Shown: piece after piece, positions 1 through 64,000 of the stretch | Position numbering within the stretch: the stretch's first letter is position 1 | How the letters are laid out: every line of letters begins with the position of its first letter | Assembly (NCBI GenBank): GCA_965248435.1 | Contig: OZ252100.1 | Location: forward strand, 2,880,001-2,944,000 | Direction: 5' to 3' | Length of the DNA: 64,000 nucleotides | Source of the DNA: Candidatus Latescibacterota bacterium | GTDB taxonomy: Bacteria > Latescibacterota > UBA2968 > GCA-2709665 | Notes under the pieces: model-generated | What the model was told of the DNA's origin: nothing | The model's database searches: none | Seen by the model: only the letters and a program-made list of their open reading frames with translations | Made by a program: the position numbers and the translations under genes

Positions 1-2
1 CC

Positions 3-776
3 CCGGATGCGCTGCTTTCCGCCGGCCAGGTCCTGGCCTATCACCGCGCCCCGTGGCAGGAGCCAAGCGTCCCGTGTTCCTTCGCGGTTCTCCACGAAGA
101 TGACCATATCCTTGCTGTGGCCAAACCTTCCGGACTCCCGGTCCTCCCCGGCGGCCACCACCTCGAAAACACACTGTTGTCCCTTGTTCGAAACCGCTAC
201 AGGGATCGGCCTCCTCCCTCACCCCTCCATCGTCTGGGACGAGGAACGTCCGGAATCATCCTCTTCGCATCTACACCTCTGGCAAAACGGTCCCTGTCGA
301 AGGACCTTAGCGAAGGCCGCGTCACAAAAATTTATCGGACACTGGTACGTGGGATCCCCGTGAGCGAAACGTTTTCGATAAAGACACCCATTGGCAGAAT
401 CTCTCACCCCGGAATCGGCTACCTCTATGCCGCTGCTCCCGAAGGCCGACCTTCGCACACGGAATGTCGGGTGCTTCACCGCGATCTGGAGAAACATCGC
501 ACACTGCTCGAAGTCCACATCCTGACGGGCCGCCCCCATCAGATCCGCATACACCTCGCGGCGGCAGGATATCCCCTCGTAGGAGATCCCCTCTACGGAC
601 CCGGCGGACGTCCCATCGATTCGGAACCAGACCAGAGGCGGCCCTTGCCGGGAGACTGCGGCTATCATCTCCACGCCCACCAGGTCTGTTTCACTCACCC
701 TGCCGAACAACGTCCCGTCACCCTCAGCTGTTCACCCCCTCCACTTCTACGCACCGCTCAGGAACTTCCGTCCTGA
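3..776 (+). CDS. RluA-family pseudouridine synthase (5' end outside window)
   Basis: Frame open from position 3 (LHEDDHILAVAKPSGLPV). Motifs HRLGRGTSG, GRPHQIRIHLA and PLVGDPLYG. The catalytic HRLD motif reads HRLG. Confidence 0.85.
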   Translation, partial: PDALLSAGQVLAYHRAPWQEPSVPCSFAVLHEDDHILAVAKPSGLPVLPGGHHLENTLLSLVRNRYRDRPPPSPLHRLGRGTSGIILFASTPLAKRSLSKDLSEGRVTKIYRTLVRGIPVSETFSIKTPIGRISHPGIGYLYAAAPEGRPSHTECRVLHRDLEKHRTLLEVHILTGRPHQIRIHLAAAGYPLVGDPLYGPGGRPIDSEPDQRRPLPGDCGYHLHAHQVCFTHPAEQRPVTLSCSPPPLLRTAQELPS

Positions 777-790
777 GATCTTGCCTCCTC

Positions 791-1738
791 ATGCCCAAGC
801 CCAAAGCAGAGAGATATCGATTCAAACTGGGGATGTCGATCCACGAACTCCGGATGCCCCTGGAAGATGCGCTGGCGCTCGCCAAAGACCTCGGAATGGA
901 ATATGTCCGCTTCAACCGGCTGCAGTGGGAACCGGAGATCGCAGATCTCACCGACGAGGAAATCGACAACCTGGGAAATCGCATCGCGCGGTTCGGACTC
1001 AAACTCCATTCCATCAGCCCTGGCGCTCCCTTTAAGGAAATCCATCTCTCCAACTTGAACCTGGAGACACTTCAGGACGATCCATCTTTTCGAGAAGCGT
1101 TCTGTGACCTCGTCAAAGCCATGAAAATCGCAAGGAGGTTAGGCGTCAGGGCAGTGGAGGCTTTTACGTTCGCCTGGCCCGGGGAGTATTCGGCCGGGAA
1201 GCCGACCTGGCCGATGCGTTGGCAAACCCGTGGGGGGATCATCTCAGAAGTCGACCTGGAGAAGCTGGCCAAAGCCTTTAGCCTCGTCCTGGAGCAGGCG
1301 GAACACTACGACTTAGACATCGTGCTTTCCCAGATGGCCTGGAATTACACGAACACGACGACCAATTTCAAAGTCCTGGCGGAGCGTCTCGGGTCTCAGA
1401 GAATCAAAGTCAGATGGGGACCTGCGGACAATCTGAACTGTGGAGAGTGGGACGTCTCAACGGCGGGCTTCCGCAACGTGCTGCCTTACCTTCACAGCCT
1501 TCACATCAAAGACCTGCACGTCACGGATGGGATTCGTTGCAAGTTTGACTACAGAGCGATCGGAGAAGGGGACGTCGACTATTTGACGATTCTCCGGAAC
1601 TTGCGCAACGAGCGTTGCGACGCACTACTTGCGGTGGCCACGCACTTCCTTCCGCCCGGAGGATCGGCAGAAGATGCGATGAGAATCAACGTTTCCAACC
1701 TGAAGTCGCTCATAGCGCAGGCGGAGAAGTCGGAATGA
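791..1738 (+). CDS. Sugar-phosphate isomerase/epimerase (xylose isomerase-like TIM barrel)
   Basis: ATG at 791, just after the rluA stop. Motifs LHIKD and IGEGDVDY. Paralog of 5953-6873. Confidence 0.8.
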   Translation: MPKPKAERYRFKLGMSIHELRMPLEDALALAKDLGMEYVRFNRLQWEPEIADLTDEEIDNLGNRIARFGLKLHSISPGAPFKEIHLSNLNLETLQDDPSFREAFCDLVKAMKIARRLGVRAVEAFTFAWPGEYSAGKPTWPMRWQTRGGIISEVDLEKLAKAFSLVLEQAEHYDLDIVLSQMAWNYTNTTTNFKVLAERLGSQRIKVRWGPADNLNCGEWDVSTAGFRNVLPYLHSLHIKDLHVTDGIRCKFDYRAIGEGDVDYLTILRNLRNERCDALLAVATHFLPPGGSAEDAMRINVSNLKSLIAQAEKSE

Positions 1739-1786
1739 TCACGTGCGGAGGTCACCGTCACCGGACAAAAACAGCCGGCCCTGTCT

Positions 1787-2212
1787 TTAGAATTCTATCC
1801 TCAAGCGTAATTTCAACTTCTGCTGCGCTTCCGAAGGTCCAACTTCAACATCTGCCCACTCCACAGCGTCCAGATGTGCATCCACATAGGCGTCCACCAC
1901 GCTGTAGAAGAGAGTACCCAACATCGCGATCAGAGCCAGGTTGCGATCGGATGTGGAACGTCCTTCATCGTCCTTGAATCTGTCGACAAAAAAGGCAGCA
2001 GCAGAGCCCACTTCTGCCGCGGCGATCGCACTTCCCTTGATCACGCGTTGGTTGTAAAACTGGCCCCAGCCCGGCAGGGCAAGCGACCGCAGCATCGCCC
2101 CGGTTGGAGATCTATCTTGCCGCGCCGTGTCCGCCTGCGCAGATCCCGCCTCCTGTGCCCAGGTCTCGCTCACAGAAAACAGCACCGAAATGACGACCAG
2201 AATCTTCAGCAA
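1787..2212 (-). CDS. DUF5683-like membrane/secreted protein
   Basis: Signal peptide; RSPTGAMLRSLALPGWGQFYN and YSVVDAYVDAHL motifs. Confidence 0.75.
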   Translation of the reverse strand: MLKILVVISVLFSVSETWAQEAGSAQADTARQDRSPTGAMLRSLALPGWGQFYNQRVIKGSAIAAAEVGSAAAFFVDRFKDDEGRSTSDRNLALIAMLGTLFYSVVDAYVDAHLDAVEWADVEVGPSEAQQKLKLRLRIEF

Positions 2213-2310
2213 TCTTCCATTCCGCGAGATACTGTCCTCTTATTCAGCAAATGAAGTCCAGCGTTTCCCGAGCCCCGGCACCCGTGCTTTTCTTTCCCTG
2301 CACCCGGCTA

Positions 2311-3258
2311 TCAAGTTTTCTCCATTAGCAGCCGAACCGCACCCATAATACCTGCATCATCTCCCAGTTCAGCCTTGACGATCCTTACAGACTCCTTGAC
2401 GCCCGTCGCTCCGCGTTCCATCAAGGTTCGACGCGCTGGGTCCAGGATGCGTGCCCCGGCCAATGCAAGGCCGCCGGCGAGCGCGACCACGTCTACATTC
2501 ATCACGCTCACGAGGTTCACCACACCTACGCCCAGAAAAAAGCCTGTCTCCTCCAGAATTGTCGTCGCAAAGGCGTCACCCGCTTCCGCTGCTTCCGCAA
2601 TCACTTTCGTCGTCAAACCTTCGGCATCTAGACTCGTTTCGACACCTCCTTCGGCGAGTCGTGCTCGAGCCCGTCGCACGACCGCGGGGGCGGAGACATA
2701 CATCTCGAGGCATCCATAATTCCCACAGCTGCAGCGGGGGCCGTTCAGATCTATCGACATGTGACCCACTTCTGCCGCGTTCCCGTTGAACCCGCGCATC
2801 AATGCGCCGTTTACCACCCAACCCCCACCGACTCCGGTGCCCAGCGTGATACACAGGAAGTGGTCGATGCCCTGCCCGACCCCCTTCCACTGTTCCCCAA
2901 GGGCAGCGACGTTGGCATCGTTGTCTACCGCCACTGGCAGCTCCAGAATCTCCTCCATTCGCTCTCTCAGCCGGAAACCGCGCATGCAGGGCAGGTTCAC
3001 CGGAGAGATGATCACCCCATCGAAGGGGTCCAGCGGACCCGGAGAACCGACGCCAACCCCCCGGACATCGGAGAGCGCGAACCCACCCGCCTTCGCCGCT
3101 TCTTTTGCGCAAGCGACGATGCCCTCGACGACCCCATCACTTCCTAAGTCGAGCCGCGTCGGGCATCGGTGGCGGCCAATGATCTCTCCTTCTTCGGTCA
3201 CGAGACCGGCTCGCGTATTCGTGCCCCCCAGATCCACGCCGATCTTCAGCTGGCTCAT
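2311..3258 (-). CDS. ROK family sugar kinase (glucokinase-like)
   Basis: GVDLGGTN, DNDANVAALGE, LGTGVGGG, EVGHM, CSCGNYGCLE. Confidence 0.92.
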   Translation of the reverse strand: MSQLKIGVDLGGTNTRAGLVTEEGEIIGRHRCPTRLDLGSDGVVEGIVACAKEAAKAGGFALSDVRGVGVGSPGPLDPFDGVIISPVNLPCMRGFRLRERMEEILELPVAVDNDANVAALGEQWKGVGQGIDHFLCITLGTGVGGGWVVNGALMRGFNGNAAEVGHMSIDLNGPRCSCGNYGCLEMYVSAPAVVRRARARLAEGGVETSLDAEGLTTKVIAEAAEAGDAFATTILEETGFFLGVGVVNLVSVMNVDVVALAGGLALAGARILDPARRTLMERGATGVKESVRIVKAELGDDAGIMGAVRLLMEKT

Positions 3259-3896
3259 GCGCCTTCTCGTGCCTTGCGTACCGCCTCAACGAAACCGCTC
3301 GCCGTCTCCGTCAGTTTCTTCCAATCCCGGTTGGCGACCGCGGCCTTGTCCACCATGGCGCTCCCCGCCCCAACGGCGCACGCACCCGCCTTGATGAACT
3401 CGGGTGTCGTCTTGATGTCAACACCCCCCGTTGGCATCAGGCGAACCTGAGGAAGGGGTCCCTTGATATCCTTGAAATAGGAGGGTCCGCCTGCTGAGGC
3501 GGGAAAGACTTTCACGACATCCGCTCCGGCCTGCCACGCCGCCAGAATCTCTGTCGGGGTGAATGCCCCGGGCATCACAACTTTGCCGTAGCGTTTGGCC
3601 ATCTGAATCACGTCCAGGTTCAAAATCGGACTCACGACGTACTCCGCGCCCGCCAGGATCGCCGACCGGGCCGTCTCCGGGTCCAGCACAGAACCCACGC
3701 CAACGATCGTATCCTGCATCTGCGACGCTGCCTCTTCGATCAGCTTCAACGCCCCCGGTACGGTCATCGTCACCTCGATGGCCACCACCCCGCCTTCCCG
3801 CAGCGCCTTCGAAACGTCGAGCAACTCTGAGGATGAGTCGGCGCGGAGCACAGCGACCACGCCGCAATCCAGTATCCGATCCAGCACGCCAGGCAT
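3255..3896 (-). CDS. eda: KDPG/KHG aldolase
   Basis: VVAVLR, IEVTM, VGVGSVL, TPTEI, VKVFPA, LMPTGGV. ATG at 3896 with a GGAGG SD. Confidence 0.93.
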   Translation of the reverse strand: MPGVLDRILDCGVVAVLRADSSSELLDVSKALREGGVVAIEVTMTVPGALKLIEEAASQMQDTIVGVGSVLDPETARSAILAGAEYVVSPILNLDVIQMAKRYGKVVMPGAFTPTEILAAWQAGADVVKVFPASAGGPSYFKDIKGPLPQVRLMPTGGVDIKTTPEFIKAGACAVGAGSAMVDKAAVANRDWKKLTETASGFVEAVRKAREGA

Positions 3897-3993
3897 CTCC
3901 TTACCTCCCCCTAGAAAGAATGCCCGGAACGTTCCGAGCATTCTGTACGACGCTTGCACAGGAGTCGTGATTCCCGCGCTTCGCAGCTGCTTC

Positions 3994-5037
3994 CTATCGA
4001 CGGATCCGCGCCCCACCGCCTTTCATCGCCGCTTCCGCCTCAGCCCGCGTCGCCCAGTTCACATCCCCGGGAAAGGTATGTGCCAGGGCTGAATACGCCC
4101 CGGCAAAATCAACGATGGCTTGCGGACCCTTCTCGTCGAGCAGTCCGGAGATCACGCCGGCCGAAAAATTGTCTCCACCGCCCACACGGTCCACGATCTC
4201 CAGGTCCTCATACACGCGGGACAGATAAAACGCCTCCGAGTCGAACAGCAGCGTCCTCCAGTCGTTCAAAAGCCCGGTCTTCGCCACCCGCAGTGTCGTC
4301 CCCACATATTCGACATTCGGATAGGCCTCCACCGCACGCCGCGCGACCCCCTTGTAGCCCTCAGGATCGAGCGCGCTGTAATCCTCCGAAGCCCCCTCGG
4401 CCCTCAACCCCAGAACCTTTTCGAAGTCCTCCTCGTTCCCGATCAAGACCTTCACCAACGGCATGAACTGCTTCGTCGTCTCCTGCGCTTTTTCCGAGGT
4501 CCACAACTTCGAACGAAAGTTCAGGTCGTAGCTCGTCGTCACGCCTGCCGCATCGGCGGCCTTCAGTGCTTCCAAGGTCGTTGCCGAAGCGCCATCCGAT
4601 AGCGCCGGCGTGATCCCGCTTACGTGAAACCAGCGTGTTTTCGCGAAGACCGCTTTCCAATTCATCATCCCTGGTTTGATGTTGGAGATGGCCGAATGTC
4701 CACGGTCATACGTCACCGCACTCGCGCGTGGTCCCACGCCCACCTCGACGTGATTAAACCCGTTTCGCTCCATGCCGATGCCGTCGAACGGCACCCAGAC
4801 GATGTTCGACATATCAATCCCGTGCTCGCGGCCTTTGTTTCGGATCAGCCACCCCGACCAGTTGTCAACCAGCCGCGAGACCCAGGCCGTCTTGAGATCC
4901 AGATGCGCGCAGCCAACGGCAACGTTGTACTCTCCACCGCCGACCTCTACATCCAGACGAGTTGCGTGCTCCAACCGCCGGTACTCCGGCGGCGACAGCC
5001 TCACCATCGCCTCGCCAAATGTCACCACGTCATACAT
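3994..5037 (-). CDS. kdgK: 2-keto-3-deoxygluconate kinase (PfkB family)
   Basis: VVTFGEAMVRL, GGGEYNVA, YDLNFRSKLW, VDRVGGGDNF; adjacent to eda. Confidence 0.88.
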   Translation of the reverse strand: MYDVVTFGEAMVRLSPPEYRRLEHATRLDVEVGGGEYNVAVGCAHLDLKTAWVSRLVDNWSGWLIRNKGREHGIDMSNIVWVPFDGIGMERNGFNHVEVGVGPRASAVTYDRGHSAISNIKPGMMNWKAVFAKTRWFHVSGITPALSDGASATTLEALKAADAAGVTTSYDLNFRSKLWTSEKAQETTKQFMPLVKVLIGNEEDFEKVLGLRAEGASEDYSALDPEGYKGVARRAVEAYPNVEYVGTTLRVAKTGLLNDWRTLLFDSEAFYLSRVYEDLEIVDRVGGGDNFSAGVISGLLDEKGPQAIVDFAGAYSALAHTFPGDVNWATRAEAEAAMKGGGARIRR

Positions 5038-5130
5038 GTCGTGCGATTCCTTTGCCGAACATCTTCAGGATCTTGCCTAAATTGTCTGTGCTTTCTGCCT
5101 TTCTGCGGTGATCCATGCCCTTCAATCGGA

Positions 5131-5199
5131 AATCCCAAATCCGCAGTTGAATTTACGGTACCCGGTACCCGTGTTTTGGTTTCCCGATACCCGGTCTTT
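5131..5199. repeat. Dispersed intergenic repeat, copy 1
   Basis: AATCCCAAATCCGCA (5131-5145) is identical to 22232-22246; 5161-5199 matches 22267-22305 at 35/39. Confidence 0.75.
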
Positions 5200-5213
5200 A
5201 CGAACGACGGCCT

Positions 5214-5909
5214 TCAATCATCACGTCCACCGAGAATCCCGGACAGGATCAACAGCCTCAAAAGGTGAAGTATCGCCACGAGCGCCGAGGCGACGTACGT
5301 CCAGGCCGCCGCATTCAACACCTTCTGGGCCGCAGGCACCTCTTGCTCGGTGAGATATCCACCTTCTCTCAGGATCTTGATGGCCCGGCTGCTCGCGTTG
5401 AACTCCACCGGGAGGGTCACCAATCCGAAGAAGACAGCGAACGAGAAAAAGAGGATCCCGAGTTCAACAAGCATTCCGGATTGGAAGATGAACCCGATGA
5501 AGAAAAGGGGCATGCCCAGCCAGGATCCGAAATTCGCGACCGGCACGATGTTCGTACGAAGCGACAGAGGGAAATACCCCCGGGCGTGCTGGAGTGCGTG
5601 CCCCGCCTCGTGAGCCGCCACGCCGATCGCTGCAAGCGATTCGGATCCGTAAGTGCTGTCAGAAAGACGCAGGATCTGATCCTTTGGATCATAATGATCG
5701 CTCAGGTCGCCACTCACGTGCTCTACTTTCACCGGCACCTGCATTCGGTCCAGAATGTCCCGTGCGACCTCATCGGCGGTTTTCCCCGAGCGGGCCCCGT
5801 ACTGGCTGAACTTGGAAAATGTGGACTTCACCCTGAACTGCGCCCACACGGCCAGGATGAACCCGGGGATCACCAGCATCATCGTGGGGTCGAAAAAGAA
5901 CGGAAACAT
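5214..5909 (-). CDS. Membrane zinc metallopeptidase (YugP / Zn_peptidase_2)
   Basis: LSDHYDP, VAAHEAGHALQH (HExxH), TLPVEFNASSRA, AAAWTYVA. Confidence 0.92.
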   Translation of the reverse strand: MFPFFFDPTMMLVIPGFILAVWAQFRVKSTFSKFSQYGARSGKTADEVARDILDRMQVPVKVEHVSGDLSDHYDPKDQILRLSDSTYGSESLAAIGVAAHEAGHALQHARGYFPLSLRTNIVPVANFGSWLGMPLFFIGFIFQSGMLVELGILFFSFAVFFGLVTLPVEFNASSRAIKILREGGYLTEQEVPAAQKVLNAAAWTYVASALVAILHLLRLLILSGILGGRDD

Positions 5910-5952
5910 AACGTGCAGCCTCCTGAAACAATAATTTACCTACACGACGTCT

Positions 5953-6873
5953 CTAAAGCGCATCGATCAGGCGACGAAGGTTGGCGTAGTTGATCCGCAT
6001 CGCCTCCTCTGCAGATCCGCTCGGCGGCAGAAAATGGGTAGAAAGCGACAGCACGACGTCGCTCTGATGGTCCCGAAGCGTACGAAAGATGGTAGGGTAG
6101 TCTACATCCCCTTCGCCGATCGGACAGTATTCGAAATCGTTCCGAAGCCCGTCGATCACCCGGAGGTCCTTTAAATGAAGTCCGTGCAGGTAGGGGCTTA
6201 CATTATCGAAGCCAGAGGTCGCGACATCCCGCTCGCCGCTGTTCCAGTTGTCGGACGGACCCCACATCACCTTGATCCGTCTGGATCCAAGGCGCTCCGC
6301 GAGTTGGCGAAAATTGCCCGTTGTGTTCGTGAAATTCCAGGGCATCATACCGAGGGCAAGATTCACGTCATACTGCTCCGCCTCCTCCAATACCCTTGAA
6401 AATATCACGACCAACTTGTCCATATCGCTGTCGGTAATCACGCCGCCTCGCGTCAGCCAGCGCATCGGCCACGTCGGCTTTCCCCCGATATATTCTCCCG
6501 GCCACGCGAAGGTGAAAGTGCTTACCGTCGATACTCCGAGCCGTTTGGCGATCTGCATCGCCCGGGTCAGCTCCTTAAGTTCCCGAACAAAGTCGGGGTG
6601 CTCATCCAGGCGCTCGGTGTCCAGGTCGCACAAGTGGACCTTCTTGAACGATCCGCTGGCGCCGACAGCGAAGATTTCGAGATCGTGTTCAGCGCTGAGC
6701 TCAGCCACGCGATCCGCTTCCTGATCTGTCATCTCGACCATGGGCGAATCGCCGGGCAGACGGTCATACCAAACACTGTCCGCTCCGATTTCAGCCGCTT
6801 TTGCCATGGCAGCCTCAAGGGGGAGCCTGAGTTCTCCGAGGTACATCCCGATCTTGAACGGGGTGTCAGACAC
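5953..6873 (-). CDS. Sugar-phosphate isomerase/epimerase (TIM barrel), paralog of 791-1738
   Basis: Probable GTG start at 6873. Shares FTFAWPGEYxxGKPTWPMRWxTRGG and IGEGDVDY with 791-1738. Confidence 0.8.
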   Translation of the reverse strand: MSDTPFKIGMYLGELRLPLEAAMAKAAEIGADSVWYDRLPGDSPMVEMTDQEADRVAELSAEHDLEIFAVGASGSFKKVHLCDLDTERLDEHPDFVRELKELTRAMQIAKRLGVSTVSTFTFAWPGEYIGGKPTWPMRWLTRGGVITDSDMDKLVVIFSRVLEEAEQYDVNLALGMMPWNFTNTTGNFRQLAERLGSRRIKVMWGPSDNWNSGERDVATSGFDNVSPYLHGLHLKDLRVIDGLRNDFEYCPIGEGDVDYPTIFRTLRDHQSDVVLSLSTHFLPPSGSAEEAMRINYANLRRLIDAL

Positions 6874-6889
6874 TATGCGTTCCTCTTTT

Positions 6890-7843
6890 TCATAGATCCG
6901 CTGCCTCGTTTCCGTTCGCCCTTCCCATTCGCTCACCGGGTGAAATCTGCTGGCCGCGAACGAACGCATCGCCGCTCATCCTTCGCTTTCCCGACGGCTG
7001 GACTTCCTCCAGACGGAGCGAACCCGCTCCTGCGGCCACGACGATCCCTTCTCCAGCATCCGCGAACAAGACCTCCCCGGGGGCCCCGCCCTCAGCACGA
7101 ACAGCCGCCCGATGTACCTTCAACACCCCTCCGCTCCAATCTGTAAACGCACCCGGAATCGGGTTCGTCCCCCGGATCAGGTTCCGAATCGACACCGCGT
7201 CCTGGTGCCAATCGATCCTCGCATCCTCCCGCTCCAGCTTGGGAGCGCGACTCACGCCGACCTCCGTCTGAGGTCTGGGGGTCACCTGACCCGTCGCGAG
7301 CCCATCAACGGTCTCCAGAACGACGTCCGCCCCTAGAAGCTTCAACCGGTCGTGAAGTCCCCCATACGTCTCATCCGCATCGATCCGGACTCGACGCTGA
7401 ATCAGGATGTCGCCGGCGTCCACTTTAGACCGTAGTATAAATGTAGTTAGCCCGGTTTCCCTTTCACCCCGGATGATCGCCCACTGCATCGGCGCGGCGC
7501 CGCGGTACCCTGGCAGCAGAGAAGGGTGAAGGTTGACAGAACCCAGCTTCGGGATTTCGAGAATCGACCTTGGGAGAATTACGAAGGCCACCACCACGAA
7601 AAGATCTGCATTCAGCTTTCGCAGTGACGCGAGAAATGTTGGATCGTCGAGCGACTCAGGCTGCTGCACCGTCAGGCCCATCTTCACTGCTGCCTCTTTG
7701 ACCGGAGGGGAAGTCACCTCGAGTCCGCGTCCCTTTCGGCGATCCGGCCTCGAGACCACCCAGGCAAGGTCGTGTGGACTCTGCCCAAGTCGCTCCAGCG
7801 AGGGGACCGCAAAGTCGGGCGTTCCCATAAACACCAGTCTCAA
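6890..7843 (-). CDS. fmt: Methionyl-tRNA formyltransferase
   Basis: LRLVFMGTPDFAVPSL, NLHPSLLPGYRGAAP, VDAGDIL. TTG start with a GGAGG SD. Confidence 0.95.
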   Translation of the reverse strand: MRLVFMGTPDFAVPSLERLGQSPHDLAWVVSRPDRRKGRGLEVTSPPVKEAAVKMGLTVQQPESLDDPTFLASLRKLNADLFVVVAFVILPRSILEIPKLGSVNLHPSLLPGYRGAAPMQWAIIRGERETGLTTFILRSKVDAGDILIQRRVRIDADETYGGLHDRLKLLGADVVLETVDGLATGQVTPRPQTEVGVSRAPKLEREDARIDWHQDAVSIRNLIRGTNPIPGAFTDWSGGVLKVHRAAVRAEGGAPGEVLFADAGEGIVVAAGAGSLRLEEVQPSGKRRMSGDAFVRGQQISPGERMGRANGNEAADL

Positions 7844-7862
7844 TGCCCGAAGCCCACCTCCT

Positions 7863-8189
7863 TCACGATTTCTTTTCGGCCACCTGCGAGACCGATCCCC
7901 GAGAAACCTCGATCCTGACATCCTTGGCGACCTGCACGACCAGGATGCCCTCCTTCTCTTTTATACCCACAATCGTGCCGTGGACGCCACCCGAGGTAAC
8001 GATTCGATCTCCCTTTTTCAGAGCATCGACCATGGCCTGTTGCTGCTTCTGCTTCTTGTGCTGGGGGCGAATGATCAAGACATAGATCACGACAAACATC
8101 AGGATAAAAGGGAACATGCCCAGGATGCCGGAGGTCCCTCCTGACCCAGGTTCCCCACCCATAGCAAGAACGTCTTGAACTCCGAACAA
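7863..8189 (-). CDS. yajC: Preprotein translocase subunit YajC
   Basis: IRPQHKKQK and LKKGDRIVTSGGVHG; downstream of tgt; AAGGAGG SD before TTG. Confidence 0.95.
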   Translation of the reverse strand: MFGVQDVLAMGGEPGSGGTSGILGMFPFILMFVVIYVLIIRPQHKKQKQQQAMVDALKKGDRIVTSGGVHGTIVGIKEKEGILVVQVAKDVRIEVSRGSVSQVAEKKS

Positions 8190-8219
8190 AACACCCTCCT
8201 TATCGCGTTCTACCGAACG

Positions 8220-9416
<1,197 letters not shown>

Positions 9417-9429
9417 CTATACCCAAGCA

Positions 9430-9458
9430 AATATACCAACCGAAAAAAATCAAGTCAA
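9430..9458 (-). promoter_or_regulatory. Sigma-70 promoter of tgt-yajC-fmt
   Basis: TTGACT-17 nt-TATATT with extended -10 TG. Confidence 0.7.
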
Positions 9459-9463
9459 GATCG

Positions 9464-10690
9464 CTACCTCACCGCCTGCTTTGCCGTAACAAAGACGAAC
9501 CCCTGTTTGCGCAGTTCCGGCATCATTCGCTGCAGCGCGTAAAGCGTCGGGGCCTTGGCGTGTCCGATGCCGATGACGGTGCCTTCCTGCCTCGCCTGCT
9601 TTGCCAGCTTCATCACGGCATCTTCCACGGCCGGAACTTCTTCTACGAGGTCTACGAAGCGCGTATTTCGAGCGCAGGAAAGCCCCATCTCGCGAGCGAC
9701 ATCATACGCGACAGACTTTGGAGACGTCACACTATCCACGAAGTAAAAATCCCGCTGTCTTGCCTCGGCCAGCACGTAGCTCATCGCAAGCGCATCCTGG
9801 GTCAGGCGTGAACCCATATGATTGTTGAACCCGGCAGCGTGCGGTACCGCCCCTAGGGCCTGGCGGGTAATCTGACGTACCCTTTGCTCCGAATAATCCA
9901 GAAAGATGGCGTCGGGCCCAGGATTGCGTGTCGGATAATCGATCGGCTCCATGGGCAGGTGAATCATCACGCTGTGTCCCCCTGCTACCGCCTGTTCGGC
10001 GATCCATTCCGCCTTTTCGCCTCCAGGAAAAATCGACAGGGTCAAGGGTTCATCGAGTTGACAGAACCCCTCGATGAGATCCTCGGACTGGTTTCCGAAA
10101 TCATCAACGATAATCGCGATGCGGCCCGCCGTACGCTTGATATTCGGGTTCCGCCGAAGCGTGACCAGATTTGTCCCCTCCCCGTCAAACCCCAGGAGCA
10201 TCGAGAGGGTCCGACCTGAAAGGTCCACTCTGGCATCAAGAACGGCCCCCCCGAACCGTTTCGCCATCAGAGAGATCTCCAGGTTGCATACGGTCAGTGG
10301 CAGGTCACTCGGAACATCGGAGGAGATCTCCCACCGCATCTCGCTCCCCCTCTGGTCGGGAAGTCGGCTGGAAGTAACCTCACCCTCAGGCACCCCCAGA
10401 CCCGCCAACACGTCCGGAGCCCGCACCGCTAAAGAGTCCGCGAACGATGCAGGCGTCAGATGCAGCGGCTTTATATGCTGAATCACTTCGGGCAATTCGG
10501 ACACGTCGCGGGCCGGTGCCCAGACCCAGATCGCCAACCCGCCAGCCACCACGATCAGCGCTGAGATCAATGACCAGGCAGGGACGGTCGTGTCGCGACG
10601 CTTTCGAGCCATCTGTTTCGCAGGGCGCGAAGCAGATCTCGAAGATGTGCGCCGACGCGCCTTGCCTCGACGTGTTCCTAGGAAGATCAT
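9464..10690 (-). CDS. Divergent polysaccharide deacetylase family (YibQ-like) with N-terminal membrane anchor
   Basis: IAIIVDDFG, HLPMEP, NNHMGS, FVDS, IGIGH. Start uncertain (10612 possible). Confidence 0.88.
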   Translation of the reverse strand: MIFLGTRRGKARRRTSSRSASRPAKQMARKRRDTTVPAWSLISALIVVAGGLAIWVWAPARDVSELPEVIQHIKPLHLTPASFADSLAVRAPDVLAGLGVPEGEVTSSRLPDQRGSEMRWEISSDVPSDLPLTVCNLEISLMAKRFGGAVLDARVDLSGRTLSMLLGFDGEGTNLVTLRRNPNIKRTAGRIAIIVDDFGNQSEDLIEGFCQLDEPLTLSIFPGGEKAEWIAEQAVAGGHSVMIHLPMEPIDYPTRNPGPDAIFLDYSEQRVRQITRQALGAVPHAAGFNNHMGSRLTQDALAMSYVLAEARQRDFYFVDSVTSPKSVAYDVAREMGLSCARNTRFVDLVEEVPAVEDAVMKLAKQARQEGTVIGIGHAKAPTLYALQRMMPELRKQGFVFVTAKQAVR

Positions 10691-10804
10691 TGCGAAAAGC
10701 GTCGCTCCAATTTCACTTGGAAAGAAACAGGGGGAGGGGGAGTTCGGTTCGAAAAATCAGCCGTGAGGGGATTCACGACGTCGATTCGGGAGACAGAATC
10801 TGGT

Positions 10805-11830
10805 CTAGGGCGAACCAATGCGGATTGGGCTCGGGATAAAACAGAGCACGAAGACCGCCAGCGAGAGATACCCAATCCATTTGCGCGGCGGGTCCAATTC
10901 CGTGTGGGGATCGAGCGGCGGCGGGTGGCGGCGCCCCAGCATCATCGCGATGAACATCCACAGGAGCCAGCCGTGCCACCGGGAGGCGATCCACGCATCC
11001 GCAATCGACTCTGTGGTCAGCCAATGGTAAGGGGGACCAAAGGCCCAGAACAACCCCAGAAAAACAACGGCACCCTTCGAGATCAGTTCGTGCCGACCTC
11101 CGAAAATCGCGTAGATGATGTGGCCGCCATCAAACTGTCCGATCGGGAGCAAATTTAGAACTGTCACAAAAAGGCCCAGCCAACCCGCGAACCCTATCGG
11201 ATGGATGAACACGTCGTAGCCTTCCGGAAGGTCGCCGACAATCAGTTGGCCCAGCCAGGCGGTGAGAATAGAGTCGCCGAACACCAGCACATCCCCGGAT
11301 AGCTTTGAATGGGACACGACATCAGAAAGGTGGAGGCCAACCGCGAGCGCGACGACGGCCACCACGAATCCTGCCAGAGGTCCGGACGCCCCGATGTCGA
11401 AGAGCGCGCGGCGGTTCGGAATCCTGGACTTGATCTTTATCACCGCTCCGAGTGTGCCGATGATCGACGGAAAAGGGATGAAGAATGGAAGTGTCGCCCT
11501 CACCCGCCACCTTCGGGACGCGAAGTAATGCCCCATTTCGTGAATCCCCAGGATCATCAGCAACGTCGCCGAAAACGGCAGTCCCAGAACGAGATAATTG
11601 GGATCCAGGAGGATCCATAAACTGTCGAGACCGGGCCGAAGCTCCTCTGGATGAAGCGTCAACTTTGTGCTGAGCGCCAACTGCATGCCCGCAAGAGTGG
11701 TCGTATATGCTGTCAAAAGAAACAGGACCAGGTGCACCCACATCCGGTCCTGAGAAGCCCGGGATGATCCCACATGTTCAAAGTAGACCTCGCCCCGGCC
11801 GAGTTCTGTTCGCTCAGGCTCTCCGTTCAT
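10805..11830 (-). CDS. Site-2 protease (M50) family intramembrane metalloprotease
   Basis: HEMGH, GASGPLAG, LNLLPIGQFDGGH. Confidence 0.92.
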   Translation of the reverse strand: MNGEPERTELGRGEVYFEHVGSSRASQDRMWVHLVLFLLTAYTTTLAGMQLALSTKLTLHPEELRPGLDSLWILLDPNYLVLGLPFSATLLMILGIHEMGHYFASRRWRVRATLPFFIPFPSIIGTLGAVIKIKSRIPNRRALFDIGASGPLAGFVVAVVALAVGLHLSDVVSHSKLSGDVLVFGDSILTAWLGQLIVGDLPEGYDVFIHPIGFAGWLGLFVTVLNLLPIGQFDGGHIIYAIFGGRHELISKGAVVFLGLFWAFGPPYHWLTTESIADAWIASRWHGWLLWMFIAMMLGRRHPPPLDPHTELDPPRKWIGYLSLAVFVLCFIPSPIRIGSP

Positions 11831-12071
11831 CCTTCAACTCCGCTGCTCTCCCCACTCAAGTGGAATTTTATCCCTATAAATAGGTGTAAATAATGGAATA
11901 TAGCGTCAAAAATTAATATACTTTTCAGTTTTCTGAGATCGTTCATCAATATCCATTGTGGAATTCTTCCCAGCGTCAGTGCCTCCGCGGCGAGGCCATC
12001 AATTGGACAGCGGGCGCCGGATTCGGTAGCCTGTTTCAGTCGCCGTCTGCTGTCGGCCGTCCGCTGTCCGC

Positions 12072-12956
12072 TTATCTGATCCCGACTCCGATGCGGTGCG
12101 ATCCTCCGAACCCCAAGGATGACGGCACAAAGGCATATCCAACGCGCCAGTTCCTGCGCCGAACGCCGAAGCCGTAGGAGAAGTCCCTTGTATCACTGCC
12201 GGACCGGTATCCCATCCTGATGAAAATTGCCTCCCGATGCGAATACTCTGCCCCCAGATTCACGCCCCTGTCACTGTCCTTCGGGAAGCGTAGGTCCACA
12301 GATCCAGTGATCGGCCCTCTAACAACGGCCGCTCCCAGGCGTATCGTCCGCGGAAGCGGCACCCGTTCCTGACCCAGCCTTGCCGTGCGCCCCCAGTTTC
12401 GCTGAGCCGCGCCCAATGTCACCCCATCTATCGGGGTGCGATAGATGAAGCCCAGATCCACGGCGAAGCCCGACGCCGAATCCGAGCCTATCGCCTCGTG
12501 AAGCAGACGAATATTGGTTCCGACGTAGAGCCGTTGTCCGAATCGCTGTGAAACCGTAAAGCTCGCGTTCGATTCGAAAATGCTGAACGTACCGAGAGGC
12601 TCCGCGCTCGGTCCGGTTCGCGTTTCGAGGTCTCCCATCGAGTGAACACCCAGACTTATCCCGATCCCCCGTCTGCCGTTTCCATACGCCCAACCCGCGT
12701 ACGTCTGCCGGAGCCCTTGGAACGAGCTGTGATGCGAAACCAGAAAATCCTTTCTGGACAGCGCGGCAACCCCGCCCGGGTTCCAGAAGGAACCGGCCTG
12801 GTCCCCCACGACCGCGGTGTAGGCCTCTCCCATGGCGGCCGCTCTGGCTCCGATGCCTTCTCGAAGAAGGACGAATCCCACCCCTGATGCCGCCCCCTCG
12901 CCCCTCTCGGGAACCAGGGTCAAAATCAGGCAGATGATCGCGCCAAAACGGACCAA
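12072..12956 (-). CDS. PorV/PorQ-like outer-membrane beta-barrel (UPF0164-like)
   Basis: Signal peptide; GARAAAMGEAYTA...FWNPGG; beta-strand-rich C-terminus. Confidence 0.8.
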   Translation of the reverse strand: MVRFGAIICLILTLVPERGEGAASGVGFVLLREGIGARAAAMGEAYTAVVGDQAGSFWNPGGVAALSRKDFLVSHHSSFQGLRQTYAGWAYGNGRRGIGISLGVHSMGDLETRTGPSAEPLGTFSIFESNASFTVSQRFGQRLYVGTNIRLLHEAIGSDSASGFAVDLGFIYRTPIDGVTLGAAQRNWGRTARLGQERVPLPRTIRLGAAVVRGPITGSVDLRFPKDSDRGVNLGAEYSHREAIFIRMGYRSGSDTRDFSYGFGVRRRNWRVGYAFVPSSLGFGGSHRIGVGIR

Positions 12957-13077
12957 ATTGTCTTCTCCCAGGGTAAGTTCAGCAAGTTTAGAACGTTAAG
13001 CAAAGCGTCTGGGGGTGTCAATACCAAATCGTGAAATACCAGTATATTAGAGATTGACGACCCCGCTGAACAAACTG

Positions 13078-13106
13078 TTGACAGCGCCTTGACGGATCAT
13101 TACTTT
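13078..13106 (+). promoter_or_regulatory. Sigma-70 promoter upstream of riboswitch/tdh
   Basis: TTGACA-17 nt-TACTTT; predicted start near 13113, immediately before the aptamer. Confidence 0.75.
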
Positions 13107-13115
13107 AATACGACA

Positions 13116-13170
13116 GGAGTGGCAATTTGGGGCATATTGCAGCCACTTTAAACAAGCTGCTAAAAAGCCG
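13116..13170 (+). ncRNA. SAM-II (SAM_alpha-like) riboswitch aptamer
   Basis: GGAGUGGCAAUUUGGGGCAUAUUGCAGCCACUUUAAACAAGCUGCUAAAAAG has the SAM-II hallmarks: P1 AGUGGC/GCCACU, loop AUUU...UUGCA and 3' GCUAAA. Confidence 0.82.
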
Positions 13171-13206
13171 CCGAGAGCCCGGCCTCTAGTCGGGTCTCTT
13201 TGCTCT

Positions 13207-13239
13207 GTCCCGGTCTGCTTTGGCGACTGGGACTTTTTT
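13207..13239 (+). terminator. Intrinsic terminator in tdh leader (riboswitch expression platform)
   Basis: GTCCCGGTC...GACTGGGAC stem followed by TTTTTT, 42 nt before the tdh ATG. Confidence 0.75.
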
Positions 13240-13281
13240 GTGGAAAGGATTAGAGTCGTGGACAAACAGATTCCGAAGGTG

Positions 13282-14400
13282 ATGAAGGCCATCCGAAAGG
13301 CCGAAACCGGCGCTGGGCTCGTAGTGGAAGAGATCCCGACACCCCAGCCCGGCCCCTACGATGCGCTCGTAGAAATCGAAGCCGCGAGCGTGTGCGGCAC
13401 CGATCTCCACATCTGGAAGTGGGACGAATGGAGCCAGCAGCGCATCAAGCCTCCGATAACAGTCGGACACGAGTTCTCGGGAACGGTCGTAGAGGTCGGG
13501 GAACTCACGAACCAGATCAAAGTGGGCGACTATGTCTCTGCAGAAAGTCACATCACGTGCGGACACTGTTTCCAATGCCGGACGGGCCAGGCACATATGT
13601 GTCCACGGACTCAGATCCTTGGCGTGGATCGGGACGGTGCGTTCGCAGACTTCGTGGTCGTTCCGGAGTCAGTCCTTTGGCAGAATGACCGGGAGAAGCT
13701 TCCACCTGAGATCGCCACGCTCCAGGAGCCCTTCGGGAACGCCGTCTATGCGACGCTCACCCACGACCTCGCGGGCCAGACCGTCGCCGTCTTCGGCTGC
13801 GGCCCGATAGGCCTGTTCAGCATCGGCATCGCCAGCGCCTCTGGAGCTGCGGCGGTGTTCGCCGTGGACCCGGTCGACTACCGGCTCGGGCTCGCGAAGA
13901 AGATGGGCGCAACGCACACGGTCTGTCCAGGGAGCAAAGACGAGGCCGTAGAACAGATTCTGGATTCTAACGAAGGCTTTGGGGTCGACATCGTCCTCGA
14001 GATGAGTGGAGCGCCCGCAGGGATCACCGACGCCTTTCGCACGGTTCGGAACGGAGGCGGGATGACCCTGTTCGGCATCCCGTCCAATCCGGTCGAGATC
14101 GACGTCGCGGAAAACATGATCTTCAAGAACCTCACCGTCTTCGCGCTCAATGGTAGACGAATCTGGGACACCTGGTACAAGACGCGTTGGCTCCTCGAAA
14201 GTGGCGTCGTGGACCTGCGCCCCCTCATTACCCGGGAAATCGGACTCGATGAAATAGATGAGGCCCTGGAGCTCCTGTCCGCCGGCGAGGCCTGCAAAAT
14301 CGTCATCCGCCCGGATGCAGTGTCCAAGACGCCCCCCTCTACGACGGAGCGTCTCCAGGCAGAGGACCCGAACATCCGGGGACAGGCCGTCCACCTTTAG
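13282..14400 (+). CDS. tdh: L-threonine 3-dehydrogenase
   Basis: VCGTDLHIWKWDEWSQ, GHEFSG, SAESHITCGHCFQCRTG...HMC, QEPFGNAV, GCGPIG, LEMSG, NGRRIWDTW. Confidence 0.9.
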   Translation: MKAIRKAETGAGLVVEEIPTPQPGPYDALVEIEAASVCGTDLHIWKWDEWSQQRIKPPITVGHEFSGTVVEVGELTNQIKVGDYVSAESHITCGHCFQCRTGQAHMCPRTQILGVDRDGAFADFVVVPESVLWQNDREKLPPEIATLQEPFGNAVYATLTHDLAGQTVAVFGCGPIGLFSIGIASASGAAAVFAVDPVDYRLGLAKKMGATHTVCPGSKDEAVEQILDSNEGFGVDIVLEMSGAPAGITDAFRTVRNGGGMTLFGIPSNPVEIDVAENMIFKNLTVFALNGRRIWDTWYKTRWLLESGVVDLRPLITREIGLDEIDEALELLSAGEACKIVIRPDAVSKTPPSTTERLQAEDPNIRGQAVHL

Positions 14401-14403
14401 ATG

Positions 14404-14529
14404 CGTATCTCGTATCTCGTGAAGCGTATCTCGTTGGTATGTACCCTGTAGTTCACAAATACAGTTACTCAAGAATTCTGCGCAGCTAATTAGCTCGAGA
14501 AATGACGAGCCCACGAGATACGAGATACG
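14404..14529. repeat. 126-bp segment bounded by a perfect 18-bp inverted repeat of CGTATCT heptamers
   Basis: CGTATCTCGTATCTCGTG (14404-14421) and CACGAGATACGAGATACG (14512-14529). Confidence 0.8.
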
Positions 14530-14551
14530 TTCTTCCAGAAGCGAGCATAGG

Positions 14552-15535
14552 ATGGACTCCTCCACGCGATTCAAAGAAGCTAGAGACCGAGGCGGCGCCT
14601 ACCTTCTTGCGCGGCAGGCAGAGGATGGCGCATTCCCCGCCGAGGCGCCCAACCTCCACGAGTACTACAAAGCGCTGAGAGCCTTCCAGGTCTGCGGTCA
14701 CACCGACGCGGCCAATCGCCTCTGCAACTGGATCCGAAATCACGGGATGACGGTTGACGGAGACTTCGGCCCCCGGAGTGGAATGGCCCTGGGACACAAT
14801 TACGCCTACCTGAACGCATGGGTTGTCATCGGGGCCCACCGGCTCGGACAGTTCGATCTCTCGACGAAAGGAATGGACTTCCTCTCTCGTTTCTGGGACC
14901 CGAACACCGGGGGATTCTATGCGAGCCCCTCAGGCCGTGACCCCGACACAAAACAGGACTTGATGGTCACGTGTATGTGCGGACTGGCCGCTCTCTACAC
15001 CGGGAGGATGGAGATCGCCGGGGCGGTCGGAGATTGGCTCCAGACCGTGTTGATGGCACAGCCCGATTTCCCCGAGCGGCTGTATACCGTCTACACCAGG
15101 GAGAACGGCTTGCTGACCGAACCCGATCCCGAAGATGAAACACGCTATGTCCTCCACAGCGACGCCACCCGAGACGAGAACTTTTTCAACCCGGGGATCG
15201 CCGGGGCGTTCCTCGCCCGCCTCTTCCAGACCACAGCAGAGAAGTCCTGGTTGGACCTCGCGATCGAATACATGCGATGCGCGGAGGTGGCGAGCGATTT
15301 CCTGTTCCGGATCGTGCGCGCCGGAAAGGTGGGATGGGCGGCCTCGATCCTCTACACCCTCACGGGTGAAGAGAAATACAGGGAGATGGCCATCCGCATC
15401 GGCGACAACCTTATCGCCCTGCAGGCGGGTGAAGGCTATTGGAAGGGGGGCGGTGGGGACGCGCCGAGCAACGACTCCACCGCTGAACGGGTCGCGTGGA
15501 TGGATGAAATCTATCAGGCCGTGAGTCAGGAGTAG
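14552..15535 (+). CDS. Hypothetical protein, probable (alpha/alpha)-toroid (prenyltransferase / six-hairpin glycosidase-like)
   Basis: Repeated helical units with QxxDGxF / QxxEGxW-like motifs. Confidence 0.6.
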   Translation: MDSSTRFKEARDRGGAYLLARQAEDGAFPAEAPNLHEYYKALRAFQVCGHTDAANRLCNWIRNHGMTVDGDFGPRSGMALGHNYAYLNAWVVIGAHRLGQFDLSTKGMDFLSRFWDPNTGGFYASPSGRDPDTKQDLMVTCMCGLAALYTGRMEIAGAVGDWLQTVLMAQPDFPERLYTVYTRENGLLTEPDPEDETRYVLHSDATRDENFFNPGIAGAFLARLFQTTAEKSWLDLAIEYMRCAEVASDFLFRIVRAGKVGWAASILYTLTGEEKYREMAIRIGDNLIALQAGEGYWKGGGGDAPSNDSTAERVAWMDEIYQAVSQE

Positions 15536-15563
15536 AAGAACCTCCTCAGAAAGGAACCGCCGC

Positions 15564-17165
15564 GTGGCCGACCTGGATACCGTCTCCCTCTACATAGATG
15601 ACGAACCCCAGTTTTTCTTCGACAACGGAATCATCGAGTCCGTCCACAATCTGACCCGGACGCTCCACAGCCCCGAAAAGAGTGACGCGAACCCGGTCAT
15701 CCAGAGCGATAAGCCGTGGGAGTATGTGACTTACTTCACGGGAAACGGCTACCACGTCTGGGGAGACACCGCGACCGGGCGAATCCACTGCCTCTACACG
15801 AGCTGGAAATTCGATCGGGAAAAGAGAGCCCCGGGCGTCAGCCTCGTAAACTGGCAGCACTCCCGGCTTCGTCAATGCTATGCCTACTCTGACGATGGCG
15901 TCGAGTGGATCAAACCCCCCATGGGGATCCAGAAGGAGGACGGTCACGACACCAACATAGTCTTCGGTACCGAAGACTATGGTTCCGTCTACTCTACGAA
16001 CGCAGTAGAAGACCCGTTCGAAGAAGACCCGGAAAAACGGTTCAAGGCCGTCTACACATACGTGGCGCCGGGCGGAGACAGTTCGGCCATCAAGCGTGCG
16101 GCCCATTCACCCGACGGCATTCACTGGACGCCCTACGAAAAGGCGCCCTCCTTCGGGAAGCAGGGCGACCACCTCGGCGACGTCTTCGTCGGCGCTCTCG
16201 ACCCTGCAAGCAGGACCTACATCGCCCTGACCCGACATCCCTGGATGGGTAACGCACCCCGGACCCGCGGCCCGAGCTACGACCTGGTCGTCGGCGGGCC
16301 GGGATTCGACAACACGATCGGGCCGGCCAACAGGCGCAACCGCAGACGCATCTTCCAGACGGAAAGCCGCGACTTCCTGAACTGGTCCGAGCCGCGCGCC
16401 GTCCTCGCCCCCGATCCGGAAATCGACAACCTGGACGACTCCTTCTATACCATGACGCCGATGTGGCTCGGGGGCCAGTGGCTCGGATTCATCGCCGTGT
16501 TTCACATGGTCAGCAACACCTTCACGGTTCAACTCGCACACAGCCGCGACGGCAGAAACTGGAACAGAATCGCGCCGGGACGCACCTGGTTGGACCGGGG
16601 CCCGGTCGGGTCCTGGGAAGAATTCATGGTGAACGTCTCTGCCGCACCCGTTGTGGTGGGGGATGAACTGTTCGTTTACTACGGCGGGTCGAAGAACCAC
16701 CACGACTGGTGGTTCTCCGGGCACGAAAAGAACATGGATGTCCCCGAGACCAAAGGGTGGGATCACGTCGGCTACCACCTCGGCCTGGCCAGAATGCGAA
16801 ATGAAGGATTCGTTTCCCTCGGGGCGCACCGCGTGCGCGAGGGACTGCTCCAGACGCAGCCGTTTGGATCCTACGGCGACCGACTGATCATCAACGCGGC
16901 CTGCGGGCCCGAGGGCTACATCAAGGTCGAGGTCACCGACCCTTCGGGAAAGGCCATAACGGGAAATGCCCTGGACGACGCAGATGTCTTCACGGGTGAC
17001 GCCACACGTCACGAAGTGACGTGGAAGGGCGATCCAACAGTCCGCACGCCTGAAGCGAAGGCCGATTGGAAGACCCGCCGGGCGCCCTACCGCGCGCTCC
17101 GATTCGTCATGCGCGACGCCGAACTCTATTCCTTCCGTCTGCTCAACAGTGAGAATTCGGCTTGA
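15564..17165 (+). CDS. Hypothetical glycoside hydrolase-like beta-propeller protein (GH32/43/130-like)
   Basis: Asp-box-like SDDGVEW, SPDGIHW, SRDFLNW, SRDGRNW; C-terminal LRFVMRDAELYSF. Confidence 0.7.
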   Translation: MADLDTVSLYIDDEPQFFFDNGIIESVHNLTRTLHSPEKSDANPVIQSDKPWEYVTYFTGNGYHVWGDTATGRIHCLYTSWKFDREKRAPGVSLVNWQHSRLRQCYAYSDDGVEWIKPPMGIQKEDGHDTNIVFGTEDYGSVYSTNAVEDPFEEDPEKRFKAVYTYVAPGGDSSAIKRAAHSPDGIHWTPYEKAPSFGKQGDHLGDVFVGALDPASRTYIALTRHPWMGNAPRTRGPSYDLVVGGPGFDNTIGPANRRNRRRIFQTESRDFLNWSEPRAVLAPDPEIDNLDDSFYTMTPMWLGGQWLGFIAVFHMVSNTFTVQLAHSRDGRNWNRIAPGRTWLDRGPVGSWEEFMVNVSAAPVVVGDELFVYYGGSKNHHDWWFSGHEKNMDVPETKGWDHVGYHLGLARMRNEGFVSLGAHRVREGLLQTQPFGSYGDRLIINAACGPEGYIKVEVTDPSGKAITGNALDDADVFTGDATRHEVTWKGDPTVRTPEAKADWKTRRAPYRALRFVMRDAELYSFRLLNSENSA

Positions 17166-17269
17166 GCGAGAACAATAGACTCGACCTATGCCCCATTACT
17201 CCTGACTGACCCTTTTCCAAACACAGCACATTCCTTAGGTGTAGAGCTTACTCTTCCCCCTTTAAAAAA

Positions 17270-17709
17270 GGTTCTTCGCCGAATGTTGGGGTTAAGGTAT
17301 TAAGCTCTAATTCTAGACTCGCCCGCTGCCGGCGTCTCTGTAACTCACGAGATGCATCGCTCAAAGTCATCAGGGCCGCGGTGTGCGACTCCCTTGCAAC
17401 CTCGTTCTTCTACCTCCCACGCGGTTAGGCCCTCTGGGCCGGTCCCATAGGGGGCGTTCTGCGGGGCAGGAGTCCCGCCCTGATTGCCGCCCCCGTCCTT
17501 TCCACTGAGGGTGAGGTGCCGCGGCCCGAGCCCCCGCGGCGTTTGAGCGGCGCCCTTCTTTTGTCTACTTTTCTTGTGGCGAGACAAGAAAAGTAGACCG
17601 CCGGAGGCATGGGGTTCTTGGGTGGGACGAACAGCTTAGGGAGCAAGGAGAGATAGCCACTTTTTCCTCGAAATCTGCTCATGCCCTCCCCTAAATTCGG
17701 TGAAGAGTC
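17270..17709. mobile_element. Non-autonomous ISL3-type MITE (440 bp)
   Basis: Imperfect 22-bp terminal inverted repeats (17/22) starting GGTTCTTCG; flanking 8-mers TTAAAAAA and TTGAAAAA; no transposase ORF. Confidence 0.6.
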
Positions 17710-17813
17710 TTGAAAAAGGGGGACTGAGGGGGATTTGATTTTGTTACAAACATTCATCGAAGAATTATCTTGAGTCGTCTGATATTCCCCATCACTCAAG
17801 AAGGACAGTAGAG

Positions 17814-19172
17814 ATGCCGCCAAATTCGAAACAGACCCGAACCGAATCCGATCTGCTCGGCGAAATCGAAGTCCCCACCGAGGCACTATACGGGGCATGG
17901 ACGCAGCGGGCCGTCTTGAACTTTCCCACAGGTAATCAGAGGACGATCGGGAGCCTGCCCGTCCTCATCGAAGGGTTGATGGCCATCAAGCAGGCCGCGG
18001 CACGCGTGAACGCCCGCAACGGTTTTTTGCCACAAGAAAAAGCGAATGCGATCGTCGACGCTGCTAAGTCGGTTCTGAGCGAACCGCACTTCGATCAGTT
18101 TCCCGTCCACGCCCTCCACGGCGGCGGCGGCACAAGCGCCAACATGAACACGAACGAGGTCGTGGCGAACCTGGCCGAAGAGCGCCTGGGTGGAACGCGC
18201 GGACAGTACCGGATCATCCACCCGAACGACCACGTCTCCCTGCATCAGTCCACGAACGACGTCTATCCCACCGCGTGTCACATCGCCATTCTCCTCCAGT
18301 GGCCGGCGGTCGAGAGCGCATTCGATCGGCTGCGACTGTCACTCGAGAAAAGGGCGGATGAACTCCGCGATCAGCGCAGAATCGGTCGAACCTGTCTGCA
18401 GGACGCGGTCGACATCACCTTCGGTGATCTGCTGGGCGGGTATGCCTCGTATTTGAAGCGAGCTGGCGGAAGGGTAAGCGAAGCTGTGGATGAGCTCCAC
18501 AGCGTGAACCTGGGAGGAACGATCGTTGGAAGGCCGGAAGATGTGCCGGAACCCTACTTCGATCAGATCGTGGCCGAACTCGCCGAAGTCACGGACGACG
18601 CCGCGTTCAGGAGAGCAGACAACCTGTTCGATGCGGCACAGAATCTGGACGACGTGGCCAACGTCGCTTCACAGCTCGACGGCCTGGCGCGTGGATTGAT
18701 CAAAATCGGTCAGGACTTCCGATGGATGGGTTCGGGGCCGGAGGCTGGGCTTCAGGAAGTCGAGCTTCCCCCGATGCAGCCCGGCTCAACGTGCATGCCA
18801 GGGAAACTGAACCCTGTGATTCCCGAATTTCTGATCCAGGCCGGATTTCAGGTCATCGGCTCCAATGCGGCGTGCCAGGTCGCCCTGGAGCACGGTGAAC
18901 TGGACATCAACATCTGGGAGAGCACGTTCGTTTTCAATATCCTCGAAGCCATGGAGATGCTCACCACGGCCGTGACGCAATTCGAGGAGAGATGTATTCG
19001 CGGCTTCGTTGTGAACGAGGAGCGAAACAGCCGCAACGCCGATTCCATCATCGCCCTTTTGAGACGACTGACCCTGCGCTACGGCTATTCGAAGATCAGC
19101 GACGTCTGCAGGGAATCCTATCAGGATCCGGATCGGTTGAGAGAGCTGCTGAGTGAACGCGGCTATGTCTAG
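17814..19172 (+). CDS. Aspartate ammonia-lyase / fumarase superfamily lyase
   Basis: GGGGTSANMNTNEV, HPNDHVSLHQSTNDVYPT, PGSTCMPGKLNPVIPE. Confidence 0.85.
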   Translation: MPPNSKQTRTESDLLGEIEVPTEALYGAWTQRAVLNFPTGNQRTIGSLPVLIEGLMAIKQAAARVNARNGFLPQEKANAIVDAAKSVLSEPHFDQFPVHALHGGGGTSANMNTNEVVANLAEERLGGTRGQYRIIHPNDHVSLHQSTNDVYPTACHIAILLQWPAVESAFDRLRLSLEKRADELRDQRRIGRTCLQDAVDITFGDLLGGYASYLKRAGGRVSEAVDELHSVNLGGTIVGRPEDVPEPYFDQIVAELAEVTDDAAFRRADNLFDAAQNLDDVANVASQLDGLARGLIKIGQDFRWMGSGPEAGLQEVELPPMQPGSTCMPGKLNPVIPEFLIQAGFQVIGSNAACQVALEHGELDINIWESTFVFNILEAMEMLTTAVTQFEERCIRGFVVNEERNSRNADSIIALLRRLTLRYGYSKISDVCRESYQDPDRLRELLSERGYV

Positions 19173-19184
19173 CTGACCTGCAAG

Positions 19185-22112
19185 GTGCGAAGAACCGATT
19201 TCAATTGGGGCACCCTGACTCAGGCTCGGGGTTCCCCAATCGCGTTTAAAGGAGTCACCGTGTCAGGCATCGTAACCGTATCGGATGAGCGCGCGGTCTA
19301 CCGCGTGCTCCAGCGACCCCGCAACATCGTGGTCCCTGCTGAGGCCAATGCGCTCGACGGATTCGTGTCCGACACGTCCAGCGCGTACCGGAATCGCTCC
19401 ATCGTACGCGAGCGGCTCCACTGCGCGACCCGCACGCCCAGTACGCTCGAGATGGGGAATTCCTTCACCGGCAGCCATTTTCTCGGGGTGGCCATGCAGG
19501 ACGCTTCCGAAGGAGACGAGCCATTCGAGCTTTGGATGGGCAACCGGAAACTGGCCGAAGCCTGTGCTGATACCAACGACAATCGAGTACACCTGTTCGT
19601 CATCAAAGAGCCGCTTCACCTCAAAGGTGGCGAAAGCATCCGGCTCGTGACGGGGGCGAACGAACGACCCTATCGTATCGAGTCGATTGCCCTGCTCAAG
19701 CGGCGGCCCAAGGCCTGCCCAAGGTCAGTGATGAGGCCCCTCAAATTGCCCAAGCCCAAGCGCCGCCCCGGCCTCAGAGCAAGGCGCATCGCGCTCACGA
19801 TTCAGGTCCGCCAGGGTGCGCAAGCAAAACGCTTTCCTCTTACGACAGGGATTCCCCTTCCAGTTGGACATCTTTACGATGCCAGGCGTGTCGAGCTGCT
19901 CGATTCGTCCAGACGGCCGATTCCGGTTCAGGTGCGCGCCAACGGCCAGTGGCCCGACGGCAGTGTGCGTTGGCTACTCGTCGACTTTCAGCACGATCTA
20001 ACCTCAAATGATCGGAACGTGACTCTTCGCTACGGCCGAGACGTGTCGCGACTTGCGCGCGGCAAGCCGCTGGCCATTGACGCGAAGGGTGGTGTGCAGA
20101 TCGACACCGGCGCGGCGAAACTCCTCGTGCCGAGGAATGGGTTTGTCCTGCCCGGTCGAGTGCAGCTAGAAGATGGGTCGACGGTAGTCGAAGCCGTGCC
20201 GAAGGGAGGTATCAGACTAAAGACTGCGGACGGCAAGGTCTACACCTCGCGCGGCAAGGTCGACTGGATCGAGGTCGTGGAAGCAGGACCGCTGCGTGCG
20301 GTAGTGAAGGTCGAGTGCCGGCACCTCGATTCGCGCGGGCGTTCGATGTTCCGTTCGACGGCGTACATCCACGCCTATGCAGGCAAGGCGTGGTTTCGGG
20401 TCAGCTACACCTTCACCAACGACAACACCACGGCCGAGTTCACGAACGTGCGTGAACTGACGCTGTCGACGCGCCTGGTTCCACGACCCGGAATGGCGAC
20501 GTCTGTCTTTCAGGATTTCGACAACCACTTCACACTCTCTACAGACGGCCGGCGCCGACAAGAAGGTCGACGCCACAGCGGTCTGCTGATGTCTAAGACG
20601 AAGGCGGGAGCCTGCGCCGTCGCCGTGCAGAATTTCTGGCAGAACTATCCCAAAGGACTCACTCTCGGTCGCAAGAGCATCGGGGTCGGTATCTGCCCGG
20701 ACGTTTCTGATGTGGACTACCGGGTCGGCGGGGTCGAGGAGGACCGGCTCTTTTATCACCTGTCAGAGGGGGCACACAAATTCAAGTGCGGGATGTCGCG
20801 TACGCACGAGCTGTTCTACGGCTTCGCGCCCCGTGGCAGCGGTCGAGACCTCCAGCGGCAGGCAAGGGCATTCCTGCAGACCCCGGTCGTCCGTGCGGAA
20901 CCCGAAGTCTACGTGCGAAGCGGCGCGGTTGGCCAGATGGCGTACAGGTCCTCAGTCACCGGTTTCTACGAGCACTGGAGCGAGGGCGCTCGAGCGCAGT
21001 TCCTCGCAGATCGGAAGAGACGCCGGGCCTACGGAATGATGAATTTCGGCGATTGGTTCGGTGAACGGCGCTACAACTGGGGCAACCTGGAATACGACAC
21101 GCCGTGGGTGTTCCTGAACGAATTCATCCGGGGCGGAGGGCCAGAGTGGTTCGAACTCGGAGCGCAGGCCGCGCGTCACCTGGTGGACGTGGACACCTGT
21201 CACGCGTCATCCGAGTTCGACGCAGTCGGCAGCCAGTATGCGCACTGCATGGGCCACGTCGGCGGCTATTACCCGCAGGGTTATCGAGAGATGGCCAAGA
21301 CTGAGGGGACCACAACTGTTGCACACACGTGGGTCGAGGGCCTGTTTCTGTATCACGGTCTCACCGGCGATACGCGGGCGCTCGACGCGGCCAGAGCCGC
21401 CTGCGACAACATGGCCGGGACCGTGGATGGCAAGACGTTCGACTTCACCAACTGCCGCAACCCGGGGTGGTTGCTGATCCATATGTGCGCGGGTTACCGC
21501 GCCACGCTCGAAAAACGCTATCTGAACGCGGCCCACATCGTGGTCGAGCGCGTACTCGAACGGCAGCGCGAGTCCGGCGGCTGGGAGCGCATGTTGAGGC
21601 CCGGTCACTGCTACTGCGATCCGCCTCGCCACACGGGCAACGCCGCGTTCATGGTCAGCCTGCTGATGGCTGGACTCAAGCGCTACCATCAGATCACCCG
21701 CGACCCGCGGGTAAGGCGCTGCATCATTCGAGCTGCCCACTACGTTATCGATTCATACTGGGTGGAGGAAACACGCACGTTTCGCTACACGAACTGCCCG
21801 CACATCTGGGTGCACGTGTCCATGAACCCGCAGATGCTCGAGGGCCTGGGCTACGCATGGCAACTGTCGAAATCGAGGGTGATCGGAGAGGTGCTCGTGG
21901 GGGCGGTGGAGCGCTGCTTCGCGGCCACAGATTCGGAGAGCCGCGCCGATCGAACCCTGTCCGTGGAGGTGCCAGGATATCCCAGGCGCGAGTTCAATGA
22001 GGAGGCGGATCAAGGCTTCGGAAAGATGATCTCGTTGCGGATGCGGCAGGCCCCATTTGCGCTTTTCGACTATGAGAAGGCCAAGGCCGCTAGAGGAGCA
22101 GACTGTTCCTAG
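19185..22112 (+). CDS. Large hypothetical protein, exo-rhamnogalacturonan lyase (PcRGLX/YetA)-like with extra N-terminal domain
   Basis: PLTTGIPLP...PVQ...WPDGSVRW, EAGPLRAVV, FWQNYPKGL, YGMMNFGDW, WGNLEYD. Confidence 0.65.
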   Translation: MRRTDFNWGTLTQARGSPIAFKGVTVSGIVTVSDERAVYRVLQRPRNIVVPAEANALDGFVSDTSSAYRNRSIVRERLHCATRTPSTLEMGNSFTGSHFLGVAMQDASEGDEPFELWMGNRKLAEACADTNDNRVHLFVIKEPLHLKGGESIRLVTGANERPYRIESIALLKRRPKACPRSVMRPLKLPKPKRRPGLRARRIALTIQVRQGAQAKRFPLTTGIPLPVGHLYDARRVELLDSSRRPIPVQVRANGQWPDGSVRWLLVDFQHDLTSNDRNVTLRYGRDVSRLARGKPLAIDAKGGVQIDTGAAKLLVPRNGFVLPGRVQLEDGSTVVEAVPKGGIRLKTADGKVYTSRGKVDWIEVVEAGPLRAVVKVECRHLDSRGRSMFRSTAYIHAYAGKAWFRVSYTFTNDNTTAEFTNVRELTLSTRLVPRPGMATSVFQDFDNHFTLSTDGRRRQEGRRHSGLLMSKTKAGACAVAVQNFWQNYPKGLTLGRKSIGVGICPDVSDVDYRVGGVEEDRLFYHLSEGAHKFKCGMSRTHELFYGFAPRGSGRDLQRQARAFLQTPVVRAEPEVYVRSGAVGQMAYRSSVTGFYEHWSEGARAQFLADRKRRRAYGMMNFGDWFGERRYNWGNLEYDTPWVFLNEFIRGGGPEWFELGAQAARHLVDVDTCHASSEFDAVGSQYAHCMGHVGGYYPQGYREMAKTEGTTTVAHTWVEGLFLYHGLTGDTRALDAARAACDNMAGTVDGKTFDFTNCRNPGWLLIHMCAGYRATLEKRYLNAAHIVVERVLERQRESGGWERMLRPGHCYCDPPRHTGNAAFMVSLLMAGLKRYHQITRDPRVRRCIIRAAHYVIDSYWVEETRTFRYTNCPHIWVHVSMNPQMLEGLGYAWQLSKSRVIGEVLVGAVERCFAATDSESRADRTLSVEVPGYPRREFNEEADQGFGKMISLRMRQAPFALFDYEKAKAARGADCS

Positions 22113-22231
22113 GAGCAGTTAGACCAATATTCCACGCGCGTGGAATATCTTCGAAGTTGCGGAGCTCAGGCATATCCTACCATGATGGTTTCCTGGTTTT
22201 CGTGGAATTTCGTGTCCTTCGTGATCTCCGC

Positions 22232-22305
22232 AATCCCAAATCCGCACTCCACAACGCCTCACGTTCCCCGGTACCCGTGTTTTTATTCCCCGGTACCCGG
22301 TCTTT
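22232..22305. repeat. Dispersed intergenic repeat, copy 2 (overlaps recJ 3' end)
   Basis: Matches 5131-5199. Confidence 0.75.
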
Positions 22306-23986
22306 CACACGGCCGCATGTCTTTTACTTCAAGCTCCACTTTCTGATAACCATTCCACGTATTCTTGACCAGTGAAAACGCCACATCCACTCGTTTGCCC
22401 GCAGAGAGGAGTTTGGCGAGGTCTCCCTGTCGCCACCAGATCGCCCCGAGAACCTGCTTATCCATCTCTAGCTTCATCTTGAGGTGTGTCCCGCCATCAC
22501 CTACCGTATCCACGGCGCGAATGTCACACCCTTTCACCATAAAGCACGGCGATTCGTTCAAAGGCCCGAACGGTTCCAGCGCATCGATGAGCGACACCGA
22601 TCTCAGCGAGATGTCAGAAGGAGCCAGCTCCGCATCGATCTCCAGTCGAGGGGTGAGCGCCTCATCCGTCAGGGATTGATTGGCGTCCTGGATCAGCCGG
22701 TCGCGAAAGGTCTCGAAGTTCTTCGCCGGCAACGTGAAGCCGGCAGCTGCCGCGTGGCCCCCGAACTCGCTAAGCAGATCGGCGCATTTGAAAATCGCCT
22801 CGAAAATATTGTAGCCGCCCGAAGATCGCGCCGAGCCGGTAAACGTGCCGTCCTTTCTGACCCCTGTGCAGATGGCCGATGGGCGCGCATACGCCTCCGA
22901 TAAACGGCCGGCGATCAGACCGATGACACCCAGATGCCAATCCTCACCCGGAACGACCAGGATCCTGTCCCGAAACAGCTCACCTCTTTCCACCTGGCCG
23001 CGCGCCTCGTCGATGCCCGCGTTCTGCAGTTCCATCCTTTGTGCATTCAGCGCGTTCAACGCTTCGGCCAAACCTTGAGCCTTGGCTTCGTCCGGGCTCC
23101 GAAGAAGGTCCAGAGCAAGCTCAGCTGAGCCTAGCCGGCCCGCGCTGTTGATTCTGGGACCGAGGAAGAACGCGATCGCCGTCGTATTCACAGGTTTGTC
23201 CGCCGAACCCGCCACCTCTTTGAGCGCCCGAAGTCCGGGTCTCGCCGTCTTGTCCATCACCCGCATCCCTCTCCGGGTCAGCAGTCGGTTTTCGGAAACC
23301 ATCGGCGCAACATCCGCCACGGTTCCTAGCGCAACCAGGTCCAGGAGAGAATTCAGGTAGGGCACCCTCTCTTCACGGCTCATTAGATCCATCGAAGCGG
23401 CCTGGACCACCTTAAAGGCAACACCCACGGCCGCCAGACCCTTAAAAGCGTAACCACAATCCGATCGGTTCGGGTTCACGATAGCTACAGCGGCCGGCAG
23501 TCGTTCCTGCGGATGGTGGTGGTCGACCACCACGACGTCCACGCCCGCCTCACGCGCGATGTCGATCGCCTCGAACGAGGAAATGCCGTTGTCGGCCGTC
23601 AGGATCAGCTGCGCGCCTTCTGCCAGAGCACGCTCGACCCCGGGTGGCTTCATTCCGTAGCCGTCTCGAAATCGATCAGGGAGGAGGGCCACCGCATCAA
23701 TCCCGATACGCTCGAGGAAGTCCATCAATACCGCAGTACTCGTCACCCCGTCGACATCGTAGTCGCCGAACACGACCACGCGCTCACCCTTCCTCCGGGC
23801 ATCTAGAATCCGACTCACCGCACGGTCCATGTCCTGCATCTTAAGGGGGTCCAGTAGAACCTCGGGAGCGTCCGAGATATCCTCGCGGGTCAGCGATCGG
23901 TTCTTCAGAAGCATATCCATCAAGGAATTGTAGGCATCCCGATGCCTGAGATGCCATATGGGATACTGCTGCATCGTTGCCGTCAA
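22283..23986 (-). CDS. recJ: ssDNA exonuclease RecJ
   Basis: GDYDVDGVTS, TADNG, DHH, ALGTVAD, GPRINSAGR, GSARS, GGHAAAAG. Confidence 0.96.
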   Translation of the reverse strand: MTATMQQYPIWHLRHRDAYNSLMDMLLKNRSLTREDISDAPEVLLDPLKMQDMDRAVSRILDARRKGERVVVFGDYDVDGVTSTAVLMDFLERIGIDAVALLPDRFRDGYGMKPPGVERALAEGAQLILTADNGISSFEAIDIAREAGVDVVVVDHHHPQERLPAAVAIVNPNRSDCGYAFKGLAAVGVAFKVVQAASMDLMSREERVPYLNSLLDLVALGTVADVAPMVSENRLLTRRGMRVMDKTARPGLRALKEVAGSADKPVNTTAIAFFLGPRINSAGRLGSAELALDLLRSPDEAKAQGLAEALNALNAQRMELQNAGIDEARGQVERGELFRDRILVVPGEDWHLGVIGLIAGRLSEAYARPSAICTGVRKDGTFTGSARSSGGYNIFEAIFKCADLLSEFGGHAAAAGFTLPAKNFETFRDRLIQDANQSLTDEALTPRLEIDAELAPSDISLRSVSLIDALEPFGPLNESPCFMVKGCDIRAVDTVGDGGTHLKMKLEMDKQVLGAIWWRQGDLAKLLSAGKRVDVAFSLVKNTWNGYQKVELEVKDMRPCERPGTGE

Positions 23987-24200
23987 AGCTTGAGAAATAG
24001 CCTTCTCCTTCTCTTAGAAACTTAACCCCTATGCCGGGGCTACGGGTCACCAAGTCCCCTCTGAGGAGGGGTATTTCGGCGAAACCGATCGGTCATAATA
24101 GATTTCGGTCACTCCAATTCCGGAGGCAGTGCAGTACGTCATCGGCTCCAGACTCACGACGTATAACCAAACAGTGATCACCAAAATCCCCTCCTGGGTC

Positions 24201-24265
24201 GGGGTGGGTCACAATAGGGTTTCTGCCCATCAGACCCACCCCTAAATCCCCCCCCCAAGGAGGGC
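24201..24265. repeat. REP-like inverted palindrome pair
   Basis: GGGGTGGGTC (24201-24210) / GACCCACCCC (24233-24242), followed by TAAATCCCC...AAGGAGGG; a related CCCCTCTGAGGAGGGG lies near 24056. Confidence 0.5.
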
Positions 24266-24359
24266 ACTCTAACAATCGCACCAAACGCTTTCCGGGGTGT
24301 CCCGGCAAGGCCGGGACGGGGTGGGAGCGGTGAACATTCAAATAAATTGGAAAAAGGAC

Positions 24360-24387
24360 TAAAGTTTGCTCAAGTCAAAGCCGATAC
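24360..24387 (+). promoter_or_regulatory. Sigma-28 (FliA)-type promoter
   Basis: TAAAGTTT-12 nt-GCCGATAC versus consensus TAAAGTTT-N11-GCCGATAA. Confidence 0.65.
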
Positions 24388-24394
24388 TGGGGAT

Positions 24395-24668
24395 AGGGAG
24401 TAGAACTCCCTTCCCTGGAAGCAGCCCTCGGACGGACTCGGGGAACCCGAACGCCCGACGCACACGCCTCATCCGGGATGATGGGGGAGAAAATCGCAGG
24501 AAGTGAAACAGAAGGGGAAAGGGAAAAAACAAAGCCGACCTCACCCCCGGCAGGCCGAATCGCCTAAAGGGGATGCGGAACCGGCGCAAAGCAGGGAGGC
24601 AAGCCGTCGAAGCAGGAAGCCGCTTGGTCCGGCCCCCCTTTCGCCTAGGGAAGGGGGGTCCCTGTTTG
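24395..24668 (+). ncRNA. Candidate GGA-rich CsrB/RsmZ-like small RNA
   Basis: No credible ORF; 15 GGA trinucleotides including two CAGGAAG sites; sigma-28-type promoter upstream; strong 3' hairpin. Confidence 0.5.
24631..24668 (+). terminator. Terminator-like hairpin ending the candidate sRNA
   Basis: GGCCCCCCTTTC / GGAAGGGGGGTC 12-bp stem followed by CCTGTTTG (weak U-tract). Confidence 0.55.
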
Positions 24669-24699
24669 TCTGGGAATGAGGTCAGCTTAACACTATAGA

Positions 24700-24726
24700 C
24701 TATCGGCATTTAGCGTTCGATCTTTA
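24700..24726 (-). promoter_or_regulatory. Sigma-28-type promoter, antisense to the candidate sRNA
   Basis: Minus strand TAAA-15 nt-GCCGATAG. Confidence 0.6.
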
Positions 24727-24741
24727 CCGATGTCTTTGGGT

Positions 24742-24768
24742 TAAATCCCCGAGAAAACTAGCCGACCC
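24742..24768 (+). promoter_or_regulatory. Weaker sigma-28-type promoter upstream of the receiver gene
   Basis: TAAA-15 nt-GCCGACCC. Confidence 0.45.
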
Positions 24769-24925
24769 CACCCGTTCCGGGCACCGATTCCTTCAAAATC
24801 TACACAATCTGAACCATCTCGGCGTCCTTCGCCTTTGGCGACTGCGTTGTCTGGTGTATATTTGGGCGATCGTGTCATATCAGCACGTCCTCAAAGCCCC
24901 CATCACCTATCCCACGGTTCCGATC

Positions 24926-25318
24926 TTGCCCAGAATCCTCCTGGCGGAAGATGCCGTTTCGGCGATGATTCTTGCCCGTGTCCTCTTCGACGACCCCGAC
25001 CTCCAGATCGACGTCGTCACGGACGGTCGCCGTGCGCTGGAGCGCCTGAATCAGGCCCCCAAAGCCTTCGATCTGGTCATCCTGGGCTATGACGTGCCTG
25101 GGGTCAGCGCCCCCGAATGCGTCGCCTTCATCAAACAGATGTTCCGCCGACTTCCCATCCTCGTCCTCACAGAATCTCTCGAAGAAAACCAACTCAGCGA
25201 GCTGGCCGAACTTGGCATTCGGCAGGATCGTGTCCTGGAAAAGCCGATCGAGCCCGAGACCTTCGCGGCCAGAGTCAAAGGAGTCCTGTCCGAAGGAAAT
25301 CGGTTCAGGCCCCCATAA
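24926..25318 (+). CDS. Single-domain atypical (aspartate-less) response regulator receiver
   Basis: RILLAED...FDLVILGYDVPG...ILVLT...LEKP; phospho-Asp position is Gly. Start uncertain (24854 or 24926). Confidence 0.75.
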   Translation: MPRILLAEDAVSAMILARVLFDDPDLQIDVVTDGRRALERLNQAPKAFDLVILGYDVPGVSAPECVAFIKQMFRRLPILVLTESLEENQLSELAELGIRQDRVLEKPIEPETFAARVKGVLSEGNRFRPP

Positions 25319-26093
25319 TATTGTAGCCCCCATCCACGTGCAGCACCTCTCCCGTAACCCCGCTGGAAAGATCGCTCAAAAGAAACAGTCCCGTCTTCCC
25401 GACTTCCTCCTGGGTGATGTTCCGCCCCAGCGGCGCGCGATCCTGATACATCTGGAGAAAATCGGTGAACCCCTTCACGCCCCTCGCGGAGACCGTGCTG
25501 ATCGGGCCTGCCGAAAGTGCGTTTACGCGGATGTTCCGGGGCCCAAGCTCATAAGCAAGCTGTCGAACCGCGTGTTCCAGCGCAGCTTTCGCACTCCCCA
25601 TCACATTGTAGGACCGAAAGACTTTTTCAGAGGCCATATAGGTCAGCGTCAGGATCGTGCCGCCATCAGTCATCAGGGACGCGGCGGCCCGGGTCATCCT
25701 CACGAATGAATAGGCGCTGATATCCAGCGCGATCTGATAGGCCTCACGCGAGGTCTCCATAAAGGCACCCTGCAGGGCCTCGCGGGGCGCGAACGCGATG
25801 CAGTGTGCGAAGCAATCCAGCTGCCCGACCTCGCTCTTGACGAAATCGAACAGGCCCTGGATTTGATCATCTTCCCCGACATTGCAGGCTTCAGGAGGAA
25901 TAACAACGTCGTCGCCCCATCCTTTCAGGTCTGTCAGCTTCTGGATGCTCCCGCGTTCTCGATCCCCCACGTAAGGCAGGATCAGCTTTGCCCCGGCAGA
26001 ATACAAGGCCTGCGCAATCCCCCAGGCGATGCTCCATTTATTCGCAACGCTGGCGACCACGGCAACCTTGCCGCTCAAATCAATCCCGTACAT
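25305..26093 (-). CDS. fabI: Enoyl-ACP reductase
   Basis: VANKWSIAWGIA, HCIAFAP, YNVMGSAKAALE, RVNALSAGPI. Confidence 0.93.
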   Translation of the reverse strand: MYGIDLSGKVAVVASVANKWSIAWGIAQALYSAGAKLILPYVGDRERGSIQKLTDLKGWGDDVVIPPEACNVGEDDQIQGLFDFVKSEVGQLDCFAHCIAFAPREALQGAFMETSREAYQIALDISAYSFVRMTRAAASLMTDGGTILTLTYMASEKVFRSYNVMGSAKAALEHAVRQLAYELGPRNIRVNALSAGPISTVSARGVKGFTDFLQMYQDRAPLGRNITQEEVGKTGLFLLSDLSSGVTGEVLHVDGGYNIMGA

Positions 26094-26127
26094 GTCGTCC
26101 CTTCCTTACGTTTCGCAACCGGGTTGA

Positions 26128-26472
26128 TCATCCTGAATCCAGGTCGCCCAGGGCCTCCAACAGCTCCTCTTTCGCGTGCATCTCCCCGGCCTTATCTGCC
26201 ACCTCAACGCCCTTCCTGAGAATGTCGGCGGCCTCCGGTTCCTGCCCCAATTCCATCAAAAGAACGCCATATTGGTAATAGGTCGCCAAATAGTCCGGAG
26301 ACCGATCAATGAGTCCCATAAAGAGCCGAGCTGCTTGCTCCCCTTCTCCCGCCTTCACAAACTCCAGCGCCAGCGCATATTGAGCGAATTCATCTTCAGG
26401 CTGGCGCTCAAGGATGGCCTTCAGCATCTCGATACGCGAACTCACGATTGCCCTTTCGTGTGAACATCCCAT
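26128..26472 (-). CDS. Small TPR protein
   Basis: PEDEFAQYALALEF...PDYLATYYQYG TPR pattern; true start probably ~26444. Confidence 0.8.
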   Translation of the reverse strand: MGCSHERAIVSSRIEMLKAILERQPEDEFAQYALALEFVKAGEGEQAARLFMGLIDRSPDYLATYYQYGVLLMELGQEPEAADILRKGVEVADKAGEMHAKEELLEALGDLDSG

Positions 26473-26649
26473 CCAAACGCGTAGAAACTACACCAGACAC
26501 AGAGCAAAGTCAATCGGCTTCGGCCTTCCGGACTCCTTGACTCCGCTTCACCCCATCACTAACTTTGTTGAAACCCACGGATGCCTTCTTGCATCTAATA
26601 GACGGTCTTCAGATTTCAGAAATAGAGGTCACTCACAAGAGGAGTTCTA

Positions 26650-27045
26650 ATGTCCGAGCATTTTACCCAAGTCAAGGAGTTCCTTCAGGATCTCGACCTT
26701 GCCATCGAGGAAGAGATTGAGGCGGAGCATCTGGTCGTCGTCAGCGACGAAGACCGGGGGATTCACAAACTGATCGTCGACTGTGAAGAACCGATCCTCA
26801 TCCTCGAACAGGCCATCATGCCGGTGCCTTCAGGAGGTACCGATATCTACCGGCGACTGCTCGAGATCAATCGCACACTCATTCACGGTGCCTTCGCCAT
26901 CGATGAAGAGACGAATACGATCCTCTTCAGAGATACGCTTCGCCTGGACACCCTCGATCGGGGCGAAATCGAAGGCACGATAAACGCCCTCGGCCTCGCA
27001 CTGGCCGAAAACGCCCAAGAGCTACTCAGCTTCAGTAACCAATAG
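26650..27045 (+). CDS. YbjN/CesT-like (T3SS chaperone-fold) protein
   Basis: YRRLLEINRTLIHGAFAID...LFRDTL; AGAGGAG SD; precedes pspA. Confidence 0.75.
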   Translation: MSEHFTQVKEFLQDLDLAIEEEIEAEHLVVVSDEDRGIHKLIVDCEEPILILEQAIMPVPSGGTDIYRRLLEINRTLIHGAFAIDEETNTILFRDTLRLDTLDRGEIEGTINALGLALAENAQELLSFSNQ

Positions 27046-27055
27046 GAGTTTTGTT

Positions 27056-27757
27056 ATGGGAATCTTTCAGAGGGTCTTTCGCGTGGGAAAGGCCGAAGTC
27101 CATTCTGCAATCGATAAGTTTGAAGACCCCATCAGAATGACCGAACAGGGGATTCGGGATCTGAAGAAAGACCTGAATATCGCCATGACCAGCCTGGCCG
27201 ATGTGAAGAGTCAGGCCATCCGTCTCAAGAAACAGATGGAAGATAACAAGAAGGCAGCTGCAGATTATGAGCGAAAGGCCATGCTTCTTCTGCAGAAGGC
27301 CCAGAACGGGGACCTTGAGGCATCCGAAGCCGACCGCCTGGCAACCGAAGCGCTCAGCCGCAAAGAGGAATCTACGAATCGCGCGGCGACCCTCACGCAG
27401 GATCATCAGCAGACGGAATCGACAGCAACGCAGCTGCAGGCCCAGGTGGAAAAGCTGAAGTCGACGATCGCCAGTTACGAAAACGACTTGGTCACGCTTC
27501 GTGCCAGGGCGCGAACCGCCGCTGCTACCAAGAAAATCAACCGCCAGCTCGCCAAAGTCGACTCGTCCGGTACGATGTCGATGCTCGAAAGAATGAAAGA
27601 ACGAGTCGAAGCGGATGAATCCCTTTCTCAGGCCTACGGAGAAATGGCGGCGGCCTCCCAGAGTGTGGATCAGGAAATCGATGCCGTATTGAAGGACAAG
27701 GGCGGTTCGGGAAACAAACTGGCGGAGCTCAAGGCCAAGATGGGGATGCAGTCTTAG
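27056..27757 (+). CDS. pspA: PspA/IM30 family protein
   Basis: MGIFQRV amphipathic helix, EDPIRMTEQGIRDL, coiled coil, LAELKAKMG. Confidence 0.92.
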   Translation: MGIFQRVFRVGKAEVHSAIDKFEDPIRMTEQGIRDLKKDLNIAMTSLADVKSQAIRLKKQMEDNKKAAADYERKAMLLLQKAQNGDLEASEADRLATEALSRKEESTNRAATLTQDHQQTESTATQLQAQVEKLKSTIASYENDLVTLRARARTAAATKKINRQLAKVDSSGTMSMLERMKERVEADESLSQAYGEMAAASQSVDQEIDAVLKDKGGSGNKLAELKAKMGMQS

Positions 27758-27763
27758 TTCGAC

Positions 27764-28306
27764 ATGCCCTGGAATCCATTCAAGAAAAAGAACGCCGAAC
27801 CCGAATTCGACCCGCTCAGGGATCTGACCCTGTCGGACTTGAAACCGGGCTATCTGCTCGACTATGACCTAAAGACCTGGAGCGTCACAGCGCAGAATCG
27901 CTACGATATCGACGGTGACAGCGTCGATGAGTGGCAGTTGAGCTCCGGTAGTGAAGTACGCTACCTGGAACGCGAGGAGGACGATACGGTCAGCTGGACT
28001 CTATCTCGAAAGGTCCCTTTGGCCGATGTCGACACCGGACTGCAAGCCCACCTGAAAGAGAACGACGACCCGCCCGAGTCGATCGCGTTCGAAGGGACAG
28101 AATACGAGGGGGAGTCGACCGCAGCCGGCAAGTTCTACAAAGGCGGAGAGGGTTCGGGACAGGAATTTATCGTCTGGGACTATGTCGACGCGTCAGGCAG
28201 CCTCAGTCTCACGCTCGAGCAATGGGGGGAAGACGAATACGAAGCCTCGGTGGGCGAAAGCGTCGAAGAATATCAATTTAGCAATATCCTCCCATCTGGC
28301 GGATAA
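27764..28306 (+). CDS. DUF4178 domain protein
   Basis: LSDLKPGYLLDYD...EWQL...LTLEQW; follows pspA. Confidence 0.75.
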   Translation: MPWNPFKKKNAEPEFDPLRDLTLSDLKPGYLLDYDLKTWSVTAQNRYDIDGDSVDEWQLSSGSEVRYLEREEDDTVSWTLSRKVPLADVDTGLQAHLKENDDPPESIAFEGTEYEGESTAAGKFYKGGEGSGQEFIVWDYVDASGSLSLTLEQWGEDEYEASVGESVEEYQFSNILPSGG

Positions 28307-28316
28307 ACGCAATATA

Positions 28317-28492
28317 ATTGCGGATTTGGGATTGACTATTCCAGGGTTTTTTCTACCCCATTCGAATCGTCCATAATTTTCCTGTTTTGCTTTTGAATCC
28401 GCAACCCCGCTCCGCAATCGACTCACCTCACCATCCGCTTCTTTTGCCAAAGCCATGCCGCGCCCTCATTCCGAAATCCCCAATCCGCAATT
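28317..28492. repeat. Intergenic element with near-perfect 17-bp inverted ends built from AATCCGC-like heptamers
   Basis: ATTGCGGATTTGGGATT near 28317 and AATCCCCAATCCGCAAT near 28475 (1 mismatch); same motif as at 5131, 22232 and 50400. Confidence 0.6.
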
Positions 28493-28512
28493 GAACAACG
28501 ATCTACCGGCTC

Positions 28513-30096
28513 CTAAAATCCCCATTCAGCCATCCTGTAGTAGCGATCGACCACTGGCGCAAACTCTCTGTTGACCGCGACCTCGGATGCCTCGTCGAAC
28601 ATCCCTTTCCAAAAATGCAGCATCCCAACCATGGCCTCCCTGTTCAGGAACCGGGTCTCCACGCCCGAGAAGTCGATCTGCTCAGCATGCCGCCTCAGCT
28701 GTTCCCCCGAGATGACCTCGGCCTTCCTGCCAATGTTCCAACCCCACTCCCCCATCGTCGGTATCGCATTGTGATAGGGCAACACGGCAAACCCCGCGGC
28801 CTCCATCGTCCGGCGCACGCAGAGAAAGACCTCCTGCACGTGTAAGGGACTGGAGCTCTGCGTGACTACAACGCCGTTCTGCGACAGGTGCTGTTTGCAG
28901 ATCCCGTAAAACTCCTTCGAATAGAGCCTCGCCAGATCGGGTCCCTTCGGATCCGGCAGATCGATCAGGATCACATCATACATCTCTGCTGATGCCTCCA
29001 GATATCGCCCCGCATCCTGATTCAGGATCTTCACCCTCGAGTCGTTCATCGACCCCTCATTCGCATCCAGAAAGGCGGGGTGCGTCTGACCCAGCCGGGT
29101 GACGGCCGGATCCAGATCCACAACCGTTACCCGCTTCACATCAGGATACTTCAGCACTTCCCGCGCCGCCAGCCCATCACCGCCCCCAAGAATCAGCACC
29201 CGTTCTCGCGAACTCGCCAGCTGCATCGCAGGGTGAACGAGCGGCTCGTGGTAGCGCTCCTCGTCATACGTGCTGAACTGCACGGAGCCATTCAGGTAAA
29301 GCCAATGATATCCCTTCCACTCGGTGATCACGATCCGCTGATACGGCGTCTGCGCCTCGTAGATGATCCGGTCCTTGTACCTGCTCTGCTCCCCGAACAG
29401 CATTATAGGTCGGATCAGGACTGTGAGTGCGGCCAGCCCGATGCCCACGCACCAGAACCCCGCGATCAGGAAGGCGGGTCGCCTGAGCAGCGCCCGATAT
29501 CGCCACAACAGCACCGATGCCACACAGAAATTCACGGCCCCCAGCACAAGTGGCGTGTAGGTCAGTCCCAGTTTCGGCAGGGCAACGAAGGCGAACAGGA
29601 GCCCCCCAAGCAGGGCGCCATAGTAGTCCTTCTCCATCACCGAGGCGATGTTTGTCCGAAGCGCCTCGTAGGCCTCGTTCATCCGAGCCACGAGCGGAAT
29701 CTCTACACCGATCAGAATCCCGATCGCAATGGCGTAGAAATAGATAACGGCGCCTGCCTGCCCGATCAGCGCCGTTCCGAAATAGGCAGCTGCCGCACAC
29801 GTGGCACAGAGTGCGGACAGCGTGAACTCCACCGCGATGAATCGATCCAGCAGGGCCGCCTTCACGTGCCGACTCAACCGACTCCCCAGCCCCATCGAAA
29901 ACAACATCAGGGACATCACGAGCGTCCACTGAAGCGTCGTGTTGCCCAGAAGGTAGCTGGCCAGCGTCGACAGCACGAACTCGGCCACGATCCCGGCCAG
30001 TCCCGTCGCGAACAGACACGCCTTTAAAAGGTAGCCGTGCCCCGACTTCCTGGTGCTTTCCGGACCCGACTCACTCCGGGTCAGTGGCACTTGCAC
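28513..30096 (-). CDS. speE: Membrane-type polyamine aminopropyltransferase (spermidine synthase)
   Basis: N-terminal TM bundle; QTPYQRI, YHEPLVHP, VLILGGGDGLAAREV, DLPDP...LYSKEFY. Confidence 0.9.
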   Translation of the reverse strand: MQVPLTRSESGPESTRKSGHGYLLKACLFATGLAGIVAEFVLSTLASYLLGNTTLQWTLVMSLMLFSMGLGSRLSRHVKAALLDRFIAVEFTLSALCATCAAAAYFGTALIGQAGAVIYFYAIAIGILIGVEIPLVARMNEAYEALRTNIASVMEKDYYGALLGGLLFAFVALPKLGLTYTPLVLGAVNFCVASVLLWRYRALLRRPAFLIAGFWCVGIGLAALTVLIRPIMLFGEQSRYKDRIIYEAQTPYQRIVITEWKGYHWLYLNGSVQFSTYDEERYHEPLVHPAMQLASSRERVLILGGGDGLAAREVLKYPDVKRVTVVDLDPAVTRLGQTHPAFLDANEGSMNDSRVKILNQDAGRYLEASAEMYDVILIDLPDPKGPDLARLYSKEFYGICKQHLSQNGVVVTQSSSPLHVQEVFLCVRRTMEAAGFAVLPYHNAIPTMGEWGWNIGRKAEVISGEQLRRHAEQIDFSGVETRFLNREAMVGMLHFWKGMFDEASEVAVNREFAPVVDRYYRMAEWGF

Positions 30097-30881
30097 GTAT
30101 ATCCCCCATCCACCACCAGCTCCGCCCCGGTGATATACTTCGCCTCATCCGAGGCCAGGAAGAGTGAGGCATAGGCCACGTCCCACGCATCCCCCATCTT
30201 TCCGGTCGGACACTGGGCGTCCCGAATCCTGATCGTCTCCTCTACGTCCCCATCCGAGTAGAAGTCTGAAAGCAGCTTGTGGACCAGCGGGGTGTTCATC
30301 AGACCCGGCAGGACCGTATTCGCGCGGATGTTCTGTTGCGCGTACTGGATCGCGATGCTCTGCGTGAACTGTCTGATCGCCCCCTTTGTCGAAGCGTAAG
30401 AGATGTAAGGCACCCCCAGCCAACGGATGCCCGCGATGGAAGAAATGTTCACGATGGCCCCACTCCCCTGTTTTTCCATGTGGGGAAGCACGTATTTACA
30501 CGTCAAAAACATGCTCTTTAAATTGACGTCGATGACTCGGTCCCAGCTCTCTTCATCCGTTTCAACCGGCCCCCCGACGTCCAGAATGCCCACGTTGTTG
30601 TGAAGGATGTCGACGCGGCCGTAAACCTCTATACAGCGATCCACAAAGGACTTCACCTCGTCCGAGATCGATACATCGGCCTGGAGGACCGTGCATTCTC
30701 CCCCCTCCCCGTCGATAATCCCCTTTGTCTCCTCAGCAGCTTCGAGGTTGATGTCCACGCCGAAGATCTTGGCCCCCTCCCTCGCGAAGTGGACAGCAGT
30801 CGCCTTTCCGTTTCCCCATCCCGGCCCGATCGACCCGATCCCCGTCACAACAGCAACTTTGTATTTCAGGCGATCACCCAT
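30081..30881 (-). CDS. SDR family oxidoreductase
   Basis: TGIGSIGPGWGNG, HNNVG, YASTK, VDGG. ATG at 30881. Confidence 0.9.
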   Translation of the reverse strand: MGDRLKYKVAVVTGIGSIGPGWGNGKATAVHFAREGAKIFGVDINLEAAEETKGIIDGEGGECTVLQADVSISDEVKSFVDRCIEVYGRVDILHNNVGILDVGGPVETDEESWDRVIDVNLKSMFLTCKYVLPHMEKQGSGAIVNISSIAGIRWLGVPYISYASTKGAIRQFTQSIAIQYAQQNIRANTVLPGLMNTPLVHKLLSDFYSDGDVEETIRIRDAQCPTGKMGDAWDVAYASLFLASDEAKYITGAELVVDGGYTCKCH

Positions 30882-30906
30882 GTTTGATCCTTTCTCTTCG
30901 AGTGTC

Positions 30907-32448
30907 CTAGCTCGGTCGGTCCTGACCAAGCCGCTGTCTCAATTCCGTCTTCAGAATCTTACCATAGTTGTTCTTCGGGAGATCATCAACGAAGAGGTAG
31001 GCCCTTGGCCGCTTGAATCTCGCGATATGATCCAGGCAGAGCGCATCCAGTTCGCTCTCCAGGCCCTGATTGTCCGCGCCCTTTACAACGAAAGCGACGA
31101 CCTCTTCCCCCCACTCGTCGTGAGGGCGTCCGATGACCGAAACCTCGCTCACATCTTCGTGAAGGAGCAGCACCTCCTCCACCTCCCGGGGATAAATGTT
31201 CGCGCCTCCGCTGATAATCAGATCGTTCGATCGATCCTTAAGCGTGAGAAACCCGTCCTCGTCGAAGGCGCCGAGGTCCCCTGTGTGCAGCCAGCCCTCT
31301 CTTAGCGACTTCGCGGTCGCCTCCGGGTTCTCCCAGTAGCCGTTCATTACCGAATCTCCCCTCACCACAACCTCGCCGATCTCTCCTGCAGGCAGGGGAT
31401 GATCCTCTTCGTCCACCACACGCACTTCCACCACGGTGTGCGCCACCCCCACCGATGCGAGACGCTCCAAATAACGCGGATGATCACTCTCGGTGTGATG
31501 GGCCTTTGATAAAAAGGTGATCGTCATCGGGGTCTCACCCTGCCCATAGACCTGTGCGAGTTTATGGTTACCAAAGGCCGCCATCGCCTGCTTCAGGTCC
31601 GCGACGTACATGGGACCGCCACCGTAGACGATCGTCTTCAAATTGCTTGTGTCTGCACTTCTGCTGTTCGGGTGATCGACCAGGCGCTTCACGATCGTAG
31701 GGGCGGCGAAAAAAGAGACATCTTGATGTTTGGGAATCAGCTCGAGGACTTCCCCCGGGTCGAACCGTCCGCTTTCGGGGATCACCTGCTTTGCGGCCGC
31801 AGCGACGTGGATCGAATTGTAGAGCCCGGACCCGTGAGACATCGGGGCGGCGTGGAACAGGCTGTCACCGGGTGAAACAGAGTCCAGATCCACAAAATAG
31901 CTCAGCGTCATGGCAAGGAGATTCCGGTGGCAAAGCGTCGCTCCTTTGGGCCGACCCGTCGTCCCGCTTGTGTAGAAAAGCCAGGCCGGCGACTCGATAC
32001 CTACGTGCGCCATGGGGATCGGATCTCCCTTGAGGAGTGACTCGTATTCGGACGATGCCGCTGAGATGACCCGTTCGAGCGCGGGCAGATCATCGGAAAG
32101 GTGGGCCACTGTCTCCTCCAGATTCGGAGTTACGAAGCAGCATTTCGCGCCTGAGTTCTCCAGAATGTATTCAAACTCCCTCTGGTGGAGTTTTGCATTT
32201 ATCGGTACGACGCAGAGACCGGCGTGCCAGGCTGCGTACATCACCTCCAAAACCTGCGGACAGTTCTGCATGACGATCGCGACCCGGTCTCCGGTCGTCA
32301 GCCCCAGCCGATCCTTGAAGCGTCCTCCGATCGTTGCCGCACGACGCGCAAACTCGCGGTAGTTGCAATAGACCTTATCCCCCACCGCGATGGCGGGATG
32401 GTCACCGTAGGTGTTTGCTGCCCTTATTAAAAGCCCTGCGAGGTTCAT
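30907..32448 (-). CDS. AMP-dependent acyl-CoA synthetase
   Basis: YTSGTTGRPKG, YGQGE, TGDLG, ISGGANIYPREVEE, LPKNNYGKI. Confidence 0.92.
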   Translation of the reverse strand: MNLAGLLIRAANTYGDHPAIAVGDKVYCNYREFARRAATIGGRFKDRLGLTTGDRVAIVMQNCPQVLEVMYAAWHAGLCVVPINAKLHQREFEYILENSGAKCCFVTPNLEETVAHLSDDLPALERVISAASSEYESLLKGDPIPMAHVGIESPAWLFYTSGTTGRPKGATLCHRNLLAMTLSYFVDLDSVSPGDSLFHAAPMSHGSGLYNSIHVAAAAKQVIPESGRFDPGEVLELIPKHQDVSFFAAPTIVKRLVDHPNSRSADTSNLKTIVYGGGPMYVADLKQAMAAFGNHKLAQVYGQGETPMTITFLSKAHHTESDHPRYLERLASVGVAHTVVEVRVVDEEDHPLPAGEIGEVVVRGDSVMNGYWENPEATAKSLREGWLHTGDLGAFDEDGFLTLKDRSNDLIISGGANIYPREVEEVLLLHEDVSEVSVIGRPHDEWGEEVVAFVVKGADNQGLESELDALCLDHIARFKRPRAYLFVDDLPKNNYGKILKTELRQRLGQDRPS

Positions 32449-32464
32449 GGTTGATCTTCCTCAC

Positions 32465-32495
32465 TGTAGAGACGCCCCGGTTGGGCGTCTCTACA
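32465..32495. repeat. GTAG-family REP palindrome
   Basis: TGTAGAGACGCCC-CGGTT-GGGCGTCTCTACA, perfect 13-bp stem. Confidence 0.75.
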
Positions 32496-32523
32496 CCTAG
32501 CAAATAGCGATTTTTGACTCACG

Positions 32524-32552
32524 AAAAAAGCGCCCGCCAAATCGGCGAGCGC
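32524..32552 (-). terminator. Intrinsic terminator downstream of the coiled-coil gene
   Basis: Minus strand GCGCTCGCC-GATTT-GGCGGGCGC-TTTTTT. Confidence 0.7.
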
Positions 32553-32688
32553 CATTAAAAAAACAACCTGCCGCGCGACCTCAGAAAGGCGGAATCCCAT
32601 CCCCCCACCCCGCACCCCTCACCTTCCTATTTTAATGCAGCAGGGAATGATTTCAAAACTGAATCGGTTCGTCTAATCGTTTACATAT

Positions 32689-34266
32689 TTACTTGGGGGC
32701 ATAAGCATGATGAGGAGAGAAATTCTTGTCGTAATTCAATCGCACGTAGCGGATGAGCGCCTTCTCCTGAATGTTCATCCGGTCCACCAGCTTTCGCATC
32801 GGTTCCTGGCGCTCTTTGAGGTGCTCGGCCTGCGCCTTCATGTTCTTTGAATATCCGAGGAGGGACCCCAGCTGGCTCCGCTGTTTGTTCATCGTCTCCT
32901 TCATCTCCTCCATCTCCGTCGCCAGATTTGACTCCTTGTAGCTCTCCAGGTCTCCCTGGATCACATCCATCTCCTGCTGCTGGACCTCAAGCTGCTTCTG
33001 GTAGCTCTTCTCCTGGGTATCCAGCGCATCCAGGCCGGCCATTGCGCGTTGTTTTTCCTTCTCCACATCCTCGATATACTCGAGCAGCTCTTCGGGCTCC
33101 ATCTCCTCGAACTCTTCCAGCGAAGGAATCTCTTCGGCTCCTGAAAGCACCGCCTTCAACTTGTCGAACTGATCCCTGAGGTCGCGGCGCTCACCCTCCA
33201 GTTCTTCCTCGAACTGGTGCCTCAGTTTTCGCTCCCTTTGAAGCGAATCCTTCAACTCTTCCAGCTCCGTCCCGGTCTTCTCAGCCTGCGACTCCAGGCG
33301 GCTAATCGTGGCCTGGTTCGTCTTGAGCGTCTCTTCGTACTGACCCAGCTTGTTCGCCATCTCGCTCGGAGCTTCGACCTTACGCGCCTGACCCTGCTTC
33401 TGTTGCTTCTCCTTATCGACGGTGGCCTGGGCGCGCTTGAGCTGTTCCCCAAGCGTCTGAATCTGCCGATTCTTGTCCTCGATCTGGACCTGCTGATCCC
33501 GAACGTCCTTCTTGGATCCTTCTAAACTCTTCTTGAGAGAGTTGACCTCCTCCAGCAGTTCCTCAATCTTTTGTGAAAGGAACTTGGAACGGTCTGCCTC
33601 CTTGTCCTCGGTCTCCTCACTCTCCCCCGTGCGACCTAGATGAAGGTCGAAGGCCTCGATAATCGAATCAGGGTCTTCCAGAAGCGTATTCCACCGCTCC
33701 GATCCCAGGGCCTCTCTCACACGCTGGACCTCTGCGGTGAGCTCTCCGTTTCCACTCTCATGCCCGTTCGATTCCCGCGCGGCAAGTTCGGCCGTCTCGC
33801 CTTTCGACTTTTCAGCCTTTGGCTCTTCTACGCCTTCCTTCTCTTGATCCCCTTCTTTCAGTCCAGGCCCAGCTTCGGTCGACTCGGCCACCTCCAGCAG
33901 GGCGTCAATGGCGCGCGCCAGTTCCTCAACCGGCTTCCCGGCCACGCGCTCCCACTTTTTAGTGCCGTAACCGGCCCCCTGCAAGAGGTTCCGAACGGCC
34001 TCCATATTCTCAGTTTTGGTGAATTTCCGGGCAGCAACTCCGAATTCGGAGCACCATTCATCCGTGTAATACTTAGGAATCGCCTCCAGCTGGGGAAACG
34101 CAATCCGAAAATGGTCGTAGAACGTCCTCAGGTTTCGGACGAAATGGAACCACCGGTTTGGACTGTAGGAGGTCTTCTTGACCCCGTTCGCGGATTCACG
34201 GCCAGGGGCCTTGTCTGTGGCCCCGCCCGTCTTCCTTTTCTCAGGAGGCATGGGTTCCTCCTCCAA
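32689..34266 (-). CDS. Hypothetical E/K-rich long coiled-coil protein
   Basis: Aromatic-rich N-terminal domain, acidic linkers and about 300 aa of heptad-rich sequence; GGAGGAGG precedes ATG at 34251. Confidence 0.75.
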   Translation of the reverse strand: MEEEPMPPEKRKTGGATDKAPGRESANGVKKTSYSPNRWFHFVRNLRTFYDHFRIAFPQLEAIPKYYTDEWCSEFGVAARKFTKTENMEAVRNLLQGAGYGTKKWERVAGKPVEELARAIDALLEVAESTEAGPGLKEGDQEKEGVEEPKAEKSKGETAELAARESNGHESGNGELTAEVQRVREALGSERWNTLLEDPDSIIEAFDLHLGRTGESEETEDKEADRSKFLSQKIEELLEEVNSLKKSLEGSKKDVRDQQVQIEDKNRQIQTLGEQLKRAQATVDKEKQQKQGQARKVEAPSEMANKLGQYEETLKTNQATISRLESQAEKTGTELEELKDSLQRERKLRHQFEEELEGERRDLRDQFDKLKAVLSGAEEIPSLEEFEEMEPEELLEYIEDVEKEKQRAMAGLDALDTQEKSYQKQLEVQQQEMDVIQGDLESYKESNLATEMEEMKETMNKQRSQLGSLLGYSKNMKAQAEHLKERQEPMRKLVDRMNIQEKALIRYVRLNYDKNFSPHHAYAPK

Positions 34267-34441
34267 ATTTACGAAAGTCTTTGATTCTTATGCAGTTCAT
34301 GACATATAGATCGTCAAATTCGGCCCCATCCTCCACTCATGCCGATTTCGAACGGTGACGAAGTGTCTCCGAGAACTTCGGAGTATTATATAAAACCATC
34401 TAAAATGCCCTTTGGACGTGATCCGCATCACATGGGGGGCA

Positions 34442-35302
34442 CTAAAGAGACCAGACAATCAAAAATGAGGCCCCCACGTAAGAAAAGGCTTCGATGAAGC
34501 CGGCCCCCAGGTGGGGTTTCTCCTGATTTGAGATTTCCGCCGACAGGCTCAGGCCCGGCAGAAGGATCTTATCCGTCCCGATTCTGACAATCGGTAAGAC
34601 CACCAATCCAGCCAGGACCTCGATCCCGAACCCCTGAAGACTGAGGCCCCACGAAATGAAATCACCCTCCACGGCGTGCCGAACCACGTTTCCGATCCCC
34701 ACCAAAGCCCCTGCGAAGCCTAACCCAGCCGCCACATTGTCCCGTTCGATCTCTGCGTGGACGTCGTACGAGGTGATCCAGTCGTAGACGACACTGGCGA
34801 TAACGAGCACCGCCTGCCCCAGCAGCCAGAAGACGACGACGCTGGTGACTGTGCCGACCGTTCCCACCACGGAAACCCCCGAAACGGCGCCGTGTATAAC
34901 CAGTCCGGTCGCGATGTAGGTCGCACAGAGGACGGCTCCAGTACCCACATTCTTGTCACGAACGATCTCATCTCGGATGGAAAAACCGCGTAAAATGAGC
35001 CGGTCGTTGACCAGCCGAGACAGGTTCAGCAGAATGATGGAGAGCGGACCGTAGATGAGTACGTCGGTCAGGTCTTCCTCCAATCCGTGCGAGGGACCCG
35101 AAATCACCCCGCCGATTGCCAGGATGAGGCCGAAGAAATAACCCACCAGAGCCACAGCGAGTGCGGTATTGTCTCGTTCCACAAGCTCATCCTGAACCCG
35201 GTAGCTCGGCGTCGTCCAGTCGTAGACCAGTTTCCCGATCCAGAAGAGAACAAACGAACAGACCAGGTAGATTCCGGTTTCACCCAAGTCTTGCCATATC
35301 AT
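34442..35302 (-). CDS. DUF350 (YjfL-like) membrane protein, duplicated domain
   Basis: Repeated ELVERDNTA / EIVRDKNVG / EIERDNVAAG motifs between TM helices. Confidence 0.85.
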   Translation of the reverse strand: MIWQDLGETGIYLVCSFVLFWIGKLVYDWTTPSYRVQDELVERDNTALAVALVGYFFGLILAIGGVISGPSHGLEEDLTDVLIYGPLSIILLNLSRLVNDRLILRGFSIRDEIVRDKNVGTGAVLCATYIATGLVIHGAVSGVSVVGTVGTVTSVVVFWLLGQAVLVIASVVYDWITSYDVHAEIERDNVAAGLGFAGALVGIGNVVRHAVEGDFISWGLSLQGFGIEVLAGLVVLPIVRIGTDKILLPGLSLSAEISNQEKPHLGAGFIEAFSYVGASFLIVWSL

Positions 35303-36003
35303 TTCCCAAATCCTCCTCCGCGGCTTCCAAAGCCAGTTCGGCCGCGTCCAACCCGATTTTGCACGCGTCGCGAAAACGAACTCTTTCTGCGTGCCATGGC
35401 CTGTTTGCGGCGCTCGTAAAAGCCCGGTTTCCTCTGTTTCGTGACCGAGCCCCCTGTCCCGTATTCACGATTCGGGCCATAATAGGGTCGACCCCGACCC
35501 CGGTTACTCCGATAATCGTCATAATTTCGGCGATAAATCGACTGACCCCCCCCCATCAGGCTCCGCATCATCGCATATTGCCCATAGAAAACCCAGAAAC
35601 TTCCTCCCCCTCCACCCCAGTGGCCATACTGCGGATTTCCGACATAGTGATAACCCGCCGGGTGAGGCGTGTCGGTCACTCCCTCGTCCGACTTGGCCGT
35701 CAGGGCCATGCCGAGAAAGGGTTCGTACTTTCTGTAGATCGATTCCTGGACCTCCACCCAGCCAGAGACCCGTTCCCGGCTGCCCTGGACCACCTTGTAG
35801 CGGTGGTAGTACTTTGAAAAAAAGCCGGGTTCCTCCTGCATGTCTTCCAGGATGATCATGTATTCAGGCGCAGAGGCAAGGCTCTCCTGCATGGCCTGAA
35901 CGGGATCTGTGGGTCCACCACAGCCTGGTAGGGTAAGAAGTACCACCAGGAGAATCGGCGCGAAAAGGCCGGATCGTGGACGCGACCAGATAAGCTCGCT
36001 CAT
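35299..36003 (-). CDS. Hypothetical lipoprotein with Gly/Arg-rich C-terminus (PspA-DUF350 cluster associated)
   Basis: Lipobox-like LPGC; YVGNPQYGHW...FWVFYGQY; ends GSRGGGFGK; ATGA overlap with the DUF350 gene. Confidence 0.75.
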   Translation of the reverse strand: MSELIWSRPRSGLFAPILLVVLLTLPGCGGPTDPVQAMQESLASAPEYMIILEDMQEEPGFFSKYYHRYKVVQGSRERVSGWVEVQESIYRKYEPFLGMALTAKSDEGVTDTPHPAGYHYVGNPQYGHWGGGGGSFWVFYGQYAMMRSLMGGGQSIYRRNYDDYRSNRGRGRPYYGPNREYGTGGSVTKQRKPGFYERRKQAMARRKSSFSRRVQNRVGRGRTGFGSRGGGFGK

Positions 36004-36079
36004 CTATGCGCACCTTCCGTTGATTGTGATATTCATTTCAACTCAAAGATACGTCCCCTTGACTGAAGGGGCAAGACGC

Positions 36080-36109
36080 TTGCGAATCCTCCTGGACCTC
36101 TGCTATATT
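36080..36109 (+). promoter_or_regulatory. Sigma-70 promoter
   Basis: TTGCGA-18 nt-TATATT with extended -10 TG. Confidence 0.55.
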
Positions 36110-36171
36110 GTGATCCGCTTTCGAGATCGACGGGATGCGAGCACGAGATCACAACAAAAGGAGTTACTCCG

Positions 36172-36801
36172 ATGCGGATCATCATAATCGGTTGCGAGTA
36201 CGTGGGGAAGTCCACGCTGATTCAGGAACTGATGAAGTGGGGGCCCGAACACGGTTTCCCTCTTCATCTCGACGACCATTTTTCGATCCCGGACACCCAG
36301 ACGCTCCTGCAGAAGAGCGACCAGGAAGTCCAGATGAATTTCTCACAGACGATGAAGGAGCGCTTTCAGCGATTTCAAATCGCCTACCACTTGATCCTCC
36401 TCAAAAAATTAGAACACATGATCCTGGGCGGTTTCCACATAGAAGAGACCATCTATGGCCCCCGATACTACTATCCCGACATGTACAGGCCCCCAGAACT
36501 GCCCCGGATGTATGAACTAGAGATGCCCGACGACATGATCCTGCTCCTCCTCACCGCCGGCGCCGAAGTCATCGAAAAGAGGATGCACGAGGAGCCGCAC
36601 ACCCATCCTCTCGTCTCCACTGATGATATTCAGCCCGTTTTGGACGAGTTTCGTCAAGAATACATGTCCAGCTGGATCAAGCGTAAATTCGAGATGGATA
36701 CGTCCAACCTCGCGCCCGAAGACATCCTTGAGGTGTTCCTCGACGCTTGCACGCCGCACCTAAGCGCCAGAGACCTCCTCATCAAGATGAACAGGTCGTG
36801 A
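36172..36801 (+). CDS. P-loop nucleotide/nucleoside kinase-like protein
   Basis: N-terminal Walker A IIIIGCEYVGKST; LLLLTA...IEKR; AAGGAG SD. Confidence 0.7.
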   Translation: MRIIIIGCEYVGKSTLIQELMKWGPEHGFPLHLDDHFSIPDTQTLLQKSDQEVQMNFSQTMKERFQRFQIAYHLILLKKLEHMILGGFHIEETIYGPRYYYPDMYRPPELPRMYELEMPDDMILLLLTAGAEVIEKRMHEEPHTHPLVSTDDIQPVLDEFRQEYMSSWIKRKFEMDTSNLAPEDILEVFLDACTPHLSARDLLIKMNRS

Positions 36802-36835
36802 CTTCGAAGCAGGTTCTGTCTCGCACTGCCTCCAG

Positions 36836-38830
36836 ATGCGCCCAAACCTCCCGCTAGCCGGCATCCTCCTGCTCGCGGCCGTGCTCCGATTCTACGGCCT
36901 GGACTGGGGGATCGCCTCCCTCAAAGACTATCGGATTGATGGAAGACACATCTCCTTTGCCGAAAGTGGATTCCATCCCGACAGCAATGCCCTCGAGTTG
37001 GCTACAGCCAGCCTGGACGACTCACTCTATCCGACCATAGAACGAGAAGGACAGACGTATCTCTTCTCGAGTTACGGTACGTTGTTCATGTATATCTTCT
37101 GGGCCGTCGGCAAGCTTTCAGGGGAGCTTCTCGGGTTCGACGCCTTCTCGACGGACTCGGCAGGGGACGCAGATGCAACCCGGCTCGTCGGTCGTGCCAT
37201 TTCAGCGTCCTATGCCCTGGCCACCGTCTGGCTGGTTTATCTGCTCGGGAGACGTTGCTTCGGCACGCGATCAGGCGAGCTGAGCGCATTGTTGCTGGCG
37301 CTCACCCCCATGAGTATCCAGGCCGCTCACATGGCGACCGTGGACGGTCTCCTCGGCCTGCTGGCTGTCTGGCTGTGCCTCTGTTCGGTTAAGATCTGTC
37401 GCGCCGGGTCTCTTTACACCTATCTGTGGTCTGGCGTCGTCCTCGGTCTCGCCGTTGCCACGAAGATAAACGGTGCCCTCCTCGTGTTCGCCCCTGTCAT
37501 TGCCCACCTGCTGGTCTCGATGAGGTCCTCGAGAATCAATTCCAAGCTAAGGGCAATCTTTCTGCGCCCAGGCCTCTACGTGACTGCCGCGTCCGCGCTC
37601 GGGACCTATATGGTGCTCACCCCAGCAGCGTTGTTTCGCTCTCGAGACTATTTCTTGACCGAGTTCTATGGAAACATCTTTCACGTCTTCGAGATGAACA
37701 TCGGCGGAGATTTTGTGCAGAAGGGATCGGTCTACCTGGAGGGCACGTCGTATCTATACCTGCTGACGGATGTCTTTCCGGCAGGTCTCGGCTGGCCCCT
37801 CTTTCTCGTGTCGGTCCTGGGCATACTCTACGCCTTCACCCAGCGTAAGCCTGAGGACCTGATCGTGGTGGGCACTCTCCTGATTTGCTGCCTCTTGCTG
37901 GGACGTCTTTTGGACAAACCGATACGCTATTACGTCCTGCTGGGGCCCATGTTTGCCCTGCTTTCAGCAAGGCTGATCGGGGCAGCGATTTCGCGAACGC
38001 AAGGCAGGCTAAGGATTGGCACAATTGGAGGCACAATCTGCCTCTCGGGCTGGACAGGCTTGAATGCGTTGGCCTTCGTCACGATCTACGCAATTCCGGA
38101 CAGTCGCGTAGAGGCGGCGAACTGGGTCCACACACACCTTCCGCCAGGTTCAACGATTCTGGTGGAGAGAGGACACAACGATTTCTCATCGCTCTTATCG
38201 GAAAAAGAGTATCGGCGGATCACCATGAACATCGAGCAGGAGGCATACAAAACGTGGAATGACTCCCTTGCAAGAAATGGAGACTATGCGGCCATCTGGG
38301 AAATGGAATACCTGGACCGGGCCGACTGCCTGCTCATTTCGGATGATCGAATGGCGCTGGCCAGATCCAACGCGTCGGCTGAACAATACTACCGTCTTCT
38401 CTTTGAGGGGAAACTGCCCATGAGGCTCGTGGAATCCTACGAGATGATCCCCGAATTCCTCTCCTGGACGTTCGACGACACAAAGCTTGATCTCAACAGT
38501 CGGCGATATGACCATCCTTCGACATTCGTTTTTCGACGCTCGAAGGGGTACTCCATCTTTTCCGGGCGTCCCGACCTAGAACGATACCGGATGCGCACCA
38601 GAAAGGACTGTCTCGACCTGTTCGACGACGCGATGAAACTCAAGGATTACCTGCTGTTCAGGCATTGTCTGACTCGAAAGCTTCGAGCTTCTCTCTCAAG
38701 CAGTTTGCAGTGGCGGCTCTTTCTCCAGTTTCTTCGACAACCGGACCTGCGCCAGGACCTGGAGGACCCGTTTGCCCTCGTCCTGGAAGATGGGATCTGG
38801 CGAATCAACGTGACCGCAGAATTCAGGTAA
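36836..38830 (+). CDS. GT39/PMT/ArnT-like membrane glycosyltransferase
   Basis: LRFYGLDWG...FHPD, multiple TM helices, AHMATVD, GLAVATK. Confidence 0.8.
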   Translation: MRPNLPLAGILLLAAVLRFYGLDWGIASLKDYRIDGRHISFAESGFHPDSNALELATASLDDSLYPTIEREGQTYLFSSYGTLFMYIFWAVGKLSGELLGFDAFSTDSAGDADATRLVGRAISASYALATVWLVYLLGRRCFGTRSGELSALLLALTPMSIQAAHMATVDGLLGLLAVWLCLCSVKICRAGSLYTYLWSGVVLGLAVATKINGALLVFAPVIAHLLVSMRSSRINSKLRAIFLRPGLYVTAASALGTYMVLTPAALFRSRDYFLTEFYGNIFHVFEMNIGGDFVQKGSVYLEGTSYLYLLTDVFPAGLGWPLFLVSVLGILYAFTQRKPEDLIVVGTLLICCLLLGRLLDKPIRYYVLLGPMFALLSARLIGAAISRTQGRLRIGTIGGTICLSGWTGLNALAFVTIYAIPDSRVEAANWVHTHLPPGSTILVERGHNDFSSLLSEKEYRRITMNIEQEAYKTWNDSLARNGDYAAIWEMEYLDRADCLLISDDRMALARSNASAEQYYRLLFEGKLPMRLVESYEMIPEFLSWTFDDTKLDLNSRRYDHPSTFVFRRSKGYSIFSGRPDLERYRMRTRKDCLDLFDDAMKLKDYLLFRHCLTRKLRASLSSSLQWRLFLQFLRQPDLRQDLEDPFALVLEDGIWRINVTAEFR

Positions 38831-39135
38831 ACCTGCAGACAAGGCATTTGCAAGAACCGTGCCCTCTTTCAATCCTCCTGGGGGTTAGACCATCTTTGCT
38901 GCCTAAAGGATTTACTTACCGCTCGTATGAAATAGGGCCTCGGGTCAGCCCAGGAGTGAACTATGAGTTCTCATGGGCGCACAATCTGTTCACCCTAGGG
39001 CCCTACCACCGAATGACACTGCCTTGTTTGGAGGCCCTTGCAACGCCATCTTGAATTGCGTACTTTGACCAGCACGTTTCCTGCTCGGACGTCCCGTAGG
39101 TTCGTCCCATATATTAATGATAAAGGAATAATAAG

Positions 39136-40431
39136 ATGGATCTCAGAAGACAACCTCCCCGCAGACCGTCCAACAAGGGAATCGGGGGAATCGTTGGCAT
39201 CGCTCGGATGGCAGACAAGGCCCGGGCCTACAACGAAGAAACGCTCGGCGACTTTGTCTACGGAGATGACTCGATTCTGGACAAGATCTGTCTGGACTTT
39301 CTCGGGATTACAGCAGATGAGTTTGCTCTTGCGACAAAGAAAAGTGACGACGAAGCCCTCGGAGACTGGGTCCGGAAGACCTCAGGAAAGACGGAGACGG
39401 AGATAGAGGAGTTCAATCGTCACCATCTCGCACGCGAACCGGAGGATGAAGTCCAGCGGCAGCGTCTGAAAGATCGTGTCTCCCGCTACGCGCCTGAACG
39501 CACTGACATCAGGACCATATTCGATTCCATCGACCTGGATGACTGGGGGTCATTCCGAGACGTCGACCTCGGGCTGCGTGCACCTCGCTCGCCCTTCTTC
39601 CGCGACGTTGCGGGCATCTATGGCATCGCTCGCATGTCGGACAAAGCGCGTGCGTCCAAGGCGGATCGGCTTGGTGATTACATGTACAATTGCCCCATCG
39701 ATAAGGCCATCCTGGAGTTTCTGGGCTTTTCAGCTGACGAATTTCGAGAAGCTGCCTATCAGAATCTCAACGACGAGGAGCTTGGGGCATGGGTCCTCGG
39801 AGAGACGTCCAGGGGTCGAAACGAAATCCCGGCCTTCAACGCCGGTTTGAGGCACATGGGACCGGACACCGAGGAGAAGCGCGAGAAGTTCAGGAAGGCG
39901 GTCGAGGAAATCGCACCGGGCCGTGCGGAAATCACGACCCATTTTGATCGGCTCGACCTCGACGACGAGCACAGCTTCCAAACGGTCGATCTCTCGCGAC
40001 ATCCCCCTCGGAGCCCGTATGATACCTCCGTCGGGGGAATTGCCTGCCTCGCCAGAACCATAGACAAGGGGCGAGCCAACCTTTCTGATACCCTTGGGGA
40101 ATACTGGTACGGACAGGATTCCGGTATCGACCGCCGTCTCCTCGAATTCCTCGAGCTCACTGTCGAAGCATTCGAAGAAGCGCTGAAGGGCACCTCGACA
40201 GACGCCGACCTCCTTGAACGGATTAGCGTCCCGAACGGGAAGTCCGAATCCGAGATCGCCGACTTCAACGATACAATCACCAGGCTTGGACCTGCAGACG
40301 AAAAGGTTTGGACCTGGTTCCGAAGACAGATCTCCCAGTTGGACTCCTCCCGCACGGACGCTACGACCTACTTCGAGCTGATGCTGCTGAGCGACCAGAT
40401 TACATTTGCACGCCTGAAGGCAGGAGTGTGA
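39136..40431 (+). CDS. Protein of three tandem DUF5069-like domains
   Basis: Three ~143-aa units: DL..PRxP...G+..+ARxxDKxRA...LG[DE][YF]...LxFL...EIxxFN...F[DE]. Confidence 0.8.
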   Translation: MDLRRQPPRRPSNKGIGGIVGIARMADKARAYNEETLGDFVYGDDSILDKICLDFLGITADEFALATKKSDDEALGDWVRKTSGKTETEIEEFNRHHLAREPEDEVQRQRLKDRVSRYAPERTDIRTIFDSIDLDDWGSFRDVDLGLRAPRSPFFRDVAGIYGIARMSDKARASKADRLGDYMYNCPIDKAILEFLGFSADEFREAAYQNLNDEELGAWVLGETSRGRNEIPAFNAGLRHMGPDTEEKREKFRKAVEEIAPGRAEITTHFDRLDLDDEHSFQTVDLSRHPPRSPYDTSVGGIACLARTIDKGRANLSDTLGEYWYGQDSGIDRRLLEFLELTVEAFEEALKGTSTDADLLERISVPNGKSESEIADFNDTITRLGPADEKVWTWFRRQISQLDSSRTDATTYFELMLLSDQITFARLKAGV

Positions 40432-40437
40432 GGCCTC

Positions 40438-41499
40438 GTGATGGCAGTGGACCCGAGCGAACCGGTTGAGATTCCCATAGACGGGACGCTGGACCTGCAC
40501 ACCTTTCATCCCAGAGACACGAAAGATCTTGTCTGTGACTACATCGACGCGTGTCTTGAAAGGGGAATCCGCGATGTGCGCATTATTCACGGAAAGGGAA
40601 CAGGAGCACTCAGGCGGACCGTTCACGCCGCCCTGAATAAGAACCCCGCGGTGGCGTCCTATCACCTCGCAGGAGAAGATGGCGGGAGCTGGGGCGCAAC
40701 GCTCGTCACACTGACTCGCGAAGTGCCCGATATCCAACTCGTCAACTTCCTGAAGGCCAGCGAGCGGATTCTGGCCTTTGTCGGAGCAGGCATCTCCACC
40801 TCCAGCGGCATTCCTGATTTCAGGGGGCCCCAGGGCATCTGGACGAAACGCAGGCCGATCTACTACCAGGACTTCATGACATCCGAGCGCGCAAGGAGCG
40901 AGTACTGGCAGCAGAAGCTGGAGGACTGGGAGCTTATCCGGGAAGCGCAGCCGAATGCGGTCCACAAGGCGCTCGTCAGACTCGAAGAAGCCGGAAAGCT
41001 CGAAATGCTCGTCTCCCAAAACATCGACGGCCTCCATCTCAAGGCCGGAACATCCTTCGAGCGCCTCGTGGAGCTTCACGGGACCGTTTCTCAAGTAGAG
41101 TGTCAATCCTGCGGGGCGCGCAGCGATCCCGAACCCCATCTGGACGCCTTTCGAAAAGACCGGGTCGCCCCCGACTGCAGCTGTGGCGGCTATCTGAAGT
41201 CCGCGACGATCAGCTTTGGCCAGAATCTGAAGGAGGCGGATCTCCAGCGCGCTATGGCCGCGGCCGAGAGGGCCGACTCGGTCATTGCCCTGGGATCGAC
41301 CCTTTCAGTCACCCCTGCGGCCTCCTTTCCTCTGGTCGCCGCGCAACGCGGCGTTCCCTACACCATCATCAACAAGGGACCTACGGAACACGACGGCGAA
41401 CCGGACGTGAACCTCCGCCTGGAAGGGGACGTGACAGAGATCTTTCCTCCAGCAGTGGAGGCAGCGCTCCAAAGCGATGCCGCCCGGCTCTCTGCTTAA
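40438..41499 (+). CDS. Smr/MutS2-C domain fused to Sir2/CobB-family NAD-dependent deacylase
   Basis: Smr: LDLHTF, IIHGKGTGALR, GSWGATLV. Sirtuin: GAGISTSSGIPDFRG, SQNIDGLH, HG, CxxC...CxC, GSTLSV. Confidence 0.88.
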   Translation: MMAVDPSEPVEIPIDGTLDLHTFHPRDTKDLVCDYIDACLERGIRDVRIIHGKGTGALRRTVHAALNKNPAVASYHLAGEDGGSWGATLVTLTREVPDIQLVNFLKASERILAFVGAGISTSSGIPDFRGPQGIWTKRRPIYYQDFMTSERARSEYWQQKLEDWELIREAQPNAVHKALVRLEEAGKLEMLVSQNIDGLHLKAGTSFERLVELHGTVSQVECQSCGARSDPEPHLDAFRKDRVAPDCSCGGYLKSATISFGQNLKEADLQRAMAAAERADSVIALGSTLSVTPAASFPLVAAQRGVPYTIINKGPTEHDGEPDVNLRLEGDVTEIFPPAVEAALQSDAARLSA

Positions 41500-41961
41500 C
41501 TCACGGGCGGTTTTACCAGGAGTTTTTTTGGACGCAGCCACGAACCAGTATCAGGGCGACATCCTCATTGTTGACGATACCGTTGCCAACCTCAGGGTCC
41601 TTTCGGAAATGCTCGAGTCCGAGGGATACGAGGTGCGCGCTGTTCCACAGGGAAAAATGGCGCTCACGGTCGCTCAGGCGGCGGCTCCTGACCTCGTCCT
41701 TCTGGATATCAACATGCCGGACATGAACGGGTTCGACGTCTGTCGCGAACTGAAGAAGGATGAAAGGACGAAAGACATTCCCGTAATCTTTATCAGCGCT
41801 TCGGATGATCAGCAAAGCAAGGTTCAGGCCTTCGATGAGGGAGGGGTAGACTATATCACCAAGCCCTTTCAGATCGGTGAGGTGGCCGCACGCGTCAAGA
41901 CCCACCTCACGATCCAGCGGCTCAACAACGAAATGAGAAAGATGAGCAGCGAATTCGAAAA

Positions 41962-43016
41962 GCTGGATTCAATGACTAAGTGCAACACTTGGACTTGAAG
42001 ACTTCAGCTGGTGTTTTGAAGTTAAGACATTTTCTTGGTCGGTTGTTGATCCGGTTCTGAATTTTCTTTAACTCGTGTTTGCTGACCTTTGAGAAGTCTG
42101 TCTTCTTGGGGAGGTATCTGCGGACCAGACCGATAGCGTTTTCCACAGCGCCTCGCTCCCAGCTGTGGAACGGTTTGCAGAAATAGGATTTGGTGCCAAG
42201 CACCTCGTTGACCCGTTGATGTTGGCCGTTTTCGGATCCGTTGTCATATGTGATGCTCTTCCTCATGTGGGGAGGATGTCGCCCAAGGCGTCGATTAATC
42301 GCTTCGGCGACCTCCGAGGGTCCGTTCTTTGCCAGCTTAGCCAGGTGTAGGTATCTCGACGATCGCTCAAGACAAGCGCCAACGGCCTGTTTGCTCTCAC
42401 GAGAGATGATGGTGTCGGATTCCCAGTGGCCAGGTTGTTTCCGTTTTTCGATGTAACGGGGACGTCGATCGATCGAAATACGGCCTGGAATGTGGCTTTC
42501 CCGGTGTTTTCGGGTATGCCACCGCGGCTTTCGTTTTTTGTGAGCTCGGGATAAGCAAGCAACCAGATCCCGCTGCTTGTGCACCTTTGGATCGTAGATA
42601 TACTGGTAGATGGCTTCGTGGCTGATACCCGCGCTCGGACGCTCCTCGGGAAGCCTCCCAGCGATCAACTCGGGAGACCATCCTTGCTTGAGTTTGGTCT
42701 CGACATATCGCCGGATAACCGGATTCTTCAGCCGTTTCCGCTTGCCGGCCTCCCGCTTACGTTTCTCAGCCCTTCTGTGAGCCTGGAGGCCCGAGTAACT
42801 CTCAGCTATCGGGGACGGATTACGTTTCAACTCTCTTGAAATCGTGCTGGCGCTCCGGTCAAGGGCCTTGGCAATATCTCTAAGGCTTGCACCAGTGGCT
42901 CGACAAAGCGCAATCTGCTCGCGTTCGTCTATCGTAAGATGCTTGTAATTGTTTCCCATACACTTAGGATAGGACAGTTGCTACCCTAAGTGTTGCACTT
43001 CCTTATTGAACTCGGG
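41962..43016 (-). mobile_element. IS30-family insertion sequence (~1055 bp)
   Basis: Inverted repeats TTCAATGACTAAGTGCAACACTT / TTCAATAAGGAAGTGCAACACTT; AAA duplicated at 41959-41961 and 43017-43019. Confidence 0.9.
41976..42959 (-). CDS. IS30-family transposase
   Basis: YKHLTIDERE HTH, STISRELKRN, WSPELIAGRL, GHWESDT, TYDNGSE, WERGAVEN, NNRPRKCL. Confidence 0.95.
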   Translation of the reverse strand: MGNNYKHLTIDEREQIALCRATGASLRDIAKALDRSASTISRELKRNPSPIAESYSGLQAHRRAEKRKREAGKRKRLKNPVIRRYVETKLKQGWSPELIAGRLPEERPSAGISHEAIYQYIYDPKVHKQRDLVACLSRAHKKRKPRWHTRKHRESHIPGRISIDRRPRYIEKRKQPGHWESDTIISRESKQAVGACLERSSRYLHLAKLAKNGPSEVAEAINRRLGRHPPHMRKSITYDNGSENGQHQRVNEVLGTKSYFCKPFHSWERGAVENAIGLVRRYLPKKTDFSKVSKHELKKIQNRINNRPRKCLNFKTPAEVFKSKCCT

Positions 43017-43144
43017 AAAGCGAGTGAAGGAGCGAGTGGCAGATCTTCTCGCTCAGCGCAGAAAAGGGCCTACCTCGTGAGTCTCTCGCTGTCCTACGAT
43101 CATCGTGAAGGAATTCAGGCTGGAAGTCACACAGGAGAGTTGAC

Positions 43145-44143
43145 TTGCGAACGACATTGGCCCTAACCCTTATGCTGACCGCTTTAGTCTTCGGTTCGGC
43201 GTCCGCCCAGGAGACGATTATCCGCGGATTCACGGACGTGGGCTTCAAGGCCTCTGACAGGTCCGGGGACCACGCCTCCTTTGCTTTCGGCGAATACGAC
43301 CTGTTCATAACCTCGGAAATCACGGACCGAATCAGGATGCTCGGTGAGACGACATTCGAAAATGAGGGTGGAGAGTTCGATCTACAGGTGGAACGCGTGG
43401 CGGTCAAGTACACCTGGAACGTGAACCTGAATGTGGAGATCGGGAAATTTCACACGCCCGTCGGGTACTGGAACGAGGCGTATCACCACGGGCGGGTCTT
43501 TTGGCCGACGACCGGACGCCCCTTGATATTCGGAGGCGTTCTGCCCATCCACACGACCGGAATTCTCTTGTGGGGAGATCACCTGGGCAAACTCGACTTC
43601 AGCTATGATATCCTGATTGGGAACGGTATCGGCGGAACGGACATAAAGGACAACGACGACGTCAAGTCGGTAACGCTGGCCATTAAGGCGAACCCGACGG
43701 AGGAATTCGGTTTGGGTCTCTCCGCATACGTTGACAAAATATCCGAAGGTGTGACGAACAAACAGGGTACCAAGCTGGTTGAAGACCTGGATCAAATTCT
43801 GATCGCCGGAATGGCAGTATATACTGATGATCCTTTCCAGTTCATGGGAGAATTCGTCCGGGCGATGAACAAAACTTCCTCGTCGGGTACCGCAACAACG
43901 AACAGCTTCTACGGTTATGCGGGCTACAGAACCGGCAAGACGGTTCCCTATGCACGGTTCGACCGACTTGATTTCGACGACGACGAACCCTATTTCAAAC
44001 CTGAAGACACCACGAGTTTTACCTTCGGCATTCGCTATGAGTTCAGCTATCTGGCCGTGATGAAGCTCGAGTTCCAGACCCTCGACCGAACGTCCGTGAA
44101 GAGGGTCAACTCCTTTGCCCTGCAGATGGCCATCGGATTCTGA
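43145..44143 (+). CDS. Outer-membrane porin-like beta-barrel
   Basis: Signal peptide; IGKFHTPVGYWN; alternating beta strands; C-terminal QMAIGF. Confidence 0.75.
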   Translation: MRTTLALTLMLTALVFGSASAQETIIRGFTDVGFKASDRSGDHASFAFGEYDLFITSEITDRIRMLGETTFENEGGEFDLQVERVAVKYTWNVNLNVEIGKFHTPVGYWNEAYHHGRVFWPTTGRPLIFGGVLPIHTTGILLWGDHLGKLDFSYDILIGNGIGGTDIKDNDDVKSVTLAIKANPTEEFGLGLSAYVDKISEGVTNKQGTKLVEDLDQILIAGMAVYTDDPFQFMGEFVRAMNKTSSSGTATTNSFYGYAGYRTGKTVPYARFDRLDFDDDEPYFKPEDTTSFTFGIRYEFSYLAVMKLEFQTLDRTSVKRVNSFALQMAIGF

Positions 44144-44153
44144 GGCACCTTTG

Positions 44154-44600
44154 ATGCTCCTACGATCCCTTGTTGCGATCCACTTTCTCATCCCCTTTGC
44201 AGTCAACGCTGCCTCCCTGTCCGAGGGTCGACTCGCGGTCGTCGCGAACGAGAGCGGGGCACCGGAGGCCTTGACCGTTCGCGAGTTGAAGGCCGTCTTC
44301 AAAGGAGAGAAACAGCGGTGGTCCGACCGGACAAAGATTACGCTGGCGCTGACGAAACCATCTATACCGTCCGGTGAACAGATCATCCAGAAACTCTATG
44401 GAATGGACCGGGATGCCTGGAATAAGTACTGGCTTATCCAGGTGTTCCGTGGAAGGACGAACCCGCCCAAATACTTCGAGACCGAAGAACTGCTCCAGTC
44501 ATTCGTCTCCCGAACTCCGGGGTCCATCGGCATCGTCAGATCGCAAGTGGCAGGGGGTGCAATGCGCCGAGTCCTCGTCGAGGGTCAACAGACCTGGTAG
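44154..44600 (+). CDS. Small periplasmic binding protein-like (phosphate-PBP-like) protein
   Basis: Signal peptide; AVVAN...LKAVFKGEKQRW...YWLIQVF...FVSRTPGSIGIV. Confidence 0.7.
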   Translation: MLLRSLVAIHFLIPFAVNAASLSEGRLAVVANESGAPEALTVRELKAVFKGEKQRWSDRTKITLALTKPSIPSGEQIIQKLYGMDRDAWNKYWLIQVFRGRTNPPKYFETEELLQSFVSRTPGSIGIVRSQVAGGAMRRVLVEGQQTW

Positions 44601-44606
44601 CGGGAG

Positions 44607-46799
44607 GTGACCCCCATCCGATCCGATCTGATAATGTGGTCCTTCAAGAATCTGCCTATCCGCACCAAGATAGCCTCGTTGTTTACGGCCGTTCTGTTCC
44701 TCATCTCGTGTTTTATCTTTTTCTATTTCCCGGCGACACAGAAAGAGCAGGTCACTCGCGCACTTCGTGAGCAGGCCGAACACACGGCTCAGATGCTGGG
44801 AATCGGGGTTTCCATGGCCCTTGAAGAGAGTCAGTACGACTTCGTGAGCCGCACCCTCAACTTGACCCGAGCCGACTCGGCCATCGTATACATCGAAGTG
44901 CGGGACGAGGCGGACACTCCGCTCGTCTCAATCAATCCGAGTTCCGTGGAGATTCCGGTTCACGGCGGAGTCGACAGTCTCGCCACCCTGGAGTCGGACG
45001 GGATGCTCCATACCACCGTTCCGCTTCGGAGCGGAGACATGGTCCACGGCAGGTTGACGATGGGTTACTCCCTGGCGGATCGCGATCGGGAACTGAATCG
45101 GATCCGAATCGCGTGCTTTCTAGTCAGCGCCGGCATCTTCCTGGTCGGCATTCTGCTGTCCGTATACATCGCCCGGTTGATCACGCGCCCGCTGCGCAGC
45201 GTTGTGGACACTGCCGGTGAGATCGGACGGTCGGGTCGCTACGACTCATTTATCGAGAAGACCTCTACCGATGAGGTGGGAACGCTTATCGGCGCATTCA
45301 ACGACATGATCGCGAAGATTCAATCACGCACGGAGGAACTCGAGGATTCGAAAGTCCAGCTCGAAAGGTCGAACACCGACTTGAGTGTCGCCAACGAACG
45401 CGCAGAGCGGGCAAACCAGGCAAAGAGCGCGTTCCTTGCCAGCATGTCTCACGAGCTCCGGACCCCGCTGAACGCGATCCTGGGATTCTCCCAGCTGATG
45501 AGTCGGGACTCGGACATCACCGAGAGCCGGCGCGAGGACATCGAGGTGATCACCCGAAGTGGAGAGCATCTCCTTGGCCTGATCAACGATATTCTGGAAA
45601 TGTCGAAAATCGAGGCAGGACAGACAGCCCTGAACGAAACGAGTTTCAACCTGCACAGACTGCTTGAAGATATCGAGACCATGTTCCGCCTGAGGGCGGA
45701 GAACAAGGGACTGCAGCTTCTCTTCGAGATCGAGGACACGCTCCCCCGCCACATCAGGACGGACGAAGCGAAACTCCGCCAGGTGCTCATCAACCTGATC
45801 GGCAATGCATTGAAGTTTACCGTTGAGGGAGGCGTGATCGTGCGGGCAGGAGAGAGTCCCGATCCGGAATCCGATCGGATCAGATTCGAGATCGAGGATA
45901 CGGGCCCCGGTGTCCCGCCGGAGGAGCTGCATGCGCTATTTCAGGCGTTCGGGCAGACGGAGACGGGGAAGAAGTCCACAGAGGGAACCGGTCTGGGGCT
46001 CCCGATCAGTCAGAAGTTTGTTAGCTTGATGGGAGGGGAAATCACAGTCAAAAGCGAGGTGAACCGGGGGACGGTGTTTGCGTTTAGTGTTCAGTTCGCC
46101 CAGGCCCTGGCCGAAGAGGTCGTCCAGGAGACGAAGCCCGCAAAAGTCATCGGCATCGAGCCCGGTCAGCCCGTACATCGCATTCTGATCGTGGAAGACC
46201 GGCCCGACAACCGTAGGCTGCTCGTCAAGATGCTCAGTCCCATGGGGTTTGACGTGAAAGAAGCGGCGAACGGGAAAGAAGGTGTGGAGCTGTGGGAATC
46301 GTGGGACCCGCACTTGATCTGGATGGACATGCGCATGCCGGTCATGGACGGATTCGAGGCCACGCGGAGGATCAAGGAGGGTGGGAAGGGCAGGGAAACC
46401 ATCGTCGTGGCGCTGACTGCAAGTGCGTTCGAGGAGGATCGTTCAGCCATAATGGCAACCGGATGCGACGTTTTCCTTCGAAAGCCGGTCCGAGAACGTG
46501 AGATCTTCGATACCCTCACTGACAAGCTTGGCGTCAAGTTCCTCTACGATGGGGAGGATGGTGAAATCAGTGTCGAGGGTAAGTCGTTCGACCTGTCGCC
46601 TGAGTCGTTCGCCGAACTCCCCGATCGGTGGGTCAGGGACCTCCACGAAGCTTCGACGATGGCCGACTCGGGGCAGGTAAAGCGTCTCCTGGAGCAGATT
46701 GAATCGGGCCATTCGAACCTTTCAGAAGCGGTGACCCGGTTGGTCAATGATTTTCAGTTCGCCAGAATCATGGAACTCACCCGGGTGGAATCAGACTGA
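44607..46799 (+). CDS. Hybrid sensor histidine kinase (2 TM, HAMP, HisKA, HATPase, receiver)
   Basis: FLASMSHELRTPLNAI, NLIGNALKFT, DTGPG, GTGLGL, IWMDMRMPVMDG. Confidence 0.93.
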   Translation: MTPIRSDLIMWSFKNLPIRTKIASLFTAVLFLISCFIFFYFPATQKEQVTRALREQAEHTAQMLGIGVSMALEESQYDFVSRTLNLTRADSAIVYIEVRDEADTPLVSINPSSVEIPVHGGVDSLATLESDGMLHTTVPLRSGDMVHGRLTMGYSLADRDRELNRIRIACFLVSAGIFLVGILLSVYIARLITRPLRSVVDTAGEIGRSGRYDSFIEKTSTDEVGTLIGAFNDMIAKIQSRTEELEDSKVQLERSNTDLSVANERAERANQAKSAFLASMSHELRTPLNAILGFSQLMSRDSDITESRREDIEVITRSGEHLLGLINDILEMSKIEAGQTALNETSFNLHRLLEDIETMFRLRAENKGLQLLFEIEDTLPRHIRTDEAKLRQVLINLIGNALKFTVEGGVIVRAGESPDPESDRIRFEIEDTGPGVPPEELHALFQAFGQTETGKKSTEGTGLGLPISQKFVSLMGGEITVKSEVNRGTVFAFSVQFAQALAEEVVQETKPAKVIGIEPGQPVHRILIVEDRPDNRRLLVKMLSPMGFDVKEAANGKEGVELWESWDPHLIWMDMRMPVMDGFEATRRIKEGGKGRETIVVALTASAFEEDRSAIMATGCDVFLRKPVREREIFDTLTDKLGVKFLYDGEDGEISVEGKSFDLSPESFAELPDRWVRDLHEASTMADSGQVKRLLEQIESGHSNLSEAVTRLVNDFQFARIMELTRVESD

Positions 46800-46859
46800 C
46801 TGGGTCTTTTATGTGTCGGGTGAGGCCGCCCTCATTAGGTCCGAAACTCAAGAGAGAAT

Positions 46860-47399
46860 GTGATGTCCGATCCCAAACAGCTTCCTCATTTGCTGAAGCT
46901 CCTCGATGACGATTCTGAAACCGTCAGCGAAATGGTGACAGAAGCCCTGGCCGCATTCGGTCCCGGCCTGGAAGACGAGCTGTCGAGGCTGGAAGAGCCA
47001 CCTGGTGAAAACGAAATCAACCTCATTCGTGAACGATTGAAGCGGTACGAGGCTCGATCCGATAACGCGCCCGTGGGGCCGGTGTGCGCAGGGGCCCTGT
47101 TCGAGCCCGGTCAGCTGGTCAGACACAGGCGATACGGATACAGGGGCGTGGTGGTGGCATTCGATCCCGCCTGTCAGGCAGATGATGACTGGTACCTGGC
47201 CAACCGGTCCCAGCCGGATCGAGACCAGCCCTGGTACCACGTCCTGGTTCACAACTCCACGCAAGTGACTTACGCAGCGCAGAACAGCCTCCTGGAGGAC
47301 GACTCCGAGGAAGAGGTGACGCATCCATTCGTTGAACATTTCTTTTCCCGATTCCAGGATGGATTCTACATTAGAAACGACCGTCCCTGGCCGGAGTGA
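46860..47399 (+). CDS. HspQ/YccV-like domain protein with N-terminal helical extension
   Basis: GQLVRHRRYGYRGVVV...PWYHVLV...TYAAQNSL...HPFV. Confidence 0.8.
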   Translation: MMSDPKQLPHLLKLLDDDSETVSEMVTEALAAFGPGLEDELSRLEEPPGENEINLIRERLKRYEARSDNAPVGPVCAGALFEPGQLVRHRRYGYRGVVVAFDPACQADDDWYLANRSQPDRDQPWYHVLVHNSTQVTYAAQNSLLEDDSEEEVTHPFVEHFFSRFQDGFYIRNDRPWPE

Positions 47400-47466
47400 T
47401 CAGACAAAGGACTCGCCATTTGTTCCCTGTCAGACATCTCCCATAAACTCGAGAGGACACTCGACC

Positions 47467-50370
47467 ATGTATGTCTCCCGATCCACGCTAATCCTCTCTA
47501 TTACGTCCGTCCTGTTCCTTACATCCTCGGTATCCGCAGGTCACAAGCTGGTTCATCCGCCGGACCCGGCTGACCCGATGGCGGTCCACATCTACGAACT
47601 TGATAACGGGCTTACCGTCTACCTGACAGAAAACCACGAAACGCCCCGATTCTATGCAGAGATCGCCGTGCGCGCCGGGAGCAAGCACGACCCGGCCGAG
47701 TCCACCGGGCTCGCACACTACCTGGAGCATATGCTGTTCAAGGGGTCTCAGAAGATCGGCACGCTGAGCTACGAGAAGGAAAAACCACACCTCCACAGGA
47801 TCCTGGAACTCTATGAAGAACACTTCAACGAGGAAGATCCCGAAAAAAGGAGGGCCATCTACGAACAGATCAATAGGGAATCCCAGTTGACCGCACCCTA
47901 TGTCATCCCAAACGAATTCCATGCTCTCTACAAATCGATGGGTGCTAGCGGACTCAACGCCCATACCTGGCACGAAGAGACCGTCTACAGAGTGAATCTC
48001 CCGTCCAATCGCATGCGTCAGTGGGCCGTTATAGAGTCCGAGCGCTTTAGCAATCCTGTCTTCAGACTCTTCCAGCTCGAACTCGAAATCGTCTACGAAG
48101 AAAAGAACCGCACCCTCGACAACAAAGACCGAGTCATCAGGTATGCCGTGAACAAACAACTCTACAAGAAACATCCCTACGGGCAGCAAACGACGATCGG
48201 CAACGTCGACCACCTGAAGAATCCCTCGTTGAAGAACGTCTATCAGTACTACAACACTTATTACGTTCCGAACAACCTGGCCATCTTCATCTCTGGAGAC
48301 ATCGACGTTCAGGAAACCATCCAACTGATCGATGAACACTTTTCGATCTGGAAGGCCAAGCCGCTTCCAAAGCTAAAAAGGTGGCGTGAGAAACCGCTTG
48401 AGAAACCGGAACGAGTCACGGTCAATTACCAGGGGGAGGAATTCGTTCTTCTGGCCTTCCGAACCGCCCCGACGGGTCACCGGAATGCCGATGCACTCGA
48501 GCTTCTGGACATGATTCTGGACAACAGGACGGCTGGGCTGATCAACCTGAATCTCAATCAACGGCAGAGGGTCCGCAACGCGGGATCTTACCCCCACCTA
48601 CTCAACGACCACGGTGCACAGTACCTCTACGCGGTCCCGAAAAGGGACCAGACCCTAGAAGAGGTGGAGTCGCTGCTGTTGGAGCAGTTGGATAACATCA
48701 AACAGGGAACGTTTGAGGATTGGATTCTGCCGGCTATCGTAACGGATTTCAAGAAGACCCGAAAATCTCGGCTCGAATCGAACAGCGGGCGTGTTCGATT
48801 GATGCGGACAGCGTTCATTGAGTTTGAAGATTGGAGCCACGCGGTCAACACAATCCCACGGATGGAAGCGCTGACGAAGAAGAATATCATCAGGGTTGCG
48901 AAGGCCTACTTCCACAAAGGCTATGTGGCTGGACGCAGAATCGATGAAGCGCCGGAAATACCCAAAATCGAGAAGCCAAAGATAGACAAGATCGAGATCG
49001 ACGGGACGCGTCAGTCTGCGTTTGCGAAGTCGGTCCAGGCCTTGCCTTACGAAGAGATCGAGCCCGTGTTTGTCGATCCGGAAAAGGATTTCACGATCTT
49101 CGACTATCACGAAGGTGTAAAGCTTTATCACAGCAAGAACCCGATCAACGACCTCTTCTCTCTGGACATCTCCATAGATTTCGGGACGCATCAGGACAAC
49201 AAGATCGGCATGGCCACACAGCTTATGGACAAGGCGGGGTCGAGAACTTTTGGGGCCGAGGCCCTGAAGAAGGAGTGGTATAAGATCGGCACCGACTTCA
49301 GTATCTCTGCCGGGGACAACGATACCCACATAAGCATATCAGGGATCGACGAAAATTTTGAATCGTCCGTCGCGATGTTGATGGATTTCGTCAAAACGCC
49401 CAAGGCCGATCGTAAAACCCTGGAAGAGCTGATCAAGATCACACTCGCAAAGCGCGAGGATGCCAAGAAAGATCATCGCAGCATCAGATCCGCGCTGGAG
49501 CAGTTCAACCGCTATGGCAAGGATTCCTATTATCTTCGCCAGCTGTCCAACGAAGCCCTGCAAGCGCTGACCGTAGACGAACTCTTGCGGATAGTAAAGA
49601 ATCTCCTGAGTTACAAGCACACGATTACCTACACAGGTTCCGCCTCTCTCGACGAAGTGGTCTCGGTCCTGAAAAAACATCACGTCATCCCCGAACCGCT
49701 TCAAGATCCCCCGCCCTATCGCTTCCTCAAGACAAGGACAGTGGAGGGGGATGAGATCCTCTTCGTCCACAAAGACATGGCTCAGGCCCACCTGCGGATC
49801 GAGGTTGGAGACGAAGAATACAACGAAACAAATCGACCGGCCGTCGAACTCTACAACGTCTACTTCGGGCGCAGAGGCATTGCCTTCGAGCAACTGAGAG
49901 AGGCACGTGCGCTGGCCTACTCTGCGGGTGCCCTCTACCTAACGGGTGAGCGAAAGGGTGATCAAAACATCATGGTCGGGGCCATTGGGTGCCAACCCGA
50001 CAAGGTTGTCGAGGCCCTAGAGGCGTTCAAAGATCTGATGGACAATCTTCCCGTCGAACCCGAGCGATTCGAACAGGCCAGGCAGTCGGTAATCAATCGC
50101 TACAGAACCTCCAAACTGGGCTTTCGAGAGGTCCTGGGGGCCGTTCGGTCGTGGGAGAAGCTTGGCGTGCCGGTCGACCCGAGAAAAAATCGATTCGAGC
50201 GAGTTCAAGTTGCAGAAATCGACCTGATGCTGGCATTCCACAAAGTGCACTTGAAATCTCAACCAAAACTCATCTCCGTCGTCGGAGACCGAGAAAGGAT
50301 AAACACAGGGGCGCTCCAGAAGCTGGGCAAATGGGTCGAGGTCGATCTGGAGGACATCTTCGCCTACTGA
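47467..50370 (+). CDS. M16 (insulinase) family zinc peptidase, secreted
   Basis: Signal peptide from ATG 47467; GLAHYLEHMLFKGS (HxxEH), NAHT, YYVPNN. Confidence 0.92.
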   Translation: MYVSRSTLILSITSVLFLTSSVSAGHKLVHPPDPADPMAVHIYELDNGLTVYLTENHETPRFYAEIAVRAGSKHDPAESTGLAHYLEHMLFKGSQKIGTLSYEKEKPHLHRILELYEEHFNEEDPEKRRAIYEQINRESQLTAPYVIPNEFHALYKSMGASGLNAHTWHEETVYRVNLPSNRMRQWAVIESERFSNPVFRLFQLELEIVYEEKNRTLDNKDRVIRYAVNKQLYKKHPYGQQTTIGNVDHLKNPSLKNVYQYYNTYYVPNNLAIFISGDIDVQETIQLIDEHFSIWKAKPLPKLKRWREKPLEKPERVTVNYQGEEFVLLAFRTAPTGHRNADALELLDMILDNRTAGLINLNLNQRQRVRNAGSYPHLLNDHGAQYLYAVPKRDQTLEEVESLLLEQLDNIKQGTFEDWILPAIVTDFKKTRKSRLESNSGRVRLMRTAFIEFEDWSHAVNTIPRMEALTKKNIIRVAKAYFHKGYVAGRRIDEAPEIPKIEKPKIDKIEIDGTRQSAFAKSVQALPYEEIEPVFVDPEKDFTIFDYHEGVKLYHSKNPINDLFSLDISIDFGTHQDNKIGMATQLMDKAGSRTFGAEALKKEWYKIGTDFSISAGDNDTHISISGIDENFESSVAMLMDFVKTPKADRKTLEELIKITLAKREDAKKDHRSIRSALEQFNRYGKDSYYLRQLSNEALQALTVDELLRIVKNLLSYKHTITYTGSASLDEVVSVLKKHHVIPEPLQDPPPYRFLKTRTVEGDEILFVHKDMAQAHLRIEVGDEEYNETNRPAVELYNVYFGRRGIAFEQLREARALAYSAGALYLTGERKGDQNIMVGAIGCQPDKVVEALEAFKDLMDNLPVEPERFEQARQSVINRYRTSKLGFREVLGAVRSWEKLGVPVDPRKNRFERVQVAEIDLMLAFHKVHLKSQPKLISVVGDRERINTGALQKLGKWVEVDLEDIFAY

Positions 50371-50588
50371 AGATTTTAGCTGAGCGCCTTGTTCTTGTTC
50401 CGCAATCCGCAGTCGAATTGGGTTGTTCCCCTCTCCCAATATGGTTATCTTCTTCACTACGGCGTAGTTAACCTGCTTCTGACAGACAGAATTCCGGCGC
50501 TGGGGCGAGGCGTATGACGGTCTACGCCTGCCCCCTTTTCATTTCAGATCATATCCTGACGGCCATTCCAAAGAGGACCTATCAAGAG

Positions 50589-51032
50589 ATGGCTCGAAAG
50601 AAGGCCAAATTCATTGTCGGGTTCGCGATCATCGGGGTCTGCCTGCTCTATCTGGTCGTATCAGGATTCCAGGAAACGGCGATGTACTACCTCACTGTCA
50701 CCGAGCTGGAGGCGAAAGAGTCTCAGTTTCTCGGGAAGACGGTGAAGCTTGCAGGAAGGGTCGTTCCCGGATCCATCGAGACCGACAGCAAAACGCTCGC
50801 CGTATCCTTTCGCATCTGGGAGCCCCTTGAAGGTGAGGCCGATTCCTTTTCAGAGCCGATGGCCATTCGGTATAAAGGTATCGTGCCCGACACCTTCCGA
50901 GACGGATCGGATGTCGTACTCGAAGGCAAACCGCAATCCACCGGCGTCTTCAAGGCCGAGACCCTGCTCGCAAAGTGCCCCTCCAAGTACGAAGGCAAGA
51001 GTTACGAAGAGTTGAAACAGACCTATCGCTAG
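50589..51032 (+). CDS. ccmE: Heme chaperone CcmE (CxxxY variant)
   Basis: YYLTVTEL, YKGIVPDTF, LAKCPSKY. Confidence 0.9.
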   Translation: MARKKAKFIVGFAIIGVCLLYLVVSGFQETAMYYLTVTELEAKESQFLGKTVKLAGRVVPGSIETDSKTLAVSFRIWEPLEGEADSFSEPMAIRYKGIVPDTFRDGSDVVLEGKPQSTGVFKAETLLAKCPSKYEGKSYEELKQTYR

Positions 51033-51066
51033 ACGTCTCGTCAGCCAAGCTTCGTAAAGGACTTAG

Positions 51067-53103
51067 ATGGGAACGGAGATTCCCAACCTCGGCAACTTCC
51101 TGATCTGGTTCATCGCGATCACGGCACTCTATGCCGTAGTCGTCTCCGTCCTTGCTGCAAGGACGCAACGAGCAGACCTCTCCCACAGCGCAGAACGCGC
51201 AATCTACGCCTGCTTCGGCCTGACGCTCCTCGCGTGGGCGCTGCTCGAATATCTCTTCCTCACCGACCGCTTCGATGTCTACTTCGTCGCGACACACTCC
51301 AGCCGGGACCTCCCCACGGCCTACAAATTCACCGCCCTCTGGTCCGGTATGGAGGGCTCGCTCCTCCTCTGGGCCCTCGTCCTCGCTGGTTTTAATTTTT
51401 TCGCGGTCCTTGGAACGAGACAGTTTCGAGGTCCGCTTGCCTCATACGCGACCGCGATCCTGGCGGTCGTGCTGGTCTTCTTCTTGGGGATTATCGCGAT
51501 CTATGAAAATCCTTTCTGGTTGATCAGTGATGTACAGAGCGTCCCCCTGGGCTTTGTGCCGCCCGATGGGCAGGGCATGAATCCCCTCCTGGTCCACCCC
51601 TACATGCAGATTCATCCCCCGATGCTTTACCACGGCTACGTGGGCTTCACGGTACCCTACGCCTTCGCGATGGCGGCCCTCATCAGCCGACAGGTCAATG
51701 AAGAGTGGATCCGCTCCATGCGTCGCTGGACGCTCGTGCCCTGGTTCTTCCTCGGCACGGGGCAGCTCCTCGGCGGCAAGTGGGCCTATGTGGTCCTCGG
51801 CTGGGGCGGCTACTGGGGTTGGGACCCTGTGGAAAACGCCGCCTTGCTGCCCTGGTTGACCGGCACCGCCTTCCTCCATTCCGTCATGATCCAGGAAAAG
51901 AGAGGGATGCTCAAAGTGTGGAACATGCTCCTGATCATCCTCACGTTCACCCTGTGCATCTATGGGACCTTCTTGACCCGAAGCGGAGTCGTCTCCTCTG
52001 TCCACGCCTTTGCACAATCGCCCATCGGTCCGGTATTTTCTGGATTCGTCGTGGCCATCGTTCTCTTCTCTGGCTACTTCCTCTGGAGCCGTCTTGACCT
52101 GCTCAAGAGCCCGAACGAATACGAATCACCGATTTCCAGGGAGGGCGGCTTTCTACTCAACAACCTGCTCTTCCTCACGGCCGCCTTCGCCGTCTTCTGG
52201 GGTACCATGTTTCCGGTCATCTCAGAGGCGGTCACCGGTTCCAAGATCACGGTCGGCCCGCCCTTTTTCAACGCGGTAATGGTCCCCATCGGCCTCCTGC
52301 TCCTCTTTATGACGGGTGTGGGACCCCTACTCGCCTGGCGAAAGACCTCAGGTCGCAGCCTGAAAAGACACTTCACGACGCCGATCCTCTTCGGGCTTGT
52401 TTGCGGGGCCCTCGCCTGGATGCTAGGGGCTCGGGACGCTTACGCCCTCCTCTCTTTTGCCCTGTGCGGGTTTGTCACGGCGACCATCGCAGCCGAGTTT
52501 CACCGTGGCGCTCTTGCACGCGGAAGCAGTTCTGGCGAACCCTATTTCATGGCAATCTCAGGCCTGATTTCCAGAAACAAAAGGCGCTACGGCGGATACC
52601 TGATTCACTTCGGGGTGGTGCTTATTTTCATCGGGTTCACAGGTAACGCATTCAACAAAGAGGCGGAAGCGGGCCTGAAGTACGGGGAATCCCTCGACGT
52701 CGGCAGCTATCGACTCGAGTACGAGGGCTTTACCGAAACCACCAACCCGCTCACGGTCGTCATCTCGACACAGCTGGGCGTCTACCAAGACGACACCCGC
52801 CTGGGCACGATGTGGCCGGAGCAGCACATCTACTACAAGCGGGAAGACCAGCAGCGCACGACCGAAGTCGCGATTCGTTCCAACCTCAGGGAGGACCTCT
52901 ACGTCCTTTATGAGGGCATGAACGAAAGCGATGTCGCCTTCTTCCGTGCCTACGTGAACCCCCTCGTGATATGGGTCTGGATCGGGGCCTGGGTCATCAC
53001 GTTTGGGACCATCGTCGCCATGTGGCCGGACAAGCGCGAGAAGCGGCTCCGTCGACAAGTGACTCGAACGCCTGCGGAATTGCGGAGGGAATTGACGGCA
53101 TGA
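51067..53103 (+). CDS. ccmF: Heme lyase CcmF
   Basis: WSGMEGSLLLW, HPPMLY, WGGYWGWDPVENA, SVHAFA. Confidence 0.95.
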   Translation: MGTEIPNLGNFLIWFIAITALYAVVVSVLAARTQRADLSHSAERAIYACFGLTLLAWALLEYLFLTDRFDVYFVATHSSRDLPTAYKFTALWSGMEGSLLLWALVLAGFNFFAVLGTRQFRGPLASYATAILAVVLVFFLGIIAIYENPFWLISDVQSVPLGFVPPDGQGMNPLLVHPYMQIHPPMLYHGYVGFTVPYAFAMAALISRQVNEEWIRSMRRWTLVPWFFLGTGQLLGGKWAYVVLGWGGYWGWDPVENAALLPWLTGTAFLHSVMIQEKRGMLKVWNMLLIILTFTLCIYGTFLTRSGVVSSVHAFAQSPIGPVFSGFVVAIVLFSGYFLWSRLDLLKSPNEYESPISREGGFLLNNLLFLTAAFAVFWGTMFPVISEAVTGSKITVGPPFFNAVMVPIGLLLLFMTGVGPLLAWRKTSGRSLKRHFTTPILFGLVCGALAWMLGARDAYALLSFALCGFVTATIAAEFHRGALARGSSSGEPYFMAISGLISRNKRRYGGYLIHFGVVLIFIGFTGNAFNKEAEAGLKYGESLDVGSYRLEYEGFTETTNPLTVVISTQLGVYQDDTRLGTMWPEQHIYYKREDQQRTTEVAIRSNLREDLYVLYEGMNESDVAFFRAYVNPLVIWVWIGAWVITFGTIVAMWPDKREKRLRRQVTRTPAELRRELTA

Positions 53104-53576
53104 GCCGAAGCGCCTGCCTCTTGTTACTTGGCTTCTTGCTCCCGCTTCTTCCTTGTGAGTCGAAAGCCGCTGTGACCGAGGCCCAGGTCAAGGACGTCGC
53201 CAAAGAGCTCGCCTGTCTATGCGACACCTGTCCACGTCGACCGCTGCACGAATGCGCCTGCGGCTGGGCAGATAAGAACCGCAAGCGCATTTCCGACGCG
53301 CTCGAATCCGGTCAGGACAAGGATGTGATTGTGGCCGGATTCATAAAAGACTTTGGACTGGAGGCCCTGTCTGCCCCACCGATGGAAGGCTTCCACCTCA
53401 CCGCGTGGGTGATGCCGTTTGCCGTGTTGATCGCCGGAGGGTTTGTTGTCCGGTTAGTCGTCCTGAACTGGTCCAGAGGTCGAAGCAAAACTGCGCCTCG
53501 GCAACAAAGCGGGGGGCAAGGTGAGGATAAATACCGCTCGAGGCTCGAGGATGAGCTGAGGAAATTCGACGCGTGA
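53100..53576 (+). CDS. ccmH: CcmH-like cytochrome c biogenesis protein
   Basis: LACLCDTC; C-terminal TM with AWVMP; ATGA overlap with ccmF. Confidence 0.8.
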   Translation: MSRSACLLLLGFLLPLLPCESKAAVTEAQVKDVAKELACLCDTCPRRPLHECACGWADKNRKRISDALESGQDKDVIVAGFIKDFGLEALSAPPMEGFHLTAWVMPFAVLIAGGFVVRLVVLNWSRGRSKTAPRQQSGGQGEDKYRSRLEDELRKFDA

Positions 53577-53998
53577 TTGAGATGACCTACATACTGCTCG
53601 CGACGGCCGTCCTGCTTTTCGTCATTCGGCCGCTGTTCGCCTCCGGCGGCCGGATCAAGCAGGTCTCCCGAAGAGAAGGGCAACGCCGAAGCCTGTTGGA
53701 GGACCGGGAGCGTGTCTACAACGCAATCCAGGAACTCGAATTCGATTACCAGATGGGAAAGGTCGAAGAGGCGGACTACAAAGAGACACGCAGCCGCTAC
53801 GAACATAGGGCCATCACGCTGCTCAAGGCCCTCGATAAGACGAACGGACGACCCGAAGCGATCGAGAAACAGATCGAAGAGGAGGTCGCTGCCCTTCGCA
53901 AGAAGGGATCGGACAACACCTGCCCGGATTGCAGTGCCACTCTGCCCACCGATGCCCTGTTCTGTCCCAAATGCGGCGTCTCCGTCAGCCGGAGTTGA
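53573..53998 (+). CDS. CcmI-like membrane protein with C-terminal zinc ribbon
   Basis: IQELEFDYQMGKVEEADY; CPDC...FCPKCG. Confidence 0.7.
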   Translation: MIEMTYILLATAVLLFVIRPLFASGGRIKQVSRREGQRRSLLEDRERVYNAIQELEFDYQMGKVEEADYKETRSRYEHRAITLLKALDKTNGRPEAIEKQIEEEVAALRKKGSDNTCPDCSATLPTDALFCPKCGVSVSRS

Positions 53999-55137
53999 CA
54001 TCCGTGCCGCCAGGACCGAACCTCCTCGCAAGAATTGGCTGGCCCATCCTGTTTTTGCTCCCTTCTTTCCTTCTTCCTCTCGATGCCCAGGCAGGCCTGA
54101 TCCAGGGCCGCGTCGTCAACCGCACGTTGTCTCAAGCCGCATCCAACTGCGTCGTCACCCTGATTAGACACGGTCACGACGATGCAAAGGTGGAAAGGGA
54201 CACGACAGACCTGGAAGGTCGTTTTACCTTTGACGTCGGTCCAGACGAGGAAGGAAAACAGTCTTTCCTGTCGGCTGCCTATTCCGGCGTAGACTATTTC
54301 CATTCAGAGGTGACGCACGATCAGGGTCCGTACGAGATCGCTGTCTATGAGACCACTCGCTCTGAAACCGTGCTCAGTCTGGTCTCCCATCACATCGTGA
54401 TTGACGCTCGGGCGGACAGCGTGATCCAGATTCTGATCGCCCAAAACAGCGGGGACCGCACCTACCTTACAGGCGAAGGGCACGGTCACGGGCTCGAGGT
54501 CTTACTTCCCGATGGGGTGACCGGCGTCCAGGGTGGGCCTCAAGGCCTCCACGCCCACGGTGGCCTCCTCATAGACGCCAGACCGGTGGAGCCCGGTCCT
54601 CTTCAGCTTGCGTTTGCCCTCAAACTGCCGCCTTCCAGAAGGCTCCTTCAGAAGGTCAGATACCCCACCGAGTCAGTAGACGTTCTCGTCACGCCGGCAG
54701 ACGCACAGGTTCTCGCTCCACTTCTAAAGGAGCTGGGCGAGGTCACCTTCGGGCAGCGTCGATTCTTGAGATTCTCCGGGGCGGATTTCAAACCGGGCGA
54801 CACCATCGACATCAGTCTGGGCACGCCTGCCTCCGCTGAACTGTTTTCCGAACAGCAAGTCTGGTGGGCATTGGGTGGGCTTGTCCTGATCCTGGCCCTC
54901 CTCGTCCTTTATTTTCGGCCTCGCAGAAGCTCCGAATCAAGAGCTGCGCCCCCTCCCCCACCTGTCGCTCAGGAAGACATCATGCGTCAGAGGGGGACCC
55001 TACTCAAACAGATCGCAGACCTGGACGACCGCCACGAGGCAGGGGAGCTCTCAGAGCCGGACTACAATGCAAGGCGAGAGGCCCTGATGGCGGAAGTCGT
55101 CCTACTCACGCGATCACTCGGCTCGGATGAGGCCTAG
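53995..55137 (+). CDS. Ccm-associated membrane protein (CarboxypepD-like beta domain plus CcmI-like tail)
   Basis: TTG at 53995; IQGRVVN...TTDLEGRFTF; C-terminal TM then LLKQIADLDDRHEAGELSEPDY. Confidence 0.65.
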   Translation: MTSVPPGPNLLARIGWPILFLLPSFLLPLDAQAGLIQGRVVNRTLSQAASNCVVTLIRHGHDDAKVERDTTDLEGRFTFDVGPDEEGKQSFLSAAYSGVDYFHSEVTHDQGPYEIAVYETTRSETVLSLVSHHIVIDARADSVIQILIAQNSGDRTYLTGEGHGHGLEVLLPDGVTGVQGGPQGLHAHGGLLIDARPVEPGPLQLAFALKLPPSRRLLQKVRYPTESVDVLVTPADAQVLAPLLKELGEVTFGQRRFLRFSGADFKPGDTIDISLGTPASAELFSEQQVWWALGGLVLILALLVLYFRPRRSSESRAAPPPPPVAQEDIMRQRGTLLKQIADLDDRHEAGELSEPDYNARREALMAEVVLLTRSLGSDEA

Positions 55138-55145
55138 CCCCTGTC

Positions 55146-55865
55146 GTGGCCTCTCAACCCGCAATTCAACTCAGCAAAGTCACAAAGCGTTTCGGCCACC
55201 TCCCCGCGCTTGCCGGGATAGATCTGAGCGTCCAGGTCGGGACCTCACTCGCCCTCTTCGGTCCGAACGGAGCAGGGAAAACGACGCTCCTTCACATCAT
55301 CGCAACGCTCAGCAAACCCAGCAGCGGCCAGGTTCAGGTTGGCGGAACCAATGCCTTGCGCGAGCCCGATCGCGTGCGTCACCAGATCGGCGCGGTCTTA
55401 CATCAGACCTTACTTTACGACGACCTGACGGCGCACGAAAATTTACAGTTCTATGGTCGAATGTATGATCTTGAGGGGCTGCCCGACCGCGTGGCGTCGA
55501 CCCTGGAAAGGGTAGGCCTCAGCGGCCGCGAACACAACAAGGTCAGAGAGTTTTCCAGAGGCATGAAGCAACGCCTCGCCATCGCGCGTGCCACGCTCCA
55601 TCAACCCTCGATCCTGCTCCTTGACGAACCGTTCACAGGCCTGGATGACGCAGCCAGGAAGATCCTTGCCGACATGCTGCTCGAGTGGCGCGGAGAGGCT
55701 CGCACGATTTGCTTCACCACCCACGATCTCCAAAACGCCCTGGCGTTGTCCGACCGCTTCCTCATCCTGAACCGCGGTCGAATCGCCACTCAGGGCGAAA
55801 CAGAAGGTCTGGACGTGCAAACCCTCAAGACCTTATACGGAAAAGCGATTGAAGGAAGCAATTAG
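55146..55865 (+). CDS. ccmA: Heme ABC exporter ATPase CcmA
   Basis: GPNGAGKTT, FSRGMKQR, LLLDEP. Confidence 0.9.
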   Translation: MASQPAIQLSKVTKRFGHLPALAGIDLSVQVGTSLALFGPNGAGKTTLLHIIATLSKPSSGQVQVGGTNALREPDRVRHQIGAVLHQTLLYDDLTAHENLQFYGRMYDLEGLPDRVASTLERVGLSGREHNKVREFSRGMKQRLAIARATLHQPSILLLDEPFTGLDDAARKILADMLLEWRGEARTICFTTHDLQNALALSDRFLILNRGRIATQGETEGLDVQTLKTLYGKAIEGSN

Positions 55866-55891
55866 AAACGCAACTTTCAAAGCGAGATCCG

Positions 55892-56572
55892 ATGTCCCTA
55901 TTTCTACGTCAAACGACAGCCATCCTCTGGAAGGACCTGAAGACCGAGGCAAGAACCAAGGAGCGCCTCAGCGCTATGTGTTTCTTCTCGATCCTCGTGC
56001 TCCTCGTGTTCAACTTCGCGTTCCGTCCGGGCTCTGCAGAAATTCGGTCTGCCGCGCCGGGAATCTTCTGGGTGACCGTCACGTTCGCCGGACTACTGGG
56101 CCTGAACCGATCCTTTACGATTGAGCAAGAGAATGACGCACTCTCTGGACTGCTCCTCACGCCGTCGGACCGGGCCACGATCTATCTGGGCAAAGCCGCG
56201 GGCAACTTCCTCACGATGGCGGCCATGGAAGCCCTGGTCTTACCCCTTCTTGCTGTGTTCCTCAACGTTCCGATCTGGGACAATCTGCTCCGTCTACTCC
56301 CCTCCCTCTTCATCGGAACCTTCGGGTTCGCGGCGGTCGGAACCCTTTTCTCGGCCATGTCCATCAACACCCGACTCCGGGAAGCCTTTCTTCCGATGCT
56401 CACGCTCCCGATCCTGGTCCCGGTCCTGCTGGCAGCCGTCGAGACGTTCCGTGCTGTACTCGAAGGCGAGCCCCTGTCCGCCGTCAGCAGTTGGCTCAAG
56501 GTCGGAGCGGTCTTCTCTGTCATCTTTTTGACCGCGTCCGTGCTCCTGTTCGATCACGTCGTGGAGGAATAA
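55892..56572 (+). CDS. ccmB: Heme exporter CcmB
   Basis: WKDLKTE, LPMLTLPILVPV; six TM helices. Confidence 0.9.
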   Translation: MSLFLRQTTAILWKDLKTEARTKERLSAMCFFSILVLLVFNFAFRPGSAEIRSAAPGIFWVTVTFAGLLGLNRSFTIEQENDALSGLLLTPSDRATIYLGKAAGNFLTMAAMEALVLPLLAVFLNVPIWDNLLRLLPSLFIGTFGFAAVGTLFSAMSINTRLREAFLPMLTLPILVPVLLAAVETFRAVLEGEPLSAVSSWLKVGAVFSVIFLTASVLLFDHVVEE

Positions 56573-56574
56573 CT

Positions 56575-57282
56575 GTGCACTACGATAACCGTCTCTACCA
56601 GGTCGCCTTCACCCTCGGCTTCCTGGCCCTGATCGGAATGCTCATTGCCCCGTACATGGCACTCGTCTATGCAGACGTCGAAAAGGAGATGGAGCTCGCC
56701 CAGAAGATATTCTATTTCCACGTGCCCTCGGCCTTCGCCATGTACGCAGGCTTTTTCCTCGTCTTCGTGTTCAGCATCCTTTACCTCTGGCGAAAAAACC
56801 CCCTGTGGGATATCTGGGCCTCCTGTTCCGCGGAAGTCGGCCTCCTGTTCTGTACCGTCGTCCTCCTGTCCGGCTCGCTGTGGGCAAAGCCGATCTGGGG
56901 TGCGTGGTGGGTCTGGGATCCCCAGCTCACCCTCGTGCTCGTTCTCTGGCTGATCTTCGTCGCCTACCTGATGCTCCTGAGTTACGCAGAAAATCCATTG
57001 CAGAGTGCGAAATTCAGGGCCGTCCTCGGTATTCTTGGATTTCTGGACGCCCCGCTCATCCACTACTCCGTCGAACTCTGGCGGGCACACCACCCGAAGA
57101 TCGTCCGCGCGGAGGAGATCGCCTTGCCACCCGACATGCTTTACGCCTGGCTGTTCTGTTCGGTCACATTCCTGGTGCTCTTCGGTGCGATTCTCACAAA
57201 ACGCGTCTCCGTCGAGCGGGCACGCCACGAACTCGCTGCTCTCAAAGCCGAAATCCAGGACCTGGAAGTTTCGTCCGCTTAG
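56575..57282 (+). CDS. ccmC: Heme exporter CcmC
   Basis: FYFHVP, WAKPIWGAWWVWDP, WRAHHP; GTG start after GGAGG. Confidence 0.92.
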   Translation: MHYDNRLYQVAFTLGFLALIGMLIAPYMALVYADVEKEMELAQKIFYFHVPSAFAMYAGFFLVFVFSILYLWRKNPLWDIWASCSAEVGLLFCTVVLLSGSLWAKPIWGAWWVWDPQLTLVLVLWLIFVAYLMLLSYAENPLQSAKFRAVLGILGFLDAPLIHYSVELWRAHHPKIVRAEEIALPPDMLYAWLFCSVTFLVLFGAILTKRVSVERARHELAALKAEIQDLEVSSA

Positions 57283-57310
57283 TCAAAGCCCCGTCACCCG
57301 GAGGTGGCAA

Positions 57311-57469
57311 ATGAAGTATCTCGAGTACATGGCAGCTGCCTATACACTCATCTGGGCGGCGATTCTGGTCTATTTCATTCTGATCTCCCGTAAGGAGAGA
57401 GAAATCTGGGCCGAGCTCAGCACCCTCCGCGAGGCTCTTGACCGTCGGCGGTCCAGCGAGTCGGAATAG
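57311..57469 (+). CDS. ccmD: CcmD-family small membrane protein (52 aa)
   Basis: GGAGG SD; MKYLEYMAAAYTLIWAAILVYF plus charged tail; follows ccmC. Confidence 0.8.
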   Translation: MKYLEYMAAAYTLIWAAILVYFILISRKEREIWAELSTLREALDRRRSSESE

Positions 57470-57810
57470 ACACGTGCCATCTGAATCGATGCTCAGTTAC
57501 GCGAATCTGGAGTGTTGAAGTATTGGAGAAAACGAGTATCTTCGCCTTGGGTTTTCAATGCACGGTGCTACGTTCATTTCGGAAACCATCCATCCTGCTT
57601 AGACCATCTATATCGCGTGTGCCACGGACAGCTCGCTGCCCGTGAAGGATGCCTCGCTTTGTGAATCACAAAGGAAGCTCATCATAACCCACCGGCAGCA
57701 AGCTGGTGCCACACGATCTACTTTACTTGATCAGTTTTACGCTAATTCCCGGCGTTTCCGACCCCGATTAATTTTGGTGACGATCCACGAACAGCGATCT
57801 ACGGAGTTTT

Positions 57811-58587
57811 ATGGCGATTAAAGGCGCAAAAAAGATCCTCGCGTTAAAGCGCCGAAAGGTCCGAGACAAGGAACGCCAGTTCCTGATCGAAGGTATCCGG
57901 CTCGCTGAAGAAGCCTTGAGGTCAGAGGCCGAGATCGACCAGATGCTCTTTTGTCGCGAGATGCTCGGCGATGATCGTTTGATGTCTCTCTTTCGTGAGG
58001 CCGAGGAACGAAAGATTCCTGTCCAGCAGACAGATCACAGGGCCATGAAAGGGATGAGTGAGCATCAGAGCCTCGAGGGCGTCATCGGAGTGCTGCCGAT
58101 GCCCTCGTGGGACCGGGGCTCCGCACTGGAGTCGAACCAGCCCACTCTCCTCCTGGATCGGATTCGAGATCCGGGTAATCTCGGCCTGATCCTCCGTACT
58201 GCCGAGGCCGCCGGGGTTGGGGCCCTTTTTTTATCTCGAGAATGTGTCGAGATCTTCAATTCCAAGGTCGTGCGAGCCTCTAAAGGCTCTATCTTCAGGA
58301 TGCCCGCCTTTGTAGACGAGGACCTGGTCTCGGTCACGAACGACCTTCGTTCTCGAAATGTGCCAGTCCTCTGCACGATGACAAGCGGTAAACCTTATTT
58401 TGCGGTATCCGAATCCAATCGGTTCGCACTTGTACTCGGGAATGAAACCTCTGGCGTAGATCCGTCGGTTGCAGACGTCGCAGACTTCTCGGTGACGATC
58501 CCCATCTCAGGGCCAGTCAATTCCCTGAACGTCGCCGTTGCGGCCGGCATCCTTCTATTCCATTTGACGCAAAGAGAATTAACGTAG
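57811..58587 (+). CDS. TrmH/SpoU family RNA methyltransferase
   Basis: IRDPGNLGLILRTA, VLGNETSGV, SLNVAVAAGI. Confidence 0.93.
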   Translation: MAIKGAKKILALKRRKVRDKERQFLIEGIRLAEEALRSEAEIDQMLFCREMLGDDRLMSLFREAEERKIPVQQTDHRAMKGMSEHQSLEGVIGVLPMPSWDRGSALESNQPTLLLDRIRDPGNLGLILRTAEAAGVGALFLSRECVEIFNSKVVRASKGSIFRMPAFVDEDLVSVTNDLRSRNVPVLCTMTSGKPYFAVSESNRFALVLGNETSGVDPSVADVADFSVTIPISGPVNSLNVAVAAGILLFHLTQRELT

Positions 58588-58648
58588 TCGCAGGCTTTCC
58601 ATACAGGGTTCTGTCGTGACCAGCTCGGACCCTCGCCGAATTCGCCAT

Positions 58649-59887
58649 ATGACGACAACAGACACCGAAATCTACGACCTCATCATCGTAGGCGGAGGCC
58701 CCGCCGGATCTACGGCCGCCCTCTACGCAAAACGCCACGGTCTCAAAACCCTCCTCCTGGACAAAGCAAAATTCCCTCGCGACAAGATTTGCGGCGACGC
58801 GCTTTCCGGAAAGGCAGTCACCGTACTCAGAGAGCTTTGTCTCCTGGAAAAGGTGCGTCACCTGCCAGGCGCATTCATCCGAAGGGTAATCTTTGGAAGC
58901 CCCGACGGAACGGACGTCGACGTGGACTTTTCTCGATCCACTCGCCAGGATTTCCTCACCGGATTTGTGATTCGGCGCCACGTTTTCGACACCTTTTTAT
59001 TCGAGGAGGCCCGGAGCGTCGTCGATACGTGTCTCGAAGGGTTCACTGTGGGCGATCTACTATTTGAAGGCGGACAAGTGTGCGGCGTTCGAGGCAGACA
59101 GTCAGGCAGCCATCGAGACTCGAAGCTCAGGGGCCGCATTGTCCTGGGCGCGGACGGTTTCAACTCCATCGTGGCCAGGAAATCGGGACTCTACAAACAC
59201 GAGCCCCGCCACTGGATCGTGGCACTTCGCTGCTACTATCAAAACGTAAGCGGACTGACCGACCAGATCGAATTGCACTACGTTGACGAAGTCAATCCTG
59301 GGTACTTCTGGATCTTTCCGTTGGAGAACGGCTGTGCCAACGTCGGAATCGGAATGATCCACGAATTCATCAAGAAGCAGAAGGTCGATCTGAAATCAGT
59401 CCTCCACAACACAATCAGAAGCCCACGCTTCAGGGATCGGTTTGCGGACGCCACCCTCCTGGAGCAACCTGTCGGTTGGAACCTTCCCGTGGGAAGTAAG
59501 CGTCGGAAGTCCTACGGAAGCGGATTCATGCTGCTCGGCGACGCCGCAGGGCTCATCGACCCGTTCACCGGCGAAGGCATCGGCAATGCCATGTATGCGG
59601 CTCGTTATGCAGTCGAATGCGCACACGAAGCCTGCTGTGAACGTAATTTCGGCGAACAATTTCTCTCGCGCTACGAGAGACGGCTGTGGAATGAGATCGG
59701 CGATGAGTTGAAAGTCAGCACGCGGATGCAGCAGCTCGGCCGCGTTCGTTTTCTGTTGAACTTCGTCATCCACAAGGCGAGGAAAAGCGAAGAAATACGG
59801 GACCTCATCTGCGGCATGATGGCCAACGAAGTCCCCAAGAAGCTATTGACCAACCCTCTCTTTTACCTCAAATTGCTTTTCGTTTGA
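58649..59887 (+). CDS. Geranylgeranyl reductase family FAD oxidoreductase
   Basis: IVGGGPAGS, FPRDKICGD, GYFWIFP, GDAAGLIDPFTGEGI. Confidence 0.9.
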   Translation: MTTTDTEIYDLIIVGGGPAGSTAALYAKRHGLKTLLLDKAKFPRDKICGDALSGKAVTVLRELCLLEKVRHLPGAFIRRVIFGSPDGTDVDVDFSRSTRQDFLTGFVIRRHVFDTFLFEEARSVVDTCLEGFTVGDLLFEGGQVCGVRGRQSGSHRDSKLRGRIVLGADGFNSIVARKSGLYKHEPRHWIVALRCYYQNVSGLTDQIELHYVDEVNPGYFWIFPLENGCANVGIGMIHEFIKKQKVDLKSVLHNTIRSPRFRDRFADATLLEQPVGWNLPVGSKRRKSYGSGFMLLGDAAGLIDPFTGEGIGNAMYAARYAVECAHEACCERNFGEQFLSRYERRLWNEIGDELKVSTRMQQLGRVRFLLNFVIHKARKSEEIRDLICGMMANEVPKKLLTNPLFYLKLLFV

Positions 59888-59939
59888 CGCTCGTAGAGGC
59901 ATGACACGTTTCCGAGACCTTGTCGGGGGAGGACTGGAA

Positions 59940-62900
59940 ATGAAACGCAAACCGAAACCCCACCGAACGGGAATTCTCCCTTTCAAAGGCATTTGGCTGG
60001 GGCTGGCGATTCTGGTAGGTCTACTCTTCTTTGTAGAATCTACCCATACCAGGGACGTGCCTCCTGCGGATCCTAAAAAAGAGCCTCCCGCTGATAAGAC
60101 AGAAGTTCCTCCTGGCAAAACTCGCCGCGTTTCTCCTTCTAAGACTCACGCTACTCCTACCAGTGCAACTGACAGTCGCCGCAATGCGCGATTCGAGAAA
60201 TTTACGGCTCAGTTTGGAGATAACTGGCGGGTAAAGTGGAACGACAAGACAGATACGCCCCACAGCTTAAGTGGAGGCAACATTCAGCTTGATAGAAGGC
60301 TTACCGAAGAGACTGTGGAAGAAATCACTCGACAATTTCTGTCCGATAATGCCTACTTGCTAGGAGCGGAAAGCTCAGCCCTCACCTTGACAAAGGCGGA
60401 CTATGATAAGCCGTTAAGGCCAGAGCACAAACAAGGTACATGGTATGTCTTTTACCGGCAGGACTATCGTGGTATTCCAGTCCACGGAAGCTCCGTCAAA
60501 CTCATCATCAAGAACCAGCGAATCGTCAGTGTAGGTTCCGATTTCTATCCGGACATCAGAATCCATTCGGCCCCAGAAATAACCCAGCAGCAGGCCCTTG
60601 AGATTGTCAATGGGCATCTGGGGAGATCCCTCGAGGCCAGAGAAACGACACTGATCGTATATCCTAATGAACGGCCGAAGGGGCTTGAGCATCACCTGGC
60701 CTGGAAGCTAGAAATGCCGACCATCGACGATCCCACCGTCGAAACCAAAATCGTCCAGGGGAGGCAGATCAGGATAGAAAAACCCATGAAAGCCTGGGTC
60801 TATTTCATTGACGCCCACACAGGAGAGATCCTCTTTCGATACGATACAATCACGTACGGTTCAGTTCAGGGAACGGTCACAGGGATGGTTTATGACACAA
60901 CACCGGATCAACCGCAGGTGCAGGTTCCCATCGCCCACCAATACGTGGATGTCCTGCAAGGCGGGATCGTTGTCGAGACAGACACTACGGATGCGAGCGG
61001 AACATATAGTTCGGCTGACACATACGTCGGACAAGTGGAGATCATGGCCCGCTTGAAAGGTCCACACGTTGAGGTGCACAACAACGAAACGCCCGATCCA
61101 GACGCGACTCATAATTCGGGACCTTTGACTCTAGATACGACGCACGATTGGAATTGGTCTGTCGATGATCCCTCCCCTCAGGATGTAGAGACGAACGTGT
61201 TTTACCACGTTAATTTCATCCATGATTGGTTTTTACAGGGCGATCCCTTTGATGTATCACCCTGGCCCTACCCGATGCAGGTGCACGTACGAATCGGTGA
61301 AGGCTGCAACGCCTGGGCCGCAAATGATGGGCTGACTTTCTATAGTGGTTCACCCGGCGGCTGTCTGGACTACGCCCTCGGCGCCGACATCATCTATCAC
61401 GAGTATGTTCACCGTGTGTTTGATAAACTGTATGTAATTGCGAATGTTTCTTACGGTTCAGGCTTTACGGGGGCGATGAATGAGGGGTTGGCAGACTACT
61501 TTGCCTGTAGTATTACGAATGACTCTTGGAATGGAGAGGTAATATATGAGGGAAGGGATATCGAGACGGGAGAAATCTGGAACCAACTGCCAGAGGGTAA
61601 TAATCGAAGGTATCCCCGCGACTGGATCGATGAGGTCCACGCGGATGGGCTCATCTTTAACGGCGCGATCTGGGATGCAAGGAAGGTTTTAGGGGCGGAC
61701 TACACGGACGACCTTGCCATGCGGGCATTAAAGCAGACACCCGAAACTTTCTCAGAATACTTGGGGGCGATGTTGATAGCCGATGACGATGATGCCGACC
61801 TCGCCAATGGCACGCCGAATATCACAACCCTGTGCCAGGCCTTCTATGACAATCACGGAATCTTCCACGCTGCGTGCACGGGATACACAGCCAATCTTGT
61901 TGCGGAAATTACCTCCCCCTCTCTAAGCGAATTCTACCTGATTGACGGCACAGTTGACGCGATTCTGGTCCTTGGTTCTGCCTACGGCTCCAACACGAGT
62001 TCTCTGGCGAACTTTAAGGTGGATTATGCCAGTGAAACAGATCCGGATAACTGGTCGGACGTCGGTATGGCTTTGACAGGCGGCGGCAGCGTGGAGGTTG
62101 TTGATGACCTGTTGGCGAATTGGAACCTTACCAGTGTTGTGGATGGGAAGTATACAATCAGGTTGACTGTCAAAGATGGGAGTGGTGCTGAAAGCATCTC
62201 TACGACCTCCGTAGTGATCCAGAGATCGCTGCACGCGGGTTGGCCTCAACCAACTACCTATTGGGTGCTGGGCTCTCCTGCATTGGGAGATCTGGATCTG
62301 GAATATCCTGGACTTGAGATCGTTGTTGGAGCTGGCGGTTTAGTTTGGGCGTTTCACCACGATGGTACTCCACAAGGAGGCATATGGTCATATGATACCA
62401 AACAAAATGTGTCTGCATCACCGGCAATAGGAGATGTAGATGGTGACGGAAGTCTTGAGGTTGTGATTTCTGCTTTTAAGGTGGATCAAGCCACTGATCT
62501 TTACATTCTAAATAGTGACGGAGCCCTTTACAGCCCGGCGTGGCCCCTATCGATTGCAGCTATGACTCCGCAGTTCACTGCTCGCCCATCATCGCCAGCG
62601 CTGGGGGATATCGACGAAGATGGCGATCTAGAGATTGTGATAGGCTCTGCCAACGACAGCGTGTATGTATTCCACCACGATGGCAGCCCTCTACAGAACT
62701 GGCCACAACCTACTTCCGGTGGTATCGAATCCACGCCGGCGATAGGAGATATAGATCCGGACTATCCTGGACTGGAGATCGTTGTTGGATCCAAAGATAG
62801 CAGCGTCTATGCCTGGCACGCCGACGGAACCAAGCTTTCTGAGGCCTGGCCAATTTCGACAGGCGGTGAAGTCCTTTCCTCTCCTGCATTGGGGAATCTG

Positions 62901-64000
62901 GACGATGATGCATACCTCGAAATCGTAGTAGGTTCCAACGACTCAACGGTATATGCCTGGAATCACGATGGGAGTGAACTTTTTAAGAAGATGGTAACAA
63001 TTGCGATTCTATCGTCCTCTCCGGCGCTTGGGGATATAGACAGTGATGGAAATTTGGAAATTCTGGCCATGTCAAGTGATAATAACCTCTATATATGGCA
63101 AGGAGATGGCACGCCCTATGAACCCTGGACGCCTCTCAGTGACATAAAGTGGGCTGGATTTGAGTTCAACCCCTCCTCACCCGCTATGGGTGATATCGAT
63201 GGCGATGGAGATATTGAGATAGTAGTCGAGTCTATCTGGGGCAAGATCCACGCATTCCATCACGATGGCACACCGGTTGGAAACGGGTGGCCCAAATACA
63301 TTTTCCCCTGGGCTAATGGCTCATCACCCACGATCTGCGACATCGATGAAGATGGGAAGGTCGAAATCATGGTGGGGTCACCACAAGAAGGTCTATTTGT
63401 CTGGGATCTTGAAGGAGTCTACAATCCGGACAAGATGGATTGGCCCATGTTCCACCACGATGTTCGGCGTAGCGGTTTATACGTTTCTCCTCCCGTATTC
63501 ATTTATGTCAATGCCTTGACAGGTGACGATTGGAACGACGGTTCGAGCCCCACTTTCGAAAGCGGAAATGTGGGGCCAAAGAAGACGATCCAGGCTGGCA
63601 TTGATGCAATACCCTCGGATGGGACCTGTGTCGTTGCAGCAGGCAAATATGCCGAGACCATCATTATGAAGGATGGCGTGACGCTTTCGGGTGCCGGCCC
63701 TGACGTAACCTTACTTCACGGGAATGGCACTGGAAACGTGATCACCATCGGTTCTGTCTACGTTCCTTCCACAAATGCCACAATTAAAGGTTTCAAGATC
63801 ACTGGCGGCGGAAGCTACGGTGACAATGCCGGCATTCGAATCCAAAACTCCACTAACTCCGTCATAAGCAACAATGTGATGACGAAGAATGGGGCTGATG
63901 CCATCCGCGTCTATTCCGGATCTCCAACGATTATCAACAACACGATCGTAACGAATCGACGTAACGGCGTTATGGTGCATTATGGGGCGACTCCGGTGAT
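59940..64000 (+). CDS. Large secreted M4/M36-type metalloprotease with FG-GAP-like repeats and beta-helix domain (3' end outside window)
   Basis: Read by hand from ATG 59940 (GGAGG SD); absent from the ORF track because no stop is reached. Contains YRQDYRGIPV, FIDAHTGE, HEYVH, GAMNEGLAD, repeated SPAxGDxDxDGxxEIV, and KTIQAGID. Confidence 0.85.
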   Translation, partial: MKRKPKPHRTGILPFKGIWLGLAILVGLLFFVESTHTRDVPPADPKKEPPADKTEVPPGKTRRVSPSKTHATPTSATDSRRNARFEKFTAQFGDNWRVKWNDKTDTPHSLSGGNIQLDRRLTEETVEEITRQFLSDNAYLLGAESSALTLTKADYDKPLRPEHKQGTWYVFYRQDYRGIPVHGSSVKLIIKNQRIVSVGSDFYPDIRIHSAPEITQQQALEIVNGHLGRSLEARETTLIVYPNERPKGLEHHLAWKLEMPTIDDPTVETKIVQGRQIRIEKPMKAWVYFIDAHTGEILFRYDTITYGSVQGTVTGMVYDTTPDQPQVQVPIAHQYVDVLQGGIVVETDTTDASGTYSSADTYVGQVEIMARLKGPHVEVHNNETPDPDATHNSGPLTLDTTHDWNWSVDDPSPQDVETNVFYHVNFIHDWFLQGDPFDVSPWPYPMQVHVRIGEGCNAWAANDGLTFYSGSPGGCLDYALGADIIYHEYVHRVFDKLYVIANVSYGSGFTGAMNEGLADYFACSITNDSWNGEVIYEGRDIETGEIWNQLPEGNNRRYPRDWIDEVHADGLIFNGAIWDARKVLGADYTDDLAMRALKQTPETFSEYLGAMLIADDDDADLANGTPNITTLCQAFYDNHGIFHAACTGYTANLVAEITSPSLSEFYLIDGTVDAILVLGSAYGSNTSSLANFKVDYASETDPDNWSDVGMALTGGGSVEVVDDLLANWNLTSVVDGKYTIRLTVKDGSGAESISTTSVVIQRSLHAGWPQPTTYWVLGSPALGDLDLEYPGLEIVVGAGGLVWAFHHDGTPQGGIWSYDTKQNVSASPAIGDVDGDGSLEVVISAFKVDQATDLYILNSDGALYSPAWPLSIAAMTPQFTARPSSPALGDIDEDGDLEIVIGSANDSVYVFHHDGSPLQNWPQPTSGGIESTPAIGDIDPDYPGLEIVVGSKDSSVYAWHADGTKLSEAWPISTGGEVLSSPALGNLDDDAYLEIVVGSNDSTVYAWNHDGSELFKKMVTIAILSSSPALGDIDSDGNLEILAMSSDNNLYIWQGDGTPYEPWTPLSDIKWAGFEFNPSSPAMGDIDGDGDIEIVVESIWGKIHAFHHDGTPVGNGWPKYIFPWANGSSPTICDIDEDGKVEIMVGSPQEGLFVWDLEGVYNPDKMDWPMFHHDVRRSGLYVSPPVFIYVNALTGDDWNDGSSPTFESGNVGPKKTIQAGIDAIPSDGTCVVAAGKYAETIIMKDGVTLSGAGPDVTLLHGNGTGNVITIGSVYVPSTNATIKGFKITGGGSYGDNAGIRIQNSTNSVISNNVMTKNGADAIRVYSGSPTIINNTIVTNRRNGVMVHYGATPV

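Follow-up and report, generated by a model that had tools for sequence, protein, structure and literature searches.

A candidate sense/antisense small-RNA pair with facing sigma-28 promoters, conserved in marine Latescibacterota

INTRODUCTION

To our knowledge, sigma-28-dependent small RNAs and cis-encoded small-RNA antagonists are each known from a few cultured Proteobacteria and Campylobacterota, and the FliW-CsrA system has, as far as we know, been thought so far to work without RNA antagonists. The Escherichia coli small RNAs UhpU, MotR, FliX, and FlgO depend on Hfq. A flagellin leader with CsrA sites, together with a FliW partner switch, is found in Bacillus subtilis hag. The same combination is described for Campylobacter jejuni flaA (PMC4894983). 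The E. coli RNAs are sigma-28 dependent and derived from untranslated regions (PMC10578931), and C. jejuni encodes a sigma-28-dependent small RNA, CJnc170/FlmR (PMC11187230), as well as the cis-encoded antisense small-RNA pair CJnc190/CJnc180 (PMC8687705).

Here, we examined a locus in a window of 64,000 nucleotides from a Candidatus Latescibacterota bacterium (contig OZ252100.1). The CJnc190/CJnc180 pair (PMC8687705) resembles our locus in having overlapping small RNAs with facing promoters, a proposed trans regulator with a cis-encoded antagonist, an intramolecular duplex in one of the RNAs, RNase III as the expected processor, and a host without Hfq. Unlike CJnc190/CJnc180, to which it has no sequence or Rfam relation, our locus has two promoters of the sigma-28 type and an antisense RNA whose extreme 5' and 3' ends are joined by the closing helix; its processing, targets, and antagonism are putative. 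Use of the late flagellar sigma factor is shared with the E. coli RNAs and CJnc170/FlmR, which tune flagellar genes post-transcriptionally (PMC10578931, PMC11187230). In contrast to the E. coli RNAs, this is a stand-alone intergenic gene in a candidate phylum lacking Hfq, and its antisense partner has a promoter for the same sigma factor. Like CsrB/CsrC/RsmX-Z (PMC7652899, PMC4894983), the plus-strand RNA is non-coding and purine-rich, carries GGA motifs partly in loops, ends in a terminator, and has relatives in genomes with CsrA. Unlike those RNAs, it belongs to a genome without CsrA, shows no GGA excess and no Rfam match, has a sigma-28 rather than a GacA/UvrY-type promoter, and mostly lacks AAGGA-type leader sites. 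The proposed target resembles C. jejuni flaA (PMC4894983) in being a long flagellin leader of the sigma-28 class that combines a GGA hairpin with a GGA-containing Shine-Dalgarno (SD) sequence in genomes with a flgL-fliW-csrA cluster; it differs in an extra invariant CCUGACCAAUC box, complementary to the small-RNA family, between the CsrA-type sites, an RNA layer that the abstract on flaA does not mention. A full-text literature search returned no description of the locus, no Latescibacterota small RNA, and no RNA antagonist in FliW-type systems.

RESULTS

Promoters and predicted RNAs

A sequence-only reading of the window had proposed a near-consensus FliA promoter, an ORF-free body of about 275 nt, and a 12-bp hairpin in the recJ-fabI intergenic region. 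All of these elements are present where that reading put them (Table 1), and the locus does lie between recJ and fabI, but a response-regulator gene is also inside that interval. The plus-strand promoter reads TAAAGTTT (24360-24367), a 12-nt spacer containing GCTCAAGT, and GCCGATAC (24380-24387); in the form TAAAG-N15-GCCGATA, its spacing is identical to that of the flagellin promoter at C1:1555686. The strict motif TAAA-N15-17-GCCGATA has 14 matches on both strands of the 5.67-Mb genome, against about 5 expected by chance from base composition (our own arithmetic). Three of these 14 sit 205-248 nt upstream of flagellin genes, and two fall inside one intergenic region, that of the RNA locus itself. 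The genome encodes FliA, which the earlier reading had suggested looking for (281.8 bits in a profile search, above the cut-off), and the sigma-28 motif is retained at the syntenic position in relatives. On the sequence evidence, the promoter match is more than chance.

Table 1. Features of the locus (positions within the window; > marks direction on the minus strand)
Feature	Position	Strand	Basis or detail
recJ, conserved divergent neighbor	22283-23986	-	Pfam DHH, DHHA1, RecJ_OB; synteny in relatives
Sigma-28 (FliA) promoter, plus RNA	24360-24386	+	TAAAG 24360-24364, GCCGATA 24380-24386, read in the sequence
Predicted plus RNA, about 275-277 nt	~24394-24670	+	Ends predicted from promoter and terminator
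5' hairpin GGGAG-TAGAA-CTCCC, within the GGATAGGG motif	24396-24410	+	MFE fold and alignment
GGAA-presenting hairpin CTCGGGGAACCCGA	24437-24450	+	CTCGGGGAA common to G000 (this genome), G004, G008, G128
Conserved 3' module of plus RNA	24517-24671	+	H1 hairpin around M, further hairpins, single-stranded motif, terminator
M segment AAGCCGACCTCACCCCCGG, one long-range helix arm	24532-24550	.	3' arm on minus RNA
Candidate seed CCGCTTGGTCCGG, family consensus CGCUUGGUCAG	24620-24632	+	Conserved, single-stranded
Intrinsic terminator of plus RNA	24631-24670	+	12-bp hairpin 24631-24660 and T tract TGTTTGT 24664-24670
D segment CTGGGAATGAGGTCAGCTT, complementary to M	24670-24688	.	5' arm of minus-RNA closing helix
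Predicted minus RNA, about 170 nt	~24694-24524	-	Antisense to 3' half of plus RNA
Sigma-28 promoter, minus RNA	24726->24701	-	TAAAG 24726->24722, GCCGATA 24707->24701; strict genome-wide match
Response-regulator promoter-like site, TGnTATATT type	24835-24862	+	Conserved, downstream of minus promoter
Single-domain response-regulator gene	24854/24926-25318	+	Pfam Response_reg; neighbor outside the RNAs

The predicted plus RNA was given a start ~7 nt past the -10 box and an end at the T tract. Positions 24395-24668 comprise 72 A, 79 C, 93 G, and 30 T, with 15 GGA motifs, two of them within CAGGAAG, exactly as previously counted. Homologous plus RNAs are 218-349 nt long; the 5' half is purine-rich and differs between clades, and the GGATAGGG motif near the start recurs after a second sigma-28 promoter elsewhere in the genome (C1:1304660). 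Eight of the 12 pairs of the terminator hairpin, which is followed by CCTGTTTGTC, are G-C. In 11 of the 12 homologous loci, the plus strand gives the more stable version of this hairpin, whose G-U pairs are on that strand, and in 9 of 12 it gives the more stable internal hairpins. As a whole, the plus RNA is not more stable than its dinucleotide shuffles (MFE -110.6 vs -106.8 +/- 5.1 kcal/mol; z about -0.7). A ~120-nt dispersed repeat (24183-24305) lies outside the RNA. We also considered, and rejected, a small-protein reading. A 116-aa minus-strand ORF (24359..24709) had no match in a Pfam search, and among 60 ORFs of >=15 aa in the 12 loci, between-clade matches are mostly 7-12 residues long, with no credible small ORF common to different clades. 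The longest such match, which links a plus-strand ORF of G091 with one of G128 (46 residues, E = 6e-5, 41% identity), we tentatively put down to purine-rich sequence.

Facing this unit is the second sigma-28 promoter, on the minus strand, which is present in 11 of the 12 loci with its -10 box 31-48 nt past the plus terminator. From their predicted ends, the plus and minus RNAs would overlap at ~24524-24670. The minus RNA is predicted to adopt a multi-branch fold in which a D'-M' helix closes the 5' and 3' ends, followed by a U tract that corresponds to the A-rich tract 24523-24533 of the plus strand; a terminator-like site lies on the minus strand at 24551->24534 plus TTTGTTTTTT. Its MFE is -76.9 kcal/mol, compared with -65.2 +/- 4.2 in shuffles (z = -2.77), a value equaled by 1 of 200 shuffles. 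The predicted intramolecular helix of 17 or more pairs appears in the MFE fold and the centroid alike. By RNAduplex, the helix on the minus strand has an energy of -40.9 kcal/mol here and of -33 to -46 in 7 of 8 loci, and the closed multi-branch architecture was obtained in 6 of 7 single-sequence folds (8 loci, one skipped as the motif setting its 3' end was not found). Comparison of M with the reverse complement of D reveals covariation between clades, with four clade-specific versions of the helix; transition mismatches would be G-U pairs on the minus strand 23 times and on the plus strand 7 times. We judged the helix from per-genome duplexes rather than from RNAalifold, which missed it on MAFFT alignments A1 and A2 because of register shifts; a column-wise pair count on alignment A4 was abandoned for the same reason. 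In G008, there is no minus promoter and the D segment is weak, so the plus RNA can exist alone.

Conservation, phyletic distribution, and expression

Homologues were found via synteny, promoter pattern, and covariance models. A SAM-II hit had at first hinted that the DNA came from an alphaproteobacterium, a reading we rejected because the syntenic relatives are Candidatus Latescibacterota. The comparison of relatives proposed in the sequence-only reading yielded 12 homologous loci in 7 genera that retain promoter, body, and terminator, though these counts overstate independence because the genomes are kin. The plus promoter is kept in all 12, each with 11 or 12 of the 12 consensus letters. Covariance-model matches to the locus reach 102-179 bits, and the genome has a single copy of the RNA part. 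When 40 relatives were searched at the DNA level, nothing emerged beyond the promoter in G038 and 25 nt in G004. Weak matches of model R1 in G034 and G075 were read as bare terminator hairpins and not counted as homologues, and alignment A3, from cmsearch, included 5 weak reverse-strand rows and was left unused. Among the 53 genomes of the order, FliA scored above the cut-off in 12, with a partial match in G038; the locus occurs in 12 of these 13 genomes and in none of the other 40.

Two marine metatranscriptome runs, from two studies, each contained one contig on the RNA (178 and 207 nt), covering 24427-24611 and 24465-24678, and none on recJ or the regulator gene. These contigs carry no strand information (the strand of the RNA is presumed) and might in principle stem from DNA present in RNA libraries. 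In two further runs (X18, X19), only fabI and a repeat were covered. Together with the presence of FliA and the conservation of the 12 loci, the contigs support the proposal of a sigma-28-driven non-coding RNA outside Gammaproteobacteria. No Rfam 15 family matched the window or the loci of the paralogues and flagellin leaders; at E<=10, positions 23900-25000 returned only three chance-level matches to unrelated families.

The 3' module, its candidate seed, and the flagellin leader

The conserved 3' module of the plus RNA scores 87.9 bits here with model R2 (alignment A5), and its hairpins H2 and H3 show compensatory changes. Paralogues of the module lie within the 3'UTR of a different gene or stand alone behind sigma-70-like promoters; they keep the plus orientation and their own terminators, without an antisense promoter. 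R2 also gave a candidate match in G002 (35 bits). Weak R2 matches in G099, G137, G046, and G055 were confined to model positions 109-163, the terminator part, and were not counted.

Among the unpaired columns of A1 and A5, conservation is highest at the candidate seed, which is unpaired in the folds. The UUGGUCA / CGCUUGGUCA(G) motif of the plus RNA complements an invariant CCUGACCAAUC box in a sigma-28-dependent flagellin leader. CCTGACCAATC is invariant in 8 aligned orthologous flagellin leaders and present in 10 of 10 genomes of the order that were checked, and a second family, which has a seed variant of its own, retains complementarity over 9 nt. Box-type leaders occur in 11 of 151 genomes of the phylum, all of them module-bearing, and in none of 64 in family f3; leader and module are found in the same clades. 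The box is located between the CsrA-type sites of the leader, and flagellin leaders, including those of this genome, have the classic CAAGGA hairpin and SD sites. As the complement of the seed, a copy of the box is necessarily carried by the minus RNA, where the predicted folds leave it mostly unpaired.

Seed and box show no covariation because both are invariant. The seed of this genome has a C in place of the A that 9 of 12 a-type copies share, and its pairing with the box is only 6+2 nt. In RNAduplex runs without accessibility, the box was the site of the best duplex for only 3 of 11 small-RNA/leader pairs. A target search by RNAduplex over 14 sigma-28-downstream transcripts of this genome found none above background except the antisense partner, no single gene stands out among matches to the seed's exact complement and its 1-mismatch versions, and the exact 10-mer TGACCAATCG has 6 occurrences in the genome vs about 10 expected. 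RNase III is present (PF14622, 117.8 bits); Hfq and ProQ were not found in the genome.

CsrA and GGA motifs

In the sequence-only reading, the RNA was a candidate CsrA sponge with moderate GGA enrichment. CsrA (PF02599) had no match in this genome (97.5% complete, in 2 contigs) even at E<=1, and FliW was not found either; tblastn with a relative's CsrA and FliW likewise returned nothing (for the G004 CsrA, no hit below E = 1). The 15 GGA motifs compare with 10.9 +/- 2.3 in 200 dinucleotide shuffles, 6% of which reach 15, and the 2 GGA motifs in hairpin loops of the MFE fold compare with 0.94 +/- 0.96, with 21.5% of shuffles reaching 2. Number and loop placement here are within the shuffle range, and in none of the 12 homologous RNAs, this one included, does the number of GGA motifs exceed what composition gives. 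No Csr/Rsm covariance model matched the window at gathering score. A CsrA-sponge function in this genome is not supported.

DISCUSSION

On balance, we favor as probable the explanation that this locus is a conserved flagellar-class sense/antisense small-RNA pair of marine Latescibacterota that acts through base pairing; most likely, it regulates flagellin in this way instead of sequestering CsrA. The two facing sigma-28 promoters would yield two overlapping RNAs, of ~275 nt on the plus strand and ~170 nt on the minus strand. The plus RNA and its paralogues would pair with the flagellin leader, the putative target, between its CsrA-type sites, the antisense RNA would serve as target mimic or cis-encoded antagonist, and RNase III would act on the resulting duplexes; the direction of the effect on flagellin is likewise presumptive. 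It would be an odd design for one sigma factor to drive two mutually destructive RNAs without further input. The system may be drifting in this genome, which has lost csrA and fliW, has a flgL homologue without a normal C-terminus, and carries a substitution in the seed. A more elaborate and rather tentative version is a three-RNA competition circuit under sigma-28, in which the three transcripts would be a flagellin mRNA with the CCUGACCAAUC box, the seed small RNA, and a box-bearing antisense mimic stabilized by its 5'-3' helix; the mimic and the small RNA would impose a threshold on flagellin.

The assignment of the main regulator to the plus strand could be reversed, with the minus RNA acting in trans through pyrimidine-rich CUCC-type loops or the CUGACCAA box, for example as a sponge for paralogous small RNAs, and the plus RNA as its antagonist. 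This would fit the better structure of the minus RNA, the wobbles of the closing helix that favor its strand, its mostly unpaired copy of the box, and the fact that M to D, the best-conserved stretch of the locus, equals the minus RNA. We nonetheless regard it as unlikely, since in most loci the plus strand has the better internal hairpins and the better terminator, the paralogues conserve the plus orientation without any antisense promoter, and the plus unit is the only one kept in G008. Somewhat less likely still is a device acting in cis, with no trans-acting RNA, in which the sigma-28 promoter, the terminator, and the facing promoter make up a leader or attenuator or a transcriptional-interference unit that adjusts read-through into the regulator gene or governs the divergent recJ promoter. 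The regulator gene follows on the same strand at all loci inspected (G004, G008, G038, G091, G123, G126, and G128), and in G002, where the RNA body is absent, it directly adjoins the remains of a sigma-28 box (10 of 12 letters). In relatives, recJ starts only about 30-60 nt from the plus promoter, whose spacer has CTCAAG in every one of the 12 loci, a conservation for which we have no explanation. Against regulation in cis stand the strong terminator with its T tract, the regulator gene's own conserved TGnTATATT promoter downstream of the minus promoter, the recurrence of the RNA module at unrelated places (3'UTR and stand-alone copies), and metatranscriptome contigs that fall on the RNA and not on the regulator gene. 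The regulator protein itself, used as a query, retrieved only distant receivers from many phyla (24-32% identity).

A CsrA sponge, in which GGA loops titrate CsrA and so free flagellin mRNA, could still hold for the relatives, with the copy here a relic. In its favor, csrA adjoins fliW in 11 of the 12 genomes with the locus, two genera present GGAG in three hairpin loops, a UCGGAG(U/G)GG loop is common to the plus RNA and the paralogous module, and GGA is richer on the plus RNA than on the antisense strand in 12 of 12 loci (4-15 vs 2-5); the CAAGGA hairpin and SD sites of flagellin leaders, even in this genome, point the same way. However, the genome without csrA and fliW has perfect promoters on both strands and the highest GGA count, and in none of the 12 RNAs is GGA above dinucleotide shuffles (a fraction of 0.05-0.77 of 300 shuffles reaches the count). 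The AAGGA motif of flagellin leaders is missing in 10 of 12 RNAs, and genus g10, which has CsrA, has lost the GGA loops. Co-occurrence with csrA is inseparable from co-occurrence with flagella, and a sponge leaves the antisense promoter and the closing helix unexplained; we consider this explanation doubtful even for the relatives. That the locus has no function, and consists of chance promoter-like motifs in a long, repeat-invaded intergenic region, is highly improbable. Dispersed repeats have indeed enlarged this region and the fold energy of the plus RNA is ordinary, but conservation across the 7 genera extends to both promoters, the module, and the helix, with covariance-model matches of 102-179 bits, and the RNA part is single-copy.

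The base-pairing explanation leaves a concrete candidate small-RNA/mRNA pair beside CsrA sites, open to testing, and three candidate RNA families without an Rfam match: the sense/antisense locus, the paralogous module, and the flagellin-leader box. The locus further illustrates how the genes that a genome encodes can exclude a plausible "CsrB-like" interpretation. If the three-RNA circuit were true, it would interlock with the FliW-CsrA switch in csrA-bearing relatives, adding an RNA layer to it. More broadly, the locus would extend both sigma-28-dependent small RNAs and cis-encoded small-RNA antagonists to an uncultured phylum of the FCB group without Hfq or ProQ, where the two would be joined under one sigma factor.

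Architecture and genomic setting of the locus

The locus lies in a 5.67-Mb genome (G000; two contigs, 56.6% G+C) of the candidate phylum WS3 (Latescibacterota), and environmental DNA carrying the stretch comes from seawater and marine metagenomes. The sequence-only reading had described a near-consensus FliA promoter, about 275 nt of purine-rich sequence with 15 GGA motifs, and a 12-pair hairpin, and had taken these as a sigma-28-driven CsrA sponge outside Gammaproteobacteria. The feature is real and the observation is confirmed: every element is present as described (A72, C79, G93, T30 in the ~275 nt 3′ of the promoter, with two of the GGAs in CAGGAAG), and the host is not a gammaproteobacterium. 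The promoter was also interpreted correctly, as FliA is encoded in G000 (281.8 bits in a profile search). Genome-wide there are 14 strict matches to the sigma-28 motif; three of them sit 205-248 nt 5′ of flagellin genes and two occupy the recJ/response-regulator intergenic region, facing one another. Two overlapping non-coding RNAs are predicted from this pair, hereafter the plus and minus RNAs.

Features of the locus, in window coordinates
Feature	Position	Strand	Basis or remark
recJ	22283-23986	-	flanking gene
Dispersed ~120-nt repeat	24183-24305		at least 10 copies in chromosome, 85-99% identity
Second short repeat	24294-24330		beside the ~120-nt repeat
Plus sigma-28 promoter	24360-24387	+	TAAAGTTT-12-GCCGATAC, sequence reading
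3′ module	24517-24671	+	3′ half of plus RNA
M, mid-RNA helix arm	24532-24550		complementary to D
Terminator hairpin	24631-24660	+	12 pairs, then CCTGTTTGTC; sequence reading
D, helix arm	24670-24688		between terminator and minus promoter
Minus sigma-28 promoter	TAAAG 24726 to 24722, GCCGATA 24707 to 24701	-	strict motif match
Single-domain response-regulator gene	24854/24926-25318	+	flanking gene; fabI next

An Rfam search of this region matched no family, and no small ORF was conserved across homologous loci. Positions 24330-24900 are single-copy throughout the G000 genome. The spacer between recJ and the RNA, only ~30-60 nt in relatives, is longer in G000 because both repeats were inserted there. 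Elsewhere in the window, 13109-13183 (+) matches the SAM-II riboswitch (SAM_alpha, RF00521) at 41.7 bits, above the gathering score.

Conservation of the facing promoters and closing helix

Homologous loci were gathered using synteny upstream of recJ, the promoter pattern, and a covariance model of the locus (R1), with cmsearch run on the collected loci. This yielded 12 loci spanning 7 genera. The plus promoter is kept in all 12, with at least 11 of 12 consensus letters, while the minus promoter is found in 11, its -10 box 31-48 nt beyond the plus terminator; it is absent in G008 (L088), a relative from the same family as G000 with recJ-RNA-regulator synteny in common. The spacer of the plus promoter contains CTCAAG in every homologue (24368-24375 in the window), unlike the flagellin promoters of G000, and this motif may be a regulator site or a portion of a divergent recJ promoter.

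In 7 of 8 loci the complementary arms M and D form duplexes with energies between -33 and -46 kcal/mol, and this closing helix exists in four clade-specific sequence versions that covary. Across nine genomes, transition mismatches in the helix would be G-U pairs 23 times on the minus strand and 7 times on the plus. Folded alone, the minus RNA is predicted to be multi-branched and closed by the M/D helix, followed by a U tract, in 6 of 7 folds (8 loci considered; L086 was left out, as the motif that marks the 3′ end was not found in it). In G000 its minimum free energy is -76.9 kcal/mol against -65.2 +/- 4.2 for shuffles (z = -2.77; 1 of 200 equals it), whereas the fold energy of the plus RNA is ordinary relative to dinucleotide shuffles. 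For the terminator hairpin, on the other hand, the plus-strand version is the more stable one in 11 of 12 loci, and for the inner hairpins in 9 of 12. The helix and fold thus favour the minus strand and the hairpins and terminator the plus, so that both strands bear signs of selection at the RNA level.

Four metatranscriptome runs were also compared with 23800-25400. Two runs, from two studies, each gave one contig lying wholly on the RNA (178 nt, 24427-24611; 207 nt, 24465-24678; 90-95% identity), and neither run had a contig on recJ or the regulator gene. Both contigs extend into the portion covered by the plus RNA alone, though they carry no strand information and do not mark the ends of a transcript, and DNA carried over into the libraries is a possible source.

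The 3′ module and its paralogues

The 3′ module consists of a first hairpin (GAAGCC...GGCUUC in relatives), one or two more hairpins, an unpaired CG(C/A)UUGGUCA, and the terminator. Searching with a covariance model of the module (R2) recovered at least one copy per flagellated genome of the order. Paralogous copies, which had no match in Rfam, typically lie in the 3′UTR of a ~330-aa protein that belongs to no Pfam family (MPIFxSRFSPERS...; L105, L106, L109, L111, L112). In family f4 (L135, L136), the 3′UTR copy precedes a second, stand-alone one that has a sigma-70-like promoter, TTGACA-17-TATTCT, and the orphan copy of G000 is flanked by dnaE-like and aroA-like genes (C1:1930745-1930890, C1 being one of its contigs). 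Hairpin arms vary among copies through compensatory and G-U changes consistent with the plus strand; the plus orientation of the module is therefore functional. The changes also mark the module as a family of small RNAs that have a conserved unpaired motif in common.

The G000 homologue of the ~330-aa protein (C1:1304660-1305759) also lies behind a strict sigma-28 promoter, whose spacer (TAAAGATTGCTCAAC) is similar; it has a ~390-nt leader with the GGATAGGG motif of the plus RNA at its start, and a FliA/WhiG-like sigma gene downstream.

CsrA sequestration

Of the genes relevant to a sponge, fliA and seven or eight genes of the flagellin family are present in G000; CsrA and FliW were found neither in HMM searches, even at E<=1, nor in tblastn searches that used the proteins of a relative. 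The 15 GGAs of the plus RNA compare with 10.9 +/- 2.3 in dinucleotide shuffles (15 is reached by 6% of 200), and the 2 in loops with 0.94 +/- 0.96, so neither count nor loop placement is better than chance sequence. The proposed sponge is accordingly refuted for G000 on its own terms, and the locus does not belong to the CsrB/Rsm families, lacking those defining features that were tested.

For the csrA-bearing relatives, sequestration of CsrA is a minority option. In its favour, csrA-fliW is present in 11 of the 12 genomes with the locus, and GGAG occupies three hairpin loops in two genera; however, these loops are gone from a third genus that has CsrA, and co-occurrence with csrA is inseparable from co-occurrence with flagella. 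Moreover, the 12 homologous plus RNAs hold 4-15 GGAs each, none in excess of its own shuffles (0.05-0.77 of 300 reach the count), and 10 of 12 are missing AAGGA, the motif of the flagellin leader.

A candidate target in the flagellin leader

One flagellin gene with orthologues in the relatives (G000 C1:1555442, minus) is preceded by a sigma-28 leader of ~220 nt. At C1:1555460-1555690 this leader carries CsrA-type sites, recognized by sequence: AGGAGGUGA, GGCAAGGAUGCC in a hairpin, and the SD ACAAGGAGGUU. The hairpin and SD sites, which are of the classic type, are fully conserved, including in csrA-less G000 (orthologues L156, L157, L158, L166-L169). When 8 leaders from 6 genera are aligned, CCTGACCAATC is the sole invariant block of the variable centre; this box (CCUGACCAAUC) is placed among the CsrA-type sites, and all 10 genomes of the order that were checked have the exact 11-mer in their leader loci.

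The box is complementary to the unpaired motif of the module (the seed) over 10 nt in the paralogue (CGAUUGGUCAG) and 9 nt in most locus copies (UUGGUCAGG), but only 6+2 nt in the G000 locus copy, where C replaces A. In f4, seed and box are both slightly altered and 9 nt of complementarity are kept. Of the 151 genomes of the phylum, 11 have this leader type (GGCAAGGAYGCC-N20-50-ACAAGGAGG), each of them together with the module, and none of the 64 in family f3 has it, the clades behind these counts being related. Seed and box do not covary because both partners are invariant. RNAduplex, which ignores accessibility, ranked the box top in only 3 of 11 small-RNA/leader pairs, and the 10-mer is not rare across the G000 genome. 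By construction, the box recurs in the minus RNA (as CCGGACCAAGCGG in G000), where it is mostly unpaired in predicted folds.

Phyletic pattern and loss in the genus

Among 53 genomes of the order, 12 encode FliA over the cut-off and G038 has a partial match. The locus is present in 12 of these 13 and in 0 of the remaining 40; the exception, G036 (82% complete, 480 contigs), has the paralogue only. Elsewhere in the phylum, FliA occurs in 62 of 151 genomes (34 of 64 in f3), and the R1 search of the phylum did not find the locus beyond the window's order. G000 has 12 further open frames of ~290-335 aa scoring 84-142 bits against the FliA/WhiG model, below cut-off, which makes the number of group-3-like sigma paralogues unusually high.

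The relative G004 has the gene order flgL-fliW-csrA. In G000, the flgL homologue (C1:1566868-1569174; L123:9869-12175, minus) keeps Flagellin_N but ends, relative to the G004 protein, ~100 residues short of the flgL C-terminus and continues as a methyltransferase-like domain; large glycosyltransferase/TPR genes lie downstream, where fliW and csrA were not found. In the sister species G001, the RNA and the regulator gene are lost as well as FliA, and because FliA is gone there altogether, the genus may be losing motility.

Proposed mechanism

A literature search found no description of either RNA. In design, the closest analogue to the facing pair is CJnc190/CJnc180 of C. jejuni, presented in PMC8687705 as an antisense pair that features a cis-encoded antagonist, an intramolecular duplex, and RNase III. 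By regulon, the nearest counterparts are small RNAs that depend on sigma-28: those of E. coli (PMC10578931) and, in C. jejuni, CJnc170 (PMC11187230). G000 has RNase III; Hfq and ProQ were not found in it.

Two less likely rival readings concern the same elements. Lying between recJ and the regulator gene, the locus could be a cis-acting device for either one, or the roles could be reversed, with the minus RNA, which is the better structured of the two relative to shuffles and has the closing helix, acting as the regulator. Under the trans-acting reading that we propose, sigma-28 would transcribe two RNAs late in flagellar assembly, a trans-acting small RNA and one antisense to it. The first would pair with the leader of the flagellin mRNA, in the stretch that separates the CsrA sites; the second would remove the first or mimic its target, and RNase III would clear the duplexes.
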